Translations under genes and position numbers: made by a program
Part shown: piece after piece, positions 1-55,345 of the stretch
Position numbering within the stretch: position 1 is the first letter of the stretch
How the letters are laid out: the number at the start of each line of letters is the position of its first letter
Source of the DNA: a bacterium
GTDB lineage: Bacteria; Patescibacteriota; Minisyncoccia; Moranbacterales; UBA2206
Direction: 5' to 3'
Length of the DNA: 55,345 nt
Assembly (NCBI GenBank): GCA_021777675.1
Contig: JAJYDG010000002.1
Span: 1-55,345, forward strand
Notes under the pieces: model-generated
The model's database searches: none
What the model was told of the DNA's origin: nothing
What the model saw: the letters and a program-made list of their open reading frames with translations, nothing else

Positions 1-2
1 AA

Positions 3-857
3 CAACAGAAAGAAGTCGATAAAACAATTAAAAGTTTTCAAGCACCCACCCTGCAAGAAACCAATCTTCGCTTGATAAAATATATTTTACTAATTGATTC
101 GCTTTTTCTTTTTTTCGCAACAATCATCAGCTATTTCCTCTCTCAAGAAACTCTTCGTCCGATTGAAAAAGCACTTGATTTGCAAAAACAATTCAGCGCC
201 AACGCCTCTCATGAATTACGAACTCCTCTGGCAATAGTAAAAACTGATTTTGAGGTAGCATTGAGAAATGACCGGTTAAGTATTCCCGATTATAAAACAA
301 TCATCAAAAGCAATCTTGAAGAGATAGATCGAATGTCCAATATAGTTAGGAATATTCTCAGACTTTCTCGCGGTGATCATGAAAATGAAAACTCTGTCCA
401 CGCTGTTTTTGAGCTTAATCGACTAGTTTTACGCATCGTAAAAAAAATGGATATTCTTGCCAAAAACAAAAAAATCGATTTAAAAATAAGGCACTTGGAT
501 CAGGTTTTTTTTACCGGCAATACTCTTGATTTTGAAGACATTTTGATTAATTTACTCCAAAATGCCATTAACTATACCGAACAGAAAGGAATAATAGAAA
601 TTCAACTCTTAAAAAAAATGGGGGGTGTCGAGCTTTCCATTTCAGACACCGGAATAGGCATAAGCGCCAAAGATTTGCCACATATTTTCGAAAGATTCTA
701 TAAGGTTGATCAAGCAAGAATACAAACCGCCAACGGAGCCGGTCTGGGTCTTTCCCTGGTCAATGAACTCGTAAAAAAATATTGCGGAAAAATTTCAATC
801 ACAAGCGAACTGCAAAAAGGAACAAAAATAACAATTCGCTTTGCCTCTCATCAATAA
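3..857 (+). CDS. Sensor histidine kinase, 5'-truncated by the window edge
   Basis: Frame is open back to nt 3, so the TTG at 72 is probably internal. H-box SHELRTPL, N-box LLQNAINYT, G-boxes DTGIGI and GAGLGLSL. Confidence 0.8.
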   Translation, partial: QQKEVDKTIKSFQAPTLQETNLRLIKYILLIDSLFLFFATIISYFLSQETLRPIEKALDLQKQFSANASHELRTPLAIVKTDFEVALRNDRLSIPDYKTIIKSNLEEIDRMSNIVRNILRLSRGDHENENSVHAVFELNRLVLRIVKKMDILAKNKKIDLKIRHLDQVFFTGNTLDFEDILINLLQNAINYTEQKGIIEIQLLKKMGGVELSISDTGIGISAKDLPHIFERFYKVDQARIQTANGAGLGLSLVNELVKKYCGKISITSELQKGTKITIRFASHQ

Positions 858-927
858 ACTTATTTCATAAATTCTTCATTTTCTTGAGCTAGTATGAACA
901 ATAACTGAAAAGTAGTAAGAAAAACAA

Positions 928-959
928 TGCCAAAAAGTGGCTTGGCAAGAATTTTTTTT
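928..959 (+). terminator. Possible intrinsic terminator after the histidine kinase
   Basis: tgccaa/ttggca 6-bp stem with an 8-nt loop, followed by a T-run (attttttttc). Confidence 0.35.
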
Positions 960-1026
960 CATGCTAGACTGAAACGGAGTTTAATTAAATAATAAATTAA
1001 GTAAATAAATAATAATTTAAAAAAAT

Positions 1027-1356
1027 ATGAACAATTTGAATCTGGAAGGAAAAATCTACGGCTACAACAAAAAAACAGTAGCGCTTCTTGCGCTTGTTGT
1101 TATTGTCTTTGGCATTGCTTTTTATGCCGGAGCAATGTATGAAAAAAAGAAGTTGGCTTCTCTTAAGGGCAAAGGCGGTTCAGCGATTACAACAGGAACA
1201 ACCAAAAAGAAATCCAAAAAAGCAAAAAATCAACTTCCGGCAACTACTGTCAATGGAACGACTCCGGTTACGCCTGACGCAAGCGCAACAGATGTTCCCG
1301 CTCCGGCAACAACCACTCCGAATACGCAAACTTTGCCAGGAACCGGAACGAATTAA
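1027..1356 (+). CDS. Small membrane-anchored protein with a T/P/K-rich low-complexity tail
   Basis: ATG ORF with one N-terminal hydrophobic helix (VALLALVVIVFGIAFYAGA), then a K-rich and a T/P-rich tail. No recognisable family. Confidence 0.45.
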   Translation: MNNLNLEGKIYGYNKKTVALLALVVIVFGIAFYAGAMYEKKKLASLKGKGGSAITTGTTKKKSKKAKNQLPATTVNGTTPVTPDASATDVPAPATTTPNTQTLPGTGTN

Positions 1357-1374
1357 TCCTTGAAGATTTCCATG

Positions 1375-1408
1375 GCAGGGGAAGAAATTCCCCTGCTTTT
1401 CTTTTTTT
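1375..1408 (+). terminator. Rho-independent terminator
   Basis: gcagggga/tcccctgc 8-bp stem with a 6-nt loop, followed by ttttcttttttt. Confidence 0.6.
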
Positions 1409-1506
1409 AAATTATCTGCTAGAATATTTTCTCAGAAGCTCAACCTCAATAACATTGATTTATTTTGTTTATAATTATTTTAATTTTTAAAGAATTTCAA
1501 TAAGCC

Positions 1507-2958
1507 ATGCCAGATAATAAAGTCGCTATCAGATTTAATAATGTTTCCTTTAAATATTCTCGCGAAAAAATTATTCTCGATGAAGTTTCCTTTTCTTTGC
1601 GCCAAAATTCAAAAATTACACTGATGGGACAAAATGGTGCCGGAAAAAGCACTATTTTCAATCTTATTTCAGGTGCAATAAAGCCGGATTCCGGAACAAT
1701 TTATATTTGTGACGATTTGAAAATTGCCTATGCAAAACAAATCATTCCTCAAGAAGAAATGCAGTTGACCGTATATGATTTTTTTCAAAAATGCTTCTCG
1801 GAAAAAATCTATAATCTCACTCCAAAAATAGATGCCGTCCTGGAAATCGTCAATTTAAAAGCGCCTCATAATAGAATAATTCGATCTTTTTCCGGTGGAC
1901 AACAGGCGCGATTGCTTTTAGCTTCGGCGCTGATTATTAACCCTGATTTGTTAATATTAGATGAACCAACAAATAATCTTGATCCGGCTGGTATTGAACA
2001 TCTAACCGCTTTCTTAATCAATTACCCGCATACTTGCATTGTTATTTCGCATGATGCCGATTTTCTCAATGCTTTTACTGATGGAGTTATCTATCTAGAC
2101 ATATTTACTCACACCATCCAACAATACAAGGGAGATTATTATACTGTTGTAAATGAGATTGCGACGCAAATTGAAAAAGAAAAACGTAAAAATGCCCAGT
2201 ACGAAAAAGAAATTTTAGCTAACAAAGAAAAAGCGAATTTTTTCGCCAACAAGGGGGGGAAAATGCGTCTTGTAGCAAGAAGGATGCGCGATAAAGCCGC
2301 CGAAATGGAAGATGCTAAAGTAGATGTGCGCAAAGAAGATCGCGCCATTCGCCCATTTGCCATTCCTTGTCAAGAAGATTTGCCAGTGGAAATTGTCAAT
2401 ATTTCATCCGTAACAACTGTGCAAAATTATGCACCAATAGAAAAAAGTGTTAGAATATCATTGCGCAAAAACCAACATCTTTTACTCTCCGGACCCAACG
2501 GTATCGGAAAAAGCACCCTGCTAGAAACATTAGCGCAAAATTCTTCCACTAGCGCAAAGATTTCCGATAATGTGCGCATCGGATATTACCGACAAGATTT
2601 TTCAACGCTTAATTTCAATGAAACAGTTTATGATTCCCTGCTTTCTGTAATGCAAAAAAAAGATGAGGAAAAATTGCGTTCGATTGCCTCCGGATTTCTA
2701 ATTACCAAAGAGCTTATCAATTCCAAAATCGGCGATTTATCAGAAGGTCAAAAAGGCTTAGTGGCATTTGCGCAATTAGTTTTGCTTGAGCCGGGACTTC
2801 TAATTTTGGATGAGCCGACTAACCATATCAATTTTCGTCATCTGCCCATAATTGCCAGTGCTTTGGATAGCTATAAAGGTGCAATGATTTTAGTCAGTCA
2901 CATACCGGATTTTGTTGAACAAATTAGAATTGACGAAATTTTAAACCTAGAAAAATAG
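1507..2958 (+). CDS. ABC-F family ATPase (two tandem nucleotide-binding domains, no membrane domain)
   Basis: Two Walker A motifs (GQNGAGKST, GPNGIGKST), two signature motifs (FSGGQQ, LSEGQK), two Walker B motifs (LLILDEPTN). K/E/R-rich inter-domain linker typical of ABC-F translation factors. Confidence 0.8.
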   Translation: MPDNKVAIRFNNVSFKYSREKIILDEVSFSLRQNSKITLMGQNGAGKSTIFNLISGAIKPDSGTIYICDDLKIAYAKQIIPQEEMQLTVYDFFQKCFSEKIYNLTPKIDAVLEIVNLKAPHNRIIRSFSGGQQARLLLASALIINPDLLILDEPTNNLDPAGIEHLTAFLINYPHTCIVISHDADFLNAFTDGVIYLDIFTHTIQQYKGDYYTVVNEIATQIEKEKRKNAQYEKEILANKEKANFFANKGGKMRLVARRMRDKAAEMEDAKVDVRKEDRAIRPFAIPCQEDLPVEIVNISSVTTVQNYAPIEKSVRISLRKNQHLLLSGPNGIGKSTLLETLAQNSSTSAKISDNVRIGYYRQDFSTLNFNETVYDSLLSVMQKKDEEKLRSIASGFLITKELINSKIGDLSEGQKGLVAFAQLVLLEPGLLILDEPTNHINFRHLPIIASALDSYKGAMILVSHIPDFVEQIRIDEILNLEK

Positions 2959-2976
2959 AAAAAAGATTTTGTTTTT

Positions 2977-4128
2977 ATGATAAAATTAGGTCGCAAAAAA
3001 TTTTATTCCGCCCCGATGATTTTTCTGCAAATCGGATCGCTCCTGTCCATTGCCGTTGTTTCTCTTTTTGGCGCGCATTTCTTTTTATATTTTTCACTTA
3101 CTCATTTGTTTTGCATAAGTGATAAGCATAAAGATTATTTGATTTTTCTTTTATTTTTTTTGGGAAACAGTTTTATCATATTCTCCATTATCGCCCACTG
3201 GAAAGAAAATGTCGTTACGCGAATTTTTTATTTTCTTTCCGGCTTTTGGTGGGGATTGTTGGCAAATCTAATGCTGGCAATCATAGCAATTTGGATTGTT
3301 CTTTGGTTGAATGATTTACTGGTTTTGGATATAAATATTTTAGCGCTTGAATTATCATTTTTTACCTTAGCCTTTTTGCTTTCATTATATGGCGTTTGGA
3401 ATGCTTATTCTCCGAAAATAAAAAATGTTTTTGCCACCATTCCCAACTTGCCGGAAAATTGGCAAGCAAAAAAAATTGTACATATCTCCGATGTACATTT
3501 AGGGCACCTTTACCGCGCAAATTTTTTACGAAGAATTGTCAACAAAATAAATTCTCAACACCCTGAAATGGTTGCCATTACCGGAGATTTGTTTGATGGA
3601 ATGGATGGAAACTTGGAATCATTGACTTCCCCGTTAAACAATCTCAAAACCAATTATGGAGTTTTTTTCGTCAATGGCAATCACGAAACATACCTTGGAA
3701 TAGAAAAAACGCATAATATTCTTGAAAAAACCAAAGTGCGCATACTGCGTGATGAAGTGATTGATCTTTCCGGGCTAAAATTAATCGGCATCAGCTATCC
3801 CGATCGCGGAGAAAAAAAAGATATCCCCGCTACATTAAAAAAGTTAAGGCCGGATTTTTTTGGAAAACCGAATATTTTTATCTATCACTCTCCGATCAAT
3901 ATCTCACAAATAGCCAAAAATGGTGTTAATTTGCAATTATCCGGACACACTCATTTAGGTCAAATTTTTCCCTTTAATTTTATTACTAAAATAATTTATC
4001 ACGGTTATGATTATGGATTACACTGTATAGACAATTATACCCTTTATGTAACAAATGGCGTTGGCACGTGGGGTCCAATGATGCGCATTGGCAATGTTCC
4101 GGAAGTTGTTGTAATCACATTGAAATAA
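2977..4128 (+). CDS. Membrane-anchored metallophosphoesterase (calcineurin-like phosphoesterase)
   Basis: N-terminal transmembrane helices, then HISDVHLG, GDLFDG, GNHE and GHTH metallophosphatase motifs. Confidence 0.75.
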   Translation: MIKLGRKKFYSAPMIFLQIGSLLSIAVVSLFGAHFFLYFSLTHLFCISDKHKDYLIFLLFFLGNSFIIFSIIAHWKENVVTRIFYFLSGFWWGLLANLMLAIIAIWIVLWLNDLLVLDINILALELSFFTLAFLLSLYGVWNAYSPKIKNVFATIPNLPENWQAKKIVHISDVHLGHLYRANFLRRIVNKINSQHPEMVAITGDLFDGMDGNLESLTSPLNNLKTNYGVFFVNGNHETYLGIEKTHNILEKTKVRILRDEVIDLSGLKLIGISYPDRGEKKDIPATLKKLRPDFFGKPNIFIYHSPINISQIAKNGVNLQLSGHTHLGQIFPFNFITKIIYHGYDYGLHCIDNYTLYVTNGVGTWGPMMRIGNVPEVVVITLK

Positions 4129-4171
4129 AAAAATATTAAAAAAATAGATTGCGTTTATTGCAATATTTTTT

Positions 4172-5290
4172 ATGAAAAATATTATCTTAAAACTTTTTTT
4201 ACCATGGCTTATTTTACTCCTTTTAATCGGCTATTTTTCACAAAATTTTTCCCATTGGGACGGCATTAAAAATTGTTATTATAAAAAATATCCACCCTAT
4301 TTTCGTTGGGACTCTTCTTGGTACACCGGCATTGCGCAAAAAGGCTATACGTCTTTTTCCGCCGAAAAAAATTCTACTGCCGCATTTTGGCCACTCTATC
4401 CGGCAACAATTAATTTTTTCTATCATACTTTTAATATTCGCCCGCCCAAAATGGCTTTTTTACTCAGCATTTGCTATGCTTTTTTGGCCACGATATTAAT
4501 TTATCATCTTGCTCGATTGGACTATGATAAAAAAGAAAGTTTTCAAATCATCCTGGTTTTCTTATCTTTTCCCTCTTCCTATTATCTAATCACCGTATAT
4601 CCCGAATCGCTTTTTGTATTACTGGCCGCCGTCAGCTTATATCTGGGAAGAAAAAAATTTTGGTTTTTAGCAGGAGTTGCATCCGCTCTCCTAGCATTCA
4701 CCAAACCCTATGGTGCATTGATAATGCCAGTTTTATTTGTGGAATATTTGGAAAATATTAACTGGCAATGGAATAGGGCGCTACATAAATTCGATTGGCT
4801 TCCTCTTTGCTTTCCGGCAATTTCCGTACTTATTTTTATTTATTATAATTATATTCATTTTAATGAACCGTTTGCTTTTGCCATTGCGCAACGTACATGG
4901 GGAAGAAGTTTTGGCAATCCTGTTATTGCACTTTTTGATGAAGCAAAATATTATCTTTTTACCAATGGCTCTCATATTTTTTCCGGCGGAAATATTGAAT
5001 ATTTAATTTATCTTTTTAGTTTCTTTTTTTCTATTTTGGCATTTATTATTTCGTGGAAAACCGTACGAAAAAGCTACCTACTCTTCACCGGAATGATTTT
5101 ACTTCTAGCTCTTTACAGTGGCACACTCACCAGCTGGTACCGCTATATGCTTCTTACTTTTCCCATTCTTTTCGGACCAGCACTTTATCTTATGAAAAAT
5201 AAGCGACTTAATTATTTTTATCTTGCCATTTCGTTGATTTTACTTATTATAATCTCCAGTCTTTTCGTTCGTTGCTATCCGGTAGTTTAG
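4172..5290 (+). CDS. Polytopic membrane protein, PIG-V-like mannosyltransferase family (GT-C type)
   Basis: Many transmembrane helices. N-terminal WDSSWYTGIAQKGY...AFWPLYP resembles the Mannosyl_trans2/PIG-V signature. Confidence 0.45.
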   Translation: MKNIILKLFLPWLILLLLIGYFSQNFSHWDGIKNCYYKKYPPYFRWDSSWYTGIAQKGYTSFSAEKNSTAAFWPLYPATINFFYHTFNIRPPKMAFLLSICYAFLATILIYHLARLDYDKKESFQIILVFLSFPSSYYLITVYPESLFVLLAAVSLYLGRKKFWFLAGVASALLAFTKPYGALIMPVLFVEYLENINWQWNRALHKFDWLPLCFPAISVLIFIYYNYIHFNEPFAFAIAQRTWGRSFGNPVIALFDEAKYYLFTNGSHIFSGGNIEYLIYLFSFFFSILAFIISWKTVRKSYLLFTGMILLLALYSGTLTSWYRYMLLTFPILFGPALYLMKNKRLNYFYLAISLILLIIISSLFVRCYPVV

Positions 5291-5393
5291 CTTAACCATG
5301 ATACTGTCGACTGTTTTTGACAAAACTTCATATTAAGAGTAAACTGAAATTTATGTTTTAAATTAATTTAAATTTATCTAAAAAAAAATTACG

Positions 5394-7181
5394 ATGGAAA
5401 TTAGAAATATTGCGATTATCGCTCATGTAGATCATGGAAAAACGACTTTGACTGATGCAATTATGCGTCAAACAGGAGTTGTCTGCGAAGGAGCGACAAT
5501 GGATAGTAATACCTTGGAGCAAGAACGAGGGATCACTATTTATTCTAAAAATGCCGCTATTATCTATAAAAATACCAAGATCAACATTGTTGACACGCCG
5601 GGACATGCCGATTTCGGTTCCGAAGTGGAACGAGTTTTGCGCTCAATTGATAGCGTTGTTCTTGTTGTCGACGCGCAAGAAGGTCCGATGCCTAAAACCA
5701 GATTTGTCCTTAAAAAATCGTTGGAACTCGGACTGAAGCCAATTGTGGTAATCAATAAAATTGACAAACCTGCCGCCGATCCGGATATGGTGCAAGAACA
5801 AGTTTTTGAACTTTTTTTGGATTTAGGCGCAACTGACGAACAGCTGGAATTTACCACTGTCTACGCTATCGCTCGTGAAGGAATTGCCAAATTGCGTATA
5901 GATGATATTTCCACTGATCTTTCCCCTCTTCTCGACACAATTCTCGCCCGCGTTCCGGCAACACCGCTAGAAAATAATAATAAGCCTCTGCGAATGCAAC
6001 TTTTTAACCTTGGCTATGATAACTTTTTGGGACGATTGGGTATTGGACGAATTTATGAGGGAATAATTCATACTGGCGACATGCTTACCGTTAAAAAAAA
6101 TGATGGCGCGATAGAAACTGGAAAAATTACCAAGCTTTTTTCTTTTATGGGAATACAAAGACAAGAAGTGACCGAAGCGATAGCAGGAGATATTGTTATG
6201 ATTTCCGGAATTCCCAAAATTGATATAGGAGAAACAGTTTGCGCCACCCCTGAACAAGAGGCCTTGCCATATATCAGCATTGATGAACCAACTATTTCTT
6301 TGAATTTTTTAGTTAATGACTCCCCCTTCGCCGGTCGTGAGGGAAAGTTAGTTACAAATAAACAAATCAAAGAAAGGTTGCTGAAAGAGCTGGAAATCAA
6401 TGTGGGACTCAAAATTGATTTTTCCACTTCCGAGTATTACACCGTATTTGGTCGTGGCGAATTGCACGTAGCCATTCTTTTGGAAAATATGCGTCGCGAA
6501 GGTTTTGAGGTGCAAGTATCAAAACCGCGTGTTATTATCAAAGAAGTTGACGGAGTAAAGTCAGAACCGTTTGAAGAATTAACTGTCGATGTACCGGAAA
6601 AAACTTCTGGTGTGGTTATTGAAAAAATTGGCAAAAGAAAAGGGATTATGATAAACATGAAACAAACAGGCAATCAAATGCGAATGATATTTGAAGCCCC
6701 TACAAGAGGAATTTTGGGCTATCGCGGAGAGTTTATGATTGACACGCGCGGAGAAGGCATTCTTTGTAGTCGTGTAATCGGATTTAGGCCGTATGCCGGA
6801 GATATCAAGAAAACCGATACCGGTTCAATGATTTCCATGGCAACCGGAAAAGCGCTCGGGTTTTCCTTGGCAAATCTTCAAACGCGAGGAACACTTTTTA
6901 TTGAACCAGGAACTGAAGTTTATGAGGGAATGGTAATTGGAAACACTTCCAAAGGTCAAGATATGGCTGTTAATCCGACTAAGGGCAAGCAAATGAGCAA
7001 TATGCGATCTTCCGGAGCTGATGAAGCCATTCAGCTTACGCCACCAACAAAAATCACTCTTGAGCACGGCCTGGAAATAATGGCAGACGATGAATATCTG
7101 GAAGTCACTCCACTTTCCGTGCGCTTACGCAAACAATACCTAAATGAAACTGAAAGAATTAGACAATCACGAAAAAGCTAA
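5394..7181 (+). CDS. typA: Translational GTPase TypA/BipA
   Basis: [17 protein letters not shown] and NKID GTPase motifs. Length of 595 aa and the EF-G-like domain order are typical of BipA. Confidence 0.9.
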
Positions 7182-7186
7182 AAAAA

Positions 7187-8221
7187 TTATTTTGTTTTTA
7201 TTTTTTTGACAAACGCAAAAAAAGCTTCATCAAAATATTTTTTGATAATCTTTTTTCCGTCATCTAGATCGCTATGATACACTTGCATCAAATCATCCAA
7301 ATCAGCCGTAACTATTTCCACTTTTTTTCCTATTTTATTTAAATTCAAAATCGGAAAAGCTAATTTAGCAACAGCCAAATCCGCAATAACTGTCACGGGA
7401 GCGTTTCCAACGCAATCAACAATAATAATCTTTTTTGTCTTATTTAAAATTGAAAAATATTTTTTTTCAAAAGCACGAAAACCACGCCCCCAATAGATTG
7501 GCTTGTCATAAGACAGCTCTTCGTTTCCGGAAAAAACAAATAAACTATTTTCTAAAATTTCAGGTTTTTCCAATAAACTTTTCATTAAAAGCGCAACTCC
7601 CGAGGCATTGTCAATAGCGCCTTTTTTTATGCTGTCATAATGAGCAAAAGAAATGGTTTGCGGATTTTTCAAGTTGCCCACTAAAATATTTTTTGATTTA
7701 AATTTTTTTCTCTCAACAACAACTTCTCCAAAAATCTTTTTAGCTTTAATAACTAAAGCTATTTTTTCGCGACTCACGCAAATTGCCGGAGCAAAATAAT
7801 AATTATTTAAAGAAATGCCGGAACATTTCGGATTGTAATTAATATTGGAAATATCTTGACAAATTGAAGAAGAAAGTAATGAACTGATTATTATATCATT
7901 GGATTTTATTTCCCCACTTACAAAAGAGCAACCTTCACAATCAATTTGCTTTTTATCCGCCATAAGTAAAACTTTTTTTGTCAAAGGAATTTCAGTTTCA
8001 AATTCCTGAATCGCATAGAAAACAGAATTTTTCTCCAAAAAAGAAACCAAAAAATCTGCCGTCTTTTTTTCATTTTCAAATTGCCTTGGAGCAAAAGAGA
8101 CTAACTTGGCGATAAATTTTTGATAATCAAATTTTTCAGTCTGCATATGTTTATTAAAAAATAAATTATTATGAAAAGGGGCTATGCTACTAAATTTTAG
8201 CATAACCCCTTTCTGAAGCAA
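7187..8221 (-). CDS. M28-family metallopeptidase-like protein
   Basis: AHYDS...GAIDNASGVALLM motif characteristic of M28 aminopeptidases. Confidence 0.6.
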   Translation of the reverse strand: MLQKGVMLKFSSIAPFHNNLFFNKHMQTEKFDYQKFIAKLVSFAPRQFENEKKTADFLVSFLEKNSVFYAIQEFETEIPLTKKVLLMADKKQIDCEGCSFVSGEIKSNDIIISSLLSSSICQDISNINYNPKCSGISLNNYYFAPAICVSREKIALVIKAKKIFGEVVVERKKFKSKNILVGNLKNPQTISFAHYDSIKKGAIDNASGVALLMKSLLEKPEILENSLFVFSGNEELSYDKPIYWGRGFRAFEKKYFSILNKTKKIIIVDCVGNAPVTVIADLAVAKLAFPILNLNKIGKKVEIVTADLDDLMQVYHSDLDDGKKIIKKYFDEAFFAFVKKIKTK

Positions 8222-9186
8222 CTATGAACGAGCAATCAGCTCTTTTTCATAGTGCTTCATAATCTCAAAAAAACAACTTTCTTCGACCAAAAAAGGTGGC
8301 CTGGAAAGTGATTTCAAAAAATCATTTACTTCTAGAGCTTTTTCGGGAATTTCATTCAACTTGGAATGAAATTCGCCAAAATCAACCCTGAGCGGGGTAT
8401 CAAGAATAAGTGGTAAAAAACCACATATATTTTCAATTTCCCGGTTGTTTTTTTTGAACCACAAAACTACTTGTGGTTCCTCATCAACGGTTGACGCTAA
8501 CCCCCTGGATCCGTCAAGGAAGAGCAGGAGGTAGAAAAAATAATACCAGTCCGCCGGTGGACGGACATCCTTATTGATTCCGACATCTATCCCGCTAATC
8601 CTTTTTTCATATCCTCCCCTTTTTTCAAAGACAAATTCGGGAAGATTTTTTTTCGCTACAAAAAAAGTTCTGAAAAAAAATTACTCAGATCTTTTTTTTC
8701 AATTTCCTCTTCCGGAATAGCTTTTTTCATCATCTCCCAGTGGAATTCCGGCAAAGTCTTTCCGCAATGACTTTTTAATTCGGAAAAAATTGCTCCTTGC
8801 AAATTCTTTTGATCAGAAACTCTTTTGCAATTCACAATCAAGCCTCCTTTTCGACCTTTTTTCAAAAGAGGGATCGAAATGATGGATTTTTTGTAATTGT
8901 TTATTCCTCTTTGCGGAAAAGTATCCCTCACAAGAGAAAGAAACATTGGTGAAATTCCCCATTCATTTGCTGCCAAGTACAGCGACAAATGCTCGATGTT
9001 AGGCATCGGCACCTGCCTCGCCAAACAGATTTGAAAACTATCCTGTTTGGGAAAATGCTTATTGGCAATCAAGAAAAAATTCTCGATTCCAAAATTTTTT
9101 TTGCAATAAGCATTAATTCTTTCTTTAATATGCCCTTGGGCATATCTTCTTTTTTCAATTTCATTTTTCAACTGACCTAATTTCAT
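8222..9186 (-). pseudogene. Hypothetical gene split by a -1 frame change at a T8 tract (ORF 8656..9186 plus open frame 8222..8680)
   Basis: The frame of ORF 8222..8464 stays open upstream to 8680 for 72 more codons without any ATG, GTG or TTG. It overlaps the end of ORF 8656..9219 at homopolymer tracts. The likely real start of the upstream part is ATG 9186, preceded by AAGGAG. Confidence 0.5.
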
Positions 9187-9225
9187 TTTTTTTCTCCTTT
9201 TCTTTCTGTTTTTTTTCAAAGAACT

Positions 9226-9262
9226 AAAAAAACCGGCTCTTTCGAGACCGGTTTTGGTTTTT
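9226..9262. terminator. Bidirectional intrinsic terminator
   Basis: ccggctc/gagaccgg stem with one bulge and a 4-nt loop, flanked by an A-run on the left and a T-run on the right. Confidence 0.5.
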
Positions 9263-9279
9263 TTAAAAAATGTTTTTTA

Positions 9280-9393
9280 TCATACGCTCGTAACATTTTC
9301 TCTGAAACCAAAACCGGCCTGGGCAATCCAGACAATAATAAACAAGCAGACATACAAACCGACAGAAATTGTTTTGGCGTTTATTTTTTGCAT
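9280..9393 (-). CDS. Possible 37-aa hydrophobic peptide (MQKINAKTISVGLYVCLFIIVWIAQAGFGFRENVTSV)
   Basis: ATG ORF below the ORF-track size cutoff. It sits between a consensus-like promoter and a terminator and has one predicted transmembrane helix. Confidence 0.3.
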   Translation of the reverse strand: MQKINAKTISVGLYVCLFIIVWIAQAGFGFRENVTSV

Positions 9394-9399
9394 AAGAAC

Positions 9400-9428
9400 A
9401 ATTTAACAAATATTCAAATTTTTGTCAA
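9400..9428 (-). promoter_or_regulatory. Sigma-70-type promoter (TTGACA, 17-nt spacer, TAAATT)
   Basis: On the minus strand, TTGACA is at 9428..9423 and TAAATT at 9405..9400. The -10 element ends 6 nt before ATG 9393, which implies a leaderless or near-leaderless transcript. Confidence 0.35.
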
Positions 9429-9517
9429 ATTTTCGAATTAGCTCACCAGAAATTTAACTGTAATGCATTTCGTTAGTTCATTTAATTCTTATAATCCGCT
9501 ATAATTAATAAAATATC

Positions 9518-9557
9518 AAACTTAAAAAACCTCCCCTAAGGGGAGGTTTTTTAAGTT
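9518..9557. terminator. Bidirectional intrinsic terminator (perfect 20-nt inverted repeat)
   Basis: aaacttaaaaaacctcccct / aggggaggttttttaagttt: a GC core stem flanked by A and T runs. It lies just downstream of the ORF ending at 9572. Confidence 0.7.
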
Positions 9558-9571
9558 TAGCAAGCTACTCG

Positions 9572-9850
9572 CTAGTCTTGATGATTCCCCTCATCTCCCT
9601 CGAATTGATGATTGATGCCATCTTTTTCATTAGTAACTGATTCTTTCCCATCAGCCACATCACCAACTTCCGATTTATCAACAGTTTCTCCGGCAATTTT
9701 TTCAGTTGTCGTTGATTGCTCAACTGTATTGATTACAGGAGTATTGTTTGTAGTGCTCGCATTATTAGCCGATACTTGCATTGCGCCAATCGCTCCCCCT
9801 CCGAGAAGCAGTCCCAATGCAAGCATAGACAAGGTTTTATTGTTTTTCAT
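9572..9850 (-). CDS. Small secreted acidic protein
   Basis: N-terminal signal-peptide-like segment (LSMLALGLLLGGGAIGAMQVSA), then a T/N/E/D-rich mature part. No recognisable family. Confidence 0.5.
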   Translation of the reverse strand: MKNNKTLSMLALGLLLGGGAIGAMQVSANNASTTNNTPVINTVEQSTTTEKIAGETVDKSEVGDVADGKESVTNEKDGINHQFEGDEGNHQD

Positions 9851-9998
9851 AGATTTTAAATTTAATGATTAAAACGAATTATTTTTGAAATAATATTTTC
9901 GACCCCAAACGACAAATGAAAATCTTGTCGCCGAAACACTATTTCATTTTTAGTTTAGTAGAGTAAGATGAACGGCTTATGAAAAAAATAGGCATTTT

Positions 9999-10562
9999 TT
10001 AGTCTGATTTTTCCGCCCCGCCCGAGTCCTTGTTGATTTGAATATTTTCCAATTTATAACCATCTGTGCTGACAAAAATATCAAAAACCTTAGCATCATT
10101 GTTTGTTTTATAGATACTATTAGGATTCTCGCTAAAATGTCCGAAACCGACACCATTGTCAAAATTAATGGTACTTTTTTCTCCTGACTTCAAAACAAAA
10201 CCAGTTAATTTTTTATAATAACCCTCTTTTTTATTGATAGCTGAATCAAAAATAGTATAATAAACTTCAAAATTGGACAAATCTTTTCCACTAATATTTT
10301 GCAAAGTTATTTCCAAATGATCGTTAGTCGGTTTTTGCGTTGTCGGATCCAAGTTATTTTCTACCAACACTTCTGCGATTTTAAATCCAACTTGAGTCGC
10401 ATTATTTTTAATGGGATTTTCAACAAAAGTTTGTGTTTTTTCCTTATTATCAATAGACGGCATGTTCAATCTCTCGACTTTTCGACCATTTTTCAAAAAA
10501 AAACCGATAACCGCCACAGCAATTACTCCTAAAAAAATGATTATAATTTTTTTGGTTTTCAT
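9999..10562 (-). CDS. Membrane-anchored extracytoplasmic protein, last gene of the ABC-2 exporter operon
   Basis: Single N-terminal transmembrane helix. There is a 4-nt gap to the upstream permease gene. Confidence 0.5.
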   Translation of the reverse strand: MKTKKIIIIFLGVIAVAVIGFFLKNGRKVERLNMPSIDNKEKTQTFVENPIKNNATQVGFKIAEVLVENNLDPTTQKPTNDHLEITLQNISGKDLSNFEVYYTIFDSAINKKEGYYKKLTGFVLKSGEKSTINFDNGVGFGHFSENPNSIYKTNNDAKVFDIFVSTDGYKLENIQINKDSGGAEKSD

Positions 10563-10566
10563 AAAA

Positions 10567-11556
10567 TTATTCTTTATTGATTAATAAATTATTTTTTTCA
10601 AAAATAAGCAATTCTGTAAATAATGGCGCTAAAAAAAATAAAAACACCCACAGCCCATCCCACCATTTGTCATTGAGAATAGCAAAAATAGTTTTCCCGT
10701 TATATTCATCTTTAACCCCTAAAAGTGCAAAACTCAATCTTTCGTAATGCTTGGTAATAGAGCTTTCCTCCGTAGCATTACGCACGAACTCATAATTTTT
10801 AAAATTACCCATGATTTGCTTTTCTTGAGATTTTGCGATATTCATGGCCTTAAAAAATCCGCCAGGAATTTGATTGTCCGGATCCATCGTATCGCCAATT
10901 TGTGGAATAATTAAAACAATCACAAGCCAAACGACAAAGCTGATTAATAGCGCATTGAATAAAAGTTTGAATTTAATCGCTAAAATTGAAGTGAGACCAA
11001 AAAAAAACATTATATACAAATAAGAAAAAATAAACACTAAAATCAATTTCATTATTTCCATTCCAGTTAATTGCGCTCCGCCAAGAAATCCCATAATGCC
11101 GTAAATAAAAAACATTGCAATCCCCAGAACAAGCCAGATAACAAAACTATTGCCCAAAATTTTCCCCAAACCAATCTCCCATCTTTTCACCGGACGACTC
11201 AAGAGAAGCTGCAAAGTGTTTTTGCCTTTTTCCTTGGAAATACTTAGATAGCCTAGGATTATTCCAATTACGGCGCCTAAAATTTCCAAATAATCCACCA
11301 CGCTACGAAGCATTTTTAATGGAAAAAATTGAGGCGCATAAATAGAATCGGCACCCCCCCCCAAGCTTTCCAAAATTTTCACAGATTGGTTATATTCCAC
11401 AACTTTATTTTGAAAATCCATTGAAGCTACCACAATAGAAATAACCACCAGCATTAAAAGAAAAATCAATAAAACTAAAAAAAGTTTGTCGCCGAGAGAA
11501 TCTGTGGCTTCTTTTTTTGCAATTGTAATAATTTTTTGCATATTTTTATTACTCAA
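10567..11556 (-). CDS. ABC-2 type transporter permease
   Basis: Polytopic membrane protein with a large first extracytoplasmic loop. 8-nt overlap with the upstream permease gene. Confidence 0.6.
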   Translation of the reverse strand: MSNKNMQKIITIAKKEATDSLGDKLFLVLLIFLLMLVVISIVVASMDFQNKVVEYNQSVKILESLGGGADSIYAPQFFPLKMLRSVVDYLEILGAVIGIILGYLSISKEKGKNTLQLLLSRPVKRWEIGLGKILGNSFVIWLVLGIAMFFIYGIMGFLGGAQLTGMEIMKLILVFIFSYLYIMFFFGLTSILAIKFKLLFNALLISFVVWLVIVLIIPQIGDTMDPDNQIPGGFFKAMNIAKSQEKQIMGNFKNYEFVRNATEESSITKHYERLSFALLGVKDEYNGKTIFAILNDKWWDGLWVFLFFLAPLFTELLIFEKNNLLINKE

Positions 11557-12466
11557 TTTCTACTTCGCAAACATTAAATTTTTTAATAACCAAAAAAGGT
11601 ATGCTCATTGTAAAAAATAAATAAACAATTAATGAAAAAATTGGATACTCCTTTATATCTCCCTGCAAAAATGACTGGCTGATAGTTTTATAATTTTCCG
11701 AAACAGAAAAAGGTTCCAGCAAAAAACGAGTGGAGGTAAAAAAGACGGATTGTGGCATTATCGATTGAATACTTGTGGGGTTAAGCAATGAGTTCGGATC
11801 TAGAGCGGAAGTCAATTGAGGCATCACAAAACTAATAAAAATCCAAATAATCATTGGTGCCAAAAGAGCCAAGGATTCACTTTTGGCAAAAATGGCAAAA
11901 AATAAACCCAGCATTGCAAAAATAATTAAATATAAAAAAGAAACAAGATAAAACATCAACAATTTGAACATTTCCGAAAAAACAAGCATCTGCCCAGAGA
12001 TAATCACAACAGAAAAAAAACTCAATACGAAAGACAATCCGACAATCGCACTTAAAACCAAAAATATTCCGGTAATTTTTCCCAGCAAAAATTCCACGCG
12101 ACTAATTTGGCGAGAAAAAATAATTTTTATTACCCCGGCTTTTCTTTCACGAACAAAAGAGCTATAACCGATAATTATCGCCAAAAGCGAACCAATTAAA
12201 AAAACATAAGTTGGCATATTCTTTAAAATTGATAATGGTGGCGCAGACAAAAAAGGATTGACCGGCATTTTCTTGGTTCCGCTGGAAATCAATTCACGGA
12301 CTGTAGCCACATAAATTTTTGTAACGGTATTTTTAGTTGACCAACCGATAAAAGCGGAAAAGGCCGCCATAAATAAAAAAATTGTTAATAACAAGACAAA
12401 CGTTTTTTGCCTCACCAACGTTTTAAATTCTCCACCGGCAATAGTTTTAACGGTTAATAGCTTCAT
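11549..12466 (-). CDS. ABC-2 type transporter permease
   Basis: Six or more hydrophobic helices. Its start abuts the stop of the ATPase gene (12466/12467). Confidence 0.6.
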   Translation of the reverse strand: MKLLTVKTIAGGEFKTLVRQKTFVLLLTIFLFMAAFSAFIGWSTKNTVTKIYVATVRELISSGTKKMPVNPFLSAPPLSILKNMPTYVFLIGSLLAIIIGYSSFVRERKAGVIKIIFSRQISRVEFLLGKITGIFLVLSAIVGLSFVLSFFSVVIISGQMLVFSEMFKLLMFYLVSFLYLIIFAMLGLFFAIFAKSESLALLAPMIIWIFISFVMPQLTSALDPNSLLNPTSIQSIMPQSVFFTSTRFLLEPFSVSENYKTISQSFLQGDIKEYPIFSLIVYLFFTMSIPFLVIKKFNVCEVEIE

Positions 12467-13201
12467 CTATTTTGTATCAAGATTAAAATAAATTGTTTCC
12501 AAAGAGTTTTCATCTTTAAATCTTTCCATTGTTTGTTTGAGCGTATCTTTATAAATCAATTCTCCGTGACCCAAAACTCCAATTGTTGTACAAGTTTTTG
12601 CCACCTCGGAGAGTAAATGCGTATTCATAAAAATCGTAATATTTTTTTCTTTATTCAATTTTAAAATAATCTCGCGCAAATTTCTCACACCCATTGGATC
12701 AAGGCCGGATGTCGGCTCATCTAAAAATAAAACTTCAGGATCATGAATGATCGCTTGAGCAATTCCGATACGCTGGCGCATACCCTTGGAAAATTGACTG
12801 ATTTTCTTATTTTCAAATTTTTGAAAATCTAAAAAATTCAAAACGGATTTTATTTTTTCTTCAGGCTTTTCAATTCCCGACAATTTGGCAAAAAATTCCA
12901 AATTTTCACCAGCAGTTAAATTTTCATAAAATTTAACATTCTCCGGCAAGTAACCAATTCTTTTTCTTATTTCCAAGCCTTCCTTTTCCACATTAAACCC
13001 GCAAATAAAAGCCCTTCCGCTTGTTGGCGCCAAAAGAGTGGTAAGAATATTAACCGTAGTGGTCTTTCCTGCACCATTATGTCCTAAAAAACCGAAAATC
13101 TCACCCCTTTCCACTTGCAAATTTAAATTATTTAAAGCAATTGTTTCTTTATATTTTTTAGTAAGCGATTGGATATCAATTATTGCGCTGGACTTTGACA
13201 T
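12467..13201 (-). CDS. ABC transporter ATP-binding protein (ABC-2/NatA-like)
   Basis: Walker A GHNGAGKTT, signature FSKGMRQR, Walker B LFLDEPTSGLD. Confidence 0.85.
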   Translation of the reverse strand: MSKSSAIIDIQSLTKKYKETIALNNLNLQVERGEIFGFLGHNGAGKTTTVNILTTLLAPTSGRAFICGFNVEKEGLEIRKRIGYLPENVKFYENLTAGENLEFFAKLSGIEKPEEKIKSVLNFLDFQKFENKKISQFSKGMRQRIGIAQAIIHDPEVLFLDEPTSGLDPMGVRNLREIILKLNKEKNITIFMNTHLLSEVAKTCTTIGVLGHGELIYKDTLKQTMERFKDENSLETIYFNLDTK

Positions 13202-13264
13202 ATTTTTATCATTTATGGTTTATTTTTTCAGCATTATTAATAATATAAATTAAACATGAGTCCT

Positions 13265-14290
13265 TTATGAATGCGTTTTAGCTAAAAAGAATTTTATTTC
13301 CGTTCCCCTTCCGACCTCGCTAGTTATTTCTATTTTCCCCTTATGCGCATCTGCAATTTCTTTGACAATCGCCAGTCCCAAACCGGAACCGCTTAATTCT
13401 CGCATACGCGATTGATCAATTTTATAAAAACGATCAAAAATATATTTCAATTTTTCTTTTTTAATTCCAATTCCGGTATCAATCACTCTTAAAACTACAT
13501 AGCTTTTTATTTTTTCCAAAAAAACATCCACCCTTCCACCGGACTCATTATAATCAATAGCATTTTTAATTAAATTGGTCGTCAATCGCTTCAATTGATT
13601 TTTTTCTCCATTAACCAAAAACTCTCCTTCTATTTGACTCTCCATGACAACTTCTCTGCCTTTGGCGTAAGCTTTCATTGTTTCAACTTGGTTTTGAACG
13701 ATTTTTCCAAAATCCAATTTGTGAAATTCTTTTTTCTTAAAACCGTCACTTTCTGCCAAAAAAAGTAAATCATTTACCATAGAAGACATAAAATTAATTT
13801 CTTCCAATGAATCATTGGTTAATTTAATATATTCTTCTCGACTGCTGTTTCCCATCAAAATCGCTTCTGCTCCGGTTTTCATCACGGAAAGAGGCGTACG
13901 CAATTCATGTGCGGAATCAGCAACAAATTTTTTTTGTTTAATGTAAACCTTTCTAATCGGCTCCAGTGTTCGACCAGCCAAATAATATCCACCAATAATT
14001 GTTAAAAATATAGTCAAGCCGTCAGCAAAAATAATAATATTTTGCAATTGATTTTTAGTTTTTTCAATCGCTACGCTTTCTGCCGTTGAACTCTCGGCAC
14101 CAAGAGATTCGTCACTAAAATTATCATTGATATTTTTAGCAAACAAATTATAAACCGCCAGACTGAATAAAAAAACCACCACAAACATCCCGCTGGCATA
14201 ATATGCAGTCAATTTAAGTCGAGCTCTCAAAAAATAATTATCCTTGAAATTGATAGCCGACTCCGCGAATTGTTTTGATATATTTTTCAT
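13265..14290 (-). CDS. Sensor histidine kinase
   Basis: Two transmembrane segments. H-box SAHELRTPL, N-box LIKNAIDYN, DTGIGI, GSGLGLAIV. The ATG start overlaps the response-regulator gene by 53 nt; an alternative TTG start lies at 14230. Confidence 0.85.
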   Translation of the reverse strand: MKNISKQFAESAINFKDNYFLRARLKLTAYYASGMFVVVFLFSLAVYNLFAKNINDNFSDESLGAESSTAESVAIEKTKNQLQNIIIFADGLTIFLTIIGGYYLAGRTLEPIRKVYIKQKKFVADSAHELRTPLSVMKTGAEAILMGNSSREEYIKLTNDSLEEINFMSSMVNDLLFLAESDGFKKKEFHKLDFGKIVQNQVETMKAYAKGREVVMESQIEGEFLVNGEKNQLKRLTTNLIKNAIDYNESGGRVDVFLEKIKSYVVLRVIDTGIGIKKEKLKYIFDRFYKIDQSRMRELSGSGLGLAIVKEIADAHKGKIEITSEVGRGTEIKFFLAKTHS

Positions 14291-14903
14291 TATTACTGCT
14301 TAATTTTTTACGCAATTGTTTAATATAGACATCCACGATATTACTAAAAGAATCAAAAGCAAAATCCCAACAATGTTCCAATATTTGATCGCGCGTCAAA
14401 ACCTGATTCTTATTTCTGATTAAATATTCCAGCACCGCATATTCTTTTAGGGTAAGCGAGAGCGTTTCTCCTTTTTTGGTTATATTATGTTTGGCATTAT
14501 CAATAACAATATCTTTTGCAATTAATATTTCAGCTTTTTTTTCCTTTGGTCGACGCAAAAGAGCCCTGATTCTTGCCAAAAGCTCGTTAAGTTCGAACGG
14601 TTTCACTAAATAATCATCCGCTCCACTATCCAAACCGTCAATTTTGTCATCCAACTCGCCCTTGGCCGTAAGCATAATAATTGGCAAATTAACATCTCTT
14701 TCTCGCAAATCTCGACAAACTGAAACGCCATCTTTTTTGGGAAGCATTACATCTAAAATAACTGCGTCATATTCGCCGAATTCGGCACGCCTTTCTCCAC
14801 TTTCACCATCATAAACACAATCAACCGAATAGCTTTTTTGTTCCAAGGCTTTTTTAATATAACCGGCCAATCTTTGGTTATCTTCAACAATTAAAATTTT
14901 CAT
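14238..14903 (-). CDS. OmpR-family response regulator
   Basis: Receiver domain (ILIVEDN..., DVMLP, LTAKG) plus a winged-helix C-terminus ending in TIRGVGYQF. Confidence 0.9.
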   Translation of the reverse strand: MKILIVEDNQRLAGYIKKALEQKSYSVDCVYDGESGERRAEFGEYDAVILDVMLPKKDGVSVCRDLRERDVNLPIIMLTAKGELDDKIDGLDSGADDYLVKPFELNELLARIRALLRRPKEKKAEILIAKDIVIDNAKHNITKKGETLSLTLKEYAVLEYLIRNKNQVLTRDQILEHCWDFAFDSFSNIVDVYIKQLRKKLSSNNEKYIKTIRGVGYQFQG

Positions 14904-15004
14904 ATTTTTAATTTAATATCAAATAATGAATAGCTGATGAAGTATCGCTACTTTTGCAATATCAATATGCTTCCACAAATAAACTAATAGCAAAAGGGCT
15001 GATA

Positions 15005-16135
15005 TTAATTAGTCAGATAGGGAAAATCATCCGTCAATTCTCCGGAGTAATAAAATTCATATGCTAAAGAACCAAAAGAATACTCTCCATCACTTATGCC
15101 AATTTTTGATCCGCCCACTTTCGGATTCGGGTTTGGTTTTGACTGGGGAAATCCAACATTAAACAATGTTCCGATAATTTCAGGGCGATATTTGATATCA
15201 TAACCCGCATTTTTCCATTGCGTTAATATTTCTTTAAGATAAACCGCTCCGTAAAGGTAGGAATAATAATGATCTTTATCATCTGTCAGATGCGAAAAAC
15301 GCTCTTGCGCCGGATCGCCAGAATTCAAATCCAGCAAATGTTCTGATTGAATTCCAAGATAATATGGAGAACCAAAATCCTTTAAATGCTTTTCCGTATC
15401 AATCGCTGTCGCTTCTTTTATACCCATTACGCCCAAAGAAATTTTCGTTGAATTACCTAAAATTTTCAAAGGTTCAAAAAATTTTTTAAACAGCTCTCTT
15501 TGTGAATGAAAAAGACGCAACTGCTCGACGATCAAAGTTGCCACAATAATTCTTGGCTCAATTCCAACTAAATTTCCCGCTTTGTTAATAACCTCTTTAT
15601 CCTTCAAAACCCCGCTTTTAATTGCATTCCATTCCGCTTCGTTTGCCCAAGTAAAAATATTTTGACCGTCATTTTGCGAAAAATCCTTTTTTGCAACTTC
15701 TGATGCATAATCTATCCCTGAAGAATTATTTTCACAATTCGAAATTCTATTTTGAAAAGCGATATCATCTTTCAAGCGTAAAACTACAGCTAGAATCATT
15801 TTGGAAGACAATGAATCGCTTTGTGTTTTTTGATAAGTCGCAAGAATTCGCTTAGCATTTAATTTTGAAATTTCTCCTATTGCGCTTATTTTGCAAAAAT
15901 TTTCATTTTTAACTTTTTCAATAAAACCAATATTACTATCCGAAGCCGCTTCAACCCTGGAAATACCCTTAATAATATCGGCATTTTTTTGGAATTTATC
16001 ATTATTAGCATCAATTGCTCCGGGAGTATTGGTGATTCCATATTTTACAGCAAAAAAACCGCAACCCAAAAAAATCAAATAACAAAATACGAAAACAGCT
16101 AAAAATTTTATGATTTTTTTAAATTTATATTTCAT
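15005..16135 (-). CDS. Membrane-anchored hypothetical protein
   Basis: Long ORF with an N-terminal transmembrane helix. No motif I can assign. Confidence 0.4.
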   Translation of the reverse strand: MKYKFKKIIKFLAVFVFCYLIFLGCGFFAVKYGITNTPGAIDANNDKFQKNADIIKGISRVEAASDSNIGFIEKVKNENFCKISAIGEISKLNAKRILATYQKTQSDSLSSKMILAVVLRLKDDIAFQNRISNCENNSSGIDYASEVAKKDFSQNDGQNIFTWANEAEWNAIKSGVLKDKEVINKAGNLVGIEPRIIVATLIVEQLRLFHSQRELFKKFFEPLKILGNSTKISLGVMGIKEATAIDTEKHLKDFGSPYYLGIQSEHLLDLNSGDPAQERFSHLTDDKDHYYSYLYGAVYLKEILTQWKNAGYDIKYRPEIIGTLFNVGFPQSKPNPNPKVGGSKIGISDGEYSFGSLAYEFYYSGELTDDFPYLTN

Positions 16136-16143
16136 TTAAAATT

Positions 16144-16512
16144 TTAAAATCTGGCACTATCGTCAATCACTATCTTCTTTTTTATTGATCGCGCACCTCT
16201 TCTTTTCAGATCCCTGATTTTATCTTTATCCCTTACTATTTGCGCTGATAGTTCATCGCTGGCAATATCAGTAGATGCCTCGATGCTTTCTGAAACATCT
16301 TCGGCGCGATAAAGTTTTCGCAAGGTTTTAGCCATCAATTCAACTCGGTATTCGCCTTTCTTATTTTTATCAATTTCCACCTCAAACTCCAAGATACTCT
16401 TCGACAGTTGATTGATTTTTTGTAATTTTTTTTCGATATATTCTTGCGCTTTTTTATTTTGCTTTGCTCCGGAAAACATAATCCTAATAACTTGTTTTTT
16501 TTCAATAGCCAT
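16144..16512 (-). CDS. hpf: Ribosome hibernation-promoting factor / RaiA family
   Basis: About 120 aa. The pattern (A)QEYIEKKL...FEVEIDKNK..YRVEL......YRAEDVSESIEASTD.ASDEL..QI matches the HPF/YfiA fold signature. Confidence 0.6.
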   Translation of the reverse strand: MAIEKKQVIRIMFSGAKQNKKAQEYIEKKLQKINQLSKSILEFEVEIDKNKKGEYRVELMAKTLRKLYRAEDVSESIEASTDIASDELSAQIVRDKDKIRDLKRRGARSIKKKIVIDDSARF

Positions 16513-16573
16513 ATTTTTTCGATCAAAACGGTCAAAAATATTTTTGCCCGCTTGATTTTCATTAATTTTTTAA

Positions 16574-17476
16574 TCAAAAACCAACATAAACCACTTCTTC
16601 TTTAAGTTGAATATGAAATCTGTGGCGAATTTTTTGTTTAATAATTCCGGAAAGCATAACAACATCTTGTGCCGTTCCCGTTCCCATATTAACAATAAAA
16701 TTGGCATGATCTTCGCTAATCATCACACCGCCAATTCTTTTCCCTCTCAACCCAGCTTCATCAATCAGCCAACCAGCCGGAATTTTTCCATCAGTAACCT
16801 TCACCCCCGAATCTCTTTCGAATCGTAAAATTAATTCCTGATCATTTATAAACGGATTTTGAAAAAAACTGCCCGCACTGAAATTTTGTGGTATTTTTTC
16901 ACGCCTTTTTTTCAAAATATTTCGCATACTATCAGCAATAAATTCTCCATTTTTCCCCTTCTTTAAGTTTGCGACAGCAGATAGAATGATTAGTTTTTCA
17001 TTTTTCTTGAAAACGCTAGAACGATATTCAAATTGGCATTTTTCACAAGAATAATTTTCAATCTTCCCGTGCTCTAGATCCAATACGCGCACAGTTTCAA
17101 TAATACTACTCATACATCCACCATACGCACCCGCATTCCCTCTTATCGCTCCGCCAATTGTTCCAGGAATTCCCACTGCCCATTCCAACCCGGAAAAAAA
17201 ATTTTCTTTACAATAGCTTACCAAACTTGCCAAACTGTTTCCCGCCCAAAATTTATCATTTGCTGTTTTTAATTTTATTACCAATCCGTCAAAGCCGTCA
17301 TCGCTAATCAAAATATTACTGCCTCCCCCTAATATGAAAAATTTCCAATTATTTTTTTTTGCTAAATCCAAGAGACTCAAAAGATCCGCTTCGCTATCTG
17401 TTTCCGCAAAAAATTTTGCCGGACCCCCAATTCTAAATGTAGTATATTTTGCTAATAGAACATTTTCCTGAATCAT
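16574..17476 (-). CDS. murB: UDP-N-acetylenolpyruvoylglucosamine reductase
   Basis: YTTFRIGGPA, GGGSNIL, FAD-binding and C-terminal MurB motifs (GSFFQNP, AGWLIDEAGLRG). 300 aa. Confidence 0.85.
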   Translation of the reverse strand: MIQENVLLAKYTTFRIGGPAKFFAETDSEADLLSLLDLAKKNNWKFFILGGGSNILISDDGFDGLVIKLKTANDKFWAGNSLASLVSYCKENFFSGLEWAVGIPGTIGGAIRGNAGAYGGCMSSIIETVRVLDLEHGKIENYSCEKCQFEYRSSVFKKNEKLIILSAVANLKKGKNGEFIADSMRNILKKRREKIPQNFSAGSFFQNPFINDQELILRFERDSGVKVTDGKIPAGWLIDEAGLRGKRIGGVMISEDHANFIVNMGTGTAQDVVMLSGIIKQKIRHRFHIQLKEEVVYVGF

Positions 17477-17510
17477 ATTTTTATCACCTCATAACCATTG
17501 ACTATTTATA

Positions 17511-17519
17511 ATTATAGCA
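17511..17519 (-). promoter_or_regulatory. Extended -10 promoter element (TGCTATAAT) upstream of murB
   Basis: The minus strand reads GTGCTATAAT about 35 nt upstream of the murB ATG. The same motif recurs upstream of other genes, for example at 40332..40340. Confidence 0.35.
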
Positions 17520-17561
17520 CAAAAAAGCAAATTATAAAAAAGTGCTTTTTTTCCCATTTAA

Positions 17562-17570
17562 TGCTAAAAT
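17562..17570 (+). promoter_or_regulatory. Extended -10-like element (TGCTAAAAT)
   Basis: Lies 22 nt upstream of ATG 17593 and inside the GTG-started version of the ORF. Confidence 0.3.
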
Positions 17571-17592
17571 TAAACCACTCCATGCGAAAACT

Positions 17593-19179
17593 ATGCTTAA
17601 TAAACTTTTTTCACTAAAAAAAATCCAGGCATTTCTTGAAAATTCATCTTTAAAGATACGCCGGCATTTCGGAATAATTTTAGTCATTATTTTTTTACTT
17701 ACATGGTTAAGTGTTTTGCTTTCTCGAGGAACCGATTTGACAACAGCCGATTTGGGAAGACATATCGCAAATGGGCGCTATTTTTTTGAAAATCATAAGA
17801 TTCCCGAAAAAAATTTATATTCCTACACTAATCCTGATGCATCTTTTGTTAACCATCATTGGGGAAGTGGCATTATTTTCTATTTGATTTGGAAATATTT
17901 CGACTTTTCCGGTTTAAATTCTTTTTACATTTCCATGAGCCTTTTGACATTTTTTTTAATTTTTTCTTTAACTAAAAAATTTTCTGGCTTAGCGATTGCG
18001 ACATTTGTTGCAACCCTTACTATTCCACTCATTGGAGATCGCACTGAAATTCGACCGGAAATTTTCAGTTATTTTTTTTCTGTCGTTTTTTTTCAACTAC
18101 TTTGGAAATATAAATATGAAAACATTTCTTCTCGCTGGTTATTATTCTTGCCTATTATTATGATTATTTGGGTTAATATGCATATTTATTTTATTTTTGG
18201 CATAGGAATTTTCGGTCTTTTTTTTCTTGATGCACTACCGGAAAAAAACAAAAAAAAATCAAAAGCGCTTGGCATTATTCTCTTTTTGACTATTCTGGCG
18301 ACACTTTTTAACCCCCTTGGAATAAAAGGTGCGCTATATCCATTTAATATTTTTCAAAATTACAACTATCGAGTCCTGGAAAATCAATCTATCGGATTTC
18401 TGAGCCATCTTAATTTTATTGCTAATCCGAATTTATTAATCTTTAAAATAACTCTTTCTATTTTACTCTTGAGCCATCTCGCGTTATTAATTTTCAATCG
18501 AAAAAAAATTTCTTGGCCATTATTCGGACTAGCCATAACGATAAGCATTCTTGGCTGGTCAGCACTACGAAATTTTGCTCTTTTTGGCTATTTTTCCATA
18601 CCGGTAATCGCCCATGGAATCACTTACGCGTTTAAAAAAAATTATCTGAAAAAATACCACGTTTTCTTTTTCGTACTTTCCTTTTTCGCTTTTATTTTTT
18701 TCGCTAATCGCGACGCACTATTCTCAAATGAACCAATTGAATATACCCCAAAAGAAGTTAGCGCTTCGGCTAATTTTTTTATAAAAAACCATTTGTCAGG
18801 ACCGATTTTTAATGACTACGACATCGGCAGTTTCCTTATTTTTAAATTATTTCCCAGAGAAAAAGTTTTTGTCGATAACCGTCCAGAAGCATATCCTAAA
18901 GATTTTTTCCAAACTGTTTACATTCCAATACAACAGAGCGATACTGCATGGAATAATGCATTAGTAAAATATAATTTTAATGTGATTTATTTTTCCCTTA
19001 AAGATGCCACTCCTTGGGGGCAAGATTTTTTGCTGAAGCGCATAGACGATCCTGGTTGGTCTCCGGTTTATGCCGACCAATATGCTATAATTTTCCTTAG
19101 AAAAAATGAAAAAAATAAAGATTTAATTTCTAAGTTTGAAATAGCCAGAAATAACTTCAGTTCTAAAAAAATCCGATAA
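17593..19179 (+). CDS. Large polytopic membrane protein, possible GT-C-type glycosyltransferase
   Basis: At least 10 hydrophobic helices followed by a soluble C-terminal domain. ATG 17593 is preferred over the ORF-track GTG 17542. Confidence 0.5.
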   Translation: MLNKLFSLKKIQAFLENSSLKIRRHFGIILVIIFLLTWLSVLLSRGTDLTTADLGRHIANGRYFFENHKIPEKNLYSYTNPDASFVNHHWGSGIIFYLIWKYFDFSGLNSFYISMSLLTFFLIFSLTKKFSGLAIATFVATLTIPLIGDRTEIRPEIFSYFFSVVFFQLLWKYKYENISSRWLLFLPIIMIIWVNMHIYFIFGIGIFGLFFLDALPEKNKKKSKALGIILFLTILATLFNPLGIKGALYPFNIFQNYNYRVLENQSIGFLSHLNFIANPNLLIFKITLSILLLSHLALLIFNRKKISWPLFGLAITISILGWSALRNFALFGYFSIPVIAHGITYAFKKNYLKKYHVFFFVLSFFAFIFFANRDALFSNEPIEYTPKEVSASANFFIKNHLSGPIFNDYDIGSFLIFKLFPREKVFVDNRPEAYPKDFFQTVYIPIQQSDTAWNNALVKYNFNVIYFSLKDATPWGQDFLLKRIDDPGWSPVYADQYAIIFLRKNEKNKDLISKFEIARNNFSSKKIR

Positions 19180-19189
19180 ATTCTATTCT

Positions 19190-20224
19190 ATGAATTATAG
19201 TTTATACACAACATCACTAAAAGCTTGGGACGCCATGTTTGAAGCTATCAACCATGCCCAAAAATCCATCTATCTTGAAATGTATATTTTTCTTGATGAC
19301 ACAGCCAGGAGTCATGATTTTATTGGAAAATTAAAAGAAAAATCTCGACAAGGAATCGAGATAATTATTATTGCCGATGCTTTTGGCAGTAGCAATCTCA
19401 AGGGAAAAATTGCCAATGATCTAAAAAAATCTGGGATTGAATTCATATTCTTTAGTAATTGGCTAAGACACATTCATAGAAAAATTTTAATTGTTGATGG
19501 AAAAATTGCCTTTATCGGAGGTGTCAATATCGGAAAACGCTTTCGCCATTGGAAAGATTTACAGTTAAAACTTGAAGGGGCGATCGTAAAAAAAATCATT
19601 CAATCTTTTGCCTATACCTACGAAATGTCCGGCGGAAAAAATAAAAAAATCTTAAAATACAGCGAAAAAAAGTTTAGCAATAAACTGCGTTTTTGGCTTA
19701 TTGAACATTATCCGATCAAAAATATCTATACGCTTAAAAATCATTATATTGAAAAAATAACCAACGCTAAGGAAAAGATCCAGATTATTACCCCCTATTT
19801 TACTCCTCCTCGTTGGCTTATTTCACTTTTAGATGATGCTATTGTGCGTGGCGTCAAGGTGGAAATTTTTATTCCTAAAAAAGTTGATTGGAAAATAATG
19901 AATCTTTTTAATTATCGCTATATGCATAATATGCACGCATTGGGAATAAATTTTTATTTATCCAAAACAATGAATCACTCTAAGCTTTTATTAATTGATA
20001 ACAAGGAAGGATTGATCGGATCGCAAAATATCGATCTGCTTTCTTTTCATCTCAACACCGAAGCAGGAATATTTTTTCGAGAAAAAAGGCTACTAAAAGA
20101 GATGGAGCAAACCATAAAAACATGGAGACGTGATTCAACCAAATTCGAACCAACCAGGCATAAAATGAAAATCAGCGACTATTTTATCATGGCAATTCTA
20201 AAAATATTGCACCCCATACTATAA
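19190..20224 (+). CDS. Phospholipase D-family protein (cardiolipin synthase-like)
   Basis: Two HKD motifs: HRKILIVDGKIAFIGGVNIG and HSKLLLIDNKEGLIGSQNID. Confidence 0.75.
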   Translation: MNYSLYTTSLKAWDAMFEAINHAQKSIYLEMYIFLDDTARSHDFIGKLKEKSRQGIEIIIIADAFGSSNLKGKIANDLKKSGIEFIFFSNWLRHIHRKILIVDGKIAFIGGVNIGKRFRHWKDLQLKLEGAIVKKIIQSFAYTYEMSGGKNKKILKYSEKKFSNKLRFWLIEHYPIKNIYTLKNHYIEKITNAKEKIQIITPYFTPPRWLISLLDDAIVRGVKVEIFIPKKVDWKIMNLFNYRYMHNMHALGINFYLSKTMNHSKLLLIDNKEGLIGSQNIDLLSFHLNTEAGIFFREKRLLKEMEQTIKTWRRDSTKFEPTRHKMKISDYFIMAILKILHPIL

Positions 20225-20225
20225 A

Positions 20226-22130
20226 TTATTCCGTTAGCATTTTTAGAATCTTATCCATTTCAATTGTTGCTCCGCCAATAACGCGATCGCCTCCTCCATA
20301 ATAAATATATAATTTCGCTCCCATTCTAACTGCTCCGCATGGGAACACCACGTTAGGAACAATTCCCTCTTTTTCATAAGCCATTTCCGGCTCTAAGATA
20401 GGATATTTTGTCCTTGCAATAACTTTTTCCGGATTATGCAATTCCAAAAGCGCCGCACCAATCCGATAGCTACTATTTTCTTCTGATACTCCGTGATAAA
20501 TCATTAACCAACCGACTTTTGTTTTCATTACAGTATTTAGACCTATTTTTTTATTGTCCCACATCCCTTTGCGCGGAAACATTATTGGATTTTGTTCCAA
20601 AAGTCTTCCTTCTTCAAAATTCAAATTATCAAAAAAATTAATATCAATAGATGGTTGAATGCGATGAAAAAAAACATACTTTCCCTTAATTTTTTCCGGC
20701 AAAACACAAGCATCTTTATCATCGATTCCCGGAGGAGAAATTAATTTTGGATTCGCCCAATTCCAATTTTTTCTAACTAAATCTCTTACTTTGATTGATG
20801 TCAAGGCCACACGTGGAGCGTTTTTAGCATCAACCGCCGTATAACACATAAAAATATCTTCCCCGATTTTAGTCATGCGCGGATCTTCACAACCGGAATT
20901 GCCTGGTTGCAATTTCATTTCAAATTTTTCTCGCGGAGCATAAACCGGCTCATCAGCTTTTCCGTCAATATTTTTTCCATCCTTAGTCCAAGCATAACCA
21001 ATGACAGAAGTATCATCTTTTGACATTGCCCGATAAAAAATATGCGTCAAGCCTTTTTCTCTGATAGCTGTCGGATTAAAAACCGCTTTGGCTTCCCAAG
21101 CATTTTCACTGATCGGCTCTAAAATAGGATTATTCTCAAACCGCTTGCAACTCAAATGCCCTTTTTTTTCTTCTAATATTTCTTTAATCAGAGCTTCTAA
21201 ATCGCAATCAGCAACACAACAAGTTGTATCTGCCGCTCCATAATAAATAACCAGTTTTTTATTTTTAATTAATGCTCCGGAAGGAAAAATAATATTTGGC
21301 ACTTTTCCATATAACTCATATTCCTCCTCGGGAACCATTAAAGGCAAATCGGTTCTGCCTAATATTTTTTGCGGATTTTTCAAATCCAAAAGTGCCGCTT
21401 CTATTCCAAATATTTTTTGCGTTCCCAAATAATTGCGTATATATGAATAAATTAAAAGCCAGCCTTTTTTGGTTTTAAGCGGAGGAGCACCAAGCTCAAC
21501 TTGATCATTGCTATTTCGTTGTAAAGGAATAGCATGTTCGTCTAAGGTTGAATACCAATTCTTCCAATAGCTTTCCGACCATAAATCTTCCTCGCAATCA
21601 AAATCAGCTATGGCAATTTTTGCTGGAGGAATATCTGTATTTGCTGTAAGCACAGCATAAATTCTTCCGTTTATTTTTTCCGGAAAAAGAGCCATTGCTT
21701 TGGCATTAAAAGGTGTTATACGATGTTTTTTTTCTATTTTTTTTAAATCCTTGGTTATTGCCAACCCAACATTGATACATTTGGCTGAAAAAGGAAAATC
21801 AGAAAGTGCCGTATAAAAAATATAATATTTATTTTCCAATTTTGTAATCCGTGGATCCTCGCAACCAAACTGCTCCCATGAAAATTCCGGAAAAATAAAT
21901 TGGTGATGCTCACCGAAATGTATTCCATCTTTGCTTGTCGCTTGCCCAATAGAAGAAACTTCCATCACTACACCATTATGCAAAATAGGCGAAGATTGAG
22001 CGCGATAAAAAATATGCACTTTATCTTTGCTTTTTATTGGACAACCATTAAAAGCGCCCTGCGCTTCCCAAGAATTACGACTTTCTCCAACTAAAATAGG
22101 ATTTTCCCTATCCCGATAAACTGTAACCAT
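20226..22130 (-). CDS. Protein with two tandem GH130-like domains (glycoside hydrolase/phosphorylase family 130, former DUF377)
   Basis: Two repeats of NPIL...WE...FN...FYRA...DG...GCEDPR(I/M)TK...YTA...IYYGGAD. Confidence 0.7.
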   Translation of the reverse strand: MVTVYRDRENPILVGESRNSWEAQGAFNGCPIKSKDKVHIFYRAQSSPILHNGVVMEVSSIGQATSKDGIHFGEHHQFIFPEFSWEQFGCEDPRITKLENKYYIFYTALSDFPFSAKCINVGLAITKDLKKIEKKHRITPFNAKAMALFPEKINGRIYAVLTANTDIPPAKIAIADFDCEEDLWSESYWKNWYSTLDEHAIPLQRNSNDQVELGAPPLKTKKGWLLIYSYIRNYLGTQKIFGIEAALLDLKNPQKILGRTDLPLMVPEEEYELYGKVPNIIFPSGALIKNKKLVIYYGAADTTCCVADCDLEALIKEILEEKKGHLSCKRFENNPILEPISENAWEAKAVFNPTAIREKGLTHIFYRAMSKDDTSVIGYAWTKDGKNIDGKADEPVYAPREKFEMKLQPGNSGCEDPRMTKIGEDIFMCYTAVDAKNAPRVALTSIKVRDLVRKNWNWANPKLISPPGIDDKDACVLPEKIKGKYVFFHRIQPSIDINFFDNLNFEEGRLLEQNPIMFPRKGMWDNKKIGLNTVMKTKVGWLMIYHGVSEENSSYRIGAALLELHNPEKVIARTKYPILEPEMAYEKEGIVPNVVFPCGAVRMGAKLYIYYGGGDRVIGGATIEMDKILKMLTE

Positions 22131-22150
22131 AAAAAAAATATTAAAAAAAA

Positions 22151-23992
22151 TTAGGCAATCGCTATTTTTCTAAATGAAGTGACTGCAGATGAATTAATTA
22201 ACGCTGCCAAAAAATCTTTTATTGGAGTTGTTGCAACACAAGTAAATCTATCGGCGCCACCATAATACACAAAAAGCTTTTCATCCTTAACCACGGAACC
22301 GCAAACATATACCACACCAGCTTTTGATCCTTCGTTTTCGTATTTTTCAATTGGTTCCAAAATCGGCTCGAAAGAACGATATAGAACTTCTTCCGGATTT
22401 TTATAATCCAATAACATTGCGCCGACTTTGTATTTATTCGGATCACGCTTATCCATAGCATGATAAAGCACTAACCAGCCATGTTCTGTTTTAATTGGTG
22501 GCGAACCGACTCCGCGCAAAATATTATCCCAACGAGTTTCATCCGATTTATTATTGTGGTAACTTTCTATTACTATTTTTTCCGAATCAAGAGAATTGAA
22601 ATAATCAATAGAGATTTTCGGAGAAATGCTGTGCAAAATAGCAAATTTTCCATTTATTTTTTCCGGAAAAAGCACCCAATTCTTTTGAATTTCACCAGGC
22701 CTGGAAATTAGTTTGGGAATTTTCCAATTCCAATTCTTGCTTAAAAAATCTTCAATCGATATGGAAGTCAACGCCACTCCTGGCGGATTATAACCATTAA
22801 AAGCAACATATGTCATGTAAATCATATCGCCAATAACAGAAATTCGCGGATCTTCACATCCGCTCCAGCTACCTCCGGACATATATGAATAAGCAAAATT
22901 TTTAGTACTATTTTTTCCGGCATACTCAAATATTTGCGACGGAAGATAAACTGGCGTATCTAACCTCTCGTCAATATTAATTCCATCACTACTTGACGCA
23001 TAGCCCAAAACAGAAATACCGGATTCTCCGAGTGCACGATAAAGCAAATGCACTTTTCCATTCAGATTTACCGCTGCCGGATTAAATGTTTCTCTGGATT
23101 CCCATTTATTTTCACTGCGTGGAATAAGTACAGGATTATTTTTCGCTTTTTTTAATTTTAATTTTGAAATATTGGCTATTTCTCGATGAACATCTTTTTT
23201 ATGGACCGGAAATCGCGCCAAAGAAATAGGCATAACATGCAACTCATCGGCATAATCCCAATATGATAGAATTTCATTATTCTTAAAAACCGACCCAATA
23301 AACCGCACTGCACGCCCATTCCATTCTTTTGGCTGTTGCCAAAGAGAAACGCTTGAACGCCATAAAATTCTTTGATAATCATTTTTATCAAGGAGCACCG
23401 CTCCCACTCCCCATTGTTTAATTTTGTTTTGCGCCGAATATACAAGAATAATTCCCTCCTTTGTCCAAAAAGCATTGTCTGCTGAAAGACGATATCCGTC
23501 AAAATAACCATCGCGCGGACGCAAAAGCGAGCCCCGTTTAACATGCCATTTTTTCAAATCAGAAGAAGTGGCAATTTGAACAGAATTTTTTCCAAAAAAC
23601 ATTAGATATTTCTCAGCCAAATGATCAAAAATAATTACAGCTCCATAATCTTTAATTCCCTCAACCGGACCAATTTTTTCCCAAATAATGCCGTCAGCGG
23701 ATACTGCAACCATTAGCTGTTTTTCGTTTTCATTTACTTTTTGTTTATAAAAAAGTACGTATTGCTCATTTAATTTTGAGATCTTGAAATCATCATCGAT
23801 TTTTAACTTATTTTTTATACCTAAGAATTTTTTAAAAAATATTTTTTGGGGCAATCGCTCAAAATGCAATCCATCATCTCCAATTAAGATTTGCACGGGT
23901 TGATTATCGCCGAATTTTTCTTTGCAAAAAAGAAAAACTTTTTTTCCTATCCGGGAAACAGCCAAGCCAAAAAAATTTTTATCGCTAGCCAT
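22151..23992 (-). CDS. Paralogous two-domain GH130-like protein (divergent N-terminal domain, canonical C-terminal domain)
   Basis: The C-terminal half has NPVLIP...WESRETFNPAA...LYRA...GCEDPRISV...VYYGGAD. The N-terminal half is propeller-like but lacks GCEDPR. ATG 23992 is preferred over the ORF-track TTG 24049. Confidence 0.65.
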   Translation of the reverse strand: MASDKNFFGLAVSRIGKKVFLFCKEKFGDNQPVQILIGDDGLHFERLPQKIFFKKFLGIKNKLKIDDDFKISKLNEQYVLFYKQKVNENEKQLMVAVSADGIIWEKIGPVEGIKDYGAVIIFDHLAEKYLMFFGKNSVQIATSSDLKKWHVKRGSLLRPRDGYFDGYRLSADNAFWTKEGIILVYSAQNKIKQWGVGAVLLDKNDYQRILWRSSVSLWQQPKEWNGRAVRFIGSVFKNNEILSYWDYADELHVMPISLARFPVHKKDVHREIANISKLKLKKAKNNPVLIPRSENKWESRETFNPAAVNLNGKVHLLYRALGESGISVLGYASSSDGINIDERLDTPVYLPSQIFEYAGKNSTKNFAYSYMSGGSWSGCEDPRISVIGDMIYMTYVAFNGYNPPGVALTSISIEDFLSKNWNWKIPKLISRPGEIQKNWVLFPEKINGKFAILHSISPKISIDYFNSLDSEKIVIESYHNNKSDETRWDNILRGVGSPPIKTEHGWLVLYHAMDKRDPNKYKVGAMLLDYKNPEEVLYRSFEPILEPIEKYENEGSKAGVVYVCGSVVKDEKLFVYYGGADRFTCVATTPIKDFLAALINSSAVTSFRKIAIA

Positions 23993-24062
23993 ATTTTTAT
24001 AATTTTTTATATTTGCATAATAACACAAAAAACGCTCAACCTCAAGCAACTGGTTTTACTTT

Positions 24063-25994
24063 TTATTTTCTAATATCTTCATGTGCGCTAGAGAAAGATT
24101 TTTTAAAGAGAACAACCCAAAAATAATTTATCGCATATAGCCACCCGGTAGCGAATAATCCTTTTTCGGATAAACGCCTTCCTGAAGAATATATCGGCAA
24201 TTTAAGGGTAAACTTTACTTGGCCAACCGCCCTTATTCTTTTGGCAATATCGGCATCTTCGCCATAGAATTCAAATTGCGGATTGAAGCCACCAATTTTT
24301 TCCATTGCCGTCCGTCTAACAATGAAATTACCCCCCTGCAAAACCGACCCATTTTTAAAAATATATTGGTTGATTAGATGAAAAAAATGTCCAACCACAT
24401 ACCATAGATAAACAAAAAACCTGGCTGTTTTTGACAGATCATAATAAATGAACGGCCCACTCAAGGCAACCAATTTTGAATTGGCGGAAAATTCCGCAAA
24501 TACTTTATTTAACCAACCATCGCAAAGTCTTGTATCAGCATCCAGATTAGCAACTAAATCTCCAGAGCTAGCCAGATATCCTGCGCATCGTGCCACTACC
24601 AGACCTTTTTTCGGCTCATCCACAATAATTGCATGGGGAAAAGATTTGGCGACTTCGCGCGTTCGATCAGTGCTGGCATTATTCACCACAATCACTTCGG
24701 CATTGATTTTCTCCTTTTCCAATTCTTGAAAAATGGATCTTAAACAGTCGCCAAGATAATCCTCTTCGTTATAAGCCGGAATAACAAAACTTAGTTTTAA
24801 TTTGGAAAATTTTTTTCGAAGCTCTTTTTGAAAAAGATTTTCCCAATGATTAGCAACTATTTCAACGGAAAAATTTTTCGCATTTTCAATGCCACCCTGT
24901 CCCAATTCAAATCTTTTTTTATCATCTTCAAAAAGTTCAATTATTCTTTGAGCTAAAGCGTTAGTATCTCCCGGTTCAATAATATAGCCATTGCGCTCAT
25001 TGATATATTCCGGCAAGCCCCAAGCATTAGCTCCAATCACCGGAATACCCGCCGCCATAGCTTGCAACATGCTGATACATTGCGTTTCAGCCGTACTCAT
25101 CACTGTAAAAATATCAGCGGCAGAATAGAGCTCACTAAAAACATCCATTTCAACATAACCGAAAAAAATAACATTTTTTTCAAGTCCCAATTCCTTGGTT
25201 AATTTTTCCAATTCTTCCTTGGCACTCCCATGTCCTGTTACGACAAAAGTAATATCTGTAAATTTTTCTTTAACCAAAGCTACAGCACGAATAATCACAT
25301 CAATATTTTTTTCTTGCGCCAAACGACCGGCATAAAAAATCACTTTGTTTGAAAAACCAAATTTTTTCTTTAACTGTTTTTTAGTATCTGCAAAAACAGG
25401 CTTGAAACCAAAAAGATTAATCGGATTAGAAACAACCTGACTATTTTTTTTCAAACCGTTTTTTTTCATTTCATCTAAAATCAATTGAGAAGGAGCGCTA
25501 ACCCAAAGACATTTATTATAATACCAACTAACATAGCTGAGCGCGAATTGATTAATCCATTCAGCACGAATTGGGGCATACTTTAAAAACTCGGTAATCG
25601 GCGTATGATTCGTTCCAATAAGCGGAACTTTCAATATGCGAGAAAGCATCAACGCTTCAAGACCGGCGCTAAAAAAATCTTGCGTATAAATAATATCCGG
25701 ATTAAATTTTTTAATATGCCAAAAACTGGATAATACTGGAAAAACAAACCGACCTTGTTTGGTCGGTGCCATCGGATAAGACATGGAGACTAAACGAAAA
25801 ATTTCAATATTATCGTGTAGTTTTATTTCTTTCGGATCAAGTTTTGCCGTAATAAAATTATTTTTTGTGTAATACGGTACATAAAAATTTATCTTATGCC
25901 CTCTTTTTGCCAATTCATTAGCAAGCGAAATAATCGAATCAGAAATTCCGCTTATTTCCGGATAAAAATTGTCTGAAAAAATGGCAATTCGCAT
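24063..25994 (-). CDS. Bifunctional glycosyltransferase (N-terminal GT4, C-terminal GT2)
   Basis: N-terminus MRIAIFSDNFYPEISG with an E-x7-E-type GT4 C-lobe. C-terminal half has LSFVIPAYNEE...NNASTD...DAD, a GT2 signature. Confidence 0.8.
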   Translation of the reverse strand: MRIAIFSDNFYPEISGISDSIISLANELAKRGHKINFYVPYYTKNNFITAKLDPKEIKLHDNIEIFRLVSMSYPMAPTKQGRFVFPVLSSFWHIKKFNPDIIYTQDFFSAGLEALMLSRILKVPLIGTNHTPITEFLKYAPIRAEWINQFALSYVSWYYNKCLWVSAPSQLILDEMKKNGLKKNSQVVSNPINLFGFKPVFADTKKQLKKKFGFSNKVIFYAGRLAQEKNIDVIIRAVALVKEKFTDITFVVTGHGSAKEELEKLTKELGLEKNVIFFGYVEMDVFSELYSAADIFTVMSTAETQCISMLQAMAAGIPVIGANAWGLPEYINERNGYIIEPGDTNALAQRIIELFEDDKKRFELGQGGIENAKNFSVEIVANHWENLFQKELRKKFSKLKLSFVIPAYNEEDYLGDCLRSIFQELEKEKINAEVIVVNNASTDRTREVAKSFPHAIIVDEPKKGLVVARCAGYLASSGDLVANLDADTRLCDGWLNKVFAEFSANSKLVALSGPFIYYDLSKTARFFVYLWYVVGHFFHLINQYIFKNGSVLQGGNFIVRRTAMEKIGGFNPQFEFYGEDADIAKRIRAVGQVKFTLKLPIYSSGRRLSEKGLFATGWLYAINYFWVVLFKKSFSSAHEDIRK

Positions 25995-26037
25995 ATAAAT
26001 AAATTATCCCCATTAAAACCGCATTTTTCTCTTAGCT

Positions 26038-26652
26038 TTAATCCTCACTTTTATCATTTAATTTTCCCGCCAATATGGACATCATTTTGTTATAAAACAA
26101 AAACAACGCTAAAACAAACAATGCCGCCAACGGGAAAAAAATTACCGCATAATGTAAATAGGTATCTATATTATACATCTGACCAAAAAAATAGCCAATA
26201 CCAAAAAAAATAAGCGATTTGGGAATAGTAACTGCCGAGCACCAGCCAATAAATTTTCGAAAAGGCAATCGTAAATAGCCGACAGTTATAAAACCCAAAG
26301 TGGAAACAACCGGTGTTAATTTTAGCGCCAGCATTGTTTTTCCAAAATGGTTTCTGAATCCCTTTTCCATTTTTAATATGCGATATTTTGTTAATCCGAC
26401 ATATTCCCCTAAATTTTCAATAAAACGAAAACGACTAATATATCCTATGCCATAATAAATTGAATCCGGAACCAAATCACCCAAGACCGACAGCACTAAA
26501 ATAATTTCCGCATTAAAAAATCCCGCAGCGGAAAGAAATCCGGCAGCGGCAGTGGAAATGGGACCCTCTACGCAAAACAACAAAAAAACCACCCAATACC
26601 CATGAGAAGCTATCCACTCTGTAACTAAATTGAAGTTATTAAAATCCAGCAT
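26038..26652 (-). CDS. DedA/SNARE-associated family membrane protein
   Basis: About 200-aa polytopic protein with a DedA-like N-terminal segment (WVVFLLFCVEGP). Confidence 0.55.
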   Translation of the reverse strand: MLDFNNFNLVTEWIASHGYWVVFLLFCVEGPISTAAAGFLSAAGFFNAEIILVLSVLGDLVPDSIYYGIGYISRFRFIENLGEYVGLTKYRILKMEKGFRNHFGKTMLALKLTPVVSTLGFITVGYLRLPFRKFIGWCSAVTIPKSLIFFGIGYFFGQMYNIDTYLHYAVIFFPLAALFVLALFLFYNKMMSILAGKLNDKSED

Positions 26653-26685
26653 AAATTAAATTTAATTGAAACTGCTATTGATTTT

Positions 26686-27378
26686 TTATTCCAATTCAAA
26701 AAATTTCAGCGCGTGTTTAACAATAATTTCAGGGTTATCATCAATAACATGATTGCCATTTTTAAAATAAGTAATTTCTTTTTTTTCACTGCCGACTCGC
26801 GGAACATACTCTTCCAGCGCCCTATAGTCTGCTACTCCGTCTTTTTTGCTATGCAAAAAAAGAATTGGCACAGTAACAATTCGCAAATTTTCTAAAAATT
26901 TTCCTTCCAAATATCCGATTATTTCTTTACTTGCCCCAATGGGGGAAAGCCGTAATTTTTGAATTTTTTGCAATGGCCTCCAAAACAAATAAATAAGCGG
27001 AAAAAACCATTGACCCAAAGAAATTAATTTTCTTTTTTTTAAACGAAAGGGCGTCCCAACACTTACAATTCCGTTTAAATTATCAAATTTTTTAGCATGC
27101 TCCATTAAAAACGCGCCTCCCAAACTAATACCAATACCAAACACTTGTTCATACTTGTCGGAAAGCCTGTTTATTGTTTCAGAAATATTATTCAAGCATT
27201 CTTCAGTAGTTAATGCGGAAAAATCATTAATTATTTTTTCACCGTAAAAATTAGAAGCAACAGCATCGTATCCGGATTTTTCCAATATTTTTTTTAACCC
27301 CAAGGCTTGCATATCGTCCGAAGAAAAGCCAGGCAAAAGTACAAAACAAATTTTACTTTTTGTTTTATTCATAAGCAT
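26686..27378 (-). CDS. Alpha/beta-fold hydrolase
   Basis: GISLGG nucleophile elbow (GxSxG), a later D, and a NGNH histidine. 230 aa. Confidence 0.6.
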   Translation of the reverse strand: MLMNKTKSKICFVLLPGFSSDDMQALGLKKILEKSGYDAVASNFYGEKIINDFSALTTEECLNNISETINRLSDKYEQVFGIGISLGGAFLMEHAKKFDNLNGIVSVGTPFRLKKRKLISLGQWFFPLIYLFWRPLQKIQKLRLSPIGASKEIIGYLEGKFLENLRIVTVPILFLHSKKDGVADYRALEEYVPRVGSEKKEITYFKNGNHVIDDNPEIIVKHALKFFELE

Positions 27379-28015
27379 TTTTTTTCATAAATAGTTGATA
27401 ATCTTTGGGGAAAAAATTCTGAGATATATGAAAAATGGTATAACTGATAAAAAAAGCGGCAAAAACATCAATCGAGTAGTGCAAATGTCCCAAAAGAACC
27501 ACTGATGCGAAAAAAATCGAAGCTAAAATGAAAAAAAATCTTAAATTTTTATCCTCCCAAAAAACCAATGCCATCATAAAGGGCAGTCCGCTATGTGAAG
27601 AAAAAAACATATCGTTGCCAAGCGTGGTGAAGCTAAAAATATCATTTGGATCAAGTGTAGAGTGTTTTGGTGGAATTCCTAAGTGCGTAAGCATAATAAA
27701 CACCGAGCGAATCAAAATAAACAAAGCAATGTTCTTTGCCAAAAAAGGAATTCGATGAGGCTCATTAAAAACTAAAAAAATAACAAACACCCACAAAAGG
27801 AAAAAGCCGTCATAAAAGAAAAATTCAACATTAACCACTGGAATATTATCTAAAATAATATCAGAAACATAATTCCCGGCATGATCCATTGTATACACAT
27901 TAGCAAAATAATTCACAACCAAACTAGCCAAAAGCAAGGCTACTCCCGCAATACTGCTATAGATAAAGCTTTTTTTCTTCCAGAAAAATTTATGCCGATT
28001 GAATATTTTTTTCAT
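27365..28015 (-). CDS. PAP2-superfamily (sphingomyelin-synthase-like PAP2_C) membrane protein
   Basis: Polytopic protein with SSHSG and HLHYSIDV motifs. Confidence 0.55.
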   Translation of the reverse strand: MKKIFNRHKFFWKKKSFIYSSIAGVALLLASLVVNYFANVYTMDHAGNYVSDIILDNIPVVNVEFFFYDGFFLLWVFVIFLVFNEPHRIPFLAKNIALFILIRSVFIMLTHLGIPPKHSTLDPNDIFSFTTLGNDMFFSSHSGLPFMMALVFWEDKNLRFFFILASIFFASVVLLGHLHYSIDVFAAFFISYTIFHISQNFFPKDYQLFMKKNAYE

Positions 28016-28047
28016 TTTATTTTCCTATTTTTCGCATTTTTAATTTA

Positions 28048-28509
28048 TTAGTTTTGTGCTTGCGCTCCCTGTCTCGACTGAACAGACGGTCTGATTTGAA
28101 TATTTTGAGAAACAATACTTCCGTCGGGATTAGCTTTCCCATTCACCATGACAGTTTCTCCGGAGCTTAAATCAGAGACTGTTCCACTGATAGATTTTCC
28201 AATAATTGTCGCATCGGAATAATAAACAATTTTTGATCCGCCATCTTTGGTTTTTATGGTAATGCTTTTATCGTCCTTGGAAATTATATCGCCATTCGCA
28301 AAATCTCCATTGCTTACTCCGGTTAGCTGTCCCGCACCAGATCTTTTTTGCCCTCCAGCCGGACCAATATTCATCCCCCCTGCGCCTCTCTGCGTCAATC
28401 TTCCAGAAGAAGCTTTGGTTTCTCCATATTTCATTCCGAAATAAAACATTCCTCCTGCCATCAAAACAATAACGCCTGCCATTATTATAATATGATTTTT
28501 TTTATTCAT
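28048..28509 (-). CDS. Membrane-anchored DUF5666-like protein (paralog of 31657..32184)
   Basis: Transmembrane anchor, G-rich linker, then a beta-rich domain: ...ITIKTKDGGSKIVYYSDATII...SDLSSGETVMVNGKANPDGSIVSQNIQI. Confidence 0.45.
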   Translation of the reverse strand: MNKKNHIIIMAGVIVLMAGGMFYFGMKYGETKASSGRLTQRGAGGMNIGPAGGQKRSGAGQLTGVSNGDFANGDIISKDDKSITIKTKDGGSKIVYYSDATIIGKSISGTVSDLSSGETVMVNGKANPDGSIVSQNIQIRPSVQSRQGAQAQN

Positions 28510-28544
28510 CGTTTTTAAATATTAAAAATTAATTTCACGACTTA

Positions 28545-29759
28545 TCATTCATAACGCAATGCTTCAATCGGACTAAGGCCTGCCGCGCGACGCGCCGGAT
28601 AAAAACCAAAAACAATACCCACACCGGCAGAAACACCAAATGCCAAAAGAATTGAAGTTGGAGAAATCAACGTTGTAATGCCCGCGAATTTTGACACTAA
28701 TAACGAGGCAATCCAGCCCAAAACAATACCCACAAACCCCCCAAAAAAAGTAAGCACTACGGCTTCGGATAGAAATTGCAAATTAATATAAATCCTGCGC
28801 ACTCCAATCGCTTTTCTAAGCCCAATTTCACGAGTTCTCTCCGTTACAGTCGTAAGCATCATATTCATAATGCCGATTCCTCCCACCAAAAGAGAAATGC
28901 CTGCGATTGAAGAAAGTAAGATTGTAAAAGTTCCGGTAATTGAAGATGCAGTTGCTATAATATCATTCTGATTCATAATAGAAAAATCAGCTAATGTTGG
29001 ATCGGATATTCCATGTCTTGTAAGTAAGATATTGGTAATTTGATCTTGAACAGCTGCCATTGCTTCCTGACTATCCGCTGCAATGCTAATCATTGAAACA
29101 ATATCGCTACCCGATAAATAATGTTGAGCCGCTGTTAAAGGAACATATATGTTGTCATCCGGATTGTTAAAGCCAGAACCACCTTTAGCCTCCGCCACTC
29201 CAATTATTTCAAAATCAACATTTTTAATACGAATGGTTTGACCAATTGGATCCATATCGGTTCCAAATAAATCTTCTTTCGCCGTTGCCCCTAAAACAGC
29301 TACTTTGGCGGAACTTTTTTGTTGTTGATCCGTAAAAAAAGATCCGGATGCAATCTTGACATTATGCGCAATCAAATAATCCGCTATTGTTCCAACCACA
29401 TCGGTGTTCGTGTTATTGCTTTTAGCCGCTATTTGATAGCGCCTGGAAATTTCAGGCGCTACCGCTTTAATGCTTTGCGCCTGACTCTTGATTGCATTAG
29501 CGTCTTCAATTGTCATTGTTTGCGCACTCCCAAATCCAGCGCTTACCCCGGCGCTTCTTTGCGCTCCGGGACGAACAATAATCAAATTCGATCCGATTGA
29601 TTCAATGTTGGCGGCAATAGAACTTTGCGCGCCTTGACCGATTGAAACCATTGTAATCACAGAGGCGATCCCAATCACAATTCCCAAAATAGTTAATCCG
29701 GAACGAACTTTATTTCCCGTTAATGACCAAATTGTTTCTTTTAACAAATCTTTAAGCAT
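28545..29759 (-). CDS. MacB/FtsX-type ABC transporter permease
   Basis: N-terminal transmembrane helix, large extracytoplasmic MacB_PCD-like domain, and a C-terminal FtsX 3-helix bundle (...REIGLRKAIG...). Confidence 0.85.
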   Translation of the reverse strand: MLKDLLKETIWSLTGNKVRSGLTILGIVIGIASVITMVSIGQGAQSSIAANIESIGSNLIIVRPGAQRSAGVSAGFGSAQTMTIEDANAIKSQAQSIKAVAPEISRRYQIAAKSNNTNTDVVGTIADYLIAHNVKIASGSFFTDQQQKSSAKVAVLGATAKEDLFGTDMDPIGQTIRIKNVDFEIIGVAEAKGGSGFNNPDDNIYVPLTAAQHYLSGSDIVSMISIAADSQEAMAAVQDQITNILLTRHGISDPTLADFSIMNQNDIIATASSITGTFTILLSSIAGISLLVGGIGIMNMMLTTVTERTREIGLRKAIGVRRIYINLQFLSEAVVLTFFGGFVGIVLGWIASLLVSKFAGITTLISPTSILLAFGVSAGVGIVFGFYPARRAAGLSPIEALRYE

Positions 29760-30444
29760 ATTTTTTGTTAATTACATCTTTTTCAATTAATCCGTCGCGT
29801 ACTGAAATAATCCTCCTAGCATATTGTGCCACCTCCATTTCATGCGTGATTAAAATAATCGTATGCCCTTTTTTATGCAATTGCTGAAAAGCTTCCATCA
29901 CCACTTCACTGGTTCGCGTATCAAGATTTCCTGTCGGCTCGTCTGCTAAAAGTATTGCCGGATTATTTATCAGTGAACGGGCGATTGCTACTCTCTGCAT
30001 TTGTCCTCCTGATAATTGATTGGAAAGATTGTGAAATTTGCTTTCTTCCATTCCGGCATATTTCAATGCTTCTCTTGCTCTCGCCTCCCTCTCTTCCTGT
30101 GTCGTTTCAGTGAATAATAATGGCAACATCACATTGCGCAAAACAGTTGCCCTAGGCAATAAATTGAACGCTTGAAAAACAAAACCGATTTTACTCCTAC
30201 GCAAATCAGATAACTGATCATCATTTAATTTGGAAACTTCCGCTCCGTCTAGGAAATATTCCCCTTCAGTTGGAACATCTAATGCTCCAAGAATATGCAT
30301 CAACGTTGATTTTCCTGATCCAGAGGGTCCAATAATAGAAACGAAATCACCTTTTTCAACCCCGAAAGATACGCCTTTTAATGCTACTGTTTCCACGTCA
30401 CCGTTCACATAAACTTTTCTTAAATTTTTGCAGTCAATCATCAT
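29752..30444 (-). CDS. MacB/LolD-type ABC transporter ATP-binding protein
   Basis: GPSGSGKST, LSGGQMQRVAIARSL, LLADEPTGNLD. 8-nt overlap with the permease gene. Confidence 0.9.
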   Translation of the reverse strand: MMIDCKNLRKVYVNGDVETVALKGVSFGVEKGDFVSIIGPSGSGKSTLMHILGALDVPTEGEYFLDGAEVSKLNDDQLSDLRRSKIGFVFQAFNLLPRATVLRNVMLPLLFTETTQEEREARAREALKYAGMEESKFHNLSNQLSGGQMQRVAIARSLINNPAILLADEPTGNLDTRTSEVVMEAFQQLHKKGHTIILITHEMEVAQYARRIISVRDGLIEKDVINKKYA

Positions 30445-30466
30445 ATATTTTTAGCTATTATTCTCT

Positions 30467-31645
30467 TTATCCGCCAAACCCGCGAAGACCTCCGATTCCA
30501 CCACCCCTGCTACTCGTCGTGGTTGTGGTTGATTTGGTGCCAGAACCAATTGTTTGCGTGACAACTTTATCTCCGGCAGAAACTCCGCCAACAATTACCG
30601 TTTCAGTATTATTGGCATCGCCGATTTCAACTTTCCTTTGTTCAGGAGTATCTCCGTTTAGCAATTCAACGAAATTATTATTTCCCTGCGATTTAATTGC
30701 GCTATTCGGCACAGTAATCACATCATTTTCCACCTTAGTAATAATAGACGCTGAAACACTCATTTCCGGTCTAATTCTCGGATCGAGCGTATCAAAATCA
30801 ATCGTTACATTATATGTAACAACACCAGAGCTAAGCGTTCCGAGCGAATCCATTTTTTCCACCTTTCCGGAAATATTCAAACCATCGATTGCATTAAATT
30901 TTAACATAACTTTTTGTCCGACAGAAACATTAGGAATATCAATCTCATTTACTTGCACTTGCGCTTTAAGCGTACTCAAATCTCCGATAATAATCGGGGC
31001 AAAAGAATTGCTATTTGAAGAAAGTCGGCTCAAATCATCTCCGTTTTTAACATTAACGGCATTAACTGTTCCGTCAATCGGAGCCACTACAGTTCTTTTA
31101 GCCGCATTAGCCATTTGGTTATTATAACTTGATAAAGATGCATCGTAACTTTTCTGCGCAGCAACTAGCCCTTCTTCGGCAATATTGATTTTTTTATCTA
31201 AAATTCTTTTTTCATCGGCCGTATTGGAACTGTCTTTTTTTCCTTTGCGATAATCCGCCTTGGCTTGACTTACATTTAGTATTGCTGAATCAACTGCATT
31301 TTGGGCCTGCTGAAGAGAAGCAACTGCTTGTGCGCTACTTACAGAGAGATCATCATTGACAATTGTAAATAATGTTTGCCCTTTCTTAACTTTATCGCCA
31401 ACATTAACAGCCAAGTTCGCCACTGTTCCGGTAATCGTCGGGTCGACAGTTGAACTTTGGTCCACAATCACATTCCCTGATCCGGAAATAGAATTCGTAA
31501 AAGTGCTTTTTTCCGCTGTTATCGTTTTGTATTGCACAACCGTATTTTTTGAATTGCTTTTAGCATACCAATAATATGCCCCGCTCAAAAGCAAAATAAT
31601 CACTACTGCACCATAAATCTTTCTTGGCCTTGTCATCTTTTTCAT
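30467..31645 (-). CDS. HlyD/MacA-type periplasmic adaptor (membrane fusion protein)
   Basis: Transmembrane anchor, lipoyl-like segments (G.V..L.V..GD.VKKGQ.LF), a coiled-coil hairpin, a beta-barrel domain, and a G/T/S-rich tail. Confidence 0.8.
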   Translation of the reverse strand: MKKMTRPRKIYGAVVIILLLSGAYYWYAKSNSKNTVVQYKTITAEKSTFTNSISGSGNVIVDQSSTVDPTITGTVANLAVNVGDKVKKGQTLFTIVNDDLSVSSAQAVASLQQAQNAVDSAILNVSQAKADYRKGKKDSSNTADEKRILDKKINIAEEGLVAAQKSYDASLSSYNNQMANAAKRTVVAPIDGTVNAVNVKNGDDLSRLSSNSNSFAPIIIGDLSTLKAQVQVNEIDIPNVSVGQKVMLKFNAIDGLNISGKVEKMDSLGTLSSGVVTYNVTIDFDTLDPRIRPEMSVSASIITKVENDVITVPNSAIKSQGNNNFVELLNGDTPEQRKVEIGDANNTETVIVGGVSAGDKVVTQTIGSGTKSTTTTTSSRGGGIGGLRGFGG

Positions 31646-31656
31646 AAAATTAAAAA

Positions 31657-32184
31657 TTATTTTCCATTATTAGCATTATTAAAAACGCGAATCAAATCGG
31701 CACTCACCACGCCTTGATTGTTAGGAGTGCCCATAACCACAATATGATCACCAGCTTTAATATCGGAAGCATTCAAATTATCAGCATTGCGCTTAATAAT
31801 TGTTTTATCATTTACCGCTACGGTATTTTCTTTTTCTTCGCGATCTTTCACGATTATGTTATTACCGGAAACAGAAATTACCGTTCCAGCCAATCCATGA
31901 GCATTACGCAAATCGTCACCTTCCATTTGGCGAAAAAAACCGATCATCCCGCCTCCTCCATCAGCCGGAGGAGGAAAATTTCCACGATTGATATTGTGTC
32001 CGACAAAATTTCGCTCATAATTTTGCCCCCACTCATAAGAAAAGCGCGCTTTATGAAAACCAATCATTACCCCGCAAGAAAAACTCAACAAAATAACTAA
32101 AAAAATGCCGACGACACCAATGGCTATTCTGAATTTATTTGATTTAAAAGTTTCTTTCATATTCATATATTTGTTATATTCCAC
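31657..32184 (-). CDS. Membrane-anchored DUF5666-like protein (paralog of 28048..28509)
   Basis: Transmembrane anchor, G-rich linker, then GTVISVSGNNIIVKDREEKENTVAVNDKTII...SDIKAGDHIVVMGTPNNQGVVSADLIRV. Confidence 0.45.
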   Translation of the reverse strand: MEYNKYMNMKETFKSNKFRIAIGVVGIFLVILLSFSCGVMIGFHKARFSYEWGQNYERNFVGHNINRGNFPPPADGGGGMIGFFRQMEGDDLRNAHGLAGTVISVSGNNIIVKDREEKENTVAVNDKTIIKRNADNLNASDIKAGDHIVVMGTPNNQGVVSADLIRVFNNANNGK

Positions 32185-32584
32185 TATATTTATGAGTTGA
32201 ATTAATTTTATTGTTTAGAAAAATATTAACTGAAATAAGCATTGTAAAAATAGGCAAAAGAAATATTGCTACATAAATTGTCGGGAAGGTTTCCAGCAAA
32301 GAAAATATATAAATATTCCAATTTTTCAAAACAACCACCGCATCGGAAAAAATTAAAGAAGATACATTCCAAAATTCTGATTGCAAAAACAATTGCCCGA
32401 AATTCAATATCGCATATGTCAAAAATAATACCGATCCGCCCAAGCCAAAATAAGAAAAAATCAGCTGTCTTTTGGCTCTTCCGATCTTTTCTTTTTCGAT
32501 TCTTGCCAATAACAAAGACTCAAAACCAAAAGGCAAATCAAGCTCTTTAATATTTTCAAACATTTGTTTTAATCTTTCCTCCAT
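32174..32584 (-). CDS. Membrane protein, putative anti-sigma factor (assigned by position only)
   Basis: Lies downstream of the ECF sigma gene and has 3 hydrophobic helices. There is no zinc-binding anti-sigma motif. Confidence 0.35.
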   Translation of the reverse strand: MEERLKQMFENIKELDLPFGFESLLLARIEKEKIGRAKRQLIFSYFGLGGSVLFLTYAILNFGQLFLQSEFWNVSSLIFSDAVVVLKNWNIYIFSLLETFPTIYVAIFLLPIFTMLISVNIFLNNKINSTHKYSGI

Positions 32585-32607
32585 ATGTTTTGCATCACAA
32601 TAAGACT

Positions 32608-32671
32608 TGCGCGTTTAGCGCTCGCTTTCGTGAAAAATGAAAAAGCACGAAAGGAACAGTCTAAACGCGCA
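32608..32671 (-). promoter_or_regulatory. Two-tier GC-rich hairpin between the sigma and putative anti-sigma genes
   Basis: The outer 11-bp perfect stem tgcgcgtttag/ctaaacgcgca encloses an inner 8-bp perfect stem ctttcgtg/cacgaaag with a 13-nt loop. No T-run follows on the transcribed strand. Confidence 0.4.
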
Positions 32672-32701
32672 CGCCTTACACTTAATACGATTAAGAATCA
32701 T

Positions 32702-33268
32702 TTATGGGTGCAAATCTTTATCAAAACTTTTTTTCAAAGCGTCCAATGCGCGCCTGTGCCGGCTTTTTACGGTGTTATAGGTTAAATTTAAAATTTCAGC
32801 AATTTCATTCAAGGAAAAATCATCGCTATACCGCATAAACAAAATCAACCGATATTTTTCATCAAGCAATTTCAATTTTTCCTCCAACTCTCCGCTCAAT
32901 TCCATCCGCATCAAGACTTCATCAGGTAAAATTTTATCCTCCGCAATATTTTCCAGTTTATTCGAACCGTCTTCATTTTCAAAAAGAGCAAAGGACAAAG
33001 TTTTTTTCTTTTTCCAATAGTCATAAACCGTATTTTTGGCAATCGCAAATAACCATACCTTAAAATCTTTTTCCAAGTCAAAGCGCCTGATATTTTTCCA
33101 AGCCTTAAGAAAAGTTATCTGAGTTAAATCATCAACAGCACTTAAGTCATTTGTTAAATGATAAATAAAATTATAAACCGGCTTTAAGTATTTTTTCACC
33201 AAAACTTCAAAAGACAAATCATCTCCGATTAAAAATTTTTCAATTAATTGTCTGTCTGCTTGCGCCAT
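32702..33268 (-). CDS. ECF-type RNA polymerase sigma factor (sigma-70 family, regions 2 and 4)
   Basis: 188 aa with region 2 (DDLTQITFLKAWKNIRRF) and a region 4 helix-turn-helix (FSLNEIAEILNLTYNTVKSRHRRAL). Confidence 0.85.
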   Translation of the reverse strand: MAQADRQLIEKFLIGDDLSFEVLVKKYLKPVYNFIYHLTNDLSAVDDLTQITFLKAWKNIRRFDLEKDFKVWLFAIAKNTVYDYWKKKKTLSFALFENEDGSNKLENIAEDKILPDEVLMRMELSGELEEKLKLLDEKYRLILFMRYSDDFSLNEIAEILNLTYNTVKSRHRRALDALKKSFDKDLHP

Positions 33269-33322
33269 AAATTAAGTTATCTTTCGGTTTTTCATTATTT
33301 CAATCTTTGTGCCTCATGCCTC

Positions 33323-33331
33323 ATTATAACA
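33323..33331 (-). promoter_or_regulatory. Extended -10 element (TGTTATAAT) upstream of the ECF sigma gene
   Basis: The minus strand reads ATGTTATAATG about 55 nt upstream of ATG 33268. Confidence 0.35.
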
Positions 33332-33344
33332 TAGAATTAAAAAA

Positions 33345-33378
33345 GGCGTTTTGGTTTTTCGCGAAAAACCAAAACGCC
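33345..33378 (-). terminator. Rho-independent terminator (15-bp perfect stem)
   Basis: ggcgttttggttttt cgcg aaaaaccaaaacgcc, with a T-run following on the minus strand. It lies downstream of the ORF ending at 33400. Confidence 0.7.
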
Positions 33379-33399
33379 CTAATCGTTATTCATAAAACA

Positions 33400-34251
33400 T
33401 TATTTATAAATACTTTTTATAAATAATGTTTCCTCCTCAGTTATGTTGTCGCTAAATGCCTTTTTAATAGCGACAAAAACAGCGTTTATCCAGACATTTG
33501 TCCGAATAAACTCTTCTTCATCCTTTGATGCCGGCTTTCCAAAAATTTTTGCCAGCTTGGGATTGTATTTTTTCGGATTAGGCATAAAATATCCGAAGTC
33601 GTCTTTTTTCTTCTCCATCACGGCGCAAATTTTTTGCGCCTCGGCATTGACAATCTTTCGATAAAGCTGACCTCCCAAAGCCATTGTCAGATCATTTTGA
33701 AAAATCTGCGCGTCTTTTTCCATCAAGTCGTAATACTCCGCGCACAGTTTTTCATCACCGCAATTAATGATAGACTCCAGCGCATTATACCCCTCATGCG
33801 CCAGTGCCAGCGCCTTATTTTTTTTGCCAAATTTTATGCGAGAATTCAAGAGCAAAACTCGCTCTTTCGGAGAAAATTCAAGCACCAGTTTTGAACGATA
33901 AAAATCTTTCCAATCCTCATTCAAAGTAACATCGCTTGCAAGAATTGGAACAATAATCAAATTCTCATCCTTGTTCATATTTTTTGAGAAAGTTTCCACT
34001 CCGCAAGATCGTGGAGCGCCAACAATCACCTTATTCTTGAAAAACTCCCTAATTTCCTGCAACTTGACATTATCAATTCTGCCAAGCTCTTCATTGAAAT
34101 TGTCAAGCCATTCATCAACAATCTCAATTCTTTTTTCAAACAGGTTGTCATCGCCATTATTAGCAAACGCTTTTGGCGTAAAAAAAATTTGAGAAAAAAG
34201 ACATACCATTGCCAATAAAAAAAACACTGAAAACACTCCGCTTTTTTTCAT
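33400..34251 (-). CDS. Secreted hypothetical protein
   Basis: Signal-peptide-like N-terminus (VFSVFFLLAMVCLFSQIFFTPKAFA). No recognisable family. Confidence 0.45.
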   Translation of the reverse strand: MKKSGVFSVFFLLAMVCLFSQIFFTPKAFANNGDDNLFEKRIEIVDEWLDNFNEELGRIDNVKLQEIREFFKNKVIVGAPRSCGVETFSKNMNKDENLIIVPILASDVTLNEDWKDFYRSKLVLEFSPKERVLLLNSRIKFGKKNKALALAHEGYNALESIINCGDEKLCAEYYDLMEKDAQIFQNDLTMALGGQLYRKIVNAEAQKICAVMEKKKDDFGYFMPNPKKYNPKLAKIFGKPASKDEEEFIRTNVWINAVFVAIKKAFSDNITEEETLFIKSIYK

Positions 34252-34394
34252 AAAAAATCTCCTTTTTGGAAAAATTTCACTATTGCCAAAAAATCACCAA
34301 TCGATTATCTGGCTTTTTTTAATGAACTGCGAGTTGAAATTGTAAATTATTTCAGAAGAAGTGTCAAACTTACTATCCAAAATAAAATTGAAGG

Positions 34395-34423
34395 TTGACT
34401 AATTCCTGATTATCCCCTATACT
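34395..34423 (+). promoter_or_regulatory. Sigma-70 promoter of the rpsF operon (TTGACT, 17-nt spacer, TATACT)
   Basis: TTGACT at 34395..34400, 17-nt spacer, TATACT at 34418..34423. It sits about 135 nt upstream of the rpsF ATG. Confidence 0.5.
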
Positions 34424-34558
34424 AATAAAACAAATTTAGAAAAGCCCCAAAGTTCTCTCGCCTGACGATTTTCGCCGGGATAAGATTACAAAATTCCGCA
34501 CAGGGGCAGTTCTGAGGCGGTTTTTGGTTTATTAATTATTTTATTTTAATCATACATT

Positions 34559-35080
34559 ATGCGTTACGAACTGTTTTATCTTATTGGAGTTTCCAAGGAA
34601 CTGGAGCTTGCCAAAATCAAGCAAGAAGTGGACGAAATAATTACTGAACATTCTGGTGTTTTTGAAGAGAAAATAACCGAAGAAAAAAGAAAAATGGCCT
34701 ATAAAATCAAAAAGGATACACATGGCATTTATATCGCCAAAAGATTTTCCCTGAAAAATACCGCCCATATCAATGAAATAATTAAAAAATTAAATCTCTA
34801 TCCGGGAATTTTAAGATTTATCATAAGTGATGCATCAACTTTGCCTGAACTGAAAACAAAAGAAGAGCGCATCGAGCAAGAAGAAAAAAGAAATGCTTCA
34901 GAAGCAATGCAAAAAGAAAAACAAGAATTGATTGAAAAAGAAAAGATTGCCCAAAAAGACCGCATGGTTCCAGCCAAAAAAGAGTCTTCCAAGAAAAAAG
35001 ATACCAAAGAAGAAATAGAAGAAAAAAAAGAAACTGCACAAGATTTGGATAAAAAGCTAGAAGAAATATTAAATATTTAA
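34559..35080 (+). CDS. rpsF: 30S ribosomal protein S6 with a K/E-rich C-terminal extension
   Basis: MRYELFYLI...RKMAYKIKK..HGIYI core, and the conserved rpsF-ssb-rpsR gene order. Confidence 0.85.
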   Translation: MRYELFYLIGVSKELELAKIKQEVDEIITEHSGVFEEKITEEKRKMAYKIKKDTHGIYIAKRFSLKNTAHINEIIKKLNLYPGILRFIISDASTLPELKTKEERIEQEEKRNASEAMQKEKQELIEKEKIAQKDRMVPAKKESSKKKDTKEEIEEKKETAQDLDKKLEEILNI

Positions 35081-35151
35081 TTAACCAATTTTTTAATTAA
35101 ATACTTGGAGCTGATAAATTTTCAGCGATAAGCAATTTAAAATAAAAAAAT

Positions 35152-35640
35152 ATGAATATAAATAAAGTAATCCTTGTTGGAAGATTAACGAGAGATCCTG
35201 AAGTACGCACAACAACAACCGGGCAAACTGTCACTTCAATTTCAATGGCTACTAATCGTTTCTGGAAAGACAAAAACGGGCAAAAACAAGACCAGACAGA
35301 ATTTCACAATGTTGTTTTGTGGGGAAAATTAGGCGAAATTGCCGGACAATATTTAGCCAAAGGACAAGAAGCCTACATTGAAGGACGTTTAGCCACAAGA
35401 AAATATACTGGAAAAGACGGCATTGAAAGAAGAACAACCGAAATTGTGGCGGAAAATATGCAACTCGGATCAAGAGCGGGACAAGGAAGCGGACAGGCGA
35501 CGGGAAATTATAGCAAACCGGAAAACTCTTCATCGGAAAACCAGACAAAAAACAAGCCTGCGACAATTGAAGAAACTATCCCCACTATTGATCTTGATGC
35601 GGATGAAGATGAGGTTCGCATTGAAGATGTTCCTTTTTAG
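35152..35640 (+). CDS. ssb: Single-stranded DNA-binding protein
   Basis: OB-fold N-terminus (NKVILVGRLTRDPEVR...FHNVVLWGKLAE-like), G/Q/S-rich linker, and an acidic tail ending in DVPF. Confidence 0.9.
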   Translation: MNINKVILVGRLTRDPEVRTTTTGQTVTSISMATNRFWKDKNGQKQDQTEFHNVVLWGKLGEIAGQYLAKGQEAYIEGRLATRKYTGKDGIERRTTEIVAENMQLGSRAGQGSGQATGNYSKPENSSSENQTKNKPATIEETIPTIDLDADEDEVRIEDVPF

Positions 35641-35682
35641 TTTTTATTTAATTTTAATTATTTTTTATTTTATAAACACACT

Positions 35683-35910
35683 ATGCGCAACAATACTGAA
35701 TTAACAGAAAAAAAAGCTTGCTATTTCTGCCAAAACAGAATGGACAAGATTGATTTTAAGGATGCCTATTTTATCCGTCGTTTTATGAACTCTCAAGGTA
35801 AAATTTATCCGCCAAAACGCCATGGGACTTGCGCTAAGCATCAAAGACTGTTAACTAAGGCTATTAAAAAATCTCGTGTTATGGCACTTGTTCCTTTTGT
35901 AGCAAGATAA
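35683..35910 (+). CDS. rpsR: 30S ribosomal protein S18
   Basis: CYFC...IDFKD...RRF......I.P.R.TG.CAKHQR.L..AIK.SR motif. Confidence 0.9.
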   Translation: MRNNTELTEKKACYFCQNRMDKIDFKDAYFIRRFMNSQGKIYPPKRHGTCAKHQRLLTKAIKKSRVMALVPFVAR

Positions 35911-35935
35911 AAAAATTAAACGAATTCAAAAAAAT

Positions 35936-36493
35936 ATGATTGGAATTTCCGATATTAAAACTGGAAAAAATATTATTCTGAATGGAATGCCTTTTTCCGT
36001 ACTCTACCATGAACACTCAAAAACCGGACGCGCCGGATCTGTTTTGCGGACACGATTAAAAAATCTTGCCACCGGAGCGGTTTTGGAAAAAACTTTTCAA
36101 GGAGCCGAAACTGTTGAGGAAGCGCAAATTATCAAATCCAAAGCGCAATATCTCTACAAAGAAAATGACGGATATTGTTTTATGGATAATGAATCTTATG
36201 AACAATTTACACTTTCCGCTGAAGCTCTTGGCACAAATATCGACTATCTCGTTGAAGGAACGGAAGTAATATTCCTTAATTTCAACGGTAGCGCCATCAA
36301 CATTGAACTTCCCATTAAAATGAAATTAAAAGTTGCTGACGCACCTCCGGGGATAAAAGGCAATACTGTTTCCACCGGAGGCAAAATGGTCACCCTGGAA
36401 ACCGGTAAAAAAATCTCCACTCCCCTTTTCGTGGAAGCTGGAGATGAAATCATCGTCAACACCGAAAAAGGCGAATATGTCAGTCGCGCATAA
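35936..36493 (+). CDS. efp: Elongation factor P
   Basis: 185 aa. SDIKTGKNIILNGMPF...HSKTGRAG motif and three-domain length. Confidence 0.9.
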   Translation: MIGISDIKTGKNIILNGMPFSVLYHEHSKTGRAGSVLRTRLKNLATGAVLEKTFQGAETVEEAQIIKSKAQYLYKENDGYCFMDNESYEQFTLSAEALGTNIDYLVEGTEVIFLNFNGSAINIELPIKMKLKVADAPPGIKGNTVSTGGKMVTLETGKKISTPLFVEAGDEIIVNTEKGEYVSRA

Positions 36494-36578
36494 AATCAGA
36501 ATTATTATCAACAAAACTGCAATAAACTAAACATTTTCTTTTGTTTTGTTGTTTCCAAAAAAATGTTAAACTGAATTT

Positions 36579-37025
36579 ATGAGCGTACTAGCAATTAATA
36601 AAAGAGCTGGATTCGATTATTTCCTTCTCAATGAATATGAGGCCGGTTTGGTTTTAAGTGGCCAGGAGGTGAAATCAATTCGTTTAGGACAAGTAAGTCT
36701 GAAGGAAAGTTTTGTTACCCTAAAAGCTAACGAACTTTATCTCACTAATGCCTATATCGCTCCTTATAAGCAAGCAGGAAAAAATCAAATCGGAGATCCG
36801 ACCGGACCACGAAAATTACTTCTGAGAAAATCGGAAATACGCCAATTAATCGGAAAAGTGCGCACTGAGGGCTTGACATTAGTGCCTATTAAGATATATA
36901 CTAAAAAGCGATTATTGAAGCTCTCTTTCGCAATCGCCAAAGGCAAGAAAAAATTTGATAAACGAGAGAGTATAGCCAAAAAAGAAGCAATGAGAAATAT
37001 CCGCAGAGTTTTAAAAAACAATTAA
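36579..37025 (+). CDS. smpB: SsrA-binding protein SmpB
   Basis: 148 aa. NKRA.FDY......EAGLVL.G.EVKS.R motif. The tmRNA gene starts 8 nt downstream. Confidence 0.9.
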   Translation: MSVLAINKRAGFDYFLLNEYEAGLVLSGQEVKSIRLGQVSLKESFVTLKANELYLTNAYIAPYKQAGKNQIGDPTGPRKLLLRKSEIRQLIGKVRTEGLTLVPIKIYTKKRLLKLSFAIAKGKKKFDKRESIAKKEAMRNIRRVLKNN

Positions 37026-37033
37026 TTGCGGAT

Positions 37034-37440
37034 GGGGATGTTTGGTTTCGACAGATTGTACATTTAGAATATGCAAGCCGAGGTTGATCATAACTCGTAA
37101 AACATGATCAAAATTATAAGTGCAAACTTATTTACAAAAGCAAAAACTGCAATCGCTAACGCTTTTACAGTCAACTTTGCTACCGCTCTTGCCTAATTAC
37201 CCTAAAAAGGTTTAGCATCAGCCATTAAATCCATTTTGCGCCTGACAAATGGATTTGGTGCCAAATTATCAGCGCTAGTTTCAAATGTTTTTCTTGAGCA
37301 TTTAAAACGAAAAACTTTCAAGATTAGATTAAAAAGATTTTGTTTATCTTTCACTTTTTAATCGAATTAAAGATAAACTAAGCTTGTAGTATATTTTGGG
37401 TGAATAATTTTGGACGCGAGTTCAACTCTCGCCATCTCCA
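37034..37440 (+). ncRNA. ssrA: tmRNA (SsrA), one-piece, tag ANLFTKAKTAIANAFTVNFATALA
   Basis: 5' GGGGAUGUUUGGUUUCGAC..GCAAGCCGAGG...CUCGUAAAA parallels canonical tmRNA. The tag ORF is GCA 37122 to TAA 37196 and ends in ALA. The 3' end is GGACGCGAGUUCAACUCUCGCCAUCUCCA, a T-arm plus acceptor strand pairing with the 5' end and including G3:U70. Confidence 0.85.
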
Positions 37441-37451
37441 CAGCCGATATA

Positions 37452-38018
37452 ATTATTAAATTAAAAGTTATCAGAAGAACTCCCTACCGAAAACCGGTTA
37501 TTAAAAAAGGACCATTAACCAGAATCAACGATCAAATAAGAGCGTTGCAGGTTCGTGTTATTCGCGATACGGATGGCGCGCAACTCGGCGTAATGGATAC
37601 GAGTGTAGCGTTGGAATTGGCACGAGAAGAAATGCTTGATCTGGTTGAAATCGCTCCCAATGCTATTCCTCCCGTTTGCAAAATAATGGATTTTGGAAAA
37701 TTTCAATATCAAAAATCGCGTCTGGAAAGAGCCAATAAATCCAAACAAAAAAAATCGGAAATAAAAGGCATCCGCTTGGGCGTGCGAACTGATGAGCATG
37801 ATTTGACCTTCAAAAAAAACCAAGCGGAAAAATTTTTACAAAAAGGCAACAAAGTCAAAATAGAACTTGCTATGCGCGGAAGAGAGAAAGCGCACCAAGA
37901 TCTCGCCAGAAAAAATTTAGTCGACTTTGTCCAATCAATTTCTTTCCCCCACAAAGTTGAACAAGAAATTAAACGCTATCCGGGCGGTTTCAATATTATT
38001 ATCGCCCCGGAAGAATAA
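37452..38018 (+). CDS. infC: Translation initiation factor IF-3 (probable ATT start)
   Basis: INDQIRALQVRVI..DG.QLGVM....AL.LA.E..LDLVE..P...PPVCKIMDFGK motif. The ORF-track TTG 37410 lies inside the tmRNA. In-frame ATT codons at 37452 and 37455 fit the known non-AUG start of infC. Confidence 0.8.
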   Translation: MIKLKVIRRTPYRKPVIKKGPLTRINDQIRALQVRVIRDTDGAQLGVMDTSVALELAREEMLDLVEIAPNAIPPVCKIMDFGKFQYQKSRLERANKSKQKKSEIKGIRLGVRTDEHDLTFKKNQAEKFLQKGNKVKIELAMRGREKAHQDLARKNLVDFVQSISFPHKVEQEIKRYPGGFNIIIAPEE

Positions 38019-38057
38019 TTTTTTTATAATTTAATTAGTTAGTATTTTTTTAAAATT

Positions 38058-38258
38058 ATGCCAAAACTTAAAACGAAAAAAGCGCTGTCAAAAAAAATCA
38101 AGATCACTAAAAACAAAAAAGTGTTGCGCCGATCAACCGGACAAAATCACTATAATTCAAAAGAAAACGGAAAAGTGGGAAGGGCCAAAAAAGGTGACAA
38201 ACGCCTTTTTCGCGCCGATGAAAAAAATGTTTTAAATGCAATGCATTCAAAAGTTTAA
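38058..38258 (+). CDS. rpmI: 50S ribosomal protein L35
   Basis: MPKLKTKKA..KK.K.T....... N-terminus, 66 aa, and the infC-rpmI-rplT gene order. Confidence 0.9.
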   Translation: MPKLKTKKALSKKIKITKNKKVLRRSTGQNHYNSKENGKVGRAKKGDKRLFRADEKNVLNAMHSKV

Positions 38259-38282
38259 TTTGTTGAATTTTATTAAAATCAT

Positions 38283-38627
38283 ATGACCAGAGTAAAACGC
38301 GGATTGTCCGCATCCAAAAGAAGAAAAAATTTATTGGAAGATGCGAAAGGTTTCAGGTGGCGCAGAAGCACAAATTTTCGTGCAGCCAAAGAGGCTGTTA
38401 TCAAAGCCGGGTCCTATGCTTTTCGTGACAGACGCGCCAAAAAACGCGTAATGCGAAAATTATGGATCACTCGTCTCAACATCGCCCTTCGTGAATTTGG
38501 ACTGAAATACAGCCAATTCATAAAAACAATGGCTACGAAAAAAATTGAGCTTGATCGCAAGGCACTTTCTCAACTTGCAATGACTGAACCGAAGATTTTT
38601 GCCAAATTCATTGAAAAAGTGAAATAA
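38283..38627 (+). CDS. rplT: 50S ribosomal protein L20
   Basis: MTRVKRG..A.KRRK......KGF.. and AFRDRR.KKR motifs. Confidence 0.9.
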   Translation: MTRVKRGLSASKRRKNLLEDAKGFRWRRSTNFRAAKEAVIKAGSYAFRDRRAKKRVMRKLWITRLNIALREFGLKYSQFIKTMATKKIELDRKALSQLAMTEPKIFAKFIEKVK

Positions 38628-38654
38628 AACTCGAAGCTAAAAGACAAGACAAAA

Positions 38655-38683
38655 AGAACAATCGCACCGATTGTTCTTTTTTT
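38655..38683 (+). terminator. Rho-independent terminator after rplT
   Basis: agaacaatcg cac cgattgttct: 10-bp perfect stem followed by tttttt. Confidence 0.7.
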
Positions 38684-38687
38684 AAAA

Positions 38688-38885
38688 TCATTTTTTCAAA
38701 ATAACTTCGCGAATCAACCTGCGTAAAGCATAAAAAGGCAACCAAAGCCACAAAGTTTTTTTAGTCCATTTATTTAGAAAAGCATTTTTATCGGTTGTGG
38801 CGCCAAAATCAAGAAAAACATAAATAATAAAGATTATTAAGGAAAAAGAAACTATAATACCGGCATAAAAATCTATTTGATTCAT
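38688..38885 (-). CDS. Small membrane protein (hypothetical)
   Basis: 65-aa ORF with two hydrophobic segments. No other support. Confidence 0.3.
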   Translation of the reverse strand: MNQIDFYAGIIVSFSLIIFIIYVFLDFGATTDKNAFLNKWTKKTLWLWLPFYALRRLIREVILKK

Positions 38886-38902
38886 ACTTTTAAAATTATT
38901 GA

Positions 38903-39622
38903 TTAATTCTTACTATTGATTTCATAAATCACATCCTTTTTTTCCACCATAATTTTCCATTTTTTTTGCTCAGCAATTTTACGCAAATTCAAATCAGGAT
39001 TAAAAGCGATCGGAAAATCCACCAAATCCAAGAAAGGGGCGTCTGATTGCGTGTCCCCCATTCCAAAAGACCCCACCATGGAAATATCGTTTTCCGCCAC
39101 GAATTGTTTCACCACTGCGCTCTTATCATGCGTTGGTTCAAAAATAGTTTTTCCGGTATAAATTTTATTCTTGTCAATTTCATACACACTACCAAAATAA
39201 GCGTCGAAATTCAACAATTCGGCATATTCTTTAACAATCTCAACCGGCGATCCTGAAATAACCAACATAATATGATCGTTGCGCATTTTCTCCATCAATC
39301 TTTTGGCATAGATATAAATTCTTTTGGCATTAAACCGTGCCACTCTTTTAGCGGCAGCTATTATTTCTTCCTGATTTTTGCCTTGAATATTTTTTTCGTA
39401 CAACTCAACCAATTTAACACGATAAGCATCATATGTCCCCTCATTATCAAGCCAACTTCCATATAACCCAATCAATTCATCTCGCACACTCTTGGGAAAA
39501 ACTTTCATCCAAGATAATTCATTTAAAAGTTCAAAAGCCAAATTCTTGCGAAAGATCGTCCCATCGATGTCAAAAACAGCCAACTTTTTTTTATGTATAT
39601 TTTTTAGGTTTTCTTTTAACAT
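38903..39622 (-). CDS. HAD-superfamily hydrolase, subfamily IB (SerB-like)
   Basis: Motif I VFDIDGTIF, motif II SGSP, motif III/IV GMGDTQSD. Confidence 0.7.
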   Translation of the reverse strand: MLKENLKNIHKKKLAVFDIDGTIFRKNLAFELLNELSWMKVFPKSVRDELIGLYGSWLDNEGTYDAYRVKLVELYEKNIQGKNQEEIIAAAKRVARFNAKRIYIYAKRLMEKMRNDHIMLVISGSPVEIVKEYAELLNFDAYFGSVYEIDKNKIYTGKTIFEPTHDKSAVVKQFVAENDISMVGSFGMGDTQSDAPFLDLVDFPIAFNPDLNLRKIAEQKKWKIMVEKKDVIYEINSKN

Positions 39623-39636
39623 AATTCAAATCATTT

Positions 39637-40305
39637 TTAAAATTTTAAATATTTGTTCCAATGCATATATAATTCCCTGGTTGTTGCCAAATCGCGCGCG
39701 CAATATCGTGCAATTTCCAGATATCTTCCCGTTTGGTATAATTCAGAAACCATTGATCCGTCAACGCCATCATCCTTGGAACTTTTTATGCCAAAAAATT
39801 TAGCGTAAAAATCCAAATTAAATTTTCTCGTTGCTCCATAGAATGTCAGTTGATCAAGCAAATCGCAATGTTTCTGAAATTCATAGCGGTAACCTAACAA
39901 ATTTTTTGTCGGACACACGGAATGTTTGGCACTGCGCAAAAGAAGAAATGGGACATCAAAAGCTCGCCCGTTAAAAGTAATCACAGTATCATATTTTTCT
40001 ATAATTTCCCAAAATTTTCTTAAAATATTTTCTTCCACTCCGCTTTGATATTTTATTCCATTTTCCTTAAATTCCACCTGTTCGCTATTATTATTTTGAA
40101 AAAGCAACATTCCATTTTGCGTATCGGGATTAAGCATACCGATCGCTACGATTTCTCCCGTTAAAGGATACAACCCCAACCTTTTTTTTATTTCTGCTTT
40201 TTCTTCTTCGGTCGTCGCATATTTTAATAAATATTCTTGTGTCTTTTTTTCAAAAGATTCAAAATCAAAACCGATTGTTTCGATATCAATAACGATTTTC
40301 GCCAT
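39637..40305 (-). CDS. RNase H-fold 3'-5' exonuclease related to the PolB exonuclease domain (DEDDy)
   Basis: ExoI IVIDIETIG, ExoII FNGRAFDVPFL, ExoIII YCARD (Yx3D). 222 aa. Confidence 0.65.
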   Translation of the reverse strand: MAKIVIDIETIGFDFESFEKKTQEYLLKYATTEEEKAEIKKRLGLYPLTGEIVAIGMLNPDTQNGMLLFQNNNSEQVEFKENGIKYQSGVEENILRKFWEIIEKYDTVITFNGRAFDVPFLLLRSAKHSVCPTKNLLGYRYEFQKHCDLLDQLTFYGATRKFNLDFYAKFFGIKSSKDDGVDGSMVSELYQTGRYLEIARYCARDLATTRELYMHWNKYLKF

Positions 40306-40331
40306 AACAGTAAAATGAAATTTTATGCTTT

Positions 40332-40340
40332 AATTATAGC
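40332..40340 (-). promoter_or_regulatory. Extended -10 element (TGCTATAAT) upstream of the exonuclease gene
   Basis: The minus strand reads GTGCTATAATTA about 27 nt upstream of ATG 40305. Confidence 0.3.
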
Positions 40341-40744
40341 ACAAAAGCGAAATGCCAAATAGTGAAAAACAAAATATTTAAAAGATGTCTGTTTTTACAG
40401 TTTTAGCTTGATAATACAGCTTTAATCCAATAGCTGTCCTTTCTCTTTCCGGAAGCGTTTAAATATCTTTAGTTGTCGCTCGCATTAGTTTCATATTTTT
40501 AATGACTCGAAAACAAATCGCTGTGTTTGATTATTTTCAATAATTACATAAAAAATATTTATTTTTTAGAAAATCAATCATTTTATTAACTGCATCTTCG
40601 ATAGCTTTGTCTTCTTCTTTGCACTGACTGCTGTCTTTCAAATAAGCTCTTACCAAACAATTATCTGACTTATCATAAATGCTGAATCTATTTTTATAAG
40701 CCAAGCATATCGGCTCTCTTTAGTTTCTTTTTCCATAAAAATTT

Positions 40745-42238
40745 TTAAACTGATTTTAATACCCTCCAAATTTCAACCATAGCCAATGTATCGAGATGGC
40801 AATAATCTTTAAGTGCCTGTATTTTCATATCCTTATCTTCATCAGAATATTCTCCTGATACAATACGATTCCAAGTATCTGACGCGGCACCACCTTCTTG
40901 AATATGCATATTTTTATATGAAAGATGGGGAACAAGAGCCGGCAAAACATATTTTATTGAAGCACTTCCCTTAAACTCCGGATGATCATACATTGTGGTT
41001 TTTCCAAAAAATGGAACCATCAAGTCGATGACTCGATTGTTAACATTCTGCATAAAATCCTTGTATTTTGATAATCGTTCTCCAAGTTGTTTATTGATAC
41101 CTTGCTCAAATTTCCGATTCCAAACAATGACACTGCCTTTTTCGGGAAGATGCCTTTTTAATGCTTGGACAAAAGATTCATCTGGGCAATCTTTGTCTGT
41201 ATAAATAAAATCATAATGAACAGATTCGCTATCCGGAGATTCAATCACATGCAGTGAAAATTGAAACGGAATTTGCTGATATGGACTGTATCTATTGTAT
41301 TTTGGTATTGCGGATGGATATGTTTCATAATCAAGAAAAGCCAGCGGATATTTCATTGCTCCTAAAAATTCTGAAATGCCATCCTTATCAATATATTCTT
41401 TGCCGGATTTGGCTGTTTCCACTTGCCTTTTTTGATTGTCTGAAAGCGGAAAATCATCCGGCACATCATGAATATTAAAAATATGACTATCAACCAACTC
41501 GGCTAATTTTGTCTTATGAATTCTTGCAATTGCATGAACAGAATATTCCGGAAGATCCGAGTTCGAATACCACGCTGTCGTGCAATGCGAGTTTTTTCCT
41601 TTTAAAATACAATCGCAATGCCCTCTCGGTTCAGTTTCGCTGGATAACAATTCATAGGCACCCTCCATCTTTTGCTTTATGTCATCCAGCTTCGCATTCA
41701 CTTGACTAGTCAAATCTTCTATAAAAAATAATTCTTGCAAATTAATATCGCCAAGACGAACATATTTTTTATTCAGCCTGATCAGATTGAAAGTTCCCAT
41801 CTCAATGCCTATGGCATCTAAAACATTCTTTTGAAAAGCCATATCTATCAAATAATCATCGGTTTTTCTTCCCCCATTTTCTTCCGAAGCTGTCGATGAT
41901 TTCACTTCATACAAATCATAGACATCCGTGTCAGAGTTAAAAACAAAAATATCAGAGACTGCGAGATATTTTTCAGTTGCAAAAACAGGCTGATAAATTA
42001 CAGGTGTCTTTTCTGCCATAAGCTTCTTTGTGAGTTCCGTATCATCACGAGATTCCACCAGCACGCCACCCGGAAAAAGACCGCGCGCAAGCTCGTCAAT
42101 TTGATTGCCGGTATCAATAATATTCAGTTCAAAAGAAGAAAGCGCTTTTTTCTTATACACCTCCGGCTTATGAATTTTTAGCCAAGCATTCTTTGCACAA
42201 TCGAGGCATATCAGAAAGTTTGTTTTTGATAATTTCAT
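40745..42238 (-). CDS. DUF2779-like protein: N-terminal Cas4/RecB-like PD-(D/E)xK nuclease with a Cys cluster, plus a C-terminal DEDDy 3'-5' exonuclease
   Basis: N-terminus MKLSKTNFLICLDCAKNAWL is typical of DUF2779. SDIFVF...DLYEVKS gives D...ExK. Cysteines lie at CLDC and HCDCILKGKNSHC. The C-terminal part has FLDYET (ExoI), WNRKFE (ExoII-like) and YCHLD (Yx3D). Confidence 0.65.
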   Translation of the reverse strand: MKLSKTNFLICLDCAKNAWLKIHKPEVYKKKALSSFELNIIDTGNQIDELARGLFPGGVLVESRDDTELTKKLMAEKTPVIYQPVFATEKYLAVSDIFVFNSDTDVYDLYEVKSSTASEENGGRKTDDYLIDMAFQKNVLDAIGIEMGTFNLIRLNKKYVRLGDINLQELFFIEDLTSQVNAKLDDIKQKMEGAYELLSSETEPRGHCDCILKGKNSHCTTAWYSNSDLPEYSVHAIARIHKTKLAELVDSHIFNIHDVPDDFPLSDNQKRQVETAKSGKEYIDKDGISEFLGAMKYPLAFLDYETYPSAIPKYNRYSPYQQIPFQFSLHVIESPDSESVHYDFIYTDKDCPDESFVQALKRHLPEKGSVIVWNRKFEQGINKQLGERLSKYKDFMQNVNNRVIDLMVPFFGKTTMYDHPEFKGSASIKYVLPALVPHLSYKNMHIQEGGAASDTWNRIVSGEYSDEDKDMKIQALKDYCHLDTLAMVEIWRVLKSV

Positions 42239-42275
42239 ATGATTTTATTTAAAAAATCCGTCCCTTGCGTAGCTT

Positions 42276-44456
42276 TTATTTTATCATTTGATTGTAGTGC
42301 GCTTCATATCCAGAATCTTCAAATATTTTTTTAAATGCTTCTTTGAAAATTTGAGGGTTAATTTCTTTCGAATCAGAAATGTTTATTGGATCAGAATGAG
42401 ATTCCTTATTTATATATCTTATGAAAAAATTATTTTTCTCATCTTTTTCTAATTCTTTTGTAAGTTCATTAAAATCATTTTTTTCTATAAAACCAAAAAA
42501 CCTTTCGAGAATATTTCTCATTGCATTTGCTAATATTACCTCGGTTGCCCTACCTTCGTCATAATCTTTTAATATTTGCCAGTATGATTGATATTCATTT
42601 TGAATATCTTTGCGATTCATTTCTGATAATTGAGAAAAATCTGACCTGCAAAGTCTAAAAAGTTTTGCGTTGGTATCCTTCTGCTTATGAAGTAGCTCAT
42701 GAAAAAAATATAGATTGTGAGTTAAAACAAACACTTGCTTATAATCATCATTAAAAAAGTTTTTTCTTATTAGCTGTGCTACATTAAAAACATACATATG
42801 CGACAAGCTAGAAATAGGATCATCGATAACGACTATTTTTTCAGTTACCACCTCGTCATTTTTTTCTTTGCCTTTGCATAACTCCAAAAAATACAAGAAG
42901 CTAATTACTGTTTTTTCTCCTTCGCTCAATGTTTCGAATTTAGCCACATCTTCATTTGGTCTTTTAAGTTTATATGAATCTTTACCAGCTGGCACAATAG
43001 AAAATCCGTCTAAGCCAAAAAATATTAATTCACTATTTATGGCATCAATTGCATCTTGAATATTTACCATTTCTTTTTGTGCATCTTGTATTATTTTTTT
43101 CTGTTCATCGATTTCCGTCTTTAATCCTGAAATTTTAGTTTCAATATCCAATTTTTCTTTTTCAAGCTTGGCATTCTGTGTTGCGTGATTTTCTATCACT
43201 TGGTCGTAATACCACCTCATAATTTCCCAAAACTCTTTAATGATTTGGCTCTTTGTTTTTTGCTTATTCTTTATTTTTTCATTGTGAGTTTTTATTTCTT
43301 CAACAATTGTATCTAAAAAATCATTTAAAGCATTTTGCTCTAAAATAGTTGATTCTAAATCAATGATTATGTTTGGACTTTTAATTTTATTGGAAATCTT
43401 TGACCAATTACCGCTTACCTTATCAATAAAATTTTTAAATACGAGCTTAAATGCTGTTTCTTTGTTTTTTATAAAATCTATTTTTAAAAGTTCCGCCTCT
43501 AAATTTTTTATAACTTGATATTCTTTCCAATATTCTTTATCAAAATTTTCTAATGAATTAATTTTATTTTGATAAGTTTCATCAAAGTAATTTTGAATTT
43601 CTTGGTATAATTCCTTAGTAATAGTTTTTTGCTGGCAAAAAGGGCAAACTTCGTTTTCTCCTTCTGGTTCATTAACAAGTTCTTTTCCTTTTTTTACCCA
43701 ATCTGAAATGTTTAACTTGCCTATAAGTTCCGCGACTTGTGAATTTTCGTTACCAATAATAACTTCTTTGAAAATTTCCTGATTTTCTATTTTCCAAAAA
43801 TCAAAACTAACTTTTTTAACCAGATTTTCATCATAAGTTTTAGCATTTTCTCCTTGAGTTGCTTCTGCTTCTTTTTTCAAATCTTCTATTGATTTTTCTG
43901 ATTTATTCTCTGGTTTTTGTAATTTAGAAACATAATCAAATAAGGATTTTTTACTTCCCATCTTTCCATCTAAGCAAAATTCTAAAATTCTATCACCACC
44001 ATAATAGTCATTTTTAATTTTCCAAGTTTTTTTCTCAGAGTCAGATTGCAAGCTAGCAATATCTGCTTGTTTTTTTTCTAAATCAAATTGAAATCCTGTC
44101 TTTAATTCATCATTTTTAATTCGAGCCTCTATTTGCTTTATTTCTTCAGTGGCTTTATCTATCTTTTCTTTCGCCTCTTTGTTTTCTGACTTCAAACTAA
44201 AAATACCTTTTTGAGTATCTTGATAAAAATTATCATCAATAAATTTTTGATTGTAAACTAATACTTTTTCGCTATTTAATCCTTCAATTGAACAATCAGA
44301 GAAGCACTCATTATTTTTATCTTGAAGATACTTTGAAAGAGTTGTTTTTCCTGCTCCATTCAGTCCATAAATAAGATTGATTTTTTTATCAGTCTCTAGA
44401 ATAGCAGGTACTGCACCATAACTTGCAGTATTTTTTATAGAAATCTTAGTAATCAT
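42276..44456 (-). CDS. RloC/PrrC-family (AAA_13) ABC ATPase with a coiled-coil CxxC hook and a C-terminal anticodon-nuclease-like motif
   Basis: Walker A GLNGAGKTT (aa 31-39), CPFC (aa 271-274) inside a roughly 470-aa K/E-rich insertion, signature LSEGEK (aa ~510), Walker B IVVIDDP (aa ~541), and a C-terminal MRNILERFF...NKESH (R-x3-E...H). Confidence 0.65.
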   Translation of the reverse strand: MITKISIKNTASYGAVPAILETDKKINLIYGLNGAGKTTLSKYLQDKNNECFSDCSIEGLNSEKVLVYNQKFIDDNFYQDTQKGIFSLKSENKEAKEKIDKATEEIKQIEARIKNDELKTGFQFDLEKKQADIASLQSDSEKKTWKIKNDYYGGDRILEFCLDGKMGSKKSLFDYVSKLQKPENKSEKSIEDLKKEAEATQGENAKTYDENLVKKVSFDFWKIENQEIFKEVIIGNENSQVAELIGKLNISDWVKKGKELVNEPEGENEVCPFCQQKTITKELYQEIQNYFDETYQNKINSLENFDKEYWKEYQVIKNLEAELLKIDFIKNKETAFKLVFKNFIDKVSGNWSKISNKIKSPNIIIDLESTILEQNALNDFLDTIVEEIKTHNEKIKNKQKTKSQIIKEFWEIMRWYYDQVIENHATQNAKLEKEKLDIETKISGLKTEIDEQKKIIQDAQKEMVNIQDAIDAINSELIFFGLDGFSIVPAGKDSYKLKRPNEDVAKFETLSEGEKTVISFLYFLELCKGKEKNDEVVTEKIVVIDDPISSLSHMYVFNVAQLIRKNFFNDDYKQVFVLTHNLYFFHELLHKQKDTNAKLFRLCRSDFSQLSEMNRKDIQNEYQSYWQILKDYDEGRATEVILANAMRNILERFFGFIEKNDFNELTKELEKDEKNNFFIRYINKESHSDPINISDSKEINPQIFKEAFKKIFEDSGYEAHYNQMIK

Positions 44457-44494
44457 AGTTTAAAATATCGAATTTACTCGATATTTTTTTAATT

Positions 44495-45589
44495 TTATTT
44501 CCCAGATTTTCTTCTATTACATTCTTTGCATAACATTTGGCAATTTTCTGAAATTGTTTTTCCACCTTCGTGCCAAGGAGTTATATGATCCGCTTCCATT
44601 TCCTCTAGTGCAAAATGCTCTCTACATTTTGAACAAACACCCTTCTGCTCTTCATAGACCTTTTGTTTTATGGCGTCAGAAAACGCACGAATCGAAAGAT
44701 GCTTTTCATCGTGAGTCAAAATGTATGGATAAATCCCGCTCTTCTTTGTTACATCATCATCAAGTATCAATTTTGCTATTTCTTTTTCAATTTTTTCCGT
44801 ATTGCATTGCTCATCTTTGTATTTATTATAGAGAGTGCCCCAATCAACACCTTTCATGAACTTCCTTTTTTGAGTGAAGGTGGTTTCTACCCAAGTAATA
44901 ACATCTTGAAAATATCGCCACAAAGCAGCGGCATTTTGATCATGCTGATGCTTTGACATATATTTTTCAATTTCACCGCCACTCACCCAATTAATAACTG
45001 TTTCTAGATAGTCTTGACGAATAGGAGTGCCATTCAAATAATCACTTCCTATACTGTAAGCAACGCACCCGCTCTTACTAAAATATTTTTTTGCGTCAGT
45101 GACCCAGGTGCCGGAATAAACAGCATTTCTTAATTCTTGGTCTGTCAATTTTTCTCCCGCAATATTTATCGTTTTGAACCAATCTAGTTTTTCCCTATCT
45201 GTCCCACTGCACTGATAGACGGTAAGCTTATAATTTAAAATCTGATCTTTTTGATCATTTGTAAGATTATGAAAAGCTAATTTATTCCCTGAAAAATCAA
45301 CAGAAAAATCCCCATTAAAGTACTGACAAATTGAAATTGTGCGCTGTTGTCCATCAATAATTTCGAAATTTCCATCCTCGCGAACAGCCCAATACATCAC
45401 ATTAAGTGGAAACTCTTTTGTGATAGTATCAATAACAGCATCTCTTTGTTTGTCATTGTAAATGAATTCTCTTTGATATGGTGGACGAATATCAAGTTTG
45501 CCACCATACCCCACAACACCAGCTTCAGCATTGTCTTCAAAATTCTCTACCAATTCACGAACTGAAATTTCTTTTAGTTGTATTTCCAT
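44495..45589 (-). CDS. DUF262 (ParB/GmrSD-N-like) - HNH endonuclease fusion
   Basis: PYQREF and IIDGQQRT (DGQQR) motifs in the N-terminal part. The C-terminal part is CSKC...ADHITPWHEGGKT...NCQMLCKECNRRK, an HNH domain with a zinc ribbon. Confidence 0.75.
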   Translation of the reverse strand: MEIQLKEISVRELVENFEDNAEAGVVGYGGKLDIRPPYQREFIYNDKQRDAVIDTITKEFPLNVMYWAVREDGNFEIIDGQQRTISICQYFNGDFSVDFSGNKLAFHNLTNDQKDQILNYKLTVYQCSGTDREKLDWFKTINIAGEKLTDQELRNAVYSGTWVTDAKKYFSKSGCVAYSIGSDYLNGTPIRQDYLETVINWVSGGEIEKYMSKHQHDQNAAALWRYFQDVITWVETTFTQKRKFMKGVDWGTLYNKYKDEQCNTEKIEKEIAKLILDDDVTKKSGIYPYILTHDEKHLSIRAFSDAIKQKVYEEQKGVCSKCREHFALEEMEADHITPWHEGGKTISENCQMLCKECNRRKSGK

Positions 45590-45593
45590 AATA

Positions 45594-46676
45594 TTATTTT
45601 ATTACTTTCTTATTTTTAATTAAAACTCTAAAATACTTTGATTTTCCATTTATTTCAGTCATATGGAGATGTTTTGTCACAGCATTTTCATTCAGGCCAG
45701 CAACATCCAATATTGTATATCTATTTAGTCCATCAATAATCTCAAATTGTTCAGGGTTGTATTTATGCAAGAAGGTTATTGGAACACCTATGATACCGCT
45801 ATAATCTATCGGGATGTCCTTTGTTTTGTCTACATTTATCGCATCGAAATTATCATACTTAAAATATTCACTTTCATTATCAGAATACTTTTTATACAAA
45901 ATCAATTCTTCATGTCTTTTGTTATGGTCTAAGTTCGTAAACCACACTACACCTGCTACAAAAGCATATTTTTTACCGTTCTCAATTTTATGATATGTTT
46001 TATAATAGTCTGGGATTTGAAACCAACGATTTGAACCATTCATGCTAACACCAAGCCACAACTCGTTTTCTTTAACTAATTTGAAAATTTCTTTATATGT
46101 TATTGCATTTTGATTACCAATGACTAAAAATTTTTTGTCATATTCCATCAATTGTGCAACATATTCACGAAATAAAGAAAATGGTGGATTGGTAACAATA
46201 ATATCCGCCTCTTTTAAAATCTCTTTGGATTCTTCGCTTCTGAAATCACCACCACCCTTGAGTGGAGTGGCAACATTTTTATCATGTCTTAAAATCCATT
46301 CAACATCGACCATATTAACAGCACCATCAGAATTGAGATCCCTTACTTCATTAATTTCAATTTTATGTGGCTCTTTTCTTCTTGCTTTTTTTAATCCTTC
46401 TACCTCAAACAATGGAAGTTGTCCCCCGACAACAGGCGAGCCGGCATAACTTGTAGCAATAAGCTTTTTAAGGCCGAGTGCGTTGAAATTAGAAGCAAAA
46501 TATTTAAAAAAATTACTTTCAAAGGGATCATCCGCATTGCAATAAACGACCTTGTCTTTAAATTGATCCTTGTAGTATTTTAACTCTTTTTCTATATCAG
46601 AAAGCTGAGTATAAAACTCATCATTTTTCGCCTTGTTTGCATTGCGCAAATTTTTATTTGATGCTTTCTTTTCCAT
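45594..46676 (-). CDS. N6-adenine DNA methyltransferase, EcoRI-methylase-like
   Basis: N-terminal NDEFYTQLSDIEKELKYY...KVVYCNADDP...FFKYF resembles the M.EcoRI family. Catalytic motif IV is IVTNPPFS (NPPF, nt 46179..46190). Confidence 0.7.
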   Translation of the reverse strand: MEKKASNKNLRNANKAKNDEFYTQLSDIEKELKYYKDQFKDKVVYCNADDPFESNFFKYFASNFNALGLKKLIATSYAGSPVVGGQLPLFEVEGLKKARRKEPHKIEINEVRDLNSDGAVNMVDVEWILRHDKNVATPLKGGGDFRSEESKEILKEADIIVTNPPFSLFREYVAQLMEYDKKFLVIGNQNAITYKEIFKLVKENELWLGVSMNGSNRWFQIPDYYKTYHKIENGKKYAFVAGVVWFTNLDHNKRHEELILYKKYSDNESEYFKYDNFDAINVDKTKDIPIDYSGIIGVPITFLHKYNPEQFEIIDGLNRYTILDVAGLNENAVTKHLHMTEINGKSKYFRVLIKNKKVIK

Positions 46677-46679
46677 AAA

Positions 46680-47594
46680 CTATTTGTTCAAATCATAACT
46701 CTGCTTGATTAAAAGAAAAACTGATTCAAGGTCTTTTTCATCTTTTAATTTCACCTCATAATCTCCATTACCCCAGTGACCCTTCTTGGGTTTCGTAAAA
46801 TCTGTCGCTATATCCAATATATCAATTAATTTCCCACTTTTTACATTGAGCGTAATTCTGATTTCATCTTTATAAATAATCAGGTCGGCAAAGTTAGTTG
46901 TTGTTTTGTAAGCTATGTAAAATTTCTTTGGCTCCTCTCTTATTTCCTCATCGAGAGAAATAATTTCTTCGCGCAATTTATAAAAAAGAGCTTTTGTTTT
47001 TTGATTAGCTTTTTTTAGGTGATAATCTATAGAATAATTTTTTTGCAAAATTTCTGTTTTTTCTTTGTTATTATTTTTTGATTTCCTGATAATTCCAGAA
47101 GTGGAAATTTTTATTTTCTGATAGTTTTCCGGTTCAAGATAAAGGATATCGTTTTCATAAATCCTATATCTCAAAAGTTCAATGTTGATTGGCAAAATAT
47201 CTGCCGTGTCTATATCAAACTTGTTATAACTTTCCGCAACACAAATGACTCGAGGAGAATCCCAGTCGATATCAACTTCGATATTTTTTTCTTTACATAA
47301 AATTTCAAAATCTGCTTTGTGATCCAAGAGCCAGCGCAAATATGAAAGACCTTGATTGATGACGCTATCGTTTTGGCTTTTCTTATACTCAATAATGCAG
47401 GGCGAGCCATTCTTGTCTATGCCCAAAGTATCAATTCTACCCACGAAACTAATCGAATATTCATGAGCCAAAAAATCAATATTCAAAATTTCTTCCAGAT
47501 TATTTTCAAATAATTTCTGCAAGTCTTTTTCCAGGCCTAGAGCTTTCGTCACTAATTTTGATACCTTTGGATTTTGAATCTTGAATAATGCCAT
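46680..47594 (-). CDS. NucS/DUF91-like PD-(D/E)xK nuclease domain fused to a DUF5655-like C-terminal domain
   Basis: GRIDTLGIDKNGSPCIIEYKKS...INQGLSYLRWL gives D-x13-E-x-K plus a Q...Y pattern. The C-terminal half (KFYIAYKTTTNFADL...HWGNGDYEVKL) resembles DUF5655. Confidence 0.6.
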   Translation of the reverse strand: MALFKIQNPKVSKLVTKALGLEKDLQKLFENNLEEILNIDFLAHEYSISFVGRIDTLGIDKNGSPCIIEYKKSQNDSVINQGLSYLRWLLDHKADFEILCKEKNIEVDIDWDSPRVICVAESYNKFDIDTADILPINIELLRYRIYENDILYLEPENYQKIKISTSGIIRKSKNNNKEKTEILQKNYSIDYHLKKANQKTKALFYKLREEIISLDEEIREEPKKFYIAYKTTTNFADLIIYKDEIRITLNVKSGKLIDILDIATDFTKPKKGHWGNGDYEVKLKDEKDLESVFLLIKQSYDLNK

Positions 47595-47737
47595 ATATTT
47601 ATTTTAAAAAAGGAGGGTTTTTGCTGTTTTTATGATACCACTAAGCCAGTAATTACTCAACACTTTTCCAAAATAAGCATCACAAGGGCAATTTCTGAAC
47701 AAATCCAGCCCTGCGACTTGACATCCCATAACACAAA

Positions 47738-47765
47738 AGAATTACGCAATCAATTGCGTAATTCT
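47738..47765 (-). terminator. Hairpin terminator downstream of tRNA-Trp
   Basis: agaattacgcaat ca attgcgtaattct, a 13-nt inverted repeat, with TTTT following on the minus strand. Confidence 0.55.
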
Positions 47766-47773
47766 TTTATCTG

Positions 47774-47844
47774 CACGGGGTGTAGGAATCGAACCTACGT
47801 CAGAAGTTTTGGAGACTCCCGTACTGCCACTGTACGAACCCCGC
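47774..47844 (-). tRNA. tRNA-Trp (anticodon CCA)
   Basis: Hand-folded cloverleaf: acceptor GCGGGGU/ACCCCGU, D-stem GUAC/GUAC, anticodon loop CUCCAAA, T-arm GUAGG-UUCGAUU-CCUAC, discriminator G. CCA is not encoded. Confidence 0.9.
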
Positions 47845-47899
47845 AAACGCCAAAGCCGGCTCACTAAAATCATCCGACTCAGCCTTTAATTGCAAAACT

Positions 47900-48055
47900 T
47901 TATTTCATTTCCTTGTGCAAAGTATTTGTCTTGCATTTTTTGCAAAATTTTTTAAGCTCTAATTTTTCCTTGATTTTCTTCTTATTGCGCTTAGTAAAAT
48001 GATTAATAGAGTTGCAAACGCTACATTTCATTTTAACTAAATTTTCTCTTGTCAT
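47900..48055 (-). CDS. rpmG: 50S ribosomal protein L33
   Basis: 51-aa ORF below the ORF-track cutoff: MTRENLVKMKCSVCNSINHFTKRNKKKIKEKLELKKFCKKCKTNTLHKEMK. It matches the L33 pattern (C..C......K.....LELKK.C..C...T.HKE.K). Confidence 0.85.
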   Translation of the reverse strand: MTRENLVKMKCSVCNSINHFTKRNKKKIKEKLELKKFCKKCKTNTLHKEMK

Positions 48056-48094
48056 AATATTTAAATTAATGTTAATTATTCAAAAAAACTCCGG

Positions 48095-48167
48095 AGCCGT
48101 TGTCCGGAATCGGACCGGAGACCTTTTCCTTACCATGGAAATGCTCTACCGACTGAGCTACAACGGC
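48095..48167 (-). tRNA. tRNA-Thr (anticodon GGU)
   Basis: Acceptor GCCGUUG/CAACGGC, D-arm GCUC-AGUCGGU-AGAGC, anticodon loop AUGGUAA, T-arm UCCGG-UCCGAUU-CCGGA. Note the unusual C at position 55. Confidence 0.85.
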
Positions 48168-48189
48168 CTGCTCTTCTAATTCAATTTTG

Positions 48190-48272
48190 TGGGCCGGGAG
48201 GGATTCGAACCCCCGTAGACCGAAATCGGCTGATTTACAGTCAGCTGCGATTGACCACTCCGCCACCGACCC
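48190..48272 (-). tRNA. tRNA-Tyr (anticodon GUA), class II with a long variable arm
   Basis: Acceptor GGGUCGG/CCGGCCC, anticodon arm GCUGA-CUGUAAA-UCAGC, a 14-nt variable region, T-arm GGGGG-UUCGAAU-CCCUC, discriminator A. Confidence 0.9.
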
Positions 48273-48298
48273 ACTTTTTTCTCTATTTTTCATTAATG

Positions 48299-48370
48299 AG
48301 CCGAAGATCGGAGTTGAACCGATAACCTACTGTTTACAAAACAGTTGCTCTGCCATTGAGCTACTTCGGC
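48299..48370 (-). tRNA. tRNA-Thr (anticodon UGU)
   Basis: Acceptor GCCGAAG/CUUCGGC, D-arm GCUC-AAUGGC-AGAGC, anticodon arm ACUGU-UUUGUAA-ACAGU, T-arm AUCGG-UUCAACU-CCGAU. Confidence 0.9.
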
Positions 48371-48403
48371 AATATTTTTCATCTCTCAAACCTTGATAGC
48401 GCT

Positions 48404-48455
48404 ACTATTCACAAAACAGTTACTCTGCCACTCCGCTACTTCGGCAATATTTTTT
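48404..48455 (-). pseudogene. Degenerate partial copy of tRNA-Thr(UGU): 5' acceptor strand, D-arm, anticodon arm and upstream flank
   Basis: About 52 nt align with 48328..48379 with roughly six mismatches (ctactAttCacaaaacagttActctgccaCtCCgctacttcggcaatattttt). No T-arm or 3' acceptor strand is present. Confidence 0.5.
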
Positions 48456-48486
48456 AAATTTATTTTATCAGTATAATTTAATCTCA

Positions 48487-49206
48487 TTATTTTTTCAACA
48501 TCCTTTCCAATTTTCTCATTTTGTATCTGATATTTGAGCTTGTTGGATTTAATTTCAAAACTTGCTTAAAACATTCTTTTGCATAATCTAAATTTTTTAT
48601 TTCCAAATAATATTCCCCCAGCCTTTCATACGCCTCAATATCTTTTGGGTTAGTGGCAATTCTTTCAATTAACAATTCTTCCAGGCGATCTTTTGTTTCA
48701 CTTCTTCTTTTCGGCACAACAACACGATCACTGACAATTGGACGAAAAAACTTTTCTGTTGTTTCTTCTTGATATTTTTGTTGGCGCAAGAACATTTTTT
48801 CTCGCAAATCCTTCTTTTCTTGCATATTTTTTCCGCTACTGTTCACAATTCCATCTAAAACCTCTTTTTCTTCAGTAAATAATTCCGTATTCTTATTGTT
48901 TTTTTCAACATTTCTTCTCTTGCGGATACCTTCTCCTAAAATTTTAAATTTATTCTCCGACTTCAAAAAAATCAATCGAATTCTTCTGACTATTTTTTCC
49001 AAAATCGCCAAAATCACTCGATTTATTTTTGCGAAAATTCCCTCGGAAACTGATTGATTAGTGATAGCTTTTTCTTTGTTTTCTTTTTCGCTCAATTCCT
49101 CTCGTTTTCTCAATTCATTTATAGCAGAACTTTTTTTCACCAAAAACAAAATTATTCCGATAATACTCAAGATTACAAGTAATGGTGAAATAATTGAATA
49201 TGGCAT
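48487..49206 (-). CDS. Membrane-anchored protein with a C-terminal TPR repeat
   Basis: N-terminal transmembrane helix, K/E-rich middle, then a TPR-like segment AYERLGEYYLEIKNLDYAKECFKQVLKLNP. Confidence 0.5.
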   Translation of the reverse strand: MPYSIISPLLVILSIIGIILFLVKKSSAINELRKREELSEKENKEKAITNQSVSEGIFAKINRVILAILEKIVRRIRLIFLKSENKFKILGEGIRKRRNVEKNNKNTELFTEEKEVLDGIVNSSGKNMQEKKDLREKMFLRQQKYQEETTEKFFRPIVSDRVVVPKRRSETKDRLEELLIERIATNPKDIEAYERLGEYYLEIKNLDYAKECFKQVLKLNPTSSNIRYKMRKLERMLKK

Positions 49207-49210
49207 AAAA

Positions 49211-49987
49211 TTATTTTTTTATCTTTAACTGTTCCTTTTTCATTGTTACATATTTTCCATTCTTTGTTTTTACTTTGATTTCTTGGGTAATCGCGTTCAC
49301 CTCGATTACAGTTCCCTCTCCTTCCGGTGTTTTTATCATACTATACATTTCCGGCATTCCCGCCAACATTTCTCGATAACATTGCGCTTCATAGGCCAAG
49401 CAACACATCAGTCTTCCGCAAGAACCGGAAATTCTTTCCGTTCCTCTATGCGCGATTTGTTGAATACGTGCCATATCAGTGGTAATACTGGGAATGCTAT
49501 TTTTAAATTTAACACAACACAATTCTCTTCCGCAAACACCGCAATCGCCTAACTTTCTTGCCTCATCGCGAGAACCAATCTGCTGCATTCTTACATTTTT
49601 CTTAAACTGTGCAGAAAGATTTCTTACCAGTTCGCGAAAATCCACCCTCCCATCCGAAGTAAAGGCGAAAATGATTTGTTTGCCATCCAAACTGATTCCT
49701 GCATCAACTATTTTCATTGCCAAGCCCATTTTTTTTGCTTCATTCTTGCAAGAGTCCACTACAGCCTCTTTCTCTTTCTCATATTTTTCAAAAGTATCCA
49801 AATCTCGTTTTGTCGCTTGACGCAAAACTTGATCGTTTCCAGTTTCACTAACTTTCTCACATTCAACAACTCCAAGCTCGTTAATATGTTCACAAGACAC
49901 CACTACTCGATCGTTTTTTTTAAGCTTGATCTCACTGATGCATGGTCTGGCGCTTTCCCAGGAATATATTTTGACTAAAACGCTCAT
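49211..49987 (-). CDS. PSP1-domain protein (YaaT/RicT-like)
   Basis: The Cys-rich C-terminal motifs CGRELCC and CGRLMCCLAYE are typical of the PSP1/YaaT family. Confidence 0.75.
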   Translation of the reverse strand: MSVLVKIYSWESARPCISEIKLKKNDRVVVSCEHINELGVVECEKVSETGNDQVLRQATKRDLDTFEKYEKEKEAVVDSCKNEAKKMGLAMKIVDAGISLDGKQIIFAFTSDGRVDFRELVRNLSAQFKKNVRMQQIGSRDEARKLGDCGVCGRELCCVKFKNSIPSITTDMARIQQIAHRGTERISGSCGRLMCCLAYEAQCYREMLAGMPEMYSMIKTPEGEGTVIEVNAITQEIKVKTKNGKYVTMKKEQLKIKK

Positions 49988-50010
49988 AGGATAACTGCTA
50001 AAAAATTTAT

Positions 50011-50460
50011 TTACAACTCAACACGGAAGAATTCACCGATCTGGATATTTTCTCCTATTTTGGCAATTTTTTCAATTAACAACTCTTGGACTGTTTGTTC
50101 GGGATTTTTTACAAATGGTTGCGCCAATAATTCTTCTATAGTTTTTGGTCCGATAGCGGCAATGTGCATGGCGATATCTTTTGCCAACTCGACAAACTCC
50201 GTATTTCTTGCGACAAAATCACTTTCACAACATAATTTTATAATCGCACCCAGTTTATTATTTGGATGAATATAACTGGAAACAACGCCCTCACTCGCTT
50301 CTCGATCGGATTTTTTAGCGGCTTTTAGCTCCCCTCGCTTTCTAAGCAATTCGATTGCGGTTTTTTCATCCCCATTCGCTTCATCTAGCGCTTTTTTAGT
50401 TTCTACTATACCGGAACCTAAAAGCTCTCTGATTTTTTTAATTTGTTCTAATGTCGCCAT
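50011..50460 (-). CDS. tsf: Elongation factor Ts, short form (149 aa)
   Basis: N-terminal UBA-like domain (IKKIRELLGSGIVETKKALDEANGD...AIELLRKRG), then EGVVSSYIH...LGAIIKLCCESDFVARN. The gene lies directly downstream of rpsB. Confidence 0.8.
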   Translation of the reverse strand: MATLEQIKKIRELLGSGIVETKKALDEANGDEKTAIELLRKRGELKAAKKSDREASEGVVSSYIHPNNKLGAIIKLCCESDFVARNTEFVELAKDIAMHIAAIGPKTIEELLAQPFVKNPEQTVQELLIEKIAKIGENIQIGEFFRVEL

Positions 50461-50465
50461 ATTTT

Positions 50466-51272
50466 TTATTTAACTTTTTTCTCTTCAGGCAAAACATTTT
50501 TTTTAGCTTTTGCCGATAGAATAGTTTTAATAACATAACTCATAATTATTTTCAATGCCGAAACGGCATCATCGTTGGCGGGAATAATATAATCCGCATC
50601 TGCCGGATCAACATTTGAATCAGCAATCGCAATTACCGGAATATTCTTGTTTCTAGCTTCCTTTATAGCTAAATTGTCATCGATTATGCTTGCAACAAAT
50701 ACCGCTCCCGGCAAGCCGTACATAGTTTTTATTCCGCCCATTTTTGTCTCCAGACGCTCCAGCTCTTCGGCAAATTTCATTTGCTCAAATTTAGTATATT
50801 TTTCATATTCACCCTTTACCATTTTTTCTTGTCCTTCGCGCAAATATCGAGTGCGAGAAGATATAACGGAAAAATTAGTGAATGTGCCACCCAGCCACCG
50901 CTCTGAAACATAAGGCATATCACATTTTTTAGCGGCCAATTCAATAATTTTTTTTGCTTGTTTTTTCGTTCCGACAAAAAGAATCGGCTTGCCTTGTGAG
51001 ATAACCGTTTCCACAAATGCCAGTGCTTCTTTTAATTTTTCTTCCGTCTTTTGTAAGTTAATTATACTAATTCCATTTTTCACGCCAAAAATATAGGGGT
51101 TCATTTTTGGGTTCTTTCTTGACTTGTGATGTCCGAAATGCACTCCGCCACGAAACATATCTTCCACATTGATTTTCAAACTCGAAAAATCAACATCAGA
51201 AAAATAGTCGACAGCTTTTCCGATCTCTTTCTCGCCGGCACTTTCCAAGGCAGACGCTTCTTGTTTTTTCAT
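50466..51272 (-). CDS. rpsB: 30S ribosomal protein S2 (with an N-terminal extension of about 30 aa)
   Basis: GVHFGHHKSRKNPKM, FVGTKKQA, and the conserved rpsB-tsf gene order. Confidence 0.9.
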   Translation of the reverse strand: MKKQEASALESAGEKEIGKAVDYFSDVDFSSLKINVEDMFRGGVHFGHHKSRKNPKMNPYIFGVKNGISIINLQKTEEKLKEALAFVETVISQGKPILFVGTKKQAKKIIELAAKKCDMPYVSERWLGGTFTNFSVISSRTRYLREGQEKMVKGEYEKYTKFEQMKFAEELERLETKMGGIKTMYGLPGAVFVASIIDDNLAIKEARNKNIPVIAIADSNVDPADADYIIPANDDAVSALKIIMSYVIKTILSAKAKKNVLPEEKKVK

Positions 51273-51457
51273 ATTATTTATTCCTTTAAATTATTATAGC
51301 CTTTATATAAAGGATAAAGGCTTACCGCTATTTTTCGTTTATTTCGTTTTTTTCGAAACCGGCATTTTATCCTTATTTGATATTTCGCAAACAAGGCAGG
51401 ACAATGCCCGAAAAATATGAGATTTATACCTAACCACTATATCAGTTGATGCGCCAC

Positions 51458-51486
51458 TTGTCAATTTTCTTTTTATGTGCTAAATT
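51458..51486 (+). promoter_or_regulatory. Sigma-70 promoter for rpmE (TTGTCA, 17-nt spacer, TGcTAAATT)
   Basis: TTGTCA at 51458..51463, 17-nt spacer, TAAATT at 51481..51486 preceded by TGC. Confidence 0.4.
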
Positions 51487-51528
51487 TGGCTAGTGCTACT
51501 TATTAAATAATTTTATCGCCAGCTTTTT

Positions 51529-51783
51529 ATGAAAAAAGACATTCATCCTGAATATTTTTCAGATGCTAAAATAATTTGCGCTTGCGGAAATATCTTGGAA
51601 ACAGGATCGACCGTAAAAGAAATGAAGGTGGAAATTTGCTCCGCTTGCCATCCTTTTTATACCGGTAAGAAAAAATCCCTGGACACTGCGGGACGAATAG
51701 ATCGCTTCAAAAAGCGAGCGGAAAAAACAGCAGAAAAGAACGCGACCAAGAAGACTAAAAAAGAACGAGTTGCAAAAAAATAG
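51529..51783 (+). CDS. rpmE: 50S ribosomal protein L31
   Basis: MKKDIHPEY...C.CG......T.......[11 protein letters not shown] motif. Confidence 0.9.
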
Positions 51784-51807
51784 CTATCAAAAAACTTGCT
51801 TCCCTGA

Positions 51808-51833
51808 AAACAGACTTCGTTGTCTGTTTTTTG
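51808..51833. terminator. Bidirectional terminator between the convergent rpmE and ftsQ-like genes
   Basis: acagac/gtctgt stem with a 6-nt loop, flanked by an A-run and a T-run. Confidence 0.6.
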
Positions 51834-51887
51834 TGTGATTATCCTAAAAAATTTTATTTTATATTTCTATTGTTTTTGAATTCCGGC

Positions 51888-52793
51888 TTAATTTTTTTCC
51901 TGCGAACTGCCGGCAATGTTTGAATTTGCCACACCAGAATTTTCCGTATTTTGTGCATCTCCTTTGAATTTATAAAAAACTTTATTATCCAATCGAAGAT
52001 CGATATATTCCAAATCTTTTTGATGATCGCTTCCGATTTCATTATTCAAAACGGCACGAAGCATTAAGGCTGACTTCTTCAAACCGACACTTTCATTAAA
52101 ATAAATTTTAAAATTTCCATCCGTCTCAACATCCAAATCGCCAGACATGCGATTAGGCGTTGTGTAGATATTTTTTAGAGAAAGTCCGGTTTCATCATAT
52201 ATAATCGGCGCCAATTCAAGGATAAATGTTTGAAAATCCGGCTCTAATGGTTTTTCTCCTGGCACTATCGCAATACCGCTCAAATCATTCAGTGTAATTA
52301 AATTTTCTTTTGCCAACTCATCTTTTGTAAAATTATCCGCCGGATAAGAGTTGCCCGCTTCATTCAGCGTATAACAAATATTTGCCGAGCAAACAAGCAA
52401 CAACAATTTTCGTTCCTTAATCGACACTTCCAATGTATCCGGAAAAACTCGATTGATTTGAACCGATTCAATGCGTTTGAATTTATCCAATATTTTTTTT
52501 TCAACTTCTTTCGTATTTATTAAAATTAAATTATTCTTATTTATCCATTTAAAATATTTTCCCCCTAAACACTCCTCAATAGTGGTTTGAATTGGTGCTT
52601 CCGATAATTTTTCCAATCCGGAAATTTTAATTGAAGTAATGGAAAGATAAGAAGAGAAAAACAATACAAAAAACGCTGTTGCTAAAAAAAGCAAAGCTGT
52701 TACGCGATATACCCAGGGATCCCAAGCTATTTTTTCCCCTTTTGTTATTATCGGTTTTTTTCTTTTTTTTTGTTGTATAATTACTTTTTGCAT
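51888..52793 (-). CDS. FtsQ/DivIB-like cell-division protein (POTRA domain)
   Basis: Transmembrane anchor, then ITSIKISGLEKLS...., then VQINRVFPDTLEVSIKERK, a POTRA-type motif. Confidence 0.55.
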   Translation of the reverse strand: MQKVIIQQKKRKKPIITKGEKIAWDPWVYRVTALLFLATAFFVLFFSSYLSITSIKISGLEKLSEAPIQTTIEECLGGKYFKWINKNNLILINTKEVEKKILDKFKRIESVQINRVFPDTLEVSIKERKLLLLVCSANICYTLNEAGNSYPADNFTKDELAKENLITLNDLSGIAIVPGEKPLEPDFQTFILELAPIIYDETGLSLKNIYTTPNRMSGDLDVETDGNFKIYFNESVGLKKSALMLRAVLNNEIGSDHQKDLEYIDLRLDNKVFYKFKGDAQNTENSGVANSNIAGSSQEKN

Positions 52794-52800
52794 TATTTTC

Positions 52801-53679
52801 CTAAAAAAATACCAACAAATTTTCTATTGCCAAACGTGCATTGGCATTTGTTGTATTTAATATTTTTTTGGTACTGGCAATTTTTTCAATCAAATCCAAC
52901 GCTTTATCGGGAAAAATATCAATTAATGCTTTTTCCCCCAGCACTGTTTTGCGCAAAACAACAATCCACAAATCCATTTTTTGCGATAACTCAAAAATAT
53001 CCTTACTCGCTTTTTCCGCAAAAAAAAACTTATCATTCAAATTCATTGAAAATAAAGATTTGAATTCTTCCAATATTTCTTTTCGTTTTTGCAATGCATC
53101 ACTTTCCGTTAAAAATTTTTGCGCAAAGCCCGGCCTTCCTAATGACCAAAAAATCAACGCTTCCCTATCTTTTTCAGCAATAAATATTTCAGCGATTTCC
53201 TTGTCAGACAGCAAGCTAAAGCGGATTATTTGACAACGAGAAACAACCGTTGGAAGCAAGCTGTTTTCATTTTCCGCCACCAAAACAATCACGGATTTCA
53301 ACGGCGGTTCTTCCAATGTTTTTAGCAGTGCGTTTTGTGCCGCAATATTCATTTTTTGCGCGCTACGAATAATTGCTACACGATATCCTTTTTCGAAAGA
53401 AGTCAGGCTGAATTCCTTTTCGATATTTTTAATTTTTTCTATTTTAATCTCTTTTTCTTTAAATATCCCGTCTTTTTCCTCAATTTCCGGCTCAATAATT
53501 GATAGATTTCGATTTAATTTTCCATCTTTTTCTTCGGTAAGTTTTCCGCAAAAATACATCGCTGTCAAAAATTTTCCCACACCTTCCGGACCGCAAAAAA
53601 GATACGCATGAGAGATGCTTTTTTTCTCAACCGCAAAATCCAATGCGGTAATTATTTTTTGATGTCCTTTGATTGACAT
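52801..53679 (-). CDS. holB: DNA polymerase III delta' subunit
   Basis: SHAYLFCGPEGVGK, AQNALLKTLEEPP, TVVSRCQ motifs. Confidence 0.75.
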   Translation of the reverse strand: MSIKGHQKIITALDFAVEKKSISHAYLFCGPEGVGKFLTAMYFCGKLTEEKDGKLNRNLSIIEPEIEEKDGIFKEKEIKIEKIKNIEKEFSLTSFEKGYRVAIIRSAQKMNIAAQNALLKTLEEPPLKSVIVLVAENENSLLPTVVSRCQIIRFSLLSDKEIAEIFIAEKDREALIFWSLGRPGFAQKFLTESDALQKRKEILEEFKSLFSMNLNDKFFFAEKASKDIFELSQKMDLWIVVLRKTVLGEKALIDIFPDKALDLIEKIASTKKILNTTNANARLAIENLLVFF

Positions 53680-54785
53680 AATTTATCTTCAATAAATTTT
53701 CCTATTGCCAGCTTGAATTTTTCTTCACTAAATTCTTGCGCTCTTTTTTTTATTAATTCACAATCAAATTCTTGCTCACTCTCCAAAAACCGCCTCACTC
53801 CATCAGCAATAACCTCCGGGGTTGCCACGTCAAAAAATTCTCCGGTAATTCCTTCTAAAAATATTTCACGAGCACCGCCTTTTTTTACCGCCAGAACCGG
53901 AACGCCAAAAGTCATTGCTTCTACTGGAGCAATTCCGAAATCATCTATTGATGAAAAAATAAATCCGCGAGCACCGGCATAAATTTGAGGTAATTTTTCG
54001 TCTTCTTGGAATCCCCAAAATTGAATATTTTTATTAGCAACCGATTCCAAATATTTTCTTTGATCGCCGGTACCCACAATCATCAAAGGCAATTCCAATT
54101 TATTAAACGCTTCAATAACCGCATCGATTTTCTTATCGGCTGAAAGGCGAGAAACGACCAAAAAGTAACGCCGATCAACCTCTATTTTTTGTGTATTTTT
54201 AGCAATAGTCACGGGCGGATAGATGACTGTCGCTTCGCGTCCATAATACTTTTTTATTCTTTTTTTTGTATAGTATGAATTGGCGATCAAATAATCCGGA
54301 CGATCTGCCGCAACATAATCCCACAAGCGGATATAATTCTTAATAATCCCGACTAAAAAATTTATTACGGCACATTTTTTTTTCCGGCGCAAATATTCAA
54401 CATTTTCGTCCCAAACAAACCGCATCGGGCTATGCAAATATGCGATATGAATAGTATTTAATCGCGTTATAATGCCCTTAGACCACGCGCCAGAACTGGA
54501 AATAACCAAATCATAATCGCGCAAATTAAAAATTTCCGGAGCAACAGGCAAAAAAGGTAGCAGCCACTTCTTATTTTTTCTGAAAAACTTTGGCCATTTT
54601 TGCAAAAAAGAAGTATGCACCTTTTTCTTTTTGAGCCATTCCGGAGCATTTTCTTTGGCATAAAGCAAGGTGTAAATTGGAGCATTGGGAAACATTTCCC
54701 CCAAAACCCGCAAAACCCTTTCTGCTCCGCCAAAATCAACCAAAAAATCATGTACCAAAGCTATTTTTAATTCTTTTTTTTTCAT
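53652..54785 (-). CDS. Glycosyltransferase family 4
   Basis: GT-B fold: N-terminus IALVHDFLVDFGGAERV, C-lobe SRLSADKKID...EDFGIAPVEAM..G.PV. Confidence 0.75.
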   Translation of the reverse strand: MKKKELKIALVHDFLVDFGGAERVLRVLGEMFPNAPIYTLLYAKENAPEWLKKKKVHTSFLQKWPKFFRKNKKWLLPFLPVAPEIFNLRDYDLVISSSGAWSKGIITRLNTIHIAYLHSPMRFVWDENVEYLRRKKKCAVINFLVGIIKNYIRLWDYVAADRPDYLIANSYYTKKRIKKYYGREATVIYPPVTIAKNTQKIEVDRRYFLVVSRLSADKKIDAVIEAFNKLELPLMIVGTGDQRKYLESVANKNIQFWGFQEDEKLPQIYAGARGFIFSSIDDFGIAPVEAMTFGVPVLAVKKGGAREIFLEGITGEFFDVATPEVIADGVRRFLESEQEFDCELIKKRAQEFSEEKFKLAIGKFIEDKLCQSKDIKK

Positions 54786-54792
54786 ATTTTCA

Positions 54793-55345
54793 TTATTCTT
54801 TCGTTAAAATCTTTGCGATTTGTCGTGAACATTTTTCCCAACTGAACCTCTTGATATTTTCATTACCTTTTTTTATTATATCATTTCTTAAATCTTTATT
54901 GCCAACCAACATTTCAATGGCATTTCCGATCATTTCCACTTCATTAGGATCAACCAAAAAAGCGCTCCCCTCTGAAACCTCCGGAAAAGACGAACAATTA
55001 GAAGTAATCACGGGCAAGCCAAAACTTTGCGCCTCCAAAATTGGAATACCAAAACCTTCGTAAAAGGTAGGGAACAAAAAAATACTGGCTTGCTTAAACA
55101 ATTGCCATTTCTCTTCTTCGCTGACGAAACCCAAGAGGACGATATCTTTTTTGTATTGAGATTTTTTCAATCTTTTTTTTATTTCATACTCTCCATAACC
55201 AAATCTTCCACCCAAAACCAATTTGTAATTTGTTTTATTTTTTTGCTTGAAAAGTTCAAAAGCGGAAATGATTCCCTCGATATTTTTTCTTTTTTCCAAT
55301 CTGCCTATAAAAAGCAAATATGGCTTCAATTTTTCAATTTTTTCT
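54793..55345 (-). CDS. Glycosyltransferase family 4, 5'-truncated by the window edge (C-terminal lobe only)
   Basis: The frame is open to the window end. LFIGRLEKRKN...YEGFGIPILEAQSFGLPVI is the GT4 E-x7-E region. Confidence 0.7.
   Translation of the reverse strand, partial: EKIEKLKPYLLFIGRLEKRKNIEGIISAFELFKQKNKTNYKLVLGGRFGYGEYEIKKRLKKSQYKKDIVLLGFVSEEEKWQLFKQASIFLFPTFYEGFGIPILEAQSFGLPVITSNCSSFPEVSEGSAFLVDPNEVEMIGNAIEMLVGNKDLRNDIIKKGNENIKRFSWEKCSRQIAKILTKE

Follow-up and report, generated by a model that had tools for sequence, protein, structure and literature searches.

A probable composite defence island of restriction, RloC-type and accessory nuclease genes beside tRNA-Trp in a CPR bacterium

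Do five adjacent genes for nucleases, a methylase, and an ATPase, located beside tRNA-Trp, constitute one undescribed defence system, as the initial annotation of the 55,345-nt stretch of DNA analysed here (hereafter, the window) had suggested, or are they separable parts gathered at one site? The host lineage of the cassette is the CPR/Patescibacteria, here a small uncultured bacterium, and to our knowledge few defence systems have been described from the tiny genomes of this group. The ORF listing contains exactly five long minus-strand ORFs (span 47594..40745) with intergenic gaps of 3, 4, 38, and 37 nt, in exact agreement with the initial annotation. These genes are referred to as P1 (gene 1), M (gene 2), R (gene 3), RloC (gene 4), and DUF2779 (gene 5), and the features of the locus are as follows.

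47773..47844, minus strand: tRNA-Trp (CCA), Rfam tRNA match of 59.6 bits; upstream border of the putative island
47735..47768, minus strand: perfect 16-bp inverted repeat, then CTTTTG, found by repeat search between tRNA-Trp and gene 1
47632..47660, minus strand: candidate sigma-70-like promoter upstream of gene 1, TTGAGT-17-TATCAT with extended TG; a consensus match only
46680..47594, minus strand: gene 1 (P1), 304 aa, N-terminal NucS/Shedu-like PD-(D/E)xK nuclease and C-terminal DUF5655
45594..46676, minus strand: gene 2 (M), 360 aa, EcoRI-family N6-adenine DNA methyltransferase, NPPF at residue 163
44495..45589, minus strand: gene 3 (R), 364 aa, GmrSD_N (DUF262, DGQQR at residue 79) and HNH nuclease
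44457..44494, minus strand: R-RloC spacer, 38 nt, imperfect palindrome ATATCGA-N6-TCGATAT
42276..44456, minus strand: gene 4 (RloC), 726 aa, RloC-type ABC ATPase with CPFC zinc hook and a predicted C-terminal PrrC/RloC-type (HEPN) anticodon nuclease (ACNase) domain
40745..42238, minus strand: gene 5 (DUF2779), 497 aa, N-terminal Cas4-like PD-(D/E)xK domain with four invariant Cys and C-terminal DEDDy 3'-5' exonuclease
40414..40494, minus strand: GNAT acetyltransferase remnant, 27 codons with in-frame stop, inside the 439-nt downstream gap; recognised by comparison with genome L007

Based on Pfam, PADLOC, motifs, and folds, all five family assignments of the initial annotation hold, with a sub-threshold score for NucS_C itself (17.7 bits; cut-off 24) in the profile search of gene 1. 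The NucS-like assignment is supported by the fold match, in which EndoMS/NucS and Shedu SduA were closest to the nuclease domain of a predicted model of moderate confidence (pLDDT 69). Gene 1 also matches DUF5655 (1.2e-13, Pfam profile search) and, at full length, the PADLOC candidate PDC-S18 (PDLC04946, 1.3e-94, residues 2–301), and its D55 and E69-x-K71 are invariant in the homologue alignment. For gene 5, the proposed fusion of a Cas4-like and a DEDDy nuclease stands, whereas the use of DUF2779 as the name of the Cas4-like part does not, because the Pfam model (PF11074, 3.9e-37) covers residues 301–427, i.e., the DEDDy half, and the Cas4-like domain is the N-terminal half. Besides this match, gene 5 has the PD-(D/E)xK triad and the DEDD acidic residues with Tyr that define the DUF2779 family (invariant residues: D96, E111-x-K113, C14/C208/C210/C219, D303-x-E305, E378, and Y479-x3-D483). 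The top Foldseek match of its predicted structure (pLDDT 88.8) was Cas4 (4r5q, prob 1.0), and a PDB sequence search with DUF2779 returned zero matches.

Genes 2 and 3 form a methylase-nuclease (M-R) pair. Gene 2 matches EcoRI_methylase (4.4e-142, Pfam) and MTase_II (2.9e-129, PADLOC), and gene 3 matches HNH (PF01844, 1.4e-12) and, at full length, the PADLOC REase_II model PDLC03418 (1.2e-133); a PDB sequence search with gene 3 matched the HNH motif only. As in type II R-M systems, M and R are separate, co-oriented genes, here 4 nt apart, that recur as an autonomous pair: full-length R was found on 45 plasmids, with an EcoRI-family methylase annotated alongside in 9 of the 15 listed records, and the pair stood alone in both plasmid contexts examined closely (Sulfitobacter and Aeromonas plasmids). 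Gene 3 is presumably the restriction partner of gene 2, and we call the pair type II-like, a label that rests on PADLOC/REBASE-derived models and on methylase linkage, given that the DUF262 and His-Me build of R resembles the modification-dependent GmrSD. GmrSD, BrxU, and SspE are DUF262-containing type IV or modification-sensing nucleases with which gene 3 shares an N-terminal DUF262 (ParB-like, DGQQR) and a His-Me finger nuclease, but, at 364 aa, gene 3 is far smaller and carries a classical HNH in place of DUF1524. A GmrSD-type (type IV) identity was rejected based on this classical HNH and on the methylase gene in the same putative operon; the latter argues for restriction of unmodified DNA, unlike in GmrSD/BrxU/SspE. 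Our literature search, which was incomplete, found no paper characterising a DUF262-HNH/EcoRI-family methylase pair, and a characterised homologue did not turn up. As a clue to specificity, site avoidance was assessed within the window, where GAATTC, CAATTG, and AATT showed no depletion. The only depleted sites in the window were ACGT and GGCC.

Gene 4 matches AAA_13 over residues 17–713 (9e-115, Pfam), the PADLOC candidate PDC-S06 (2.7e-232), and the PADLOC PrrC model at residues 499–719 (6.4e-17), and its homologs carry the JGI name 'wobble nucleotide-excising tRNase'; a profile-based PDB sequence search with RloC returned zero matches. It has the ATPase motifs of RloC (GLNGAGKT at 31, LSEGE at 510, IVVIDD at 541, and an invariant H580) and the RloC hook (CPFC at 271–274, invariant in 18 homologs), which lies midway in an insert of ~470 residues that separates Walker A from the signature motif. 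[quoted passage not shown] The 726 aa of gene 4 are inside this range, and its entirely invariant triad (R647-x3-E651-x35-S686-H687) was counted as that of RloC with an E-to-H spacing of 35 residues, one below the published 36–52. Size, hook-bearing insert, triad, and the R-M linkage of some copies are shared with RloC of Geobacillus kaustophilus and Acinetobacter baylyi, whereas the partner here is the type II-like M.EcoRI-family/DUF262-HNH pair, not a type I or III system (PMC2610378). A C-terminal domain swap, suspected from sliding identity along RloC, was dismissed after alignment, which displayed variable patches with all catalytic motifs kept. PrrC is ~340–420 aa long, lacks a zinc-hook/coiled-coil insert, and has only a type Ic partner, which it physically contacts. 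A PrrC identity was rejected for gene 4 because of its length, its hook insert, and its type II-like M/R neighbours. By analogy, gene 4 may nonetheless resemble PrrC-EcoprrI in being a latent tRNA anticodon nuclease in a restriction operon that serves as a second line or guard, and its more distant relatives have the classic hsdM-hsdS-(ACNase)-hsdR layout, as for PrrC.

The tRNA-Trp gene, 178 nt upstream of gene 1, also borders an alternative island in the sister genome L007. The 16-bp hairpin between tRNA-Trp and gene 1 is probably the terminator of the tRNA/rpmG unit, in which case the five-gene block would need its own promoter; the candidate at 47632..47660 is weakened by the fact that promoter-like sites are no commoner than in shuffled sequence. 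Co-transcription of the block, as proposed initially, is nevertheless probable, given the tight spacing, the lack of any terminator-like site in its intergenic gaps, and the maintenance of this spacing in genomes L013, L011, and L087, in whose alignment the 38-nt R-RloC spacer is also well conserved. Downstream, the gap (40306–40744) has the annotated length of 439 nt, but it is not entirely non-coding, since it holds the dead GNAT remnant. Since L007 has the intact GNAT gene immediately after RloC, the remnant shows where the variable region ends downstream, at a border that is conserved. An Rfam scan of 36.5–49 kb, including the 439-nt gap, found the tmRNA and tRNAs and nothing else. A classical tRNA-integrated genomic island was rejected as a description of the locus, because 38.5–48.4 kb contained neither a second copy of the tRNA-Trp 3' end (att site) nor a long bounding repeat, and because the flanking genes that were scanned lacked recombinase domains.

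The five-gene arrangement is more than chance, since other genomes repeat its order and spacing. One other Parcubacteria population (L087/L097) has the full P1-M-R-RloC-DUF2779 order (89, 58, 60, 74, and 86% identity, respectively) between different flanks. L013 contains M-R-RloC-DUF2779 as a single collinear 6-kb DNA match (74%; intergenic gaps 4, 38, and 39 nt), L011 contains X-M-R-RloC-DUF2779, and L015 contains M-R-RloC. X, a 325-aa gene upstream of M, was considered as a diverged gene 1 and discarded, as it had neither similarity to it nor a PADLOC/Pfam match. Serine recombinases adjoin related cassettes elsewhere, and scans of viral contigs (IMG/VR) with gene 1 and RloC recovered only distant relatives (34–38% identity). 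A single integrated five-component machine of a new defence type, with DUF2779, for example, as the Mre11-like nuclease of the Rad50-like RloC and gene 1 as a sensor or controller, would fit the full order in L087/L097, the near-identical spacing and conserved R-RloC spacer of M-R-RloC-DUF2779 in L013 and L011, and the survival of gene order down to ~74% DNA identity. We consider such a machine very unlikely, because RloC and DUF2779 are paired in just 2/80 DUF2779 loci and 2/80 RloC loci, P1 is absent from L013, L011, and L015, M-R is autonomous on plasmids, RloC copies of 83–88% identity lack genes 1, 2, 3, and 5 as companions in their type I or type III-like settings, and the syntenic L007 also keeps RloC without these four genes. 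P1 itself occurs elsewhere as HTH-P1-M-R-DUF4297-HerA, with an uncharacterised 431/439-aa gene and two N6_N4 methylases, as P1-DUF3800-DpnI, and in one solo copy among metabolic genes; its DUF5655 gene precedes several different R-M types and so behaves as a separable module. The initial idea of one undescribed five-component system is thus contradicted by parts that recombine freely (M-R alone on plasmids; RloC with type I, type III-like, or type II R-M; the DUF5655 gene ahead of other R-M types; DUF2779 linked to the cassette in 2/80 loci), and of the co-occurrence it predicted, the full order in one population and M-R-RloC-DUF2779 in two more genomes were recovered, but not an obligate five-family linkage. 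Still, order, spacing, and the R-RloC spacer are conserved across four genomes, and such conservation could reflect a functional integration tighter than that of modules.

Comparison with L007 revealed exchange at the same site. L007 is syntenic with the window (S2, EF-Ts, PSP1, TPR, tRNA-Thr/Tyr/Thr, and tRNA-Trp), yet its tRNA-Trp is followed by HsdR-HsdM/S-RloC (85%) and the intact GNAT gene, with genes 1, 2, 3, and 5 absent. Because a different gene set (type I R-M and RloC) occupies the same tRNA-Trp site in a related genome, the foreign, island-like character ascribed to the block in the initial annotation is supported. Homology of the window RloC to the copies in L004, L005, and L007 ends at the gene borders. 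Among same-strand neighbours of 80 RloC relatives, type I R-M domains dominate (Methylase_S 15, N6_Mtase 13, HSDR_N 7), and R-M genes lie at most two genes away in 16/45 RloC loci of ≥41% identity (at least 36%), compared to 8/73 (11%) for RloC generally (PMC2610378); R-M linkage is therefore common in the window clade and rare in the published set. In the tree, the window RloC nests among type I-linked copies, nearer to them than to the RloC of other M-R cassettes, which argues against partner-specific co-evolution. This position, together with literature in which the majority of rloC genes lack R-M linkage and react independently to DNA breaks, would suit merely co-located selfish or mobile genes; R-M would then be an addiction module, and RloC a separate toxin triggered by DNA damage. 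We regard this lack of coupling as quite unlikely, given that R-M is the dominant neighbour in the window clade (at least 16/45 versus 8/73 loci) and that RloC is constant while its R-M partner is exchanged (window versus L007), which is more easily explained by selection for linkage to an R-M system of some kind. The exchange of partners around a resident RloC at one hot spot also argues for an RloC that responds to a general cue (DNA breaks or lost restriction) and not to one partner, and the variation in partner type, unlike in PrrC, likewise suggests a generic trigger.

The explanation that we favour, and hold to be probable, is a composite defence island of four separable modules at a tRNA-Trp-proximal hot spot, with co-transcription no firmer than probable. 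As its core, the EcoRI-family methylase would mark self DNA at N6-adenine and the DUF262-HNH protein would cut unmarked DNA, as a two-gene, autonomous, type II-like system. RloC, a Rad50-like ABC ATPase with a zinc hook and a HEPN-type ACNase, would act as a guard that, by analogy with PrrC/RloC, stays silent while restriction works; disabled restriction, or DNA breaks or damage that betray an escaping phage, would prompt it to cleave tRNA anticodons (abortive infection). Genes 1 (PDC-S18) and 5 (DUF2779) would be portable add-on nucleases joined to many CPR restriction systems; DNA ends or fragments are their most plausible substrates, and they would not be obligate subunits of the window system.

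This layered logic of R-M and an anticodon nuclease, which the initial annotation had put forward, is supported, though the concept of a multi-pronged combination of R-M and HEPN/ACNase already appears in PMC2610378 and PMC3710099. Anantharaman et al. 2013 describe PrrC/RloC-type ABC-HEPN genes as 'often found in R-M operon' and name RhuM or Fic/Doc genes as companions (PMC3710099). The same Pfam families occur among the neighbours of RloC relatives here, whereas pairing with an EcoRI-family methylase/DUF262-HNH, DUF5655, or DUF2779 is absent from the RloC-related passages of that paper. PADLOC models match genes 1, 4, 2, and 3 (1e-94, 3e-232, 3e-129 [methylase model PDLC03297], and 1e-133, respectively) and flag three defence items, but treat them as separate single-gene candidates (PDC-S18 for gene 1, PDC-S06 for gene 4) or an R-M pair (type II, genes 2 and 3); PADLOC contains neither a DUF2779 model nor a composite system. 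Rather than a system of an entirely new kind, the locus is a recurrent cassette of interchangeable modules around the known pairing of R-M and a suicidal tRNA nuclease. Judging from its sequence, a PrrC/RloC-style strategy that combines restriction with a suicidal tRNA nuclease appears to be present in CPR, here with a type II-like R-M.

Whether DUF2779 belongs to this defence cassette depends on its contexts elsewhere. The family is very widespread and conserved in CPR (>6000 matches, 70–90% identity), a 52%-identity sister clade has fixed pheS/pheT/gyrB synteny, and some closer copies adjoin rpoC, dnaG, and rpoD. The DUF2779 gene MMSYN1_0389 is quasi-essential in the minimal Mycoplasma JCVI-syn3.0 (PMC13621843), and this, with the housekeeping synteny of the sister clade, implies that DUF2779 may not be a defence gene. 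Defence would then be limited to M-R (and RloC), and DUF2779 would be a housekeeping repair or recombination nuclease at the edge of a hot spot for defence genes, adjacent to them by position and not by function, as perhaps would gene 1, with its solo homolog among metabolic genes; the lack of a PADLOC model for DUF2779 is also in line with this. We find this unlikely, because gene 5 is inside the variable segment at the window site and missing between RloC and GNAT in L007, because it travels with M-R-RloC amid unrelated flanks in L013 and L087, and because DUF2779 is found in >10 distinct contexts as the tightly spaced or overlapping 3' gene behind varied restriction or helicase-nuclease genes. 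In the closer clade, at least 32 of 62 loci are beside large helicase/nuclease or restriction-type genes (MTES_1575 helicase-nucleases, type III R-M, type ISP, Mrr, ResIII-TnsA, and others), and the gap to the partner directly upstream is often −43 to +15 nt. The initial proposal of DUF2779 as a new accessory gains some support from this linkage and is not refuted. Extended to CPR restriction-type systems at large, the favoured explanation would make DUF2779 and PDC-S18/DUF5655 general portable accessory nucleases, with DUF2779 as an end-processing or fragment-degrading partner (a RecBCD/AddAB stand-in, or an Mre11-like partner of the Rad50-like RloC) co-transcribed last behind type II, type III, type ISP, and helicase-nuclease systems. 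This extension is tentative and rather doubtful; if true, the window would be one case of an unrecognised 'restriction + clean-up nuclease' design. From this locus, PDC-S18/DUF5655 and DUF2779, both uncharacterised nuclease families, emerge as candidates for recurrent partners of restriction systems. Solo-Cas4-DEDDy nucleases (Majorek 2014, PMC3985635; MMSYN1_0389, PMC13621843) share with gene 5 the two-domain build, the triad, and the conserved DEDD with Tyr. The passages retrieved from those papers are silent on defence-island linkage, whereas DUF2779 is here the 3' gene of a restriction cassette. The Mycoplasma protein has two Fe-S cysteines, compared to all four in the CPR protein.

The five co-oriented genes lie on the minus strand, with gaps of 3, 4, 38, and 37 nt between their ORFs, in order:

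47594..46680, minus strand: gene 1 (P1), NucS-like nuclease with DUF5655, 304 aa
46676..45594, minus strand: gene 2 (M), EcoRI-family m6A methylase, 360 aa
45589..44495, minus strand: gene 3 (R), DUF262-HNH nuclease, 364 aa
44456..42276, minus strand: gene 4, RloC, 726 aa
42238..40745, minus strand: gene 5, DUF2779 Cas4-like and DEDDy nuclease, 497 aa

No terminator-like sites were found in the short gaps, and a single candidate promoter-like site lies 5' of gene 1. The R-RloC spacer (44457-44494) carries an imperfect palindrome (ATATCGA-N6-TCGATAT) followed by TTTTAAA; this 38-nt spacer is well conserved in three other loci (L013, L087, and L011), and could be an operator or attenuator. The window, a metagenomic contig (ENA ERZ27236874), has its nearest relatives among Parcubacteria, Moranbacteria, and other CPR (Patescibacteria-type) MAGs. 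The block has slightly low GC (0.27-0.36), and the genes around it have translation and envelope functions. On its 5' side are tRNA-Thr/Tyr/Thr, rpmG, and tRNA-Trp (47773-47844), then a perfect 16-bp hairpin; on its 3' side, a 439-nt gap is followed by an exonuclease gene, a HAD hydrolase gene, L20/L35/IF3, and tmRNA/SmpB. The exonuclease gene directly past the gap (39637-40305, minus strand) is of the stand-alone PolB-exo2/RNase_H_2 3'-5' type (8.5e-23), a fold class shared with the C-terminal half of DUF2779. Because locus L091 has a homolog (46% identity) ~1.4 kb 5' of its M gene, this exonuclease may also be island-associated.

All five family assignments of the initial annotation were borne out by Pfam/PADLOC matches, motifs, and, for genes 1 and 5, AF2 models; genes 1-4 already register in PADLOC as three distinct items. 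Gene 2 matches EcoRI_methylase (4.4e-142; NPPF at residue 163), and gene 3 combines GmrSD_N/DUF262 (DGQQR) with HNH and aligns along its entire length with PADLOC REase_II PDLC03418 (1.2e-133). Full-length R occurs on 45 plasmids from many phyla, with an EcoRI-family methylase annotated next to it in 9 of 15 plasmid records (among records listed) and a stand-alone two-gene M-R unit in both contexts examined in detail (n = 2). From these sequences, M-R is predicted to be an autonomous methylase/nuclease pair. Across the whole window, the 4-mers ACGT (O/E 0.37) and GGCC (0.39) fall far short of expectation and CATG (0.63) does so to a lesser degree, a hint that other restriction systems in the genome or community exert pressure; AATT is near expectation (O/E 0.92), and the most strongly depleted 6-mers do not include GAATTC.

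Gene 4 matches AAA_13 (9e-115), PDC-S06 (2.7e-232), and, on its C-terminal third, the PrrC model (6.4e-17). Its Walker A, signature, Walker B, CPFC (271-274), and R647-x3-E651-x35-S686-H687 motifs are invariant in 18 homologs, and it is by these sequence features that RloC is defined (PMC2610378); JGI names its homologs 'wobble nucleotide-excising tRNase'. Judged by sequence, this is a protein of the RloC type whose ATPase, hook, and nuclease motifs are all intact. Within the nuclease domain, two patches (~590-640 and ~655-680) diverge sharply among aligned relatives (96-99% identical in the window's clade vs 46-50% in the L011/L013/L087 copies) around invariant catalytic motifs, and may be a specificity or anti-inhibitor determinant.

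A profile scan using one genome per species yielded 80 RloC loci. ORFs in fetched loci were called by a simple longest-ORF rule, and the numbers of defence-like neighbours are minimum values that ignore shared ancestry. Type I restriction-modification (R-M) domains are the commonest Pfam families among the 118 same-strand neighbours, which also include type III, IIG, and RhuM/Fic domains, and several loci show the classic order hsdM-hsdS-[anticodon nuclease]-hsdR. R-M genes lie ≤2 genes from RloC in 16 of 45 loci at ≥41% identity and in none of the 33 loci with lower identity. In the loci of the nearest copies (83-88%), which accompany type I or type III-like systems, the window's other genes are all absent, and DNA homology to the window stops at the RloC gene borders. 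In the tree, the window RloC is nested among these copies, and other M-R-linked copies are more basal.

The combination recurs, in full or in part, in a few CPR genomes. Searching the 80 loci with the window's other proteins (tblastn) recovered M-R-RloC-DUF2779 in L013 and L011, M-R-RloC with a split R in L015, and an R fragment at the edge of L017. L013 aligns with the window in a single collinear 6-kb DNA match (74%; gaps 4, 38, and 39 nt). The full DUF5655-M-R-RloC-DUF2779 order was found, through a DUF2779 homolog, in one Parcubacteria population (L087/L097; 89/58/60/74/86% identity in gene order), with flanks unlike the window's that include the defence candidates SLFN_AlbA_2, DUF2726, and PDC-M68B.

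Synteny between the window and a sister genome (L007) runs from S2/EF-Ts/PSP1/TPR across the tRNAs up to tRNA-Trp, where L007 carries HsdR-HsdM/S-RloC (85%) and, directly after, an intact GNAT gene. The 439-nt gap (40306-40744), past DUF2779, has the length and position initially annotated but is not simply non-coding: it holds a dead 27-codon GNAT remnant (40414-40494; in-frame stop; 20/27 identical to the L007 gene). Further short coding-like fragments lie upstream of the remnant. By this comparison the tRNA-Trp site is a hot spot at which RloC is constant and the R-M partner and flanking nucleases are exchanged.

In gene 5, Pfam DUF2779 spans residues 301-427. Alignment places D96/E111-x-K113 (nuclease) and four invariant cysteines in the N-terminal half, and D303-x-E305, E378, and Y479-x3-D483 (DEDDy exonuclease) in the C-terminal half; the AF2 model (pLDDT 88.8) matches Cas4 (4r5q) and MGME1. 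This two-domain reading is already published (PMC3985635, PMC13621843). M-R is present in only 2 of 80 metagenomic DUF2779 loci (L091 and L097). A clade at 52% identity has fixed pheS/pheT/gyrB synteny. Among the 62 loci of the closer clade (55-90%), at least 32, counted irrespective of shared ancestry, lie beside large helicase/nuclease or restriction-type genes (MTES_1575 SF1 helicase-nucleases, type III R-M with DUF87/RmuC, ResIII-TnsA, PIF1/SNF2 helicases, type ISP, Mrr), often with gaps of -43 to +15 nt when the partner is directly upstream; other copies adjoin rpoC, dnaG, and rpoD. In L084/L091 (AMFJ01004250; 1137-7494 in L084), a variant cassette has another ABC-type ATPase, Old/AriA/GajA-like and 490 aa long, in RloC's place; its order is M, this ATPase, DUF262-HNH, an unknown protein of 342 aa, and DUF2779 (90% identity).

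Gene 1 matches DUF5655 (1.2e-13) and PADLOC PDC-S18 (1.3e-94), with NucS_C below threshold. Its putative catalytic residues (D55 and E69-x-K71) are invariant in the alignment, and its AF2 model (pLDDT 69, moderate confidence) matches nuclease domains of EndoMS/NucS and Shedu SduA. With their catalytic residues intact, genes 1 and 5 are predicted to be two further nucleases. Homologs of gene 1 (72-91% identity) lie directly 5' of other restriction genes in the first three contexts below, and one copy stands alone:

L173: HTH-P1-M-R-DUF4297-HerA, in a serine-recombinase element
L175 and L177: P1, unknown 431/439-aa gene, two N6_N4 methylases
L171: MazE-P1-DUF3800-DpnI-like
L180 (Zixibacteria): P1 alone among metabolic genes

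In serine-recombinase elements of other CPR genomes (L173 8001-14089; L175/L177 8001-11768), the DUF5655 gene sits 3' of a small HTH gene at the head of differing cargo (M-R-DUF4297-HerA, or the unknown 431/439-aa protein with two N6_N4 methylases); it resembles a conserved 'leader' of mobile restriction cassettes.

The evidence speaks for modules rather than a single five-part system: M-R, RloC, gene 1, and DUF2779 each occur apart in other contexts. By analogy with the PrrC/RloC literature, R-M would be the first defence line and RloC a latent anticodon nuclease, set off by failed restriction or accumulating DNA breaks. Because the type of R-M partner varies, a generic DNA-state signal is likelier than partner-specific contact. 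The most likely targets of genes 1 and 5 would be DNA ends or fragments; the need for these two genes here is doubtful because the other parts often occur without them. The concept of R-M with an ABC-HEPN anticodon nuclease as 'multi-pronged defence' is already published. What appears new is the linkage of RloC to an M.EcoRI-family/DUF262-HNH type II-like R-M, the in-situ swap, at a CPR tRNA-Trp hot spot, of the R-M partner that accompanies RloC, and the recurrent flanking of restriction modules by DUF5655 and DUF2779 nucleases. The most far-reaching reading, in which DUF2779 and PDC-S18 would serve CPR restriction systems in general as accessory nucleases, seems to us rather unlikely.

Elsewhere in the window, an envelope or glycan cluster with no relation to the defence block occupies 20226-25994 (minus strand); it contains a GT4-GT2 fusion glycosyltransferase and a tandem pair of GH130 (mannoside phosphorylase-like) paralogs, both ~630 aa and both extended by a long N-terminal region. 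The tmRNA (37034-37441, plus strand) has an unusually long predicted tag (ANLFTKAKTAIANAFTVNFATALA); since the listed IF3 ORF (TTG start 37410) overlaps its 3' end, infC probably begins at a site further downstream.

What the first reader, a model, noticed from the sequence alone, without database searches (positions are those of the whole stretch)
42276..44456. RloC-like anticodon nuclease candidate with a Rad50-style CxxC hook in a reduced-genome bacterium
The 726-aa protein has Walker A (GLNGAGKTT, aa 31-39). A K/E-rich insertion of about 470 aa, probably coiled-coil, separates it from the ABC signature (LSEGEK) and Walker B (IVVIDDP). CPFC sits near the middle of that insertion (aa 271-274, nt 43635..43646). 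This is the architecture described for RloC: a Rad50/SbcC-like zinc hook looped out of the ATPase head. The C-terminal segment MRNILERFF...(35 aa)...NKESH (nt 42396..42518) matches the R-x3-E...H catalytic triad spacing of PrrC/RloC anticodon nucleases. An enzyme that cleaves tRNA would be costly in an organism likely to have a minimal tRNA set, and it is encoded about 3.3 kb from four tRNA genes.
Basis: partly seen in the sequence, partly recalled or inferred. Interest (0 to 1): 0.7.

Follow-up and report, generated by a model that had tools for sequence, protein, structure and literature searches.

The report
RloC-type anticodon nuclease beside restriction genes
The gene is an ordinary member of the known RloC family of phage-defence enzymes, which stop protein synthesis by cutting tRNA, and here it sits directly behind a restriction-modification system in a small defence island of an uncultured, probably candidate-phyla-radiation, bacterium.

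Summary
It is a full-length Pfam AAA_13 protein (E 9e-115) and matches PADLOC candidate defence family PDC-S06 (E 2.7e-232). Relatives 58-88% identical are named 'wobble nucleotide-excising tRNase' (RloC) by JGI. R647/E651/S686-H687 align on the catalytic R320/E324/S355-H356 of a real E. coli PrrC, both pairwise and profile against profile (94.8%). R680-x6-H687 is the HEPN RNase motif. CPFC aligns on the CAFC of classical RloC N-regions (99.1%). All these residues are kept in 81 homologues down to 38% identity.

One point stays open. AlphaFold puts CPFC in a beta-hairpin turn inside a helical distal domain with no PDB analogue, so a Rad50-style hook at a coiled-coil apex is neither shown nor excluded.

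The gene is the fourth of five tightly packed same-strand genes: DUF5655, an EcoRI-type methylase, a DUF262-HNH endonuclease, the RloC-like gene, and DUF2779. In 13 of its 17 closest relatives it also follows a restriction-modification module, of type I, II or III. Nearness to tRNA genes is not a family trait (6 of 80 loci).

Verdict: a new member of a known kind, of low to moderate interest.

The parts
42276..44456 (-). RloC-family gene, 726 aa: an ABC-ATPase head split by a 470-aa helical insert, with a C-terminal HEPN-type anticodon nuclease domain
   Evidence: ORF. Pfam AAA_13 covers aa 17-713 of the protein and positions 9-713 of the 713-position profile, E 9e-115. PADLOC PDC-S06 E 2.7e-232 and PrrC model E 6e-17. 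Close homologues are named 'wobble nucleotide-excising tRNase'. GC 27.7% against 35.2 +/- 1.8% elsewhere in the window.
44340..44366 (-). Walker A / P-loop GLNGAGKTT (aa 31-39)
   Evidence: K37 is present in 80 of 80 aligned homologues.
42930..44339 (-). Helical insert (aa 40-509) between Walker A and the ABC signature
   Evidence: AlphaFold secondary structure: stalk helices 93-113, 122-151 and 398-461, and a distal domain at about aa 152-397. hhalign against classical RloC N-regions gives 99.1% over aa 23-551.
43635..43646 (-). CPFC (aa 271-274), the RloC 'zinc-hook' CxxC
   Evidence: C-P-F-C-Q is invariant or nearly so in 81 sequences. It aligns on the CAFC of classical RloC. It is predicted to lie in the turn of a beta-hairpin, strands 268-270 and 278-280.
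42912..42929 (-). ABC signature LSEGEK (aa 510-515)
   Evidence: S511, E512 and E514 are invariant.
42816..42836 (-). Walker B IVVIDDP (aa 541-547), followed by the D-loop ISSLS
   Evidence: It aligns on PrrC YVFIDDPVSSLD. D545 is present in 81 of 81 sequences.
42717..42719 (-). Linchpin / switch histidine H580 (LTHN)
   Evidence: Invariant. Aligns on PrrC H251 (TTHS).
42279..42659 (-). C-terminal anticodon nuclease (HEPN) domain, about aa 600-726
   Evidence: hhalign against a PrrC profile: 94.8%, E 5e-8. It is predicted to be all-helical. Searched alone, it finds 363 representatives of 50%-identity clusters, and nearly all full-length ones are 710-790 aa with the domain at the C-terminus.
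42396..42518 (-). Catalytic residues R647-x3-E651 ... R680-x6-(S686)H687
   Evidence: BLASTP and hhalign pair them with PrrC R320, E324, R349, S355 and H356. They are invariant or nearly so in 81 sequences. The motif definitions come from PMC2610378 and PMC3710099.
44495..45589 (-). Restriction endonuclease candidate, 364 aa: DUF262/GmrSD_N plus HNH. It ends 38 nt upstream of the RloC-like gene.
   Evidence: Pfam GmrSD_N E 3e-19 and HNH E 1e-12. PADLOC REase_II full length, E 1e-133. The same gene precedes the RloC homologue in L030, L032, L034 and L036.
45594..46676 (-). EcoRI-family N6-adenine DNA methyltransferase, 360 aa
   Evidence: Pfam EcoRI_methylase E 4e-142. PADLOC MTase_II E 3e-129. 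The gap to the endonuclease gene is 4 nt.
46680..47594 (-). DUF5655 / NucS-like protein, 304 aa, first gene of the same-strand array
   Evidence: Pfam DUF5655 E 1e-13. PADLOC candidate PDC-S18 E 1e-94. The gap to the methylase gene is 3 nt.
40745..42238 (-). DUF2779 protein, 497 aa, starting 37 nt downstream of the RloC-like gene. It is possibly accessory and is not always present.
   Evidence: Pfam DUF2779 E 4e-37. Copies 85-87% identical follow the RloC homologue in L030 and L032. It is absent from the syntenic locus L026.
47773..48370 (-). tRNA array Trp(CCA), Thr(GGU), Tyr(GUA), Thr(UGU), marking the upstream edge of the variable island
   Evidence: ARAGORN and Rfam. The same array flanks a different restriction-modification module plus the RloC homologue in L026.

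Best explanation
The ORF encodes an RloC-family anticodon nuclease, a single-polypeptide abortive-infection or second-line antiphage defence protein.

Shown by sequence and models:
- It has a Rad50/SMC-like ABC-ATPase head whose two lobes are separated by a 470-aa helical insert.
- The insert carries a strictly conserved CxxC at its midpoint.
- The head is fused to a C-terminal HEPN-type RNase domain whose R-x3-E and R-x6-(S)H residues match the catalytic residues of PrrC.

Inferred from the characterised relatives Geobacillus kaustophilus RloC and E. coli PrrC:
- The protein acts as a dimer.
- In the resting state the nuclease is silenced through the CxxC/zinc element and the ATPase.
- DNA ends plus ATP hydrolysis switch it on.
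- The HEPN site then cuts tRNA anticodon loops without metal, leaving a 2',3'-cyclic phosphate. RloC excises the wobble nucleotide.
- Translation stops, so a phage that has escaped restriction cannot complete its cycle.

Context, shown here:
- The gene is the fourth of five closely spaced co-oriented genes and lies directly behind a methylase/endonuclease pair.
- Its closest relatives sit the same way behind type I, II or III restriction-modification modules.
- It therefore behaves as a 'restriction-linked ORF' in a mobile, low-GC defence island next to a tRNA array.
For: - Pfam AAA_13 full length, E 9e-115.
- PADLOC PDC-S06 E 2.7e-232, and the PrrC model on aa 499-719, E 6e-17.
- Homologues 58-88% identical are named 'wobble nucleotide-excising tRNase' by JGI.
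- BLASTP against a genuine E. coli PrrC (annotated anticodon nuclease, between hsdS and hsdR) pairs R647/E651/R680/S686-H687 with R320/E324/R349/S355-H356.
- Profile-profile comparison repeats this pairing: 94.8%, E 5e-8.
- The R-x3-E-x35-(S)H spacing lies between PrrC's x31 and the x36-52 given for RloC, and a Ser precedes the His as described.
- R-x6-H fits the HEPN motif.
- CPFC and the upstream WVKxG align on CAFC and WVRtG of classical RloC N-regions: 99.1%, E 9e-19.
- All these residues are kept in 81 sequences down to 38% identity.
- The AlphaFold model has pLDDT 85, and its best Foldseek hits are Rad50/SMC heads.
- Restriction-modification linkage: 13 of the 17 closest loci. Restriction-modification domains dominate a census of 129 upstream neighbours. 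P0010 lies directly behind hsdR plus an M/S fusion.
- Prophage homologues are annotated 'translation-disabling ACNase'.
Against: - There is no biochemical evidence for this protein or for its clade.
- The characterised G. kaustophilus and Acinetobacter RloC sequences could not be obtained. Alignment to them is therefore indirect, through PrrC and through relatives of the sequences shown in the 2008 paper.
- The E-to-H spacing (35) is one residue shorter than the range given for RloC.
- The catalytic His loop (aa 686-696) is modelled with pLDDT below 50.
- The insert is not predicted as one long antiparallel hairpin, and the distal domain finds no Rad50 hook in the PDB.
- The classical clade has an invariant His six residues before CxxC that this clade lacks. 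This clade instead conserves C55 and C161. The zinc site may therefore be built differently.
Confidence: 0.82

Rival explanations
1. The protein is the same, but it is regulated as in PrrC. The nuclease would be held inactive by the neighbouring restriction-modification proteins and released when a phage anti-restriction factor disables them, rather than by an autonomous zinc/DNA-end switch.
For: - The gene lies directly behind a restriction-modification pair, with a 38-nt gap.
- 13 of the 17 closest relatives are restriction-linked, several of them embedded between hsdM and hsdR as prrC is.
- This linkage is much more frequent than the 8 of 72 reported for RloC in 2008.
Against: - The partners are of unrelated types: type I, type III, EcoRI-methylase/DUF262-HNH, and Eco47II/C5-methylase. 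A specific protein-protein silencing interface is hard to keep across all of them.
- In the syntenic locus L026 the restriction-modification module is swapped while the RloC gene stays 84% identical in DNA.
- Some close relatives stand alone, for example P0045 and P0098.
- The CxxC that provides RloC's internal switch is invariant.
Confidence: 0.2
2. It is an ABC-HEPN RNase of the same family, but with a different RNA target. It might cut mRNA, rRNA or another tRNA site, and it might not excise the wobble nucleotide.
For: - Substrate choice cannot be read from sequence.
- HEPN RNases vary widely in target (PMC3710099).
- This clade shares only about 25% identity with classical RloC over the N-region.
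Against: - Both characterised branches of the family, PrrC and RloC, cut anticodon loops.
- The catalytic constellation is identical.
Confidence: 0.12
3. It is an SMC/Rad50/LmuB-like DNA-handling ATPase, part of a repair, Lamassu, Septu or PARIS-type system, and the C-terminal domain is not a nuclease.
For: - The best Foldseek hits are Rad50, SMC, PtuA, AriA and LmuB heads.
- There are weak PADLOC matches to LmuB (2.5e-14), mad3 and AriA.
- An HNH protein is encoded directly upstream.
Against: - Those matches are more than 200 orders of magnitude weaker than the PDC-S06 match.
- No Mre11/SbcD, LmuA/LmuC, AriB or PtuB-type partner is encoded nearby.
- The upstream HNH protein is a full-length REase_II match paired with a methylase.
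- The HEPN residues are invariant, which an inert domain would not require.
Confidence: 0.03
4. It is an inactive relic carried along in a decaying island.
For: - The gene has a low GC content of 27.7%.
- No obvious Shine-Dalgarno sequence precedes the ATG.
Against: - The ORF is an intact 726 aa with every motif present.
- The identical protein occurs on 15 contigs from several samples.
- The whole sequence is strongly conserved in relatives.
Confidence: 0.03

Closest known systems
RloC (COG4694; prototype Geobacillus kaustophilus RloC, Davidov and Kaufmann 2008; Klaiman et al. 2012)
   Same: - Its size falls in the 683-895 aa range of RloC orthologues.
- It has the ABC-ATPase motifs and a large helical insert with a central conserved CxFC.
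- It has a C-terminal R-x3-E...(S)H nuclease domain.
- It is linked to restriction-modification loci and sits on mobile DNA.
- Close homologues carry the RloC product name.
   Different: - The E-to-H spacing is 35, against the 36-52 given for RloC.
- It lacks the invariant His upstream of CxxC that the classical clade has.
- It has two further clade-specific conserved cysteines, C55 and C161.
- Restriction-modification linkage is far more frequent in its clade, 13 of 17 loci against 8 of 72 in the 2008 survey.
- It shares only about 25% identity with classical RloC over the N-region.
- Its activity is untested.
PrrC anticodon nuclease of E. coli (EcoprrI locus)
   Same: - The Walker A, signature, Walker B/D-loop and linchpin His motifs are shared.
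- The whole nuclease domain aligns, with R320/E324/R349/S355-H356 matching R647/E651/R680/S686-H687.
- It lies next to restriction genes.
   Different: - PrrC is 396 aa and has no coiled-coil/CxxC insert.
- prrC sits between hsdS and hsdR of a type Ic system, and that system silences the PrrC nuclease (PMC2610378).
- Here the partner is a type II-like methylase/endonuclease pair.
PADLOC candidate single-gene defence system PDC-S06
   Same: Full-length match to two PDC-S06 models, E 2.7e-232 and 4.2e-153.
   Different: PDC-S06 is only a computational candidate label. The papers found merely list it. In substance it appears to be the RloC family.
Rad50/SbcC and Lamassu LmuB (CxxC-type SMC-like ATPases)
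   Same: - The ABC head fold is shared (Foldseek E 6e-6 to Rad50).
- The insert emerges between the two head lobes.
- There is a single CxxC.
- RloC is recovered among LmuB/SbcC homologues in the literature.
   Different: - No Mre11/SbcD or LmuA/LmuC partner is present.
- It has an added HEPN RNase domain.
- The insert is much shorter, and its distal part is not recognisably a Rad50 hook.

Membership tests
RloC | ABC-ATPase motifs: Walker A, signature, Walker B/D-loop and linchpin His | tested here: met
   GLNGAGKTT at 31-39, LSEGEK at 510-515, IVVIDDPISSLS from 541, and H580. The key residues (K37, S511, E512, E514, D545, H580) are invariant in 68 to 81 homologues. Pfam AAA_13 E 9e-115.
RloC | Large, mostly helical insert between Walker A and the signature, with a central conserved CxxC | tested here: met
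   The insert is 470 aa with CPFC at its midpoint. It is predicted to be largely helical. C271 and C274 are present in 81 of 81 sequences.
RloC | The CxxC is homologous to the zinc-hook CxxC of classical RloC | tested here: met
   hhalign of A1 against A3 gives 99.1%, E 9e-19. CPFC falls on CAFC and WVKxG on WVRtG. A3 holds relatives of the sequences in Fig. S1 of PMC2610378, not the characterised protein itself. One row of that figure reads ...RCPFCQ...YFDDTF, close to this protein.
RloC | The insert folds back as an antiparallel coiled coil with CxxC at the apex, and zinc bridges two protomers | tested here: inconclusive
   The AlphaFold secondary structure shows stalk helices at 93-151 and 398-461 and a distal helical domain, with CPFC in a beta-hairpin turn. 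Foldseek of the distal domain finds no significant PDB match (best E 2.9) and no Rad50 hook. Coordinates could not be read. No dimer or zinc modelling was possible.
RloC | C-terminal R-x3-E-x36-52-H triad, with Ser often before the His, equivalent to PrrC R320/E324/H356 | tested here: met
   R647-x3-E651-x35-S686-H687. The spacing is one residue below the stated range, and PrrC itself has x31. BLASTP and hhalign place these residues on the PrrC triad.
RloC | HEPN R-x4-6-H RNase motif | tested here: met
   R680-x6-H687 aligns on PrrC R349-x6-H356. R680 is present in 80 of 81 sequences and H687 in 81 of 81. The motif is from PMC3710099.
RloC | Residue-for-residue match to characterised G. kaustophilus RloC (K44, C288/C291, D572, R692/E696/H737) | not tested
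A reconstruction from the machine-read supplement failed: the best hits were only 33-36% identical.
RloC | Excises the tRNA wobble nucleotide, and is activated by DNA ends plus ATP | not testable with these tools
   This is a biochemical property (PMC2610378 and PMC3458546).
PrrC | About 400 aa, with an uninterrupted ABC domain and no CxxC insert | tested here: not met
   The protein is 726 aa with a 470-aa insert. BLASTP aligns only the two ends of the protein with PrrC.
PrrC | Gene embedded between hsdS and hsdR of a type Ic restriction-modification locus | tested here: not met
   The neighbours here are an EcoRI-type methylase and a DUF262-HNH endonuclease. The real prrC context is shown.
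Rad50/SbcC | Paired with an Mre11/SbcD phosphoesterase, with no RNase domain | tested here: not met
   None of the seven genes scanned at 38.9-47.6 kb (four of them in the five-gene array) has a metallophosphoesterase domain. A HEPN domain is present.
Lamassu LmuB / PARIS AriA / Septu PtuA | Strong match to the family model, and a cognate effector gene (LmuA/LmuC, AriB, PtuB) adjacent | tested here: not met
   The PADLOC matches are weak: LmuB 2.5e-14, AriA 4e-6. No partner gene is present. The upstream HNH protein is a full-length REase_II match.
PADLOC PDC-S06 | Full-length match to the family HMM | tested here: met
   PDLC04886 covers aa 1-726 of the protein and positions 1-723 of the 727-position profile, E 2.7e-232.

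The most novel reading that the evidence does not exclude
In this clade, which is centred on candidate-phyla-radiation bacteria, the RloC gene may be a fixed downstream module behind interchangeable restriction-modification cassettes of types I, II and III. The nuclease would then read a signal common to all restriction systems, such as DNA ends produced by restriction or by its failure, rather than binding one particular restriction-modification protein. Its zinc element would also differ from a Rad50-type intermolecular hook. It would be a beta-hairpin knuckle on a new helical domain, perhaps completed within one molecule by the clade-specific conserved C55 and C161.
Probability: 0.2. Interest if true: 0.5.

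Novelty: new member of a known kind. Interest (0 to 1): 0.25.

Why it matters
For annotation, the gene can be named with confidence as an RloC-family anticodon nuclease, and the region at about 40.7-47.6 kb can be called a defence island. This adds a tRNA-targeting, abortive-infection type of defence to the small known immune repertoire of candidate-phyla-radiation bacteria, which mostly rely on restriction-modification.

Two modest wider points follow:
- In this clade the nuclease almost always follows a restriction-modification module of whatever type. One syntenic pair of genomes shows the restriction-modification cassette swapped while the RloC gene stays in place. That is a clean natural experiment on how RloC is coupled to restriction.
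- No PrrC or RloC relative was detected among solved structures by sequence, and no RloC structural study turned up in the one paper search made for it. The models here suggest that the 'zinc hook' region is not a simple Rad50-like hairpin. This compact 726-aa protein could therefore be a useful target for structure determination.

Tried and rejected
1. Rebuilding the G. kaustophilus RloC sequence from the machine-read alignment in the 2008 supplement, then searching with it. The rows were scrambled and the best hits were only 33-36% identical N-terminal fragments. They were reused as a 'classical RloC' profile.

2. Sequence searches of the PDB with the protein, its family profile and a PrrC profile. 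Nothing useful was found.

3. Testing the hook geometry. Only secondary structure and confidence values are returned and no coordinates are stored. A separate model of aa 150-400 had no significant Foldseek match.

4. Looking for attachment-site repeats around the island. No convincing flanking direct repeat was found. Only a truncated tRNA-Thr copy turned up.

5. Looking for an island-free variant through the exact L20 protein. All contigs carry the same island.

6. tRNA proximity as a functional clue. Rejected: 6 of 80 loci.

7. Lamassu, PARIS, Septu or AbiE membership. Rejected: the matches are weak and no partner genes are present.

8. Naming the organism through cluster members. Only the DUF2779 cluster carried names (Candidatus Moraniibacteriota). 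The window matches NCBI assembly GCA_021833765.1, contig JAKBEO010000001.1. Its taxon was not resolved.
Full report
**Observation**

The window holds one uninterrupted ORF at 42276..44456 on the minus strand (726 aa, ATG start). A script confirmed every motif at the stated place:
- Walker A GLNGAGKTT, aa 31-39.
- The only CxxC, CPFC, aa 271-274 (nt 43635-43646).
- ABC signature LSEGEK, aa 510-515.
- Walker B IVVIDDP, aa 541-547.
- MRNILERFF, aa 646-654.
- NKESH, aa 683-687.

The stretch between Walker A and the signature is 470 aa, and CPFC lies at its midpoint. It is only slightly richer in K and E than the whole protein. Four tRNA genes (Trp, Thr, Tyr, Thr) lie at 47773-48370, 3.3 kb away, and a tmRNA lies at 37034-37443.

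**Family assignment**

- Pfam AAA_13 (PF13166) matches aa 17-713 against positions 9-713 of its 713-position profile, E 9e-115.
- PADLOC gives a full-length match to the candidate single-gene defence family PDC-S06 (E 2.7e-232). It also gives a match of the PrrC model to aa 499-719 (E 6e-17). LmuB, mad3 and AriA match far more weakly.
- A search of 5.8 billion proteins returned 1995 relatives. The best 120 are mostly full-length proteins of 721-760 aa, 48-88% identical, with some shorter fragments. Where a source names them, JGI calls them 'wobble nucleotide-excising tRNase', the RloC product name.
- The papers that define RloC give its hallmarks (PMC2610378, PMC3458546). These are PrrC-like ABC motifs, a coiled-coil/zinc-hook insert with CxxC, and a C-terminal R-x3-E-x36-52-H triad with Ser often before the His. 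The triad is equivalent to PrrC R320/E324/H356 and to G. kaustophilus RloC R692/E696/H737.
- RloC orthologues in the 2008 survey are 683-895 aa long.

**Test of the catalytic triad**

I recalled the E. coli PrrC sequence from memory and used it only as a probe. It hit a real plasmid gene at 99.2% identity. That gene is annotated 'anticodon nuclease' and lies between hsdS and hsdR, and it was used for all comparisons.
- BLASTP of the 726-aa protein against it aligns the P-loop region. Separately, it aligns aa 494-714 with PrrC 153-380.
- R647 falls on R320, E651 on E324, R680 on R349, and S686-H687 on S355-H356.
- A profile of 68 homologues (A1) against a profile of six PrrC proteins from type I loci (A2) gives the same pairing, with 94.8% probability and E 5e-8.
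- R680-x6-H687 is the R-x4-6-H motif of HEPN RNases, to which PrrC and RloC nuclease domains were assigned (PMC3710099).

**Test of the CxxC**

The characterised G. kaustophilus sequence could not be obtained. An attempt to rebuild it from the machine-read supplement gave only 33-36% identical N-terminal fragments of classical RloC-type proteins.
- Aligned as profile A3, these fragments match A1 with 99.1% probability (E 9e-19) over aa 23-551.
- CPFC falls on their invariant CAFC, and WVKxG falls on WVRtG.
- One row of the 2008 supplementary alignment (…RCPFCQ…YFDDTF) is very close to this protein's …VCPFCQ…YFDETY.
- In 81 sequences taken from one genome per species (38-100% identity), C271, P272, C274, R647, E651 and H687 are invariant. 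Q275, R680, S686, K37 and D545 are invariant or nearly so.
- Two more cysteines are conserved in this clade but not in the classical one: C55 (80 of 80) and C161 (75 of 80).
- The classical clade has an invariant His six residues before the CxxC that this clade lacks.

**Structure**

AlphaFold2 on A1 gave mean pLDDT 85 and pTM 0.61.
- The N- and C-lobes of an ABC head are predicted. The best Foldseek hits are Rad50 and SMC heads (E 6e-6), followed by PtuA, AriA and LmuB.
- The insert is helical but is not one long hairpin. Helices 93-113 and 122-151 leave the head, and helices 398-416 and 418-461 return to it.
- Between them lies a distal region. It has short helices at 157-260, the CPFC segment, then helices 281-290, 293-323, 333-359 and 371-396.
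- A separate model of aa 150-400 (pLDDT 80.7) puts CPFC in the turn of a beta-hairpin, with strands at 268-270 and 278-280.
- This distal domain has no significant PDB match (best E 2.9), and no Rad50 hook appears among the hits.
I therefore cannot say whether CPFC is the point farthest from the head, nor whether C55 and C161 lie near it.
- The catalytic His loop (aa 686-696) is modelled with low confidence.
- No PrrC or RloC relative has a solved structure by sequence search, and no structural paper on RloC turned up. A recent Lamassu study lists RloC among the CxxC-type SMC-like relatives of LmuB and SbcC.

**Genomic context**

Five genes on the minus strand are separated by 3, 4, 38 and 37 nt:
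- DUF5655/NucS-like, PADLOC candidate PDC-S18 (46680-47594).
- EcoRI-family N6-adenine methylase (45594-46676).
- DUF262/GmrSD_N plus HNH endonuclease, a full-length PADLOC REase_II match (44495-45589).
- The RloC-like gene.
- DUF2779 (40745-42238).

The RloC gene has 27.7% GC. That is below the lowest equal-sized window elsewhere (31.9%; mean 35.2 +/- 1.8%).

The identical protein is found on 15 contigs, always in this context. One of them is NCBI assembly GCA_021833765.1.

The nearest relatives are in MAGs of Saccharibacteria, Gracilibacteria, Moraniibacteriota, Collierbacteria, Buchananbacteria, Falkowbacteria and Absconditabacterales. A few are on Bacteroidetes MAG contigs and one is in a Woesearchaeota MAG. 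Full-length relatives at 38-47% identity occur in Pseudomonas, Flavobacterium, Leptospira and many others. They also occur on Lactococcus, Pseudoalteromonas and Yersinia plasmids. Prophage copies are annotated 'translation-disabling ACNase'.

The C-terminal domain alone finds 363 representatives of 50%-identity clusters. Nearly all full-length ones are 710-790 aa with the domain at the C-terminus.

**Restriction linkage**

- Among 80 related loci, 18 have type I hsd genes in the flanks.
- Four carry the same EcoRI-methylase/DUF262-HNH pair directly upstream: L030, L032, L034 and L036. Two of these also carry DUF2779 downstream.
- L024 has a type III mod/res pair directly upstream. L029 has an Eco47II endonuclease plus a C5-methylase directly upstream.
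- For the 17 closest loci this makes 13 restriction-linked. Two of the remaining four are contigs too short to tell.
- A Pfam census of 129 upstream neighbours from 70 loci is led by N6_Mtase (13), Methylase_S (11), Eco57I (10), HsdM_N (7), ResIII (5), N6_N4_Mtase (4) and GmrSD_N (4). Fic/DOC, integrases and resolvases are also present. This agrees with the published description of RloC-type neighbourhoods.
- P0010 (86% identical) starts 3 nt after an M/S fusion gene that itself follows hsdR. P0045 and P0098 stand alone.
- L026 is the most informative locus, because it is syntenic with the window. It has the same Thr-Tyr-Thr-Trp tRNA array (81% DNA identity) and an RloC gene 84% identical in DNA. 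The 154 nt after that gene match window 40565-40413, which lies below DUF2779.
- Between the tRNAs and the RloC gene, however, L026 has a type I-like R + M + S set in place of DUF5655/methylase/DUF262-HNH, and it has no DUF2779.
- The RloC gene therefore stays in place while its restriction partner is exchanged.
- tRNA genes lie within 6 kb in only 6 of 80 loci.

**Mechanism**

Shown here:
- The domain architecture, the conserved ATPase, CxxC and HEPN residues, and homology to PrrC and to classical RloC.
- The restriction-linked, mobile context.

Inferred from the characterised relatives:
- The protein acts as a dimer.
- Its nuclease is silenced at rest through the CxxC/zinc element.
- Activation requires ATP hydrolysis by its ATPase in the presence of DNA, and linear DNA is by far the most effective form.
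- It cuts tRNA anticodon loops without metal, probably excising the wobble nucleotide.
- Translation stops, and infection by a phage that escaped restriction aborts.

The variety of restriction partners argues against a PrrC-style specific protein-protein silencer. It fits better with a signal common to all of them, such as DNA ends. That last step is conjecture.

**Comparison and novelty**

The protein meets every sequence-level criterion for RloC that could be tested. It fails the PrrC criteria of size and locus. It lacks the partners that define Rad50/SbcC, Lamassu, PARIS or Septu.

It differs from classical RloC in four ways:
- A one-residue shorter E-to-H spacing.
- The absence of the His upstream of the CxxC.
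- Two extra conserved cysteines.
- Much more frequent restriction-modification linkage in its clade.

Automated pipelines already name its near relatives as RloC. No paper found discusses RloC in candidate-phyla-radiation bacteria. It is a new member of a known kind, and its interest is low to moderate.

Noticed in passing
window 40413-48371, compared with L026 1-8412: L026 is a syntenic locus in another MAG. It keeps the tRNA array, the RloC gene (84% DNA identity) and the spacer below DUF2779. The restriction-modification module in between is replaced by a type I-like R + M + S set, and L026 has no DUF2779. This is cassette swapping at a tRNA-flanked hotspot.
   Followed up: yes
window 48402-48454 (minus strand): This is an 89% identical copy of about 10 nt of upstream sequence plus the 5' part of tRNA-Thr(UGU), running through the anticodon stem, after which similarity stops. 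Neither ARAGORN nor Rfam calls it a tRNA. The region is weakly conserved in L026 (69%). It may be a relic of a duplication or integration event.
   Followed up: partly
window 44292-44294 (C55) and 43974-43976 (C161): Two cysteines outside the CxxC are conserved in this clade (80 of 80 and 75 of 80) but not in classical RloC. Classical RloC instead has an invariant His six residues before its CxxC. Together with C271 and C274 they could form a four-cysteine site. The geometry could not be checked.
   Followed up: partly
window 40745-42238 (minus strand): This is a 497-aa DUF2779 protein with N-terminal cysteine clusters (CLDC near the N-terminus and CDC…C about 200 aa in). It has no relative of solved structure. 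Copies 85-87% identical follow the RloC homologue in two other MAGs, L030 and L032, and copies at least 90% identical occur in Moraniibacteriota MAGs. It may be an accessory nuclease of the island.
   Followed up: partly
window 46680-47594 (minus strand): A DUF5655/NucS-like protein that matches PADLOC candidate defence family PDC-S18 (E 1e-94). It is the first gene of the same-strand array, 3 nt before the methylase gene.
   Followed up: no
L037, L038, L039 and L046 (RloC homologues), and L010/L011 (P0098): Under genetic code 11 these homologues contain 4-21 in-frame stops, and two sequences in the alignment have a stop codon at the Walker A glycines. The P0098 gene does not translate to its database protein. 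This suggests that UGA is recoded (probably to Gly) in those Gracilibacteria/Absconditabacteria-like genomes. One such locus is labelled Clostridia.
   Followed up: no
L023, L027 and L035: Copies 83-88% identical sit on contigs binned as Bacteroidetes, and a copy 59% identical sits in a Woesearchaeota (archaeal) MAG. This means either recent transfer across phyla and domains, or binning errors.
   Followed up: no
window 37410-37443: The mechanically called TTG start of the IF3 gene (37410) overlaps the 3' end of the tmRNA gene (37034-37443). The true infC start is probably further downstream or non-canonical.
   Followed up: no
window 39637-40305 (minus strand): A small PolB-exonuclease-like / RNase H-fold protein (222 aa), with a weak PADLOC match to a Cas-associated DEDDh exonuclease. 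It lies 440 nt below the five-gene array and is followed by a HAD hydrolase gene.
   Followed up: no
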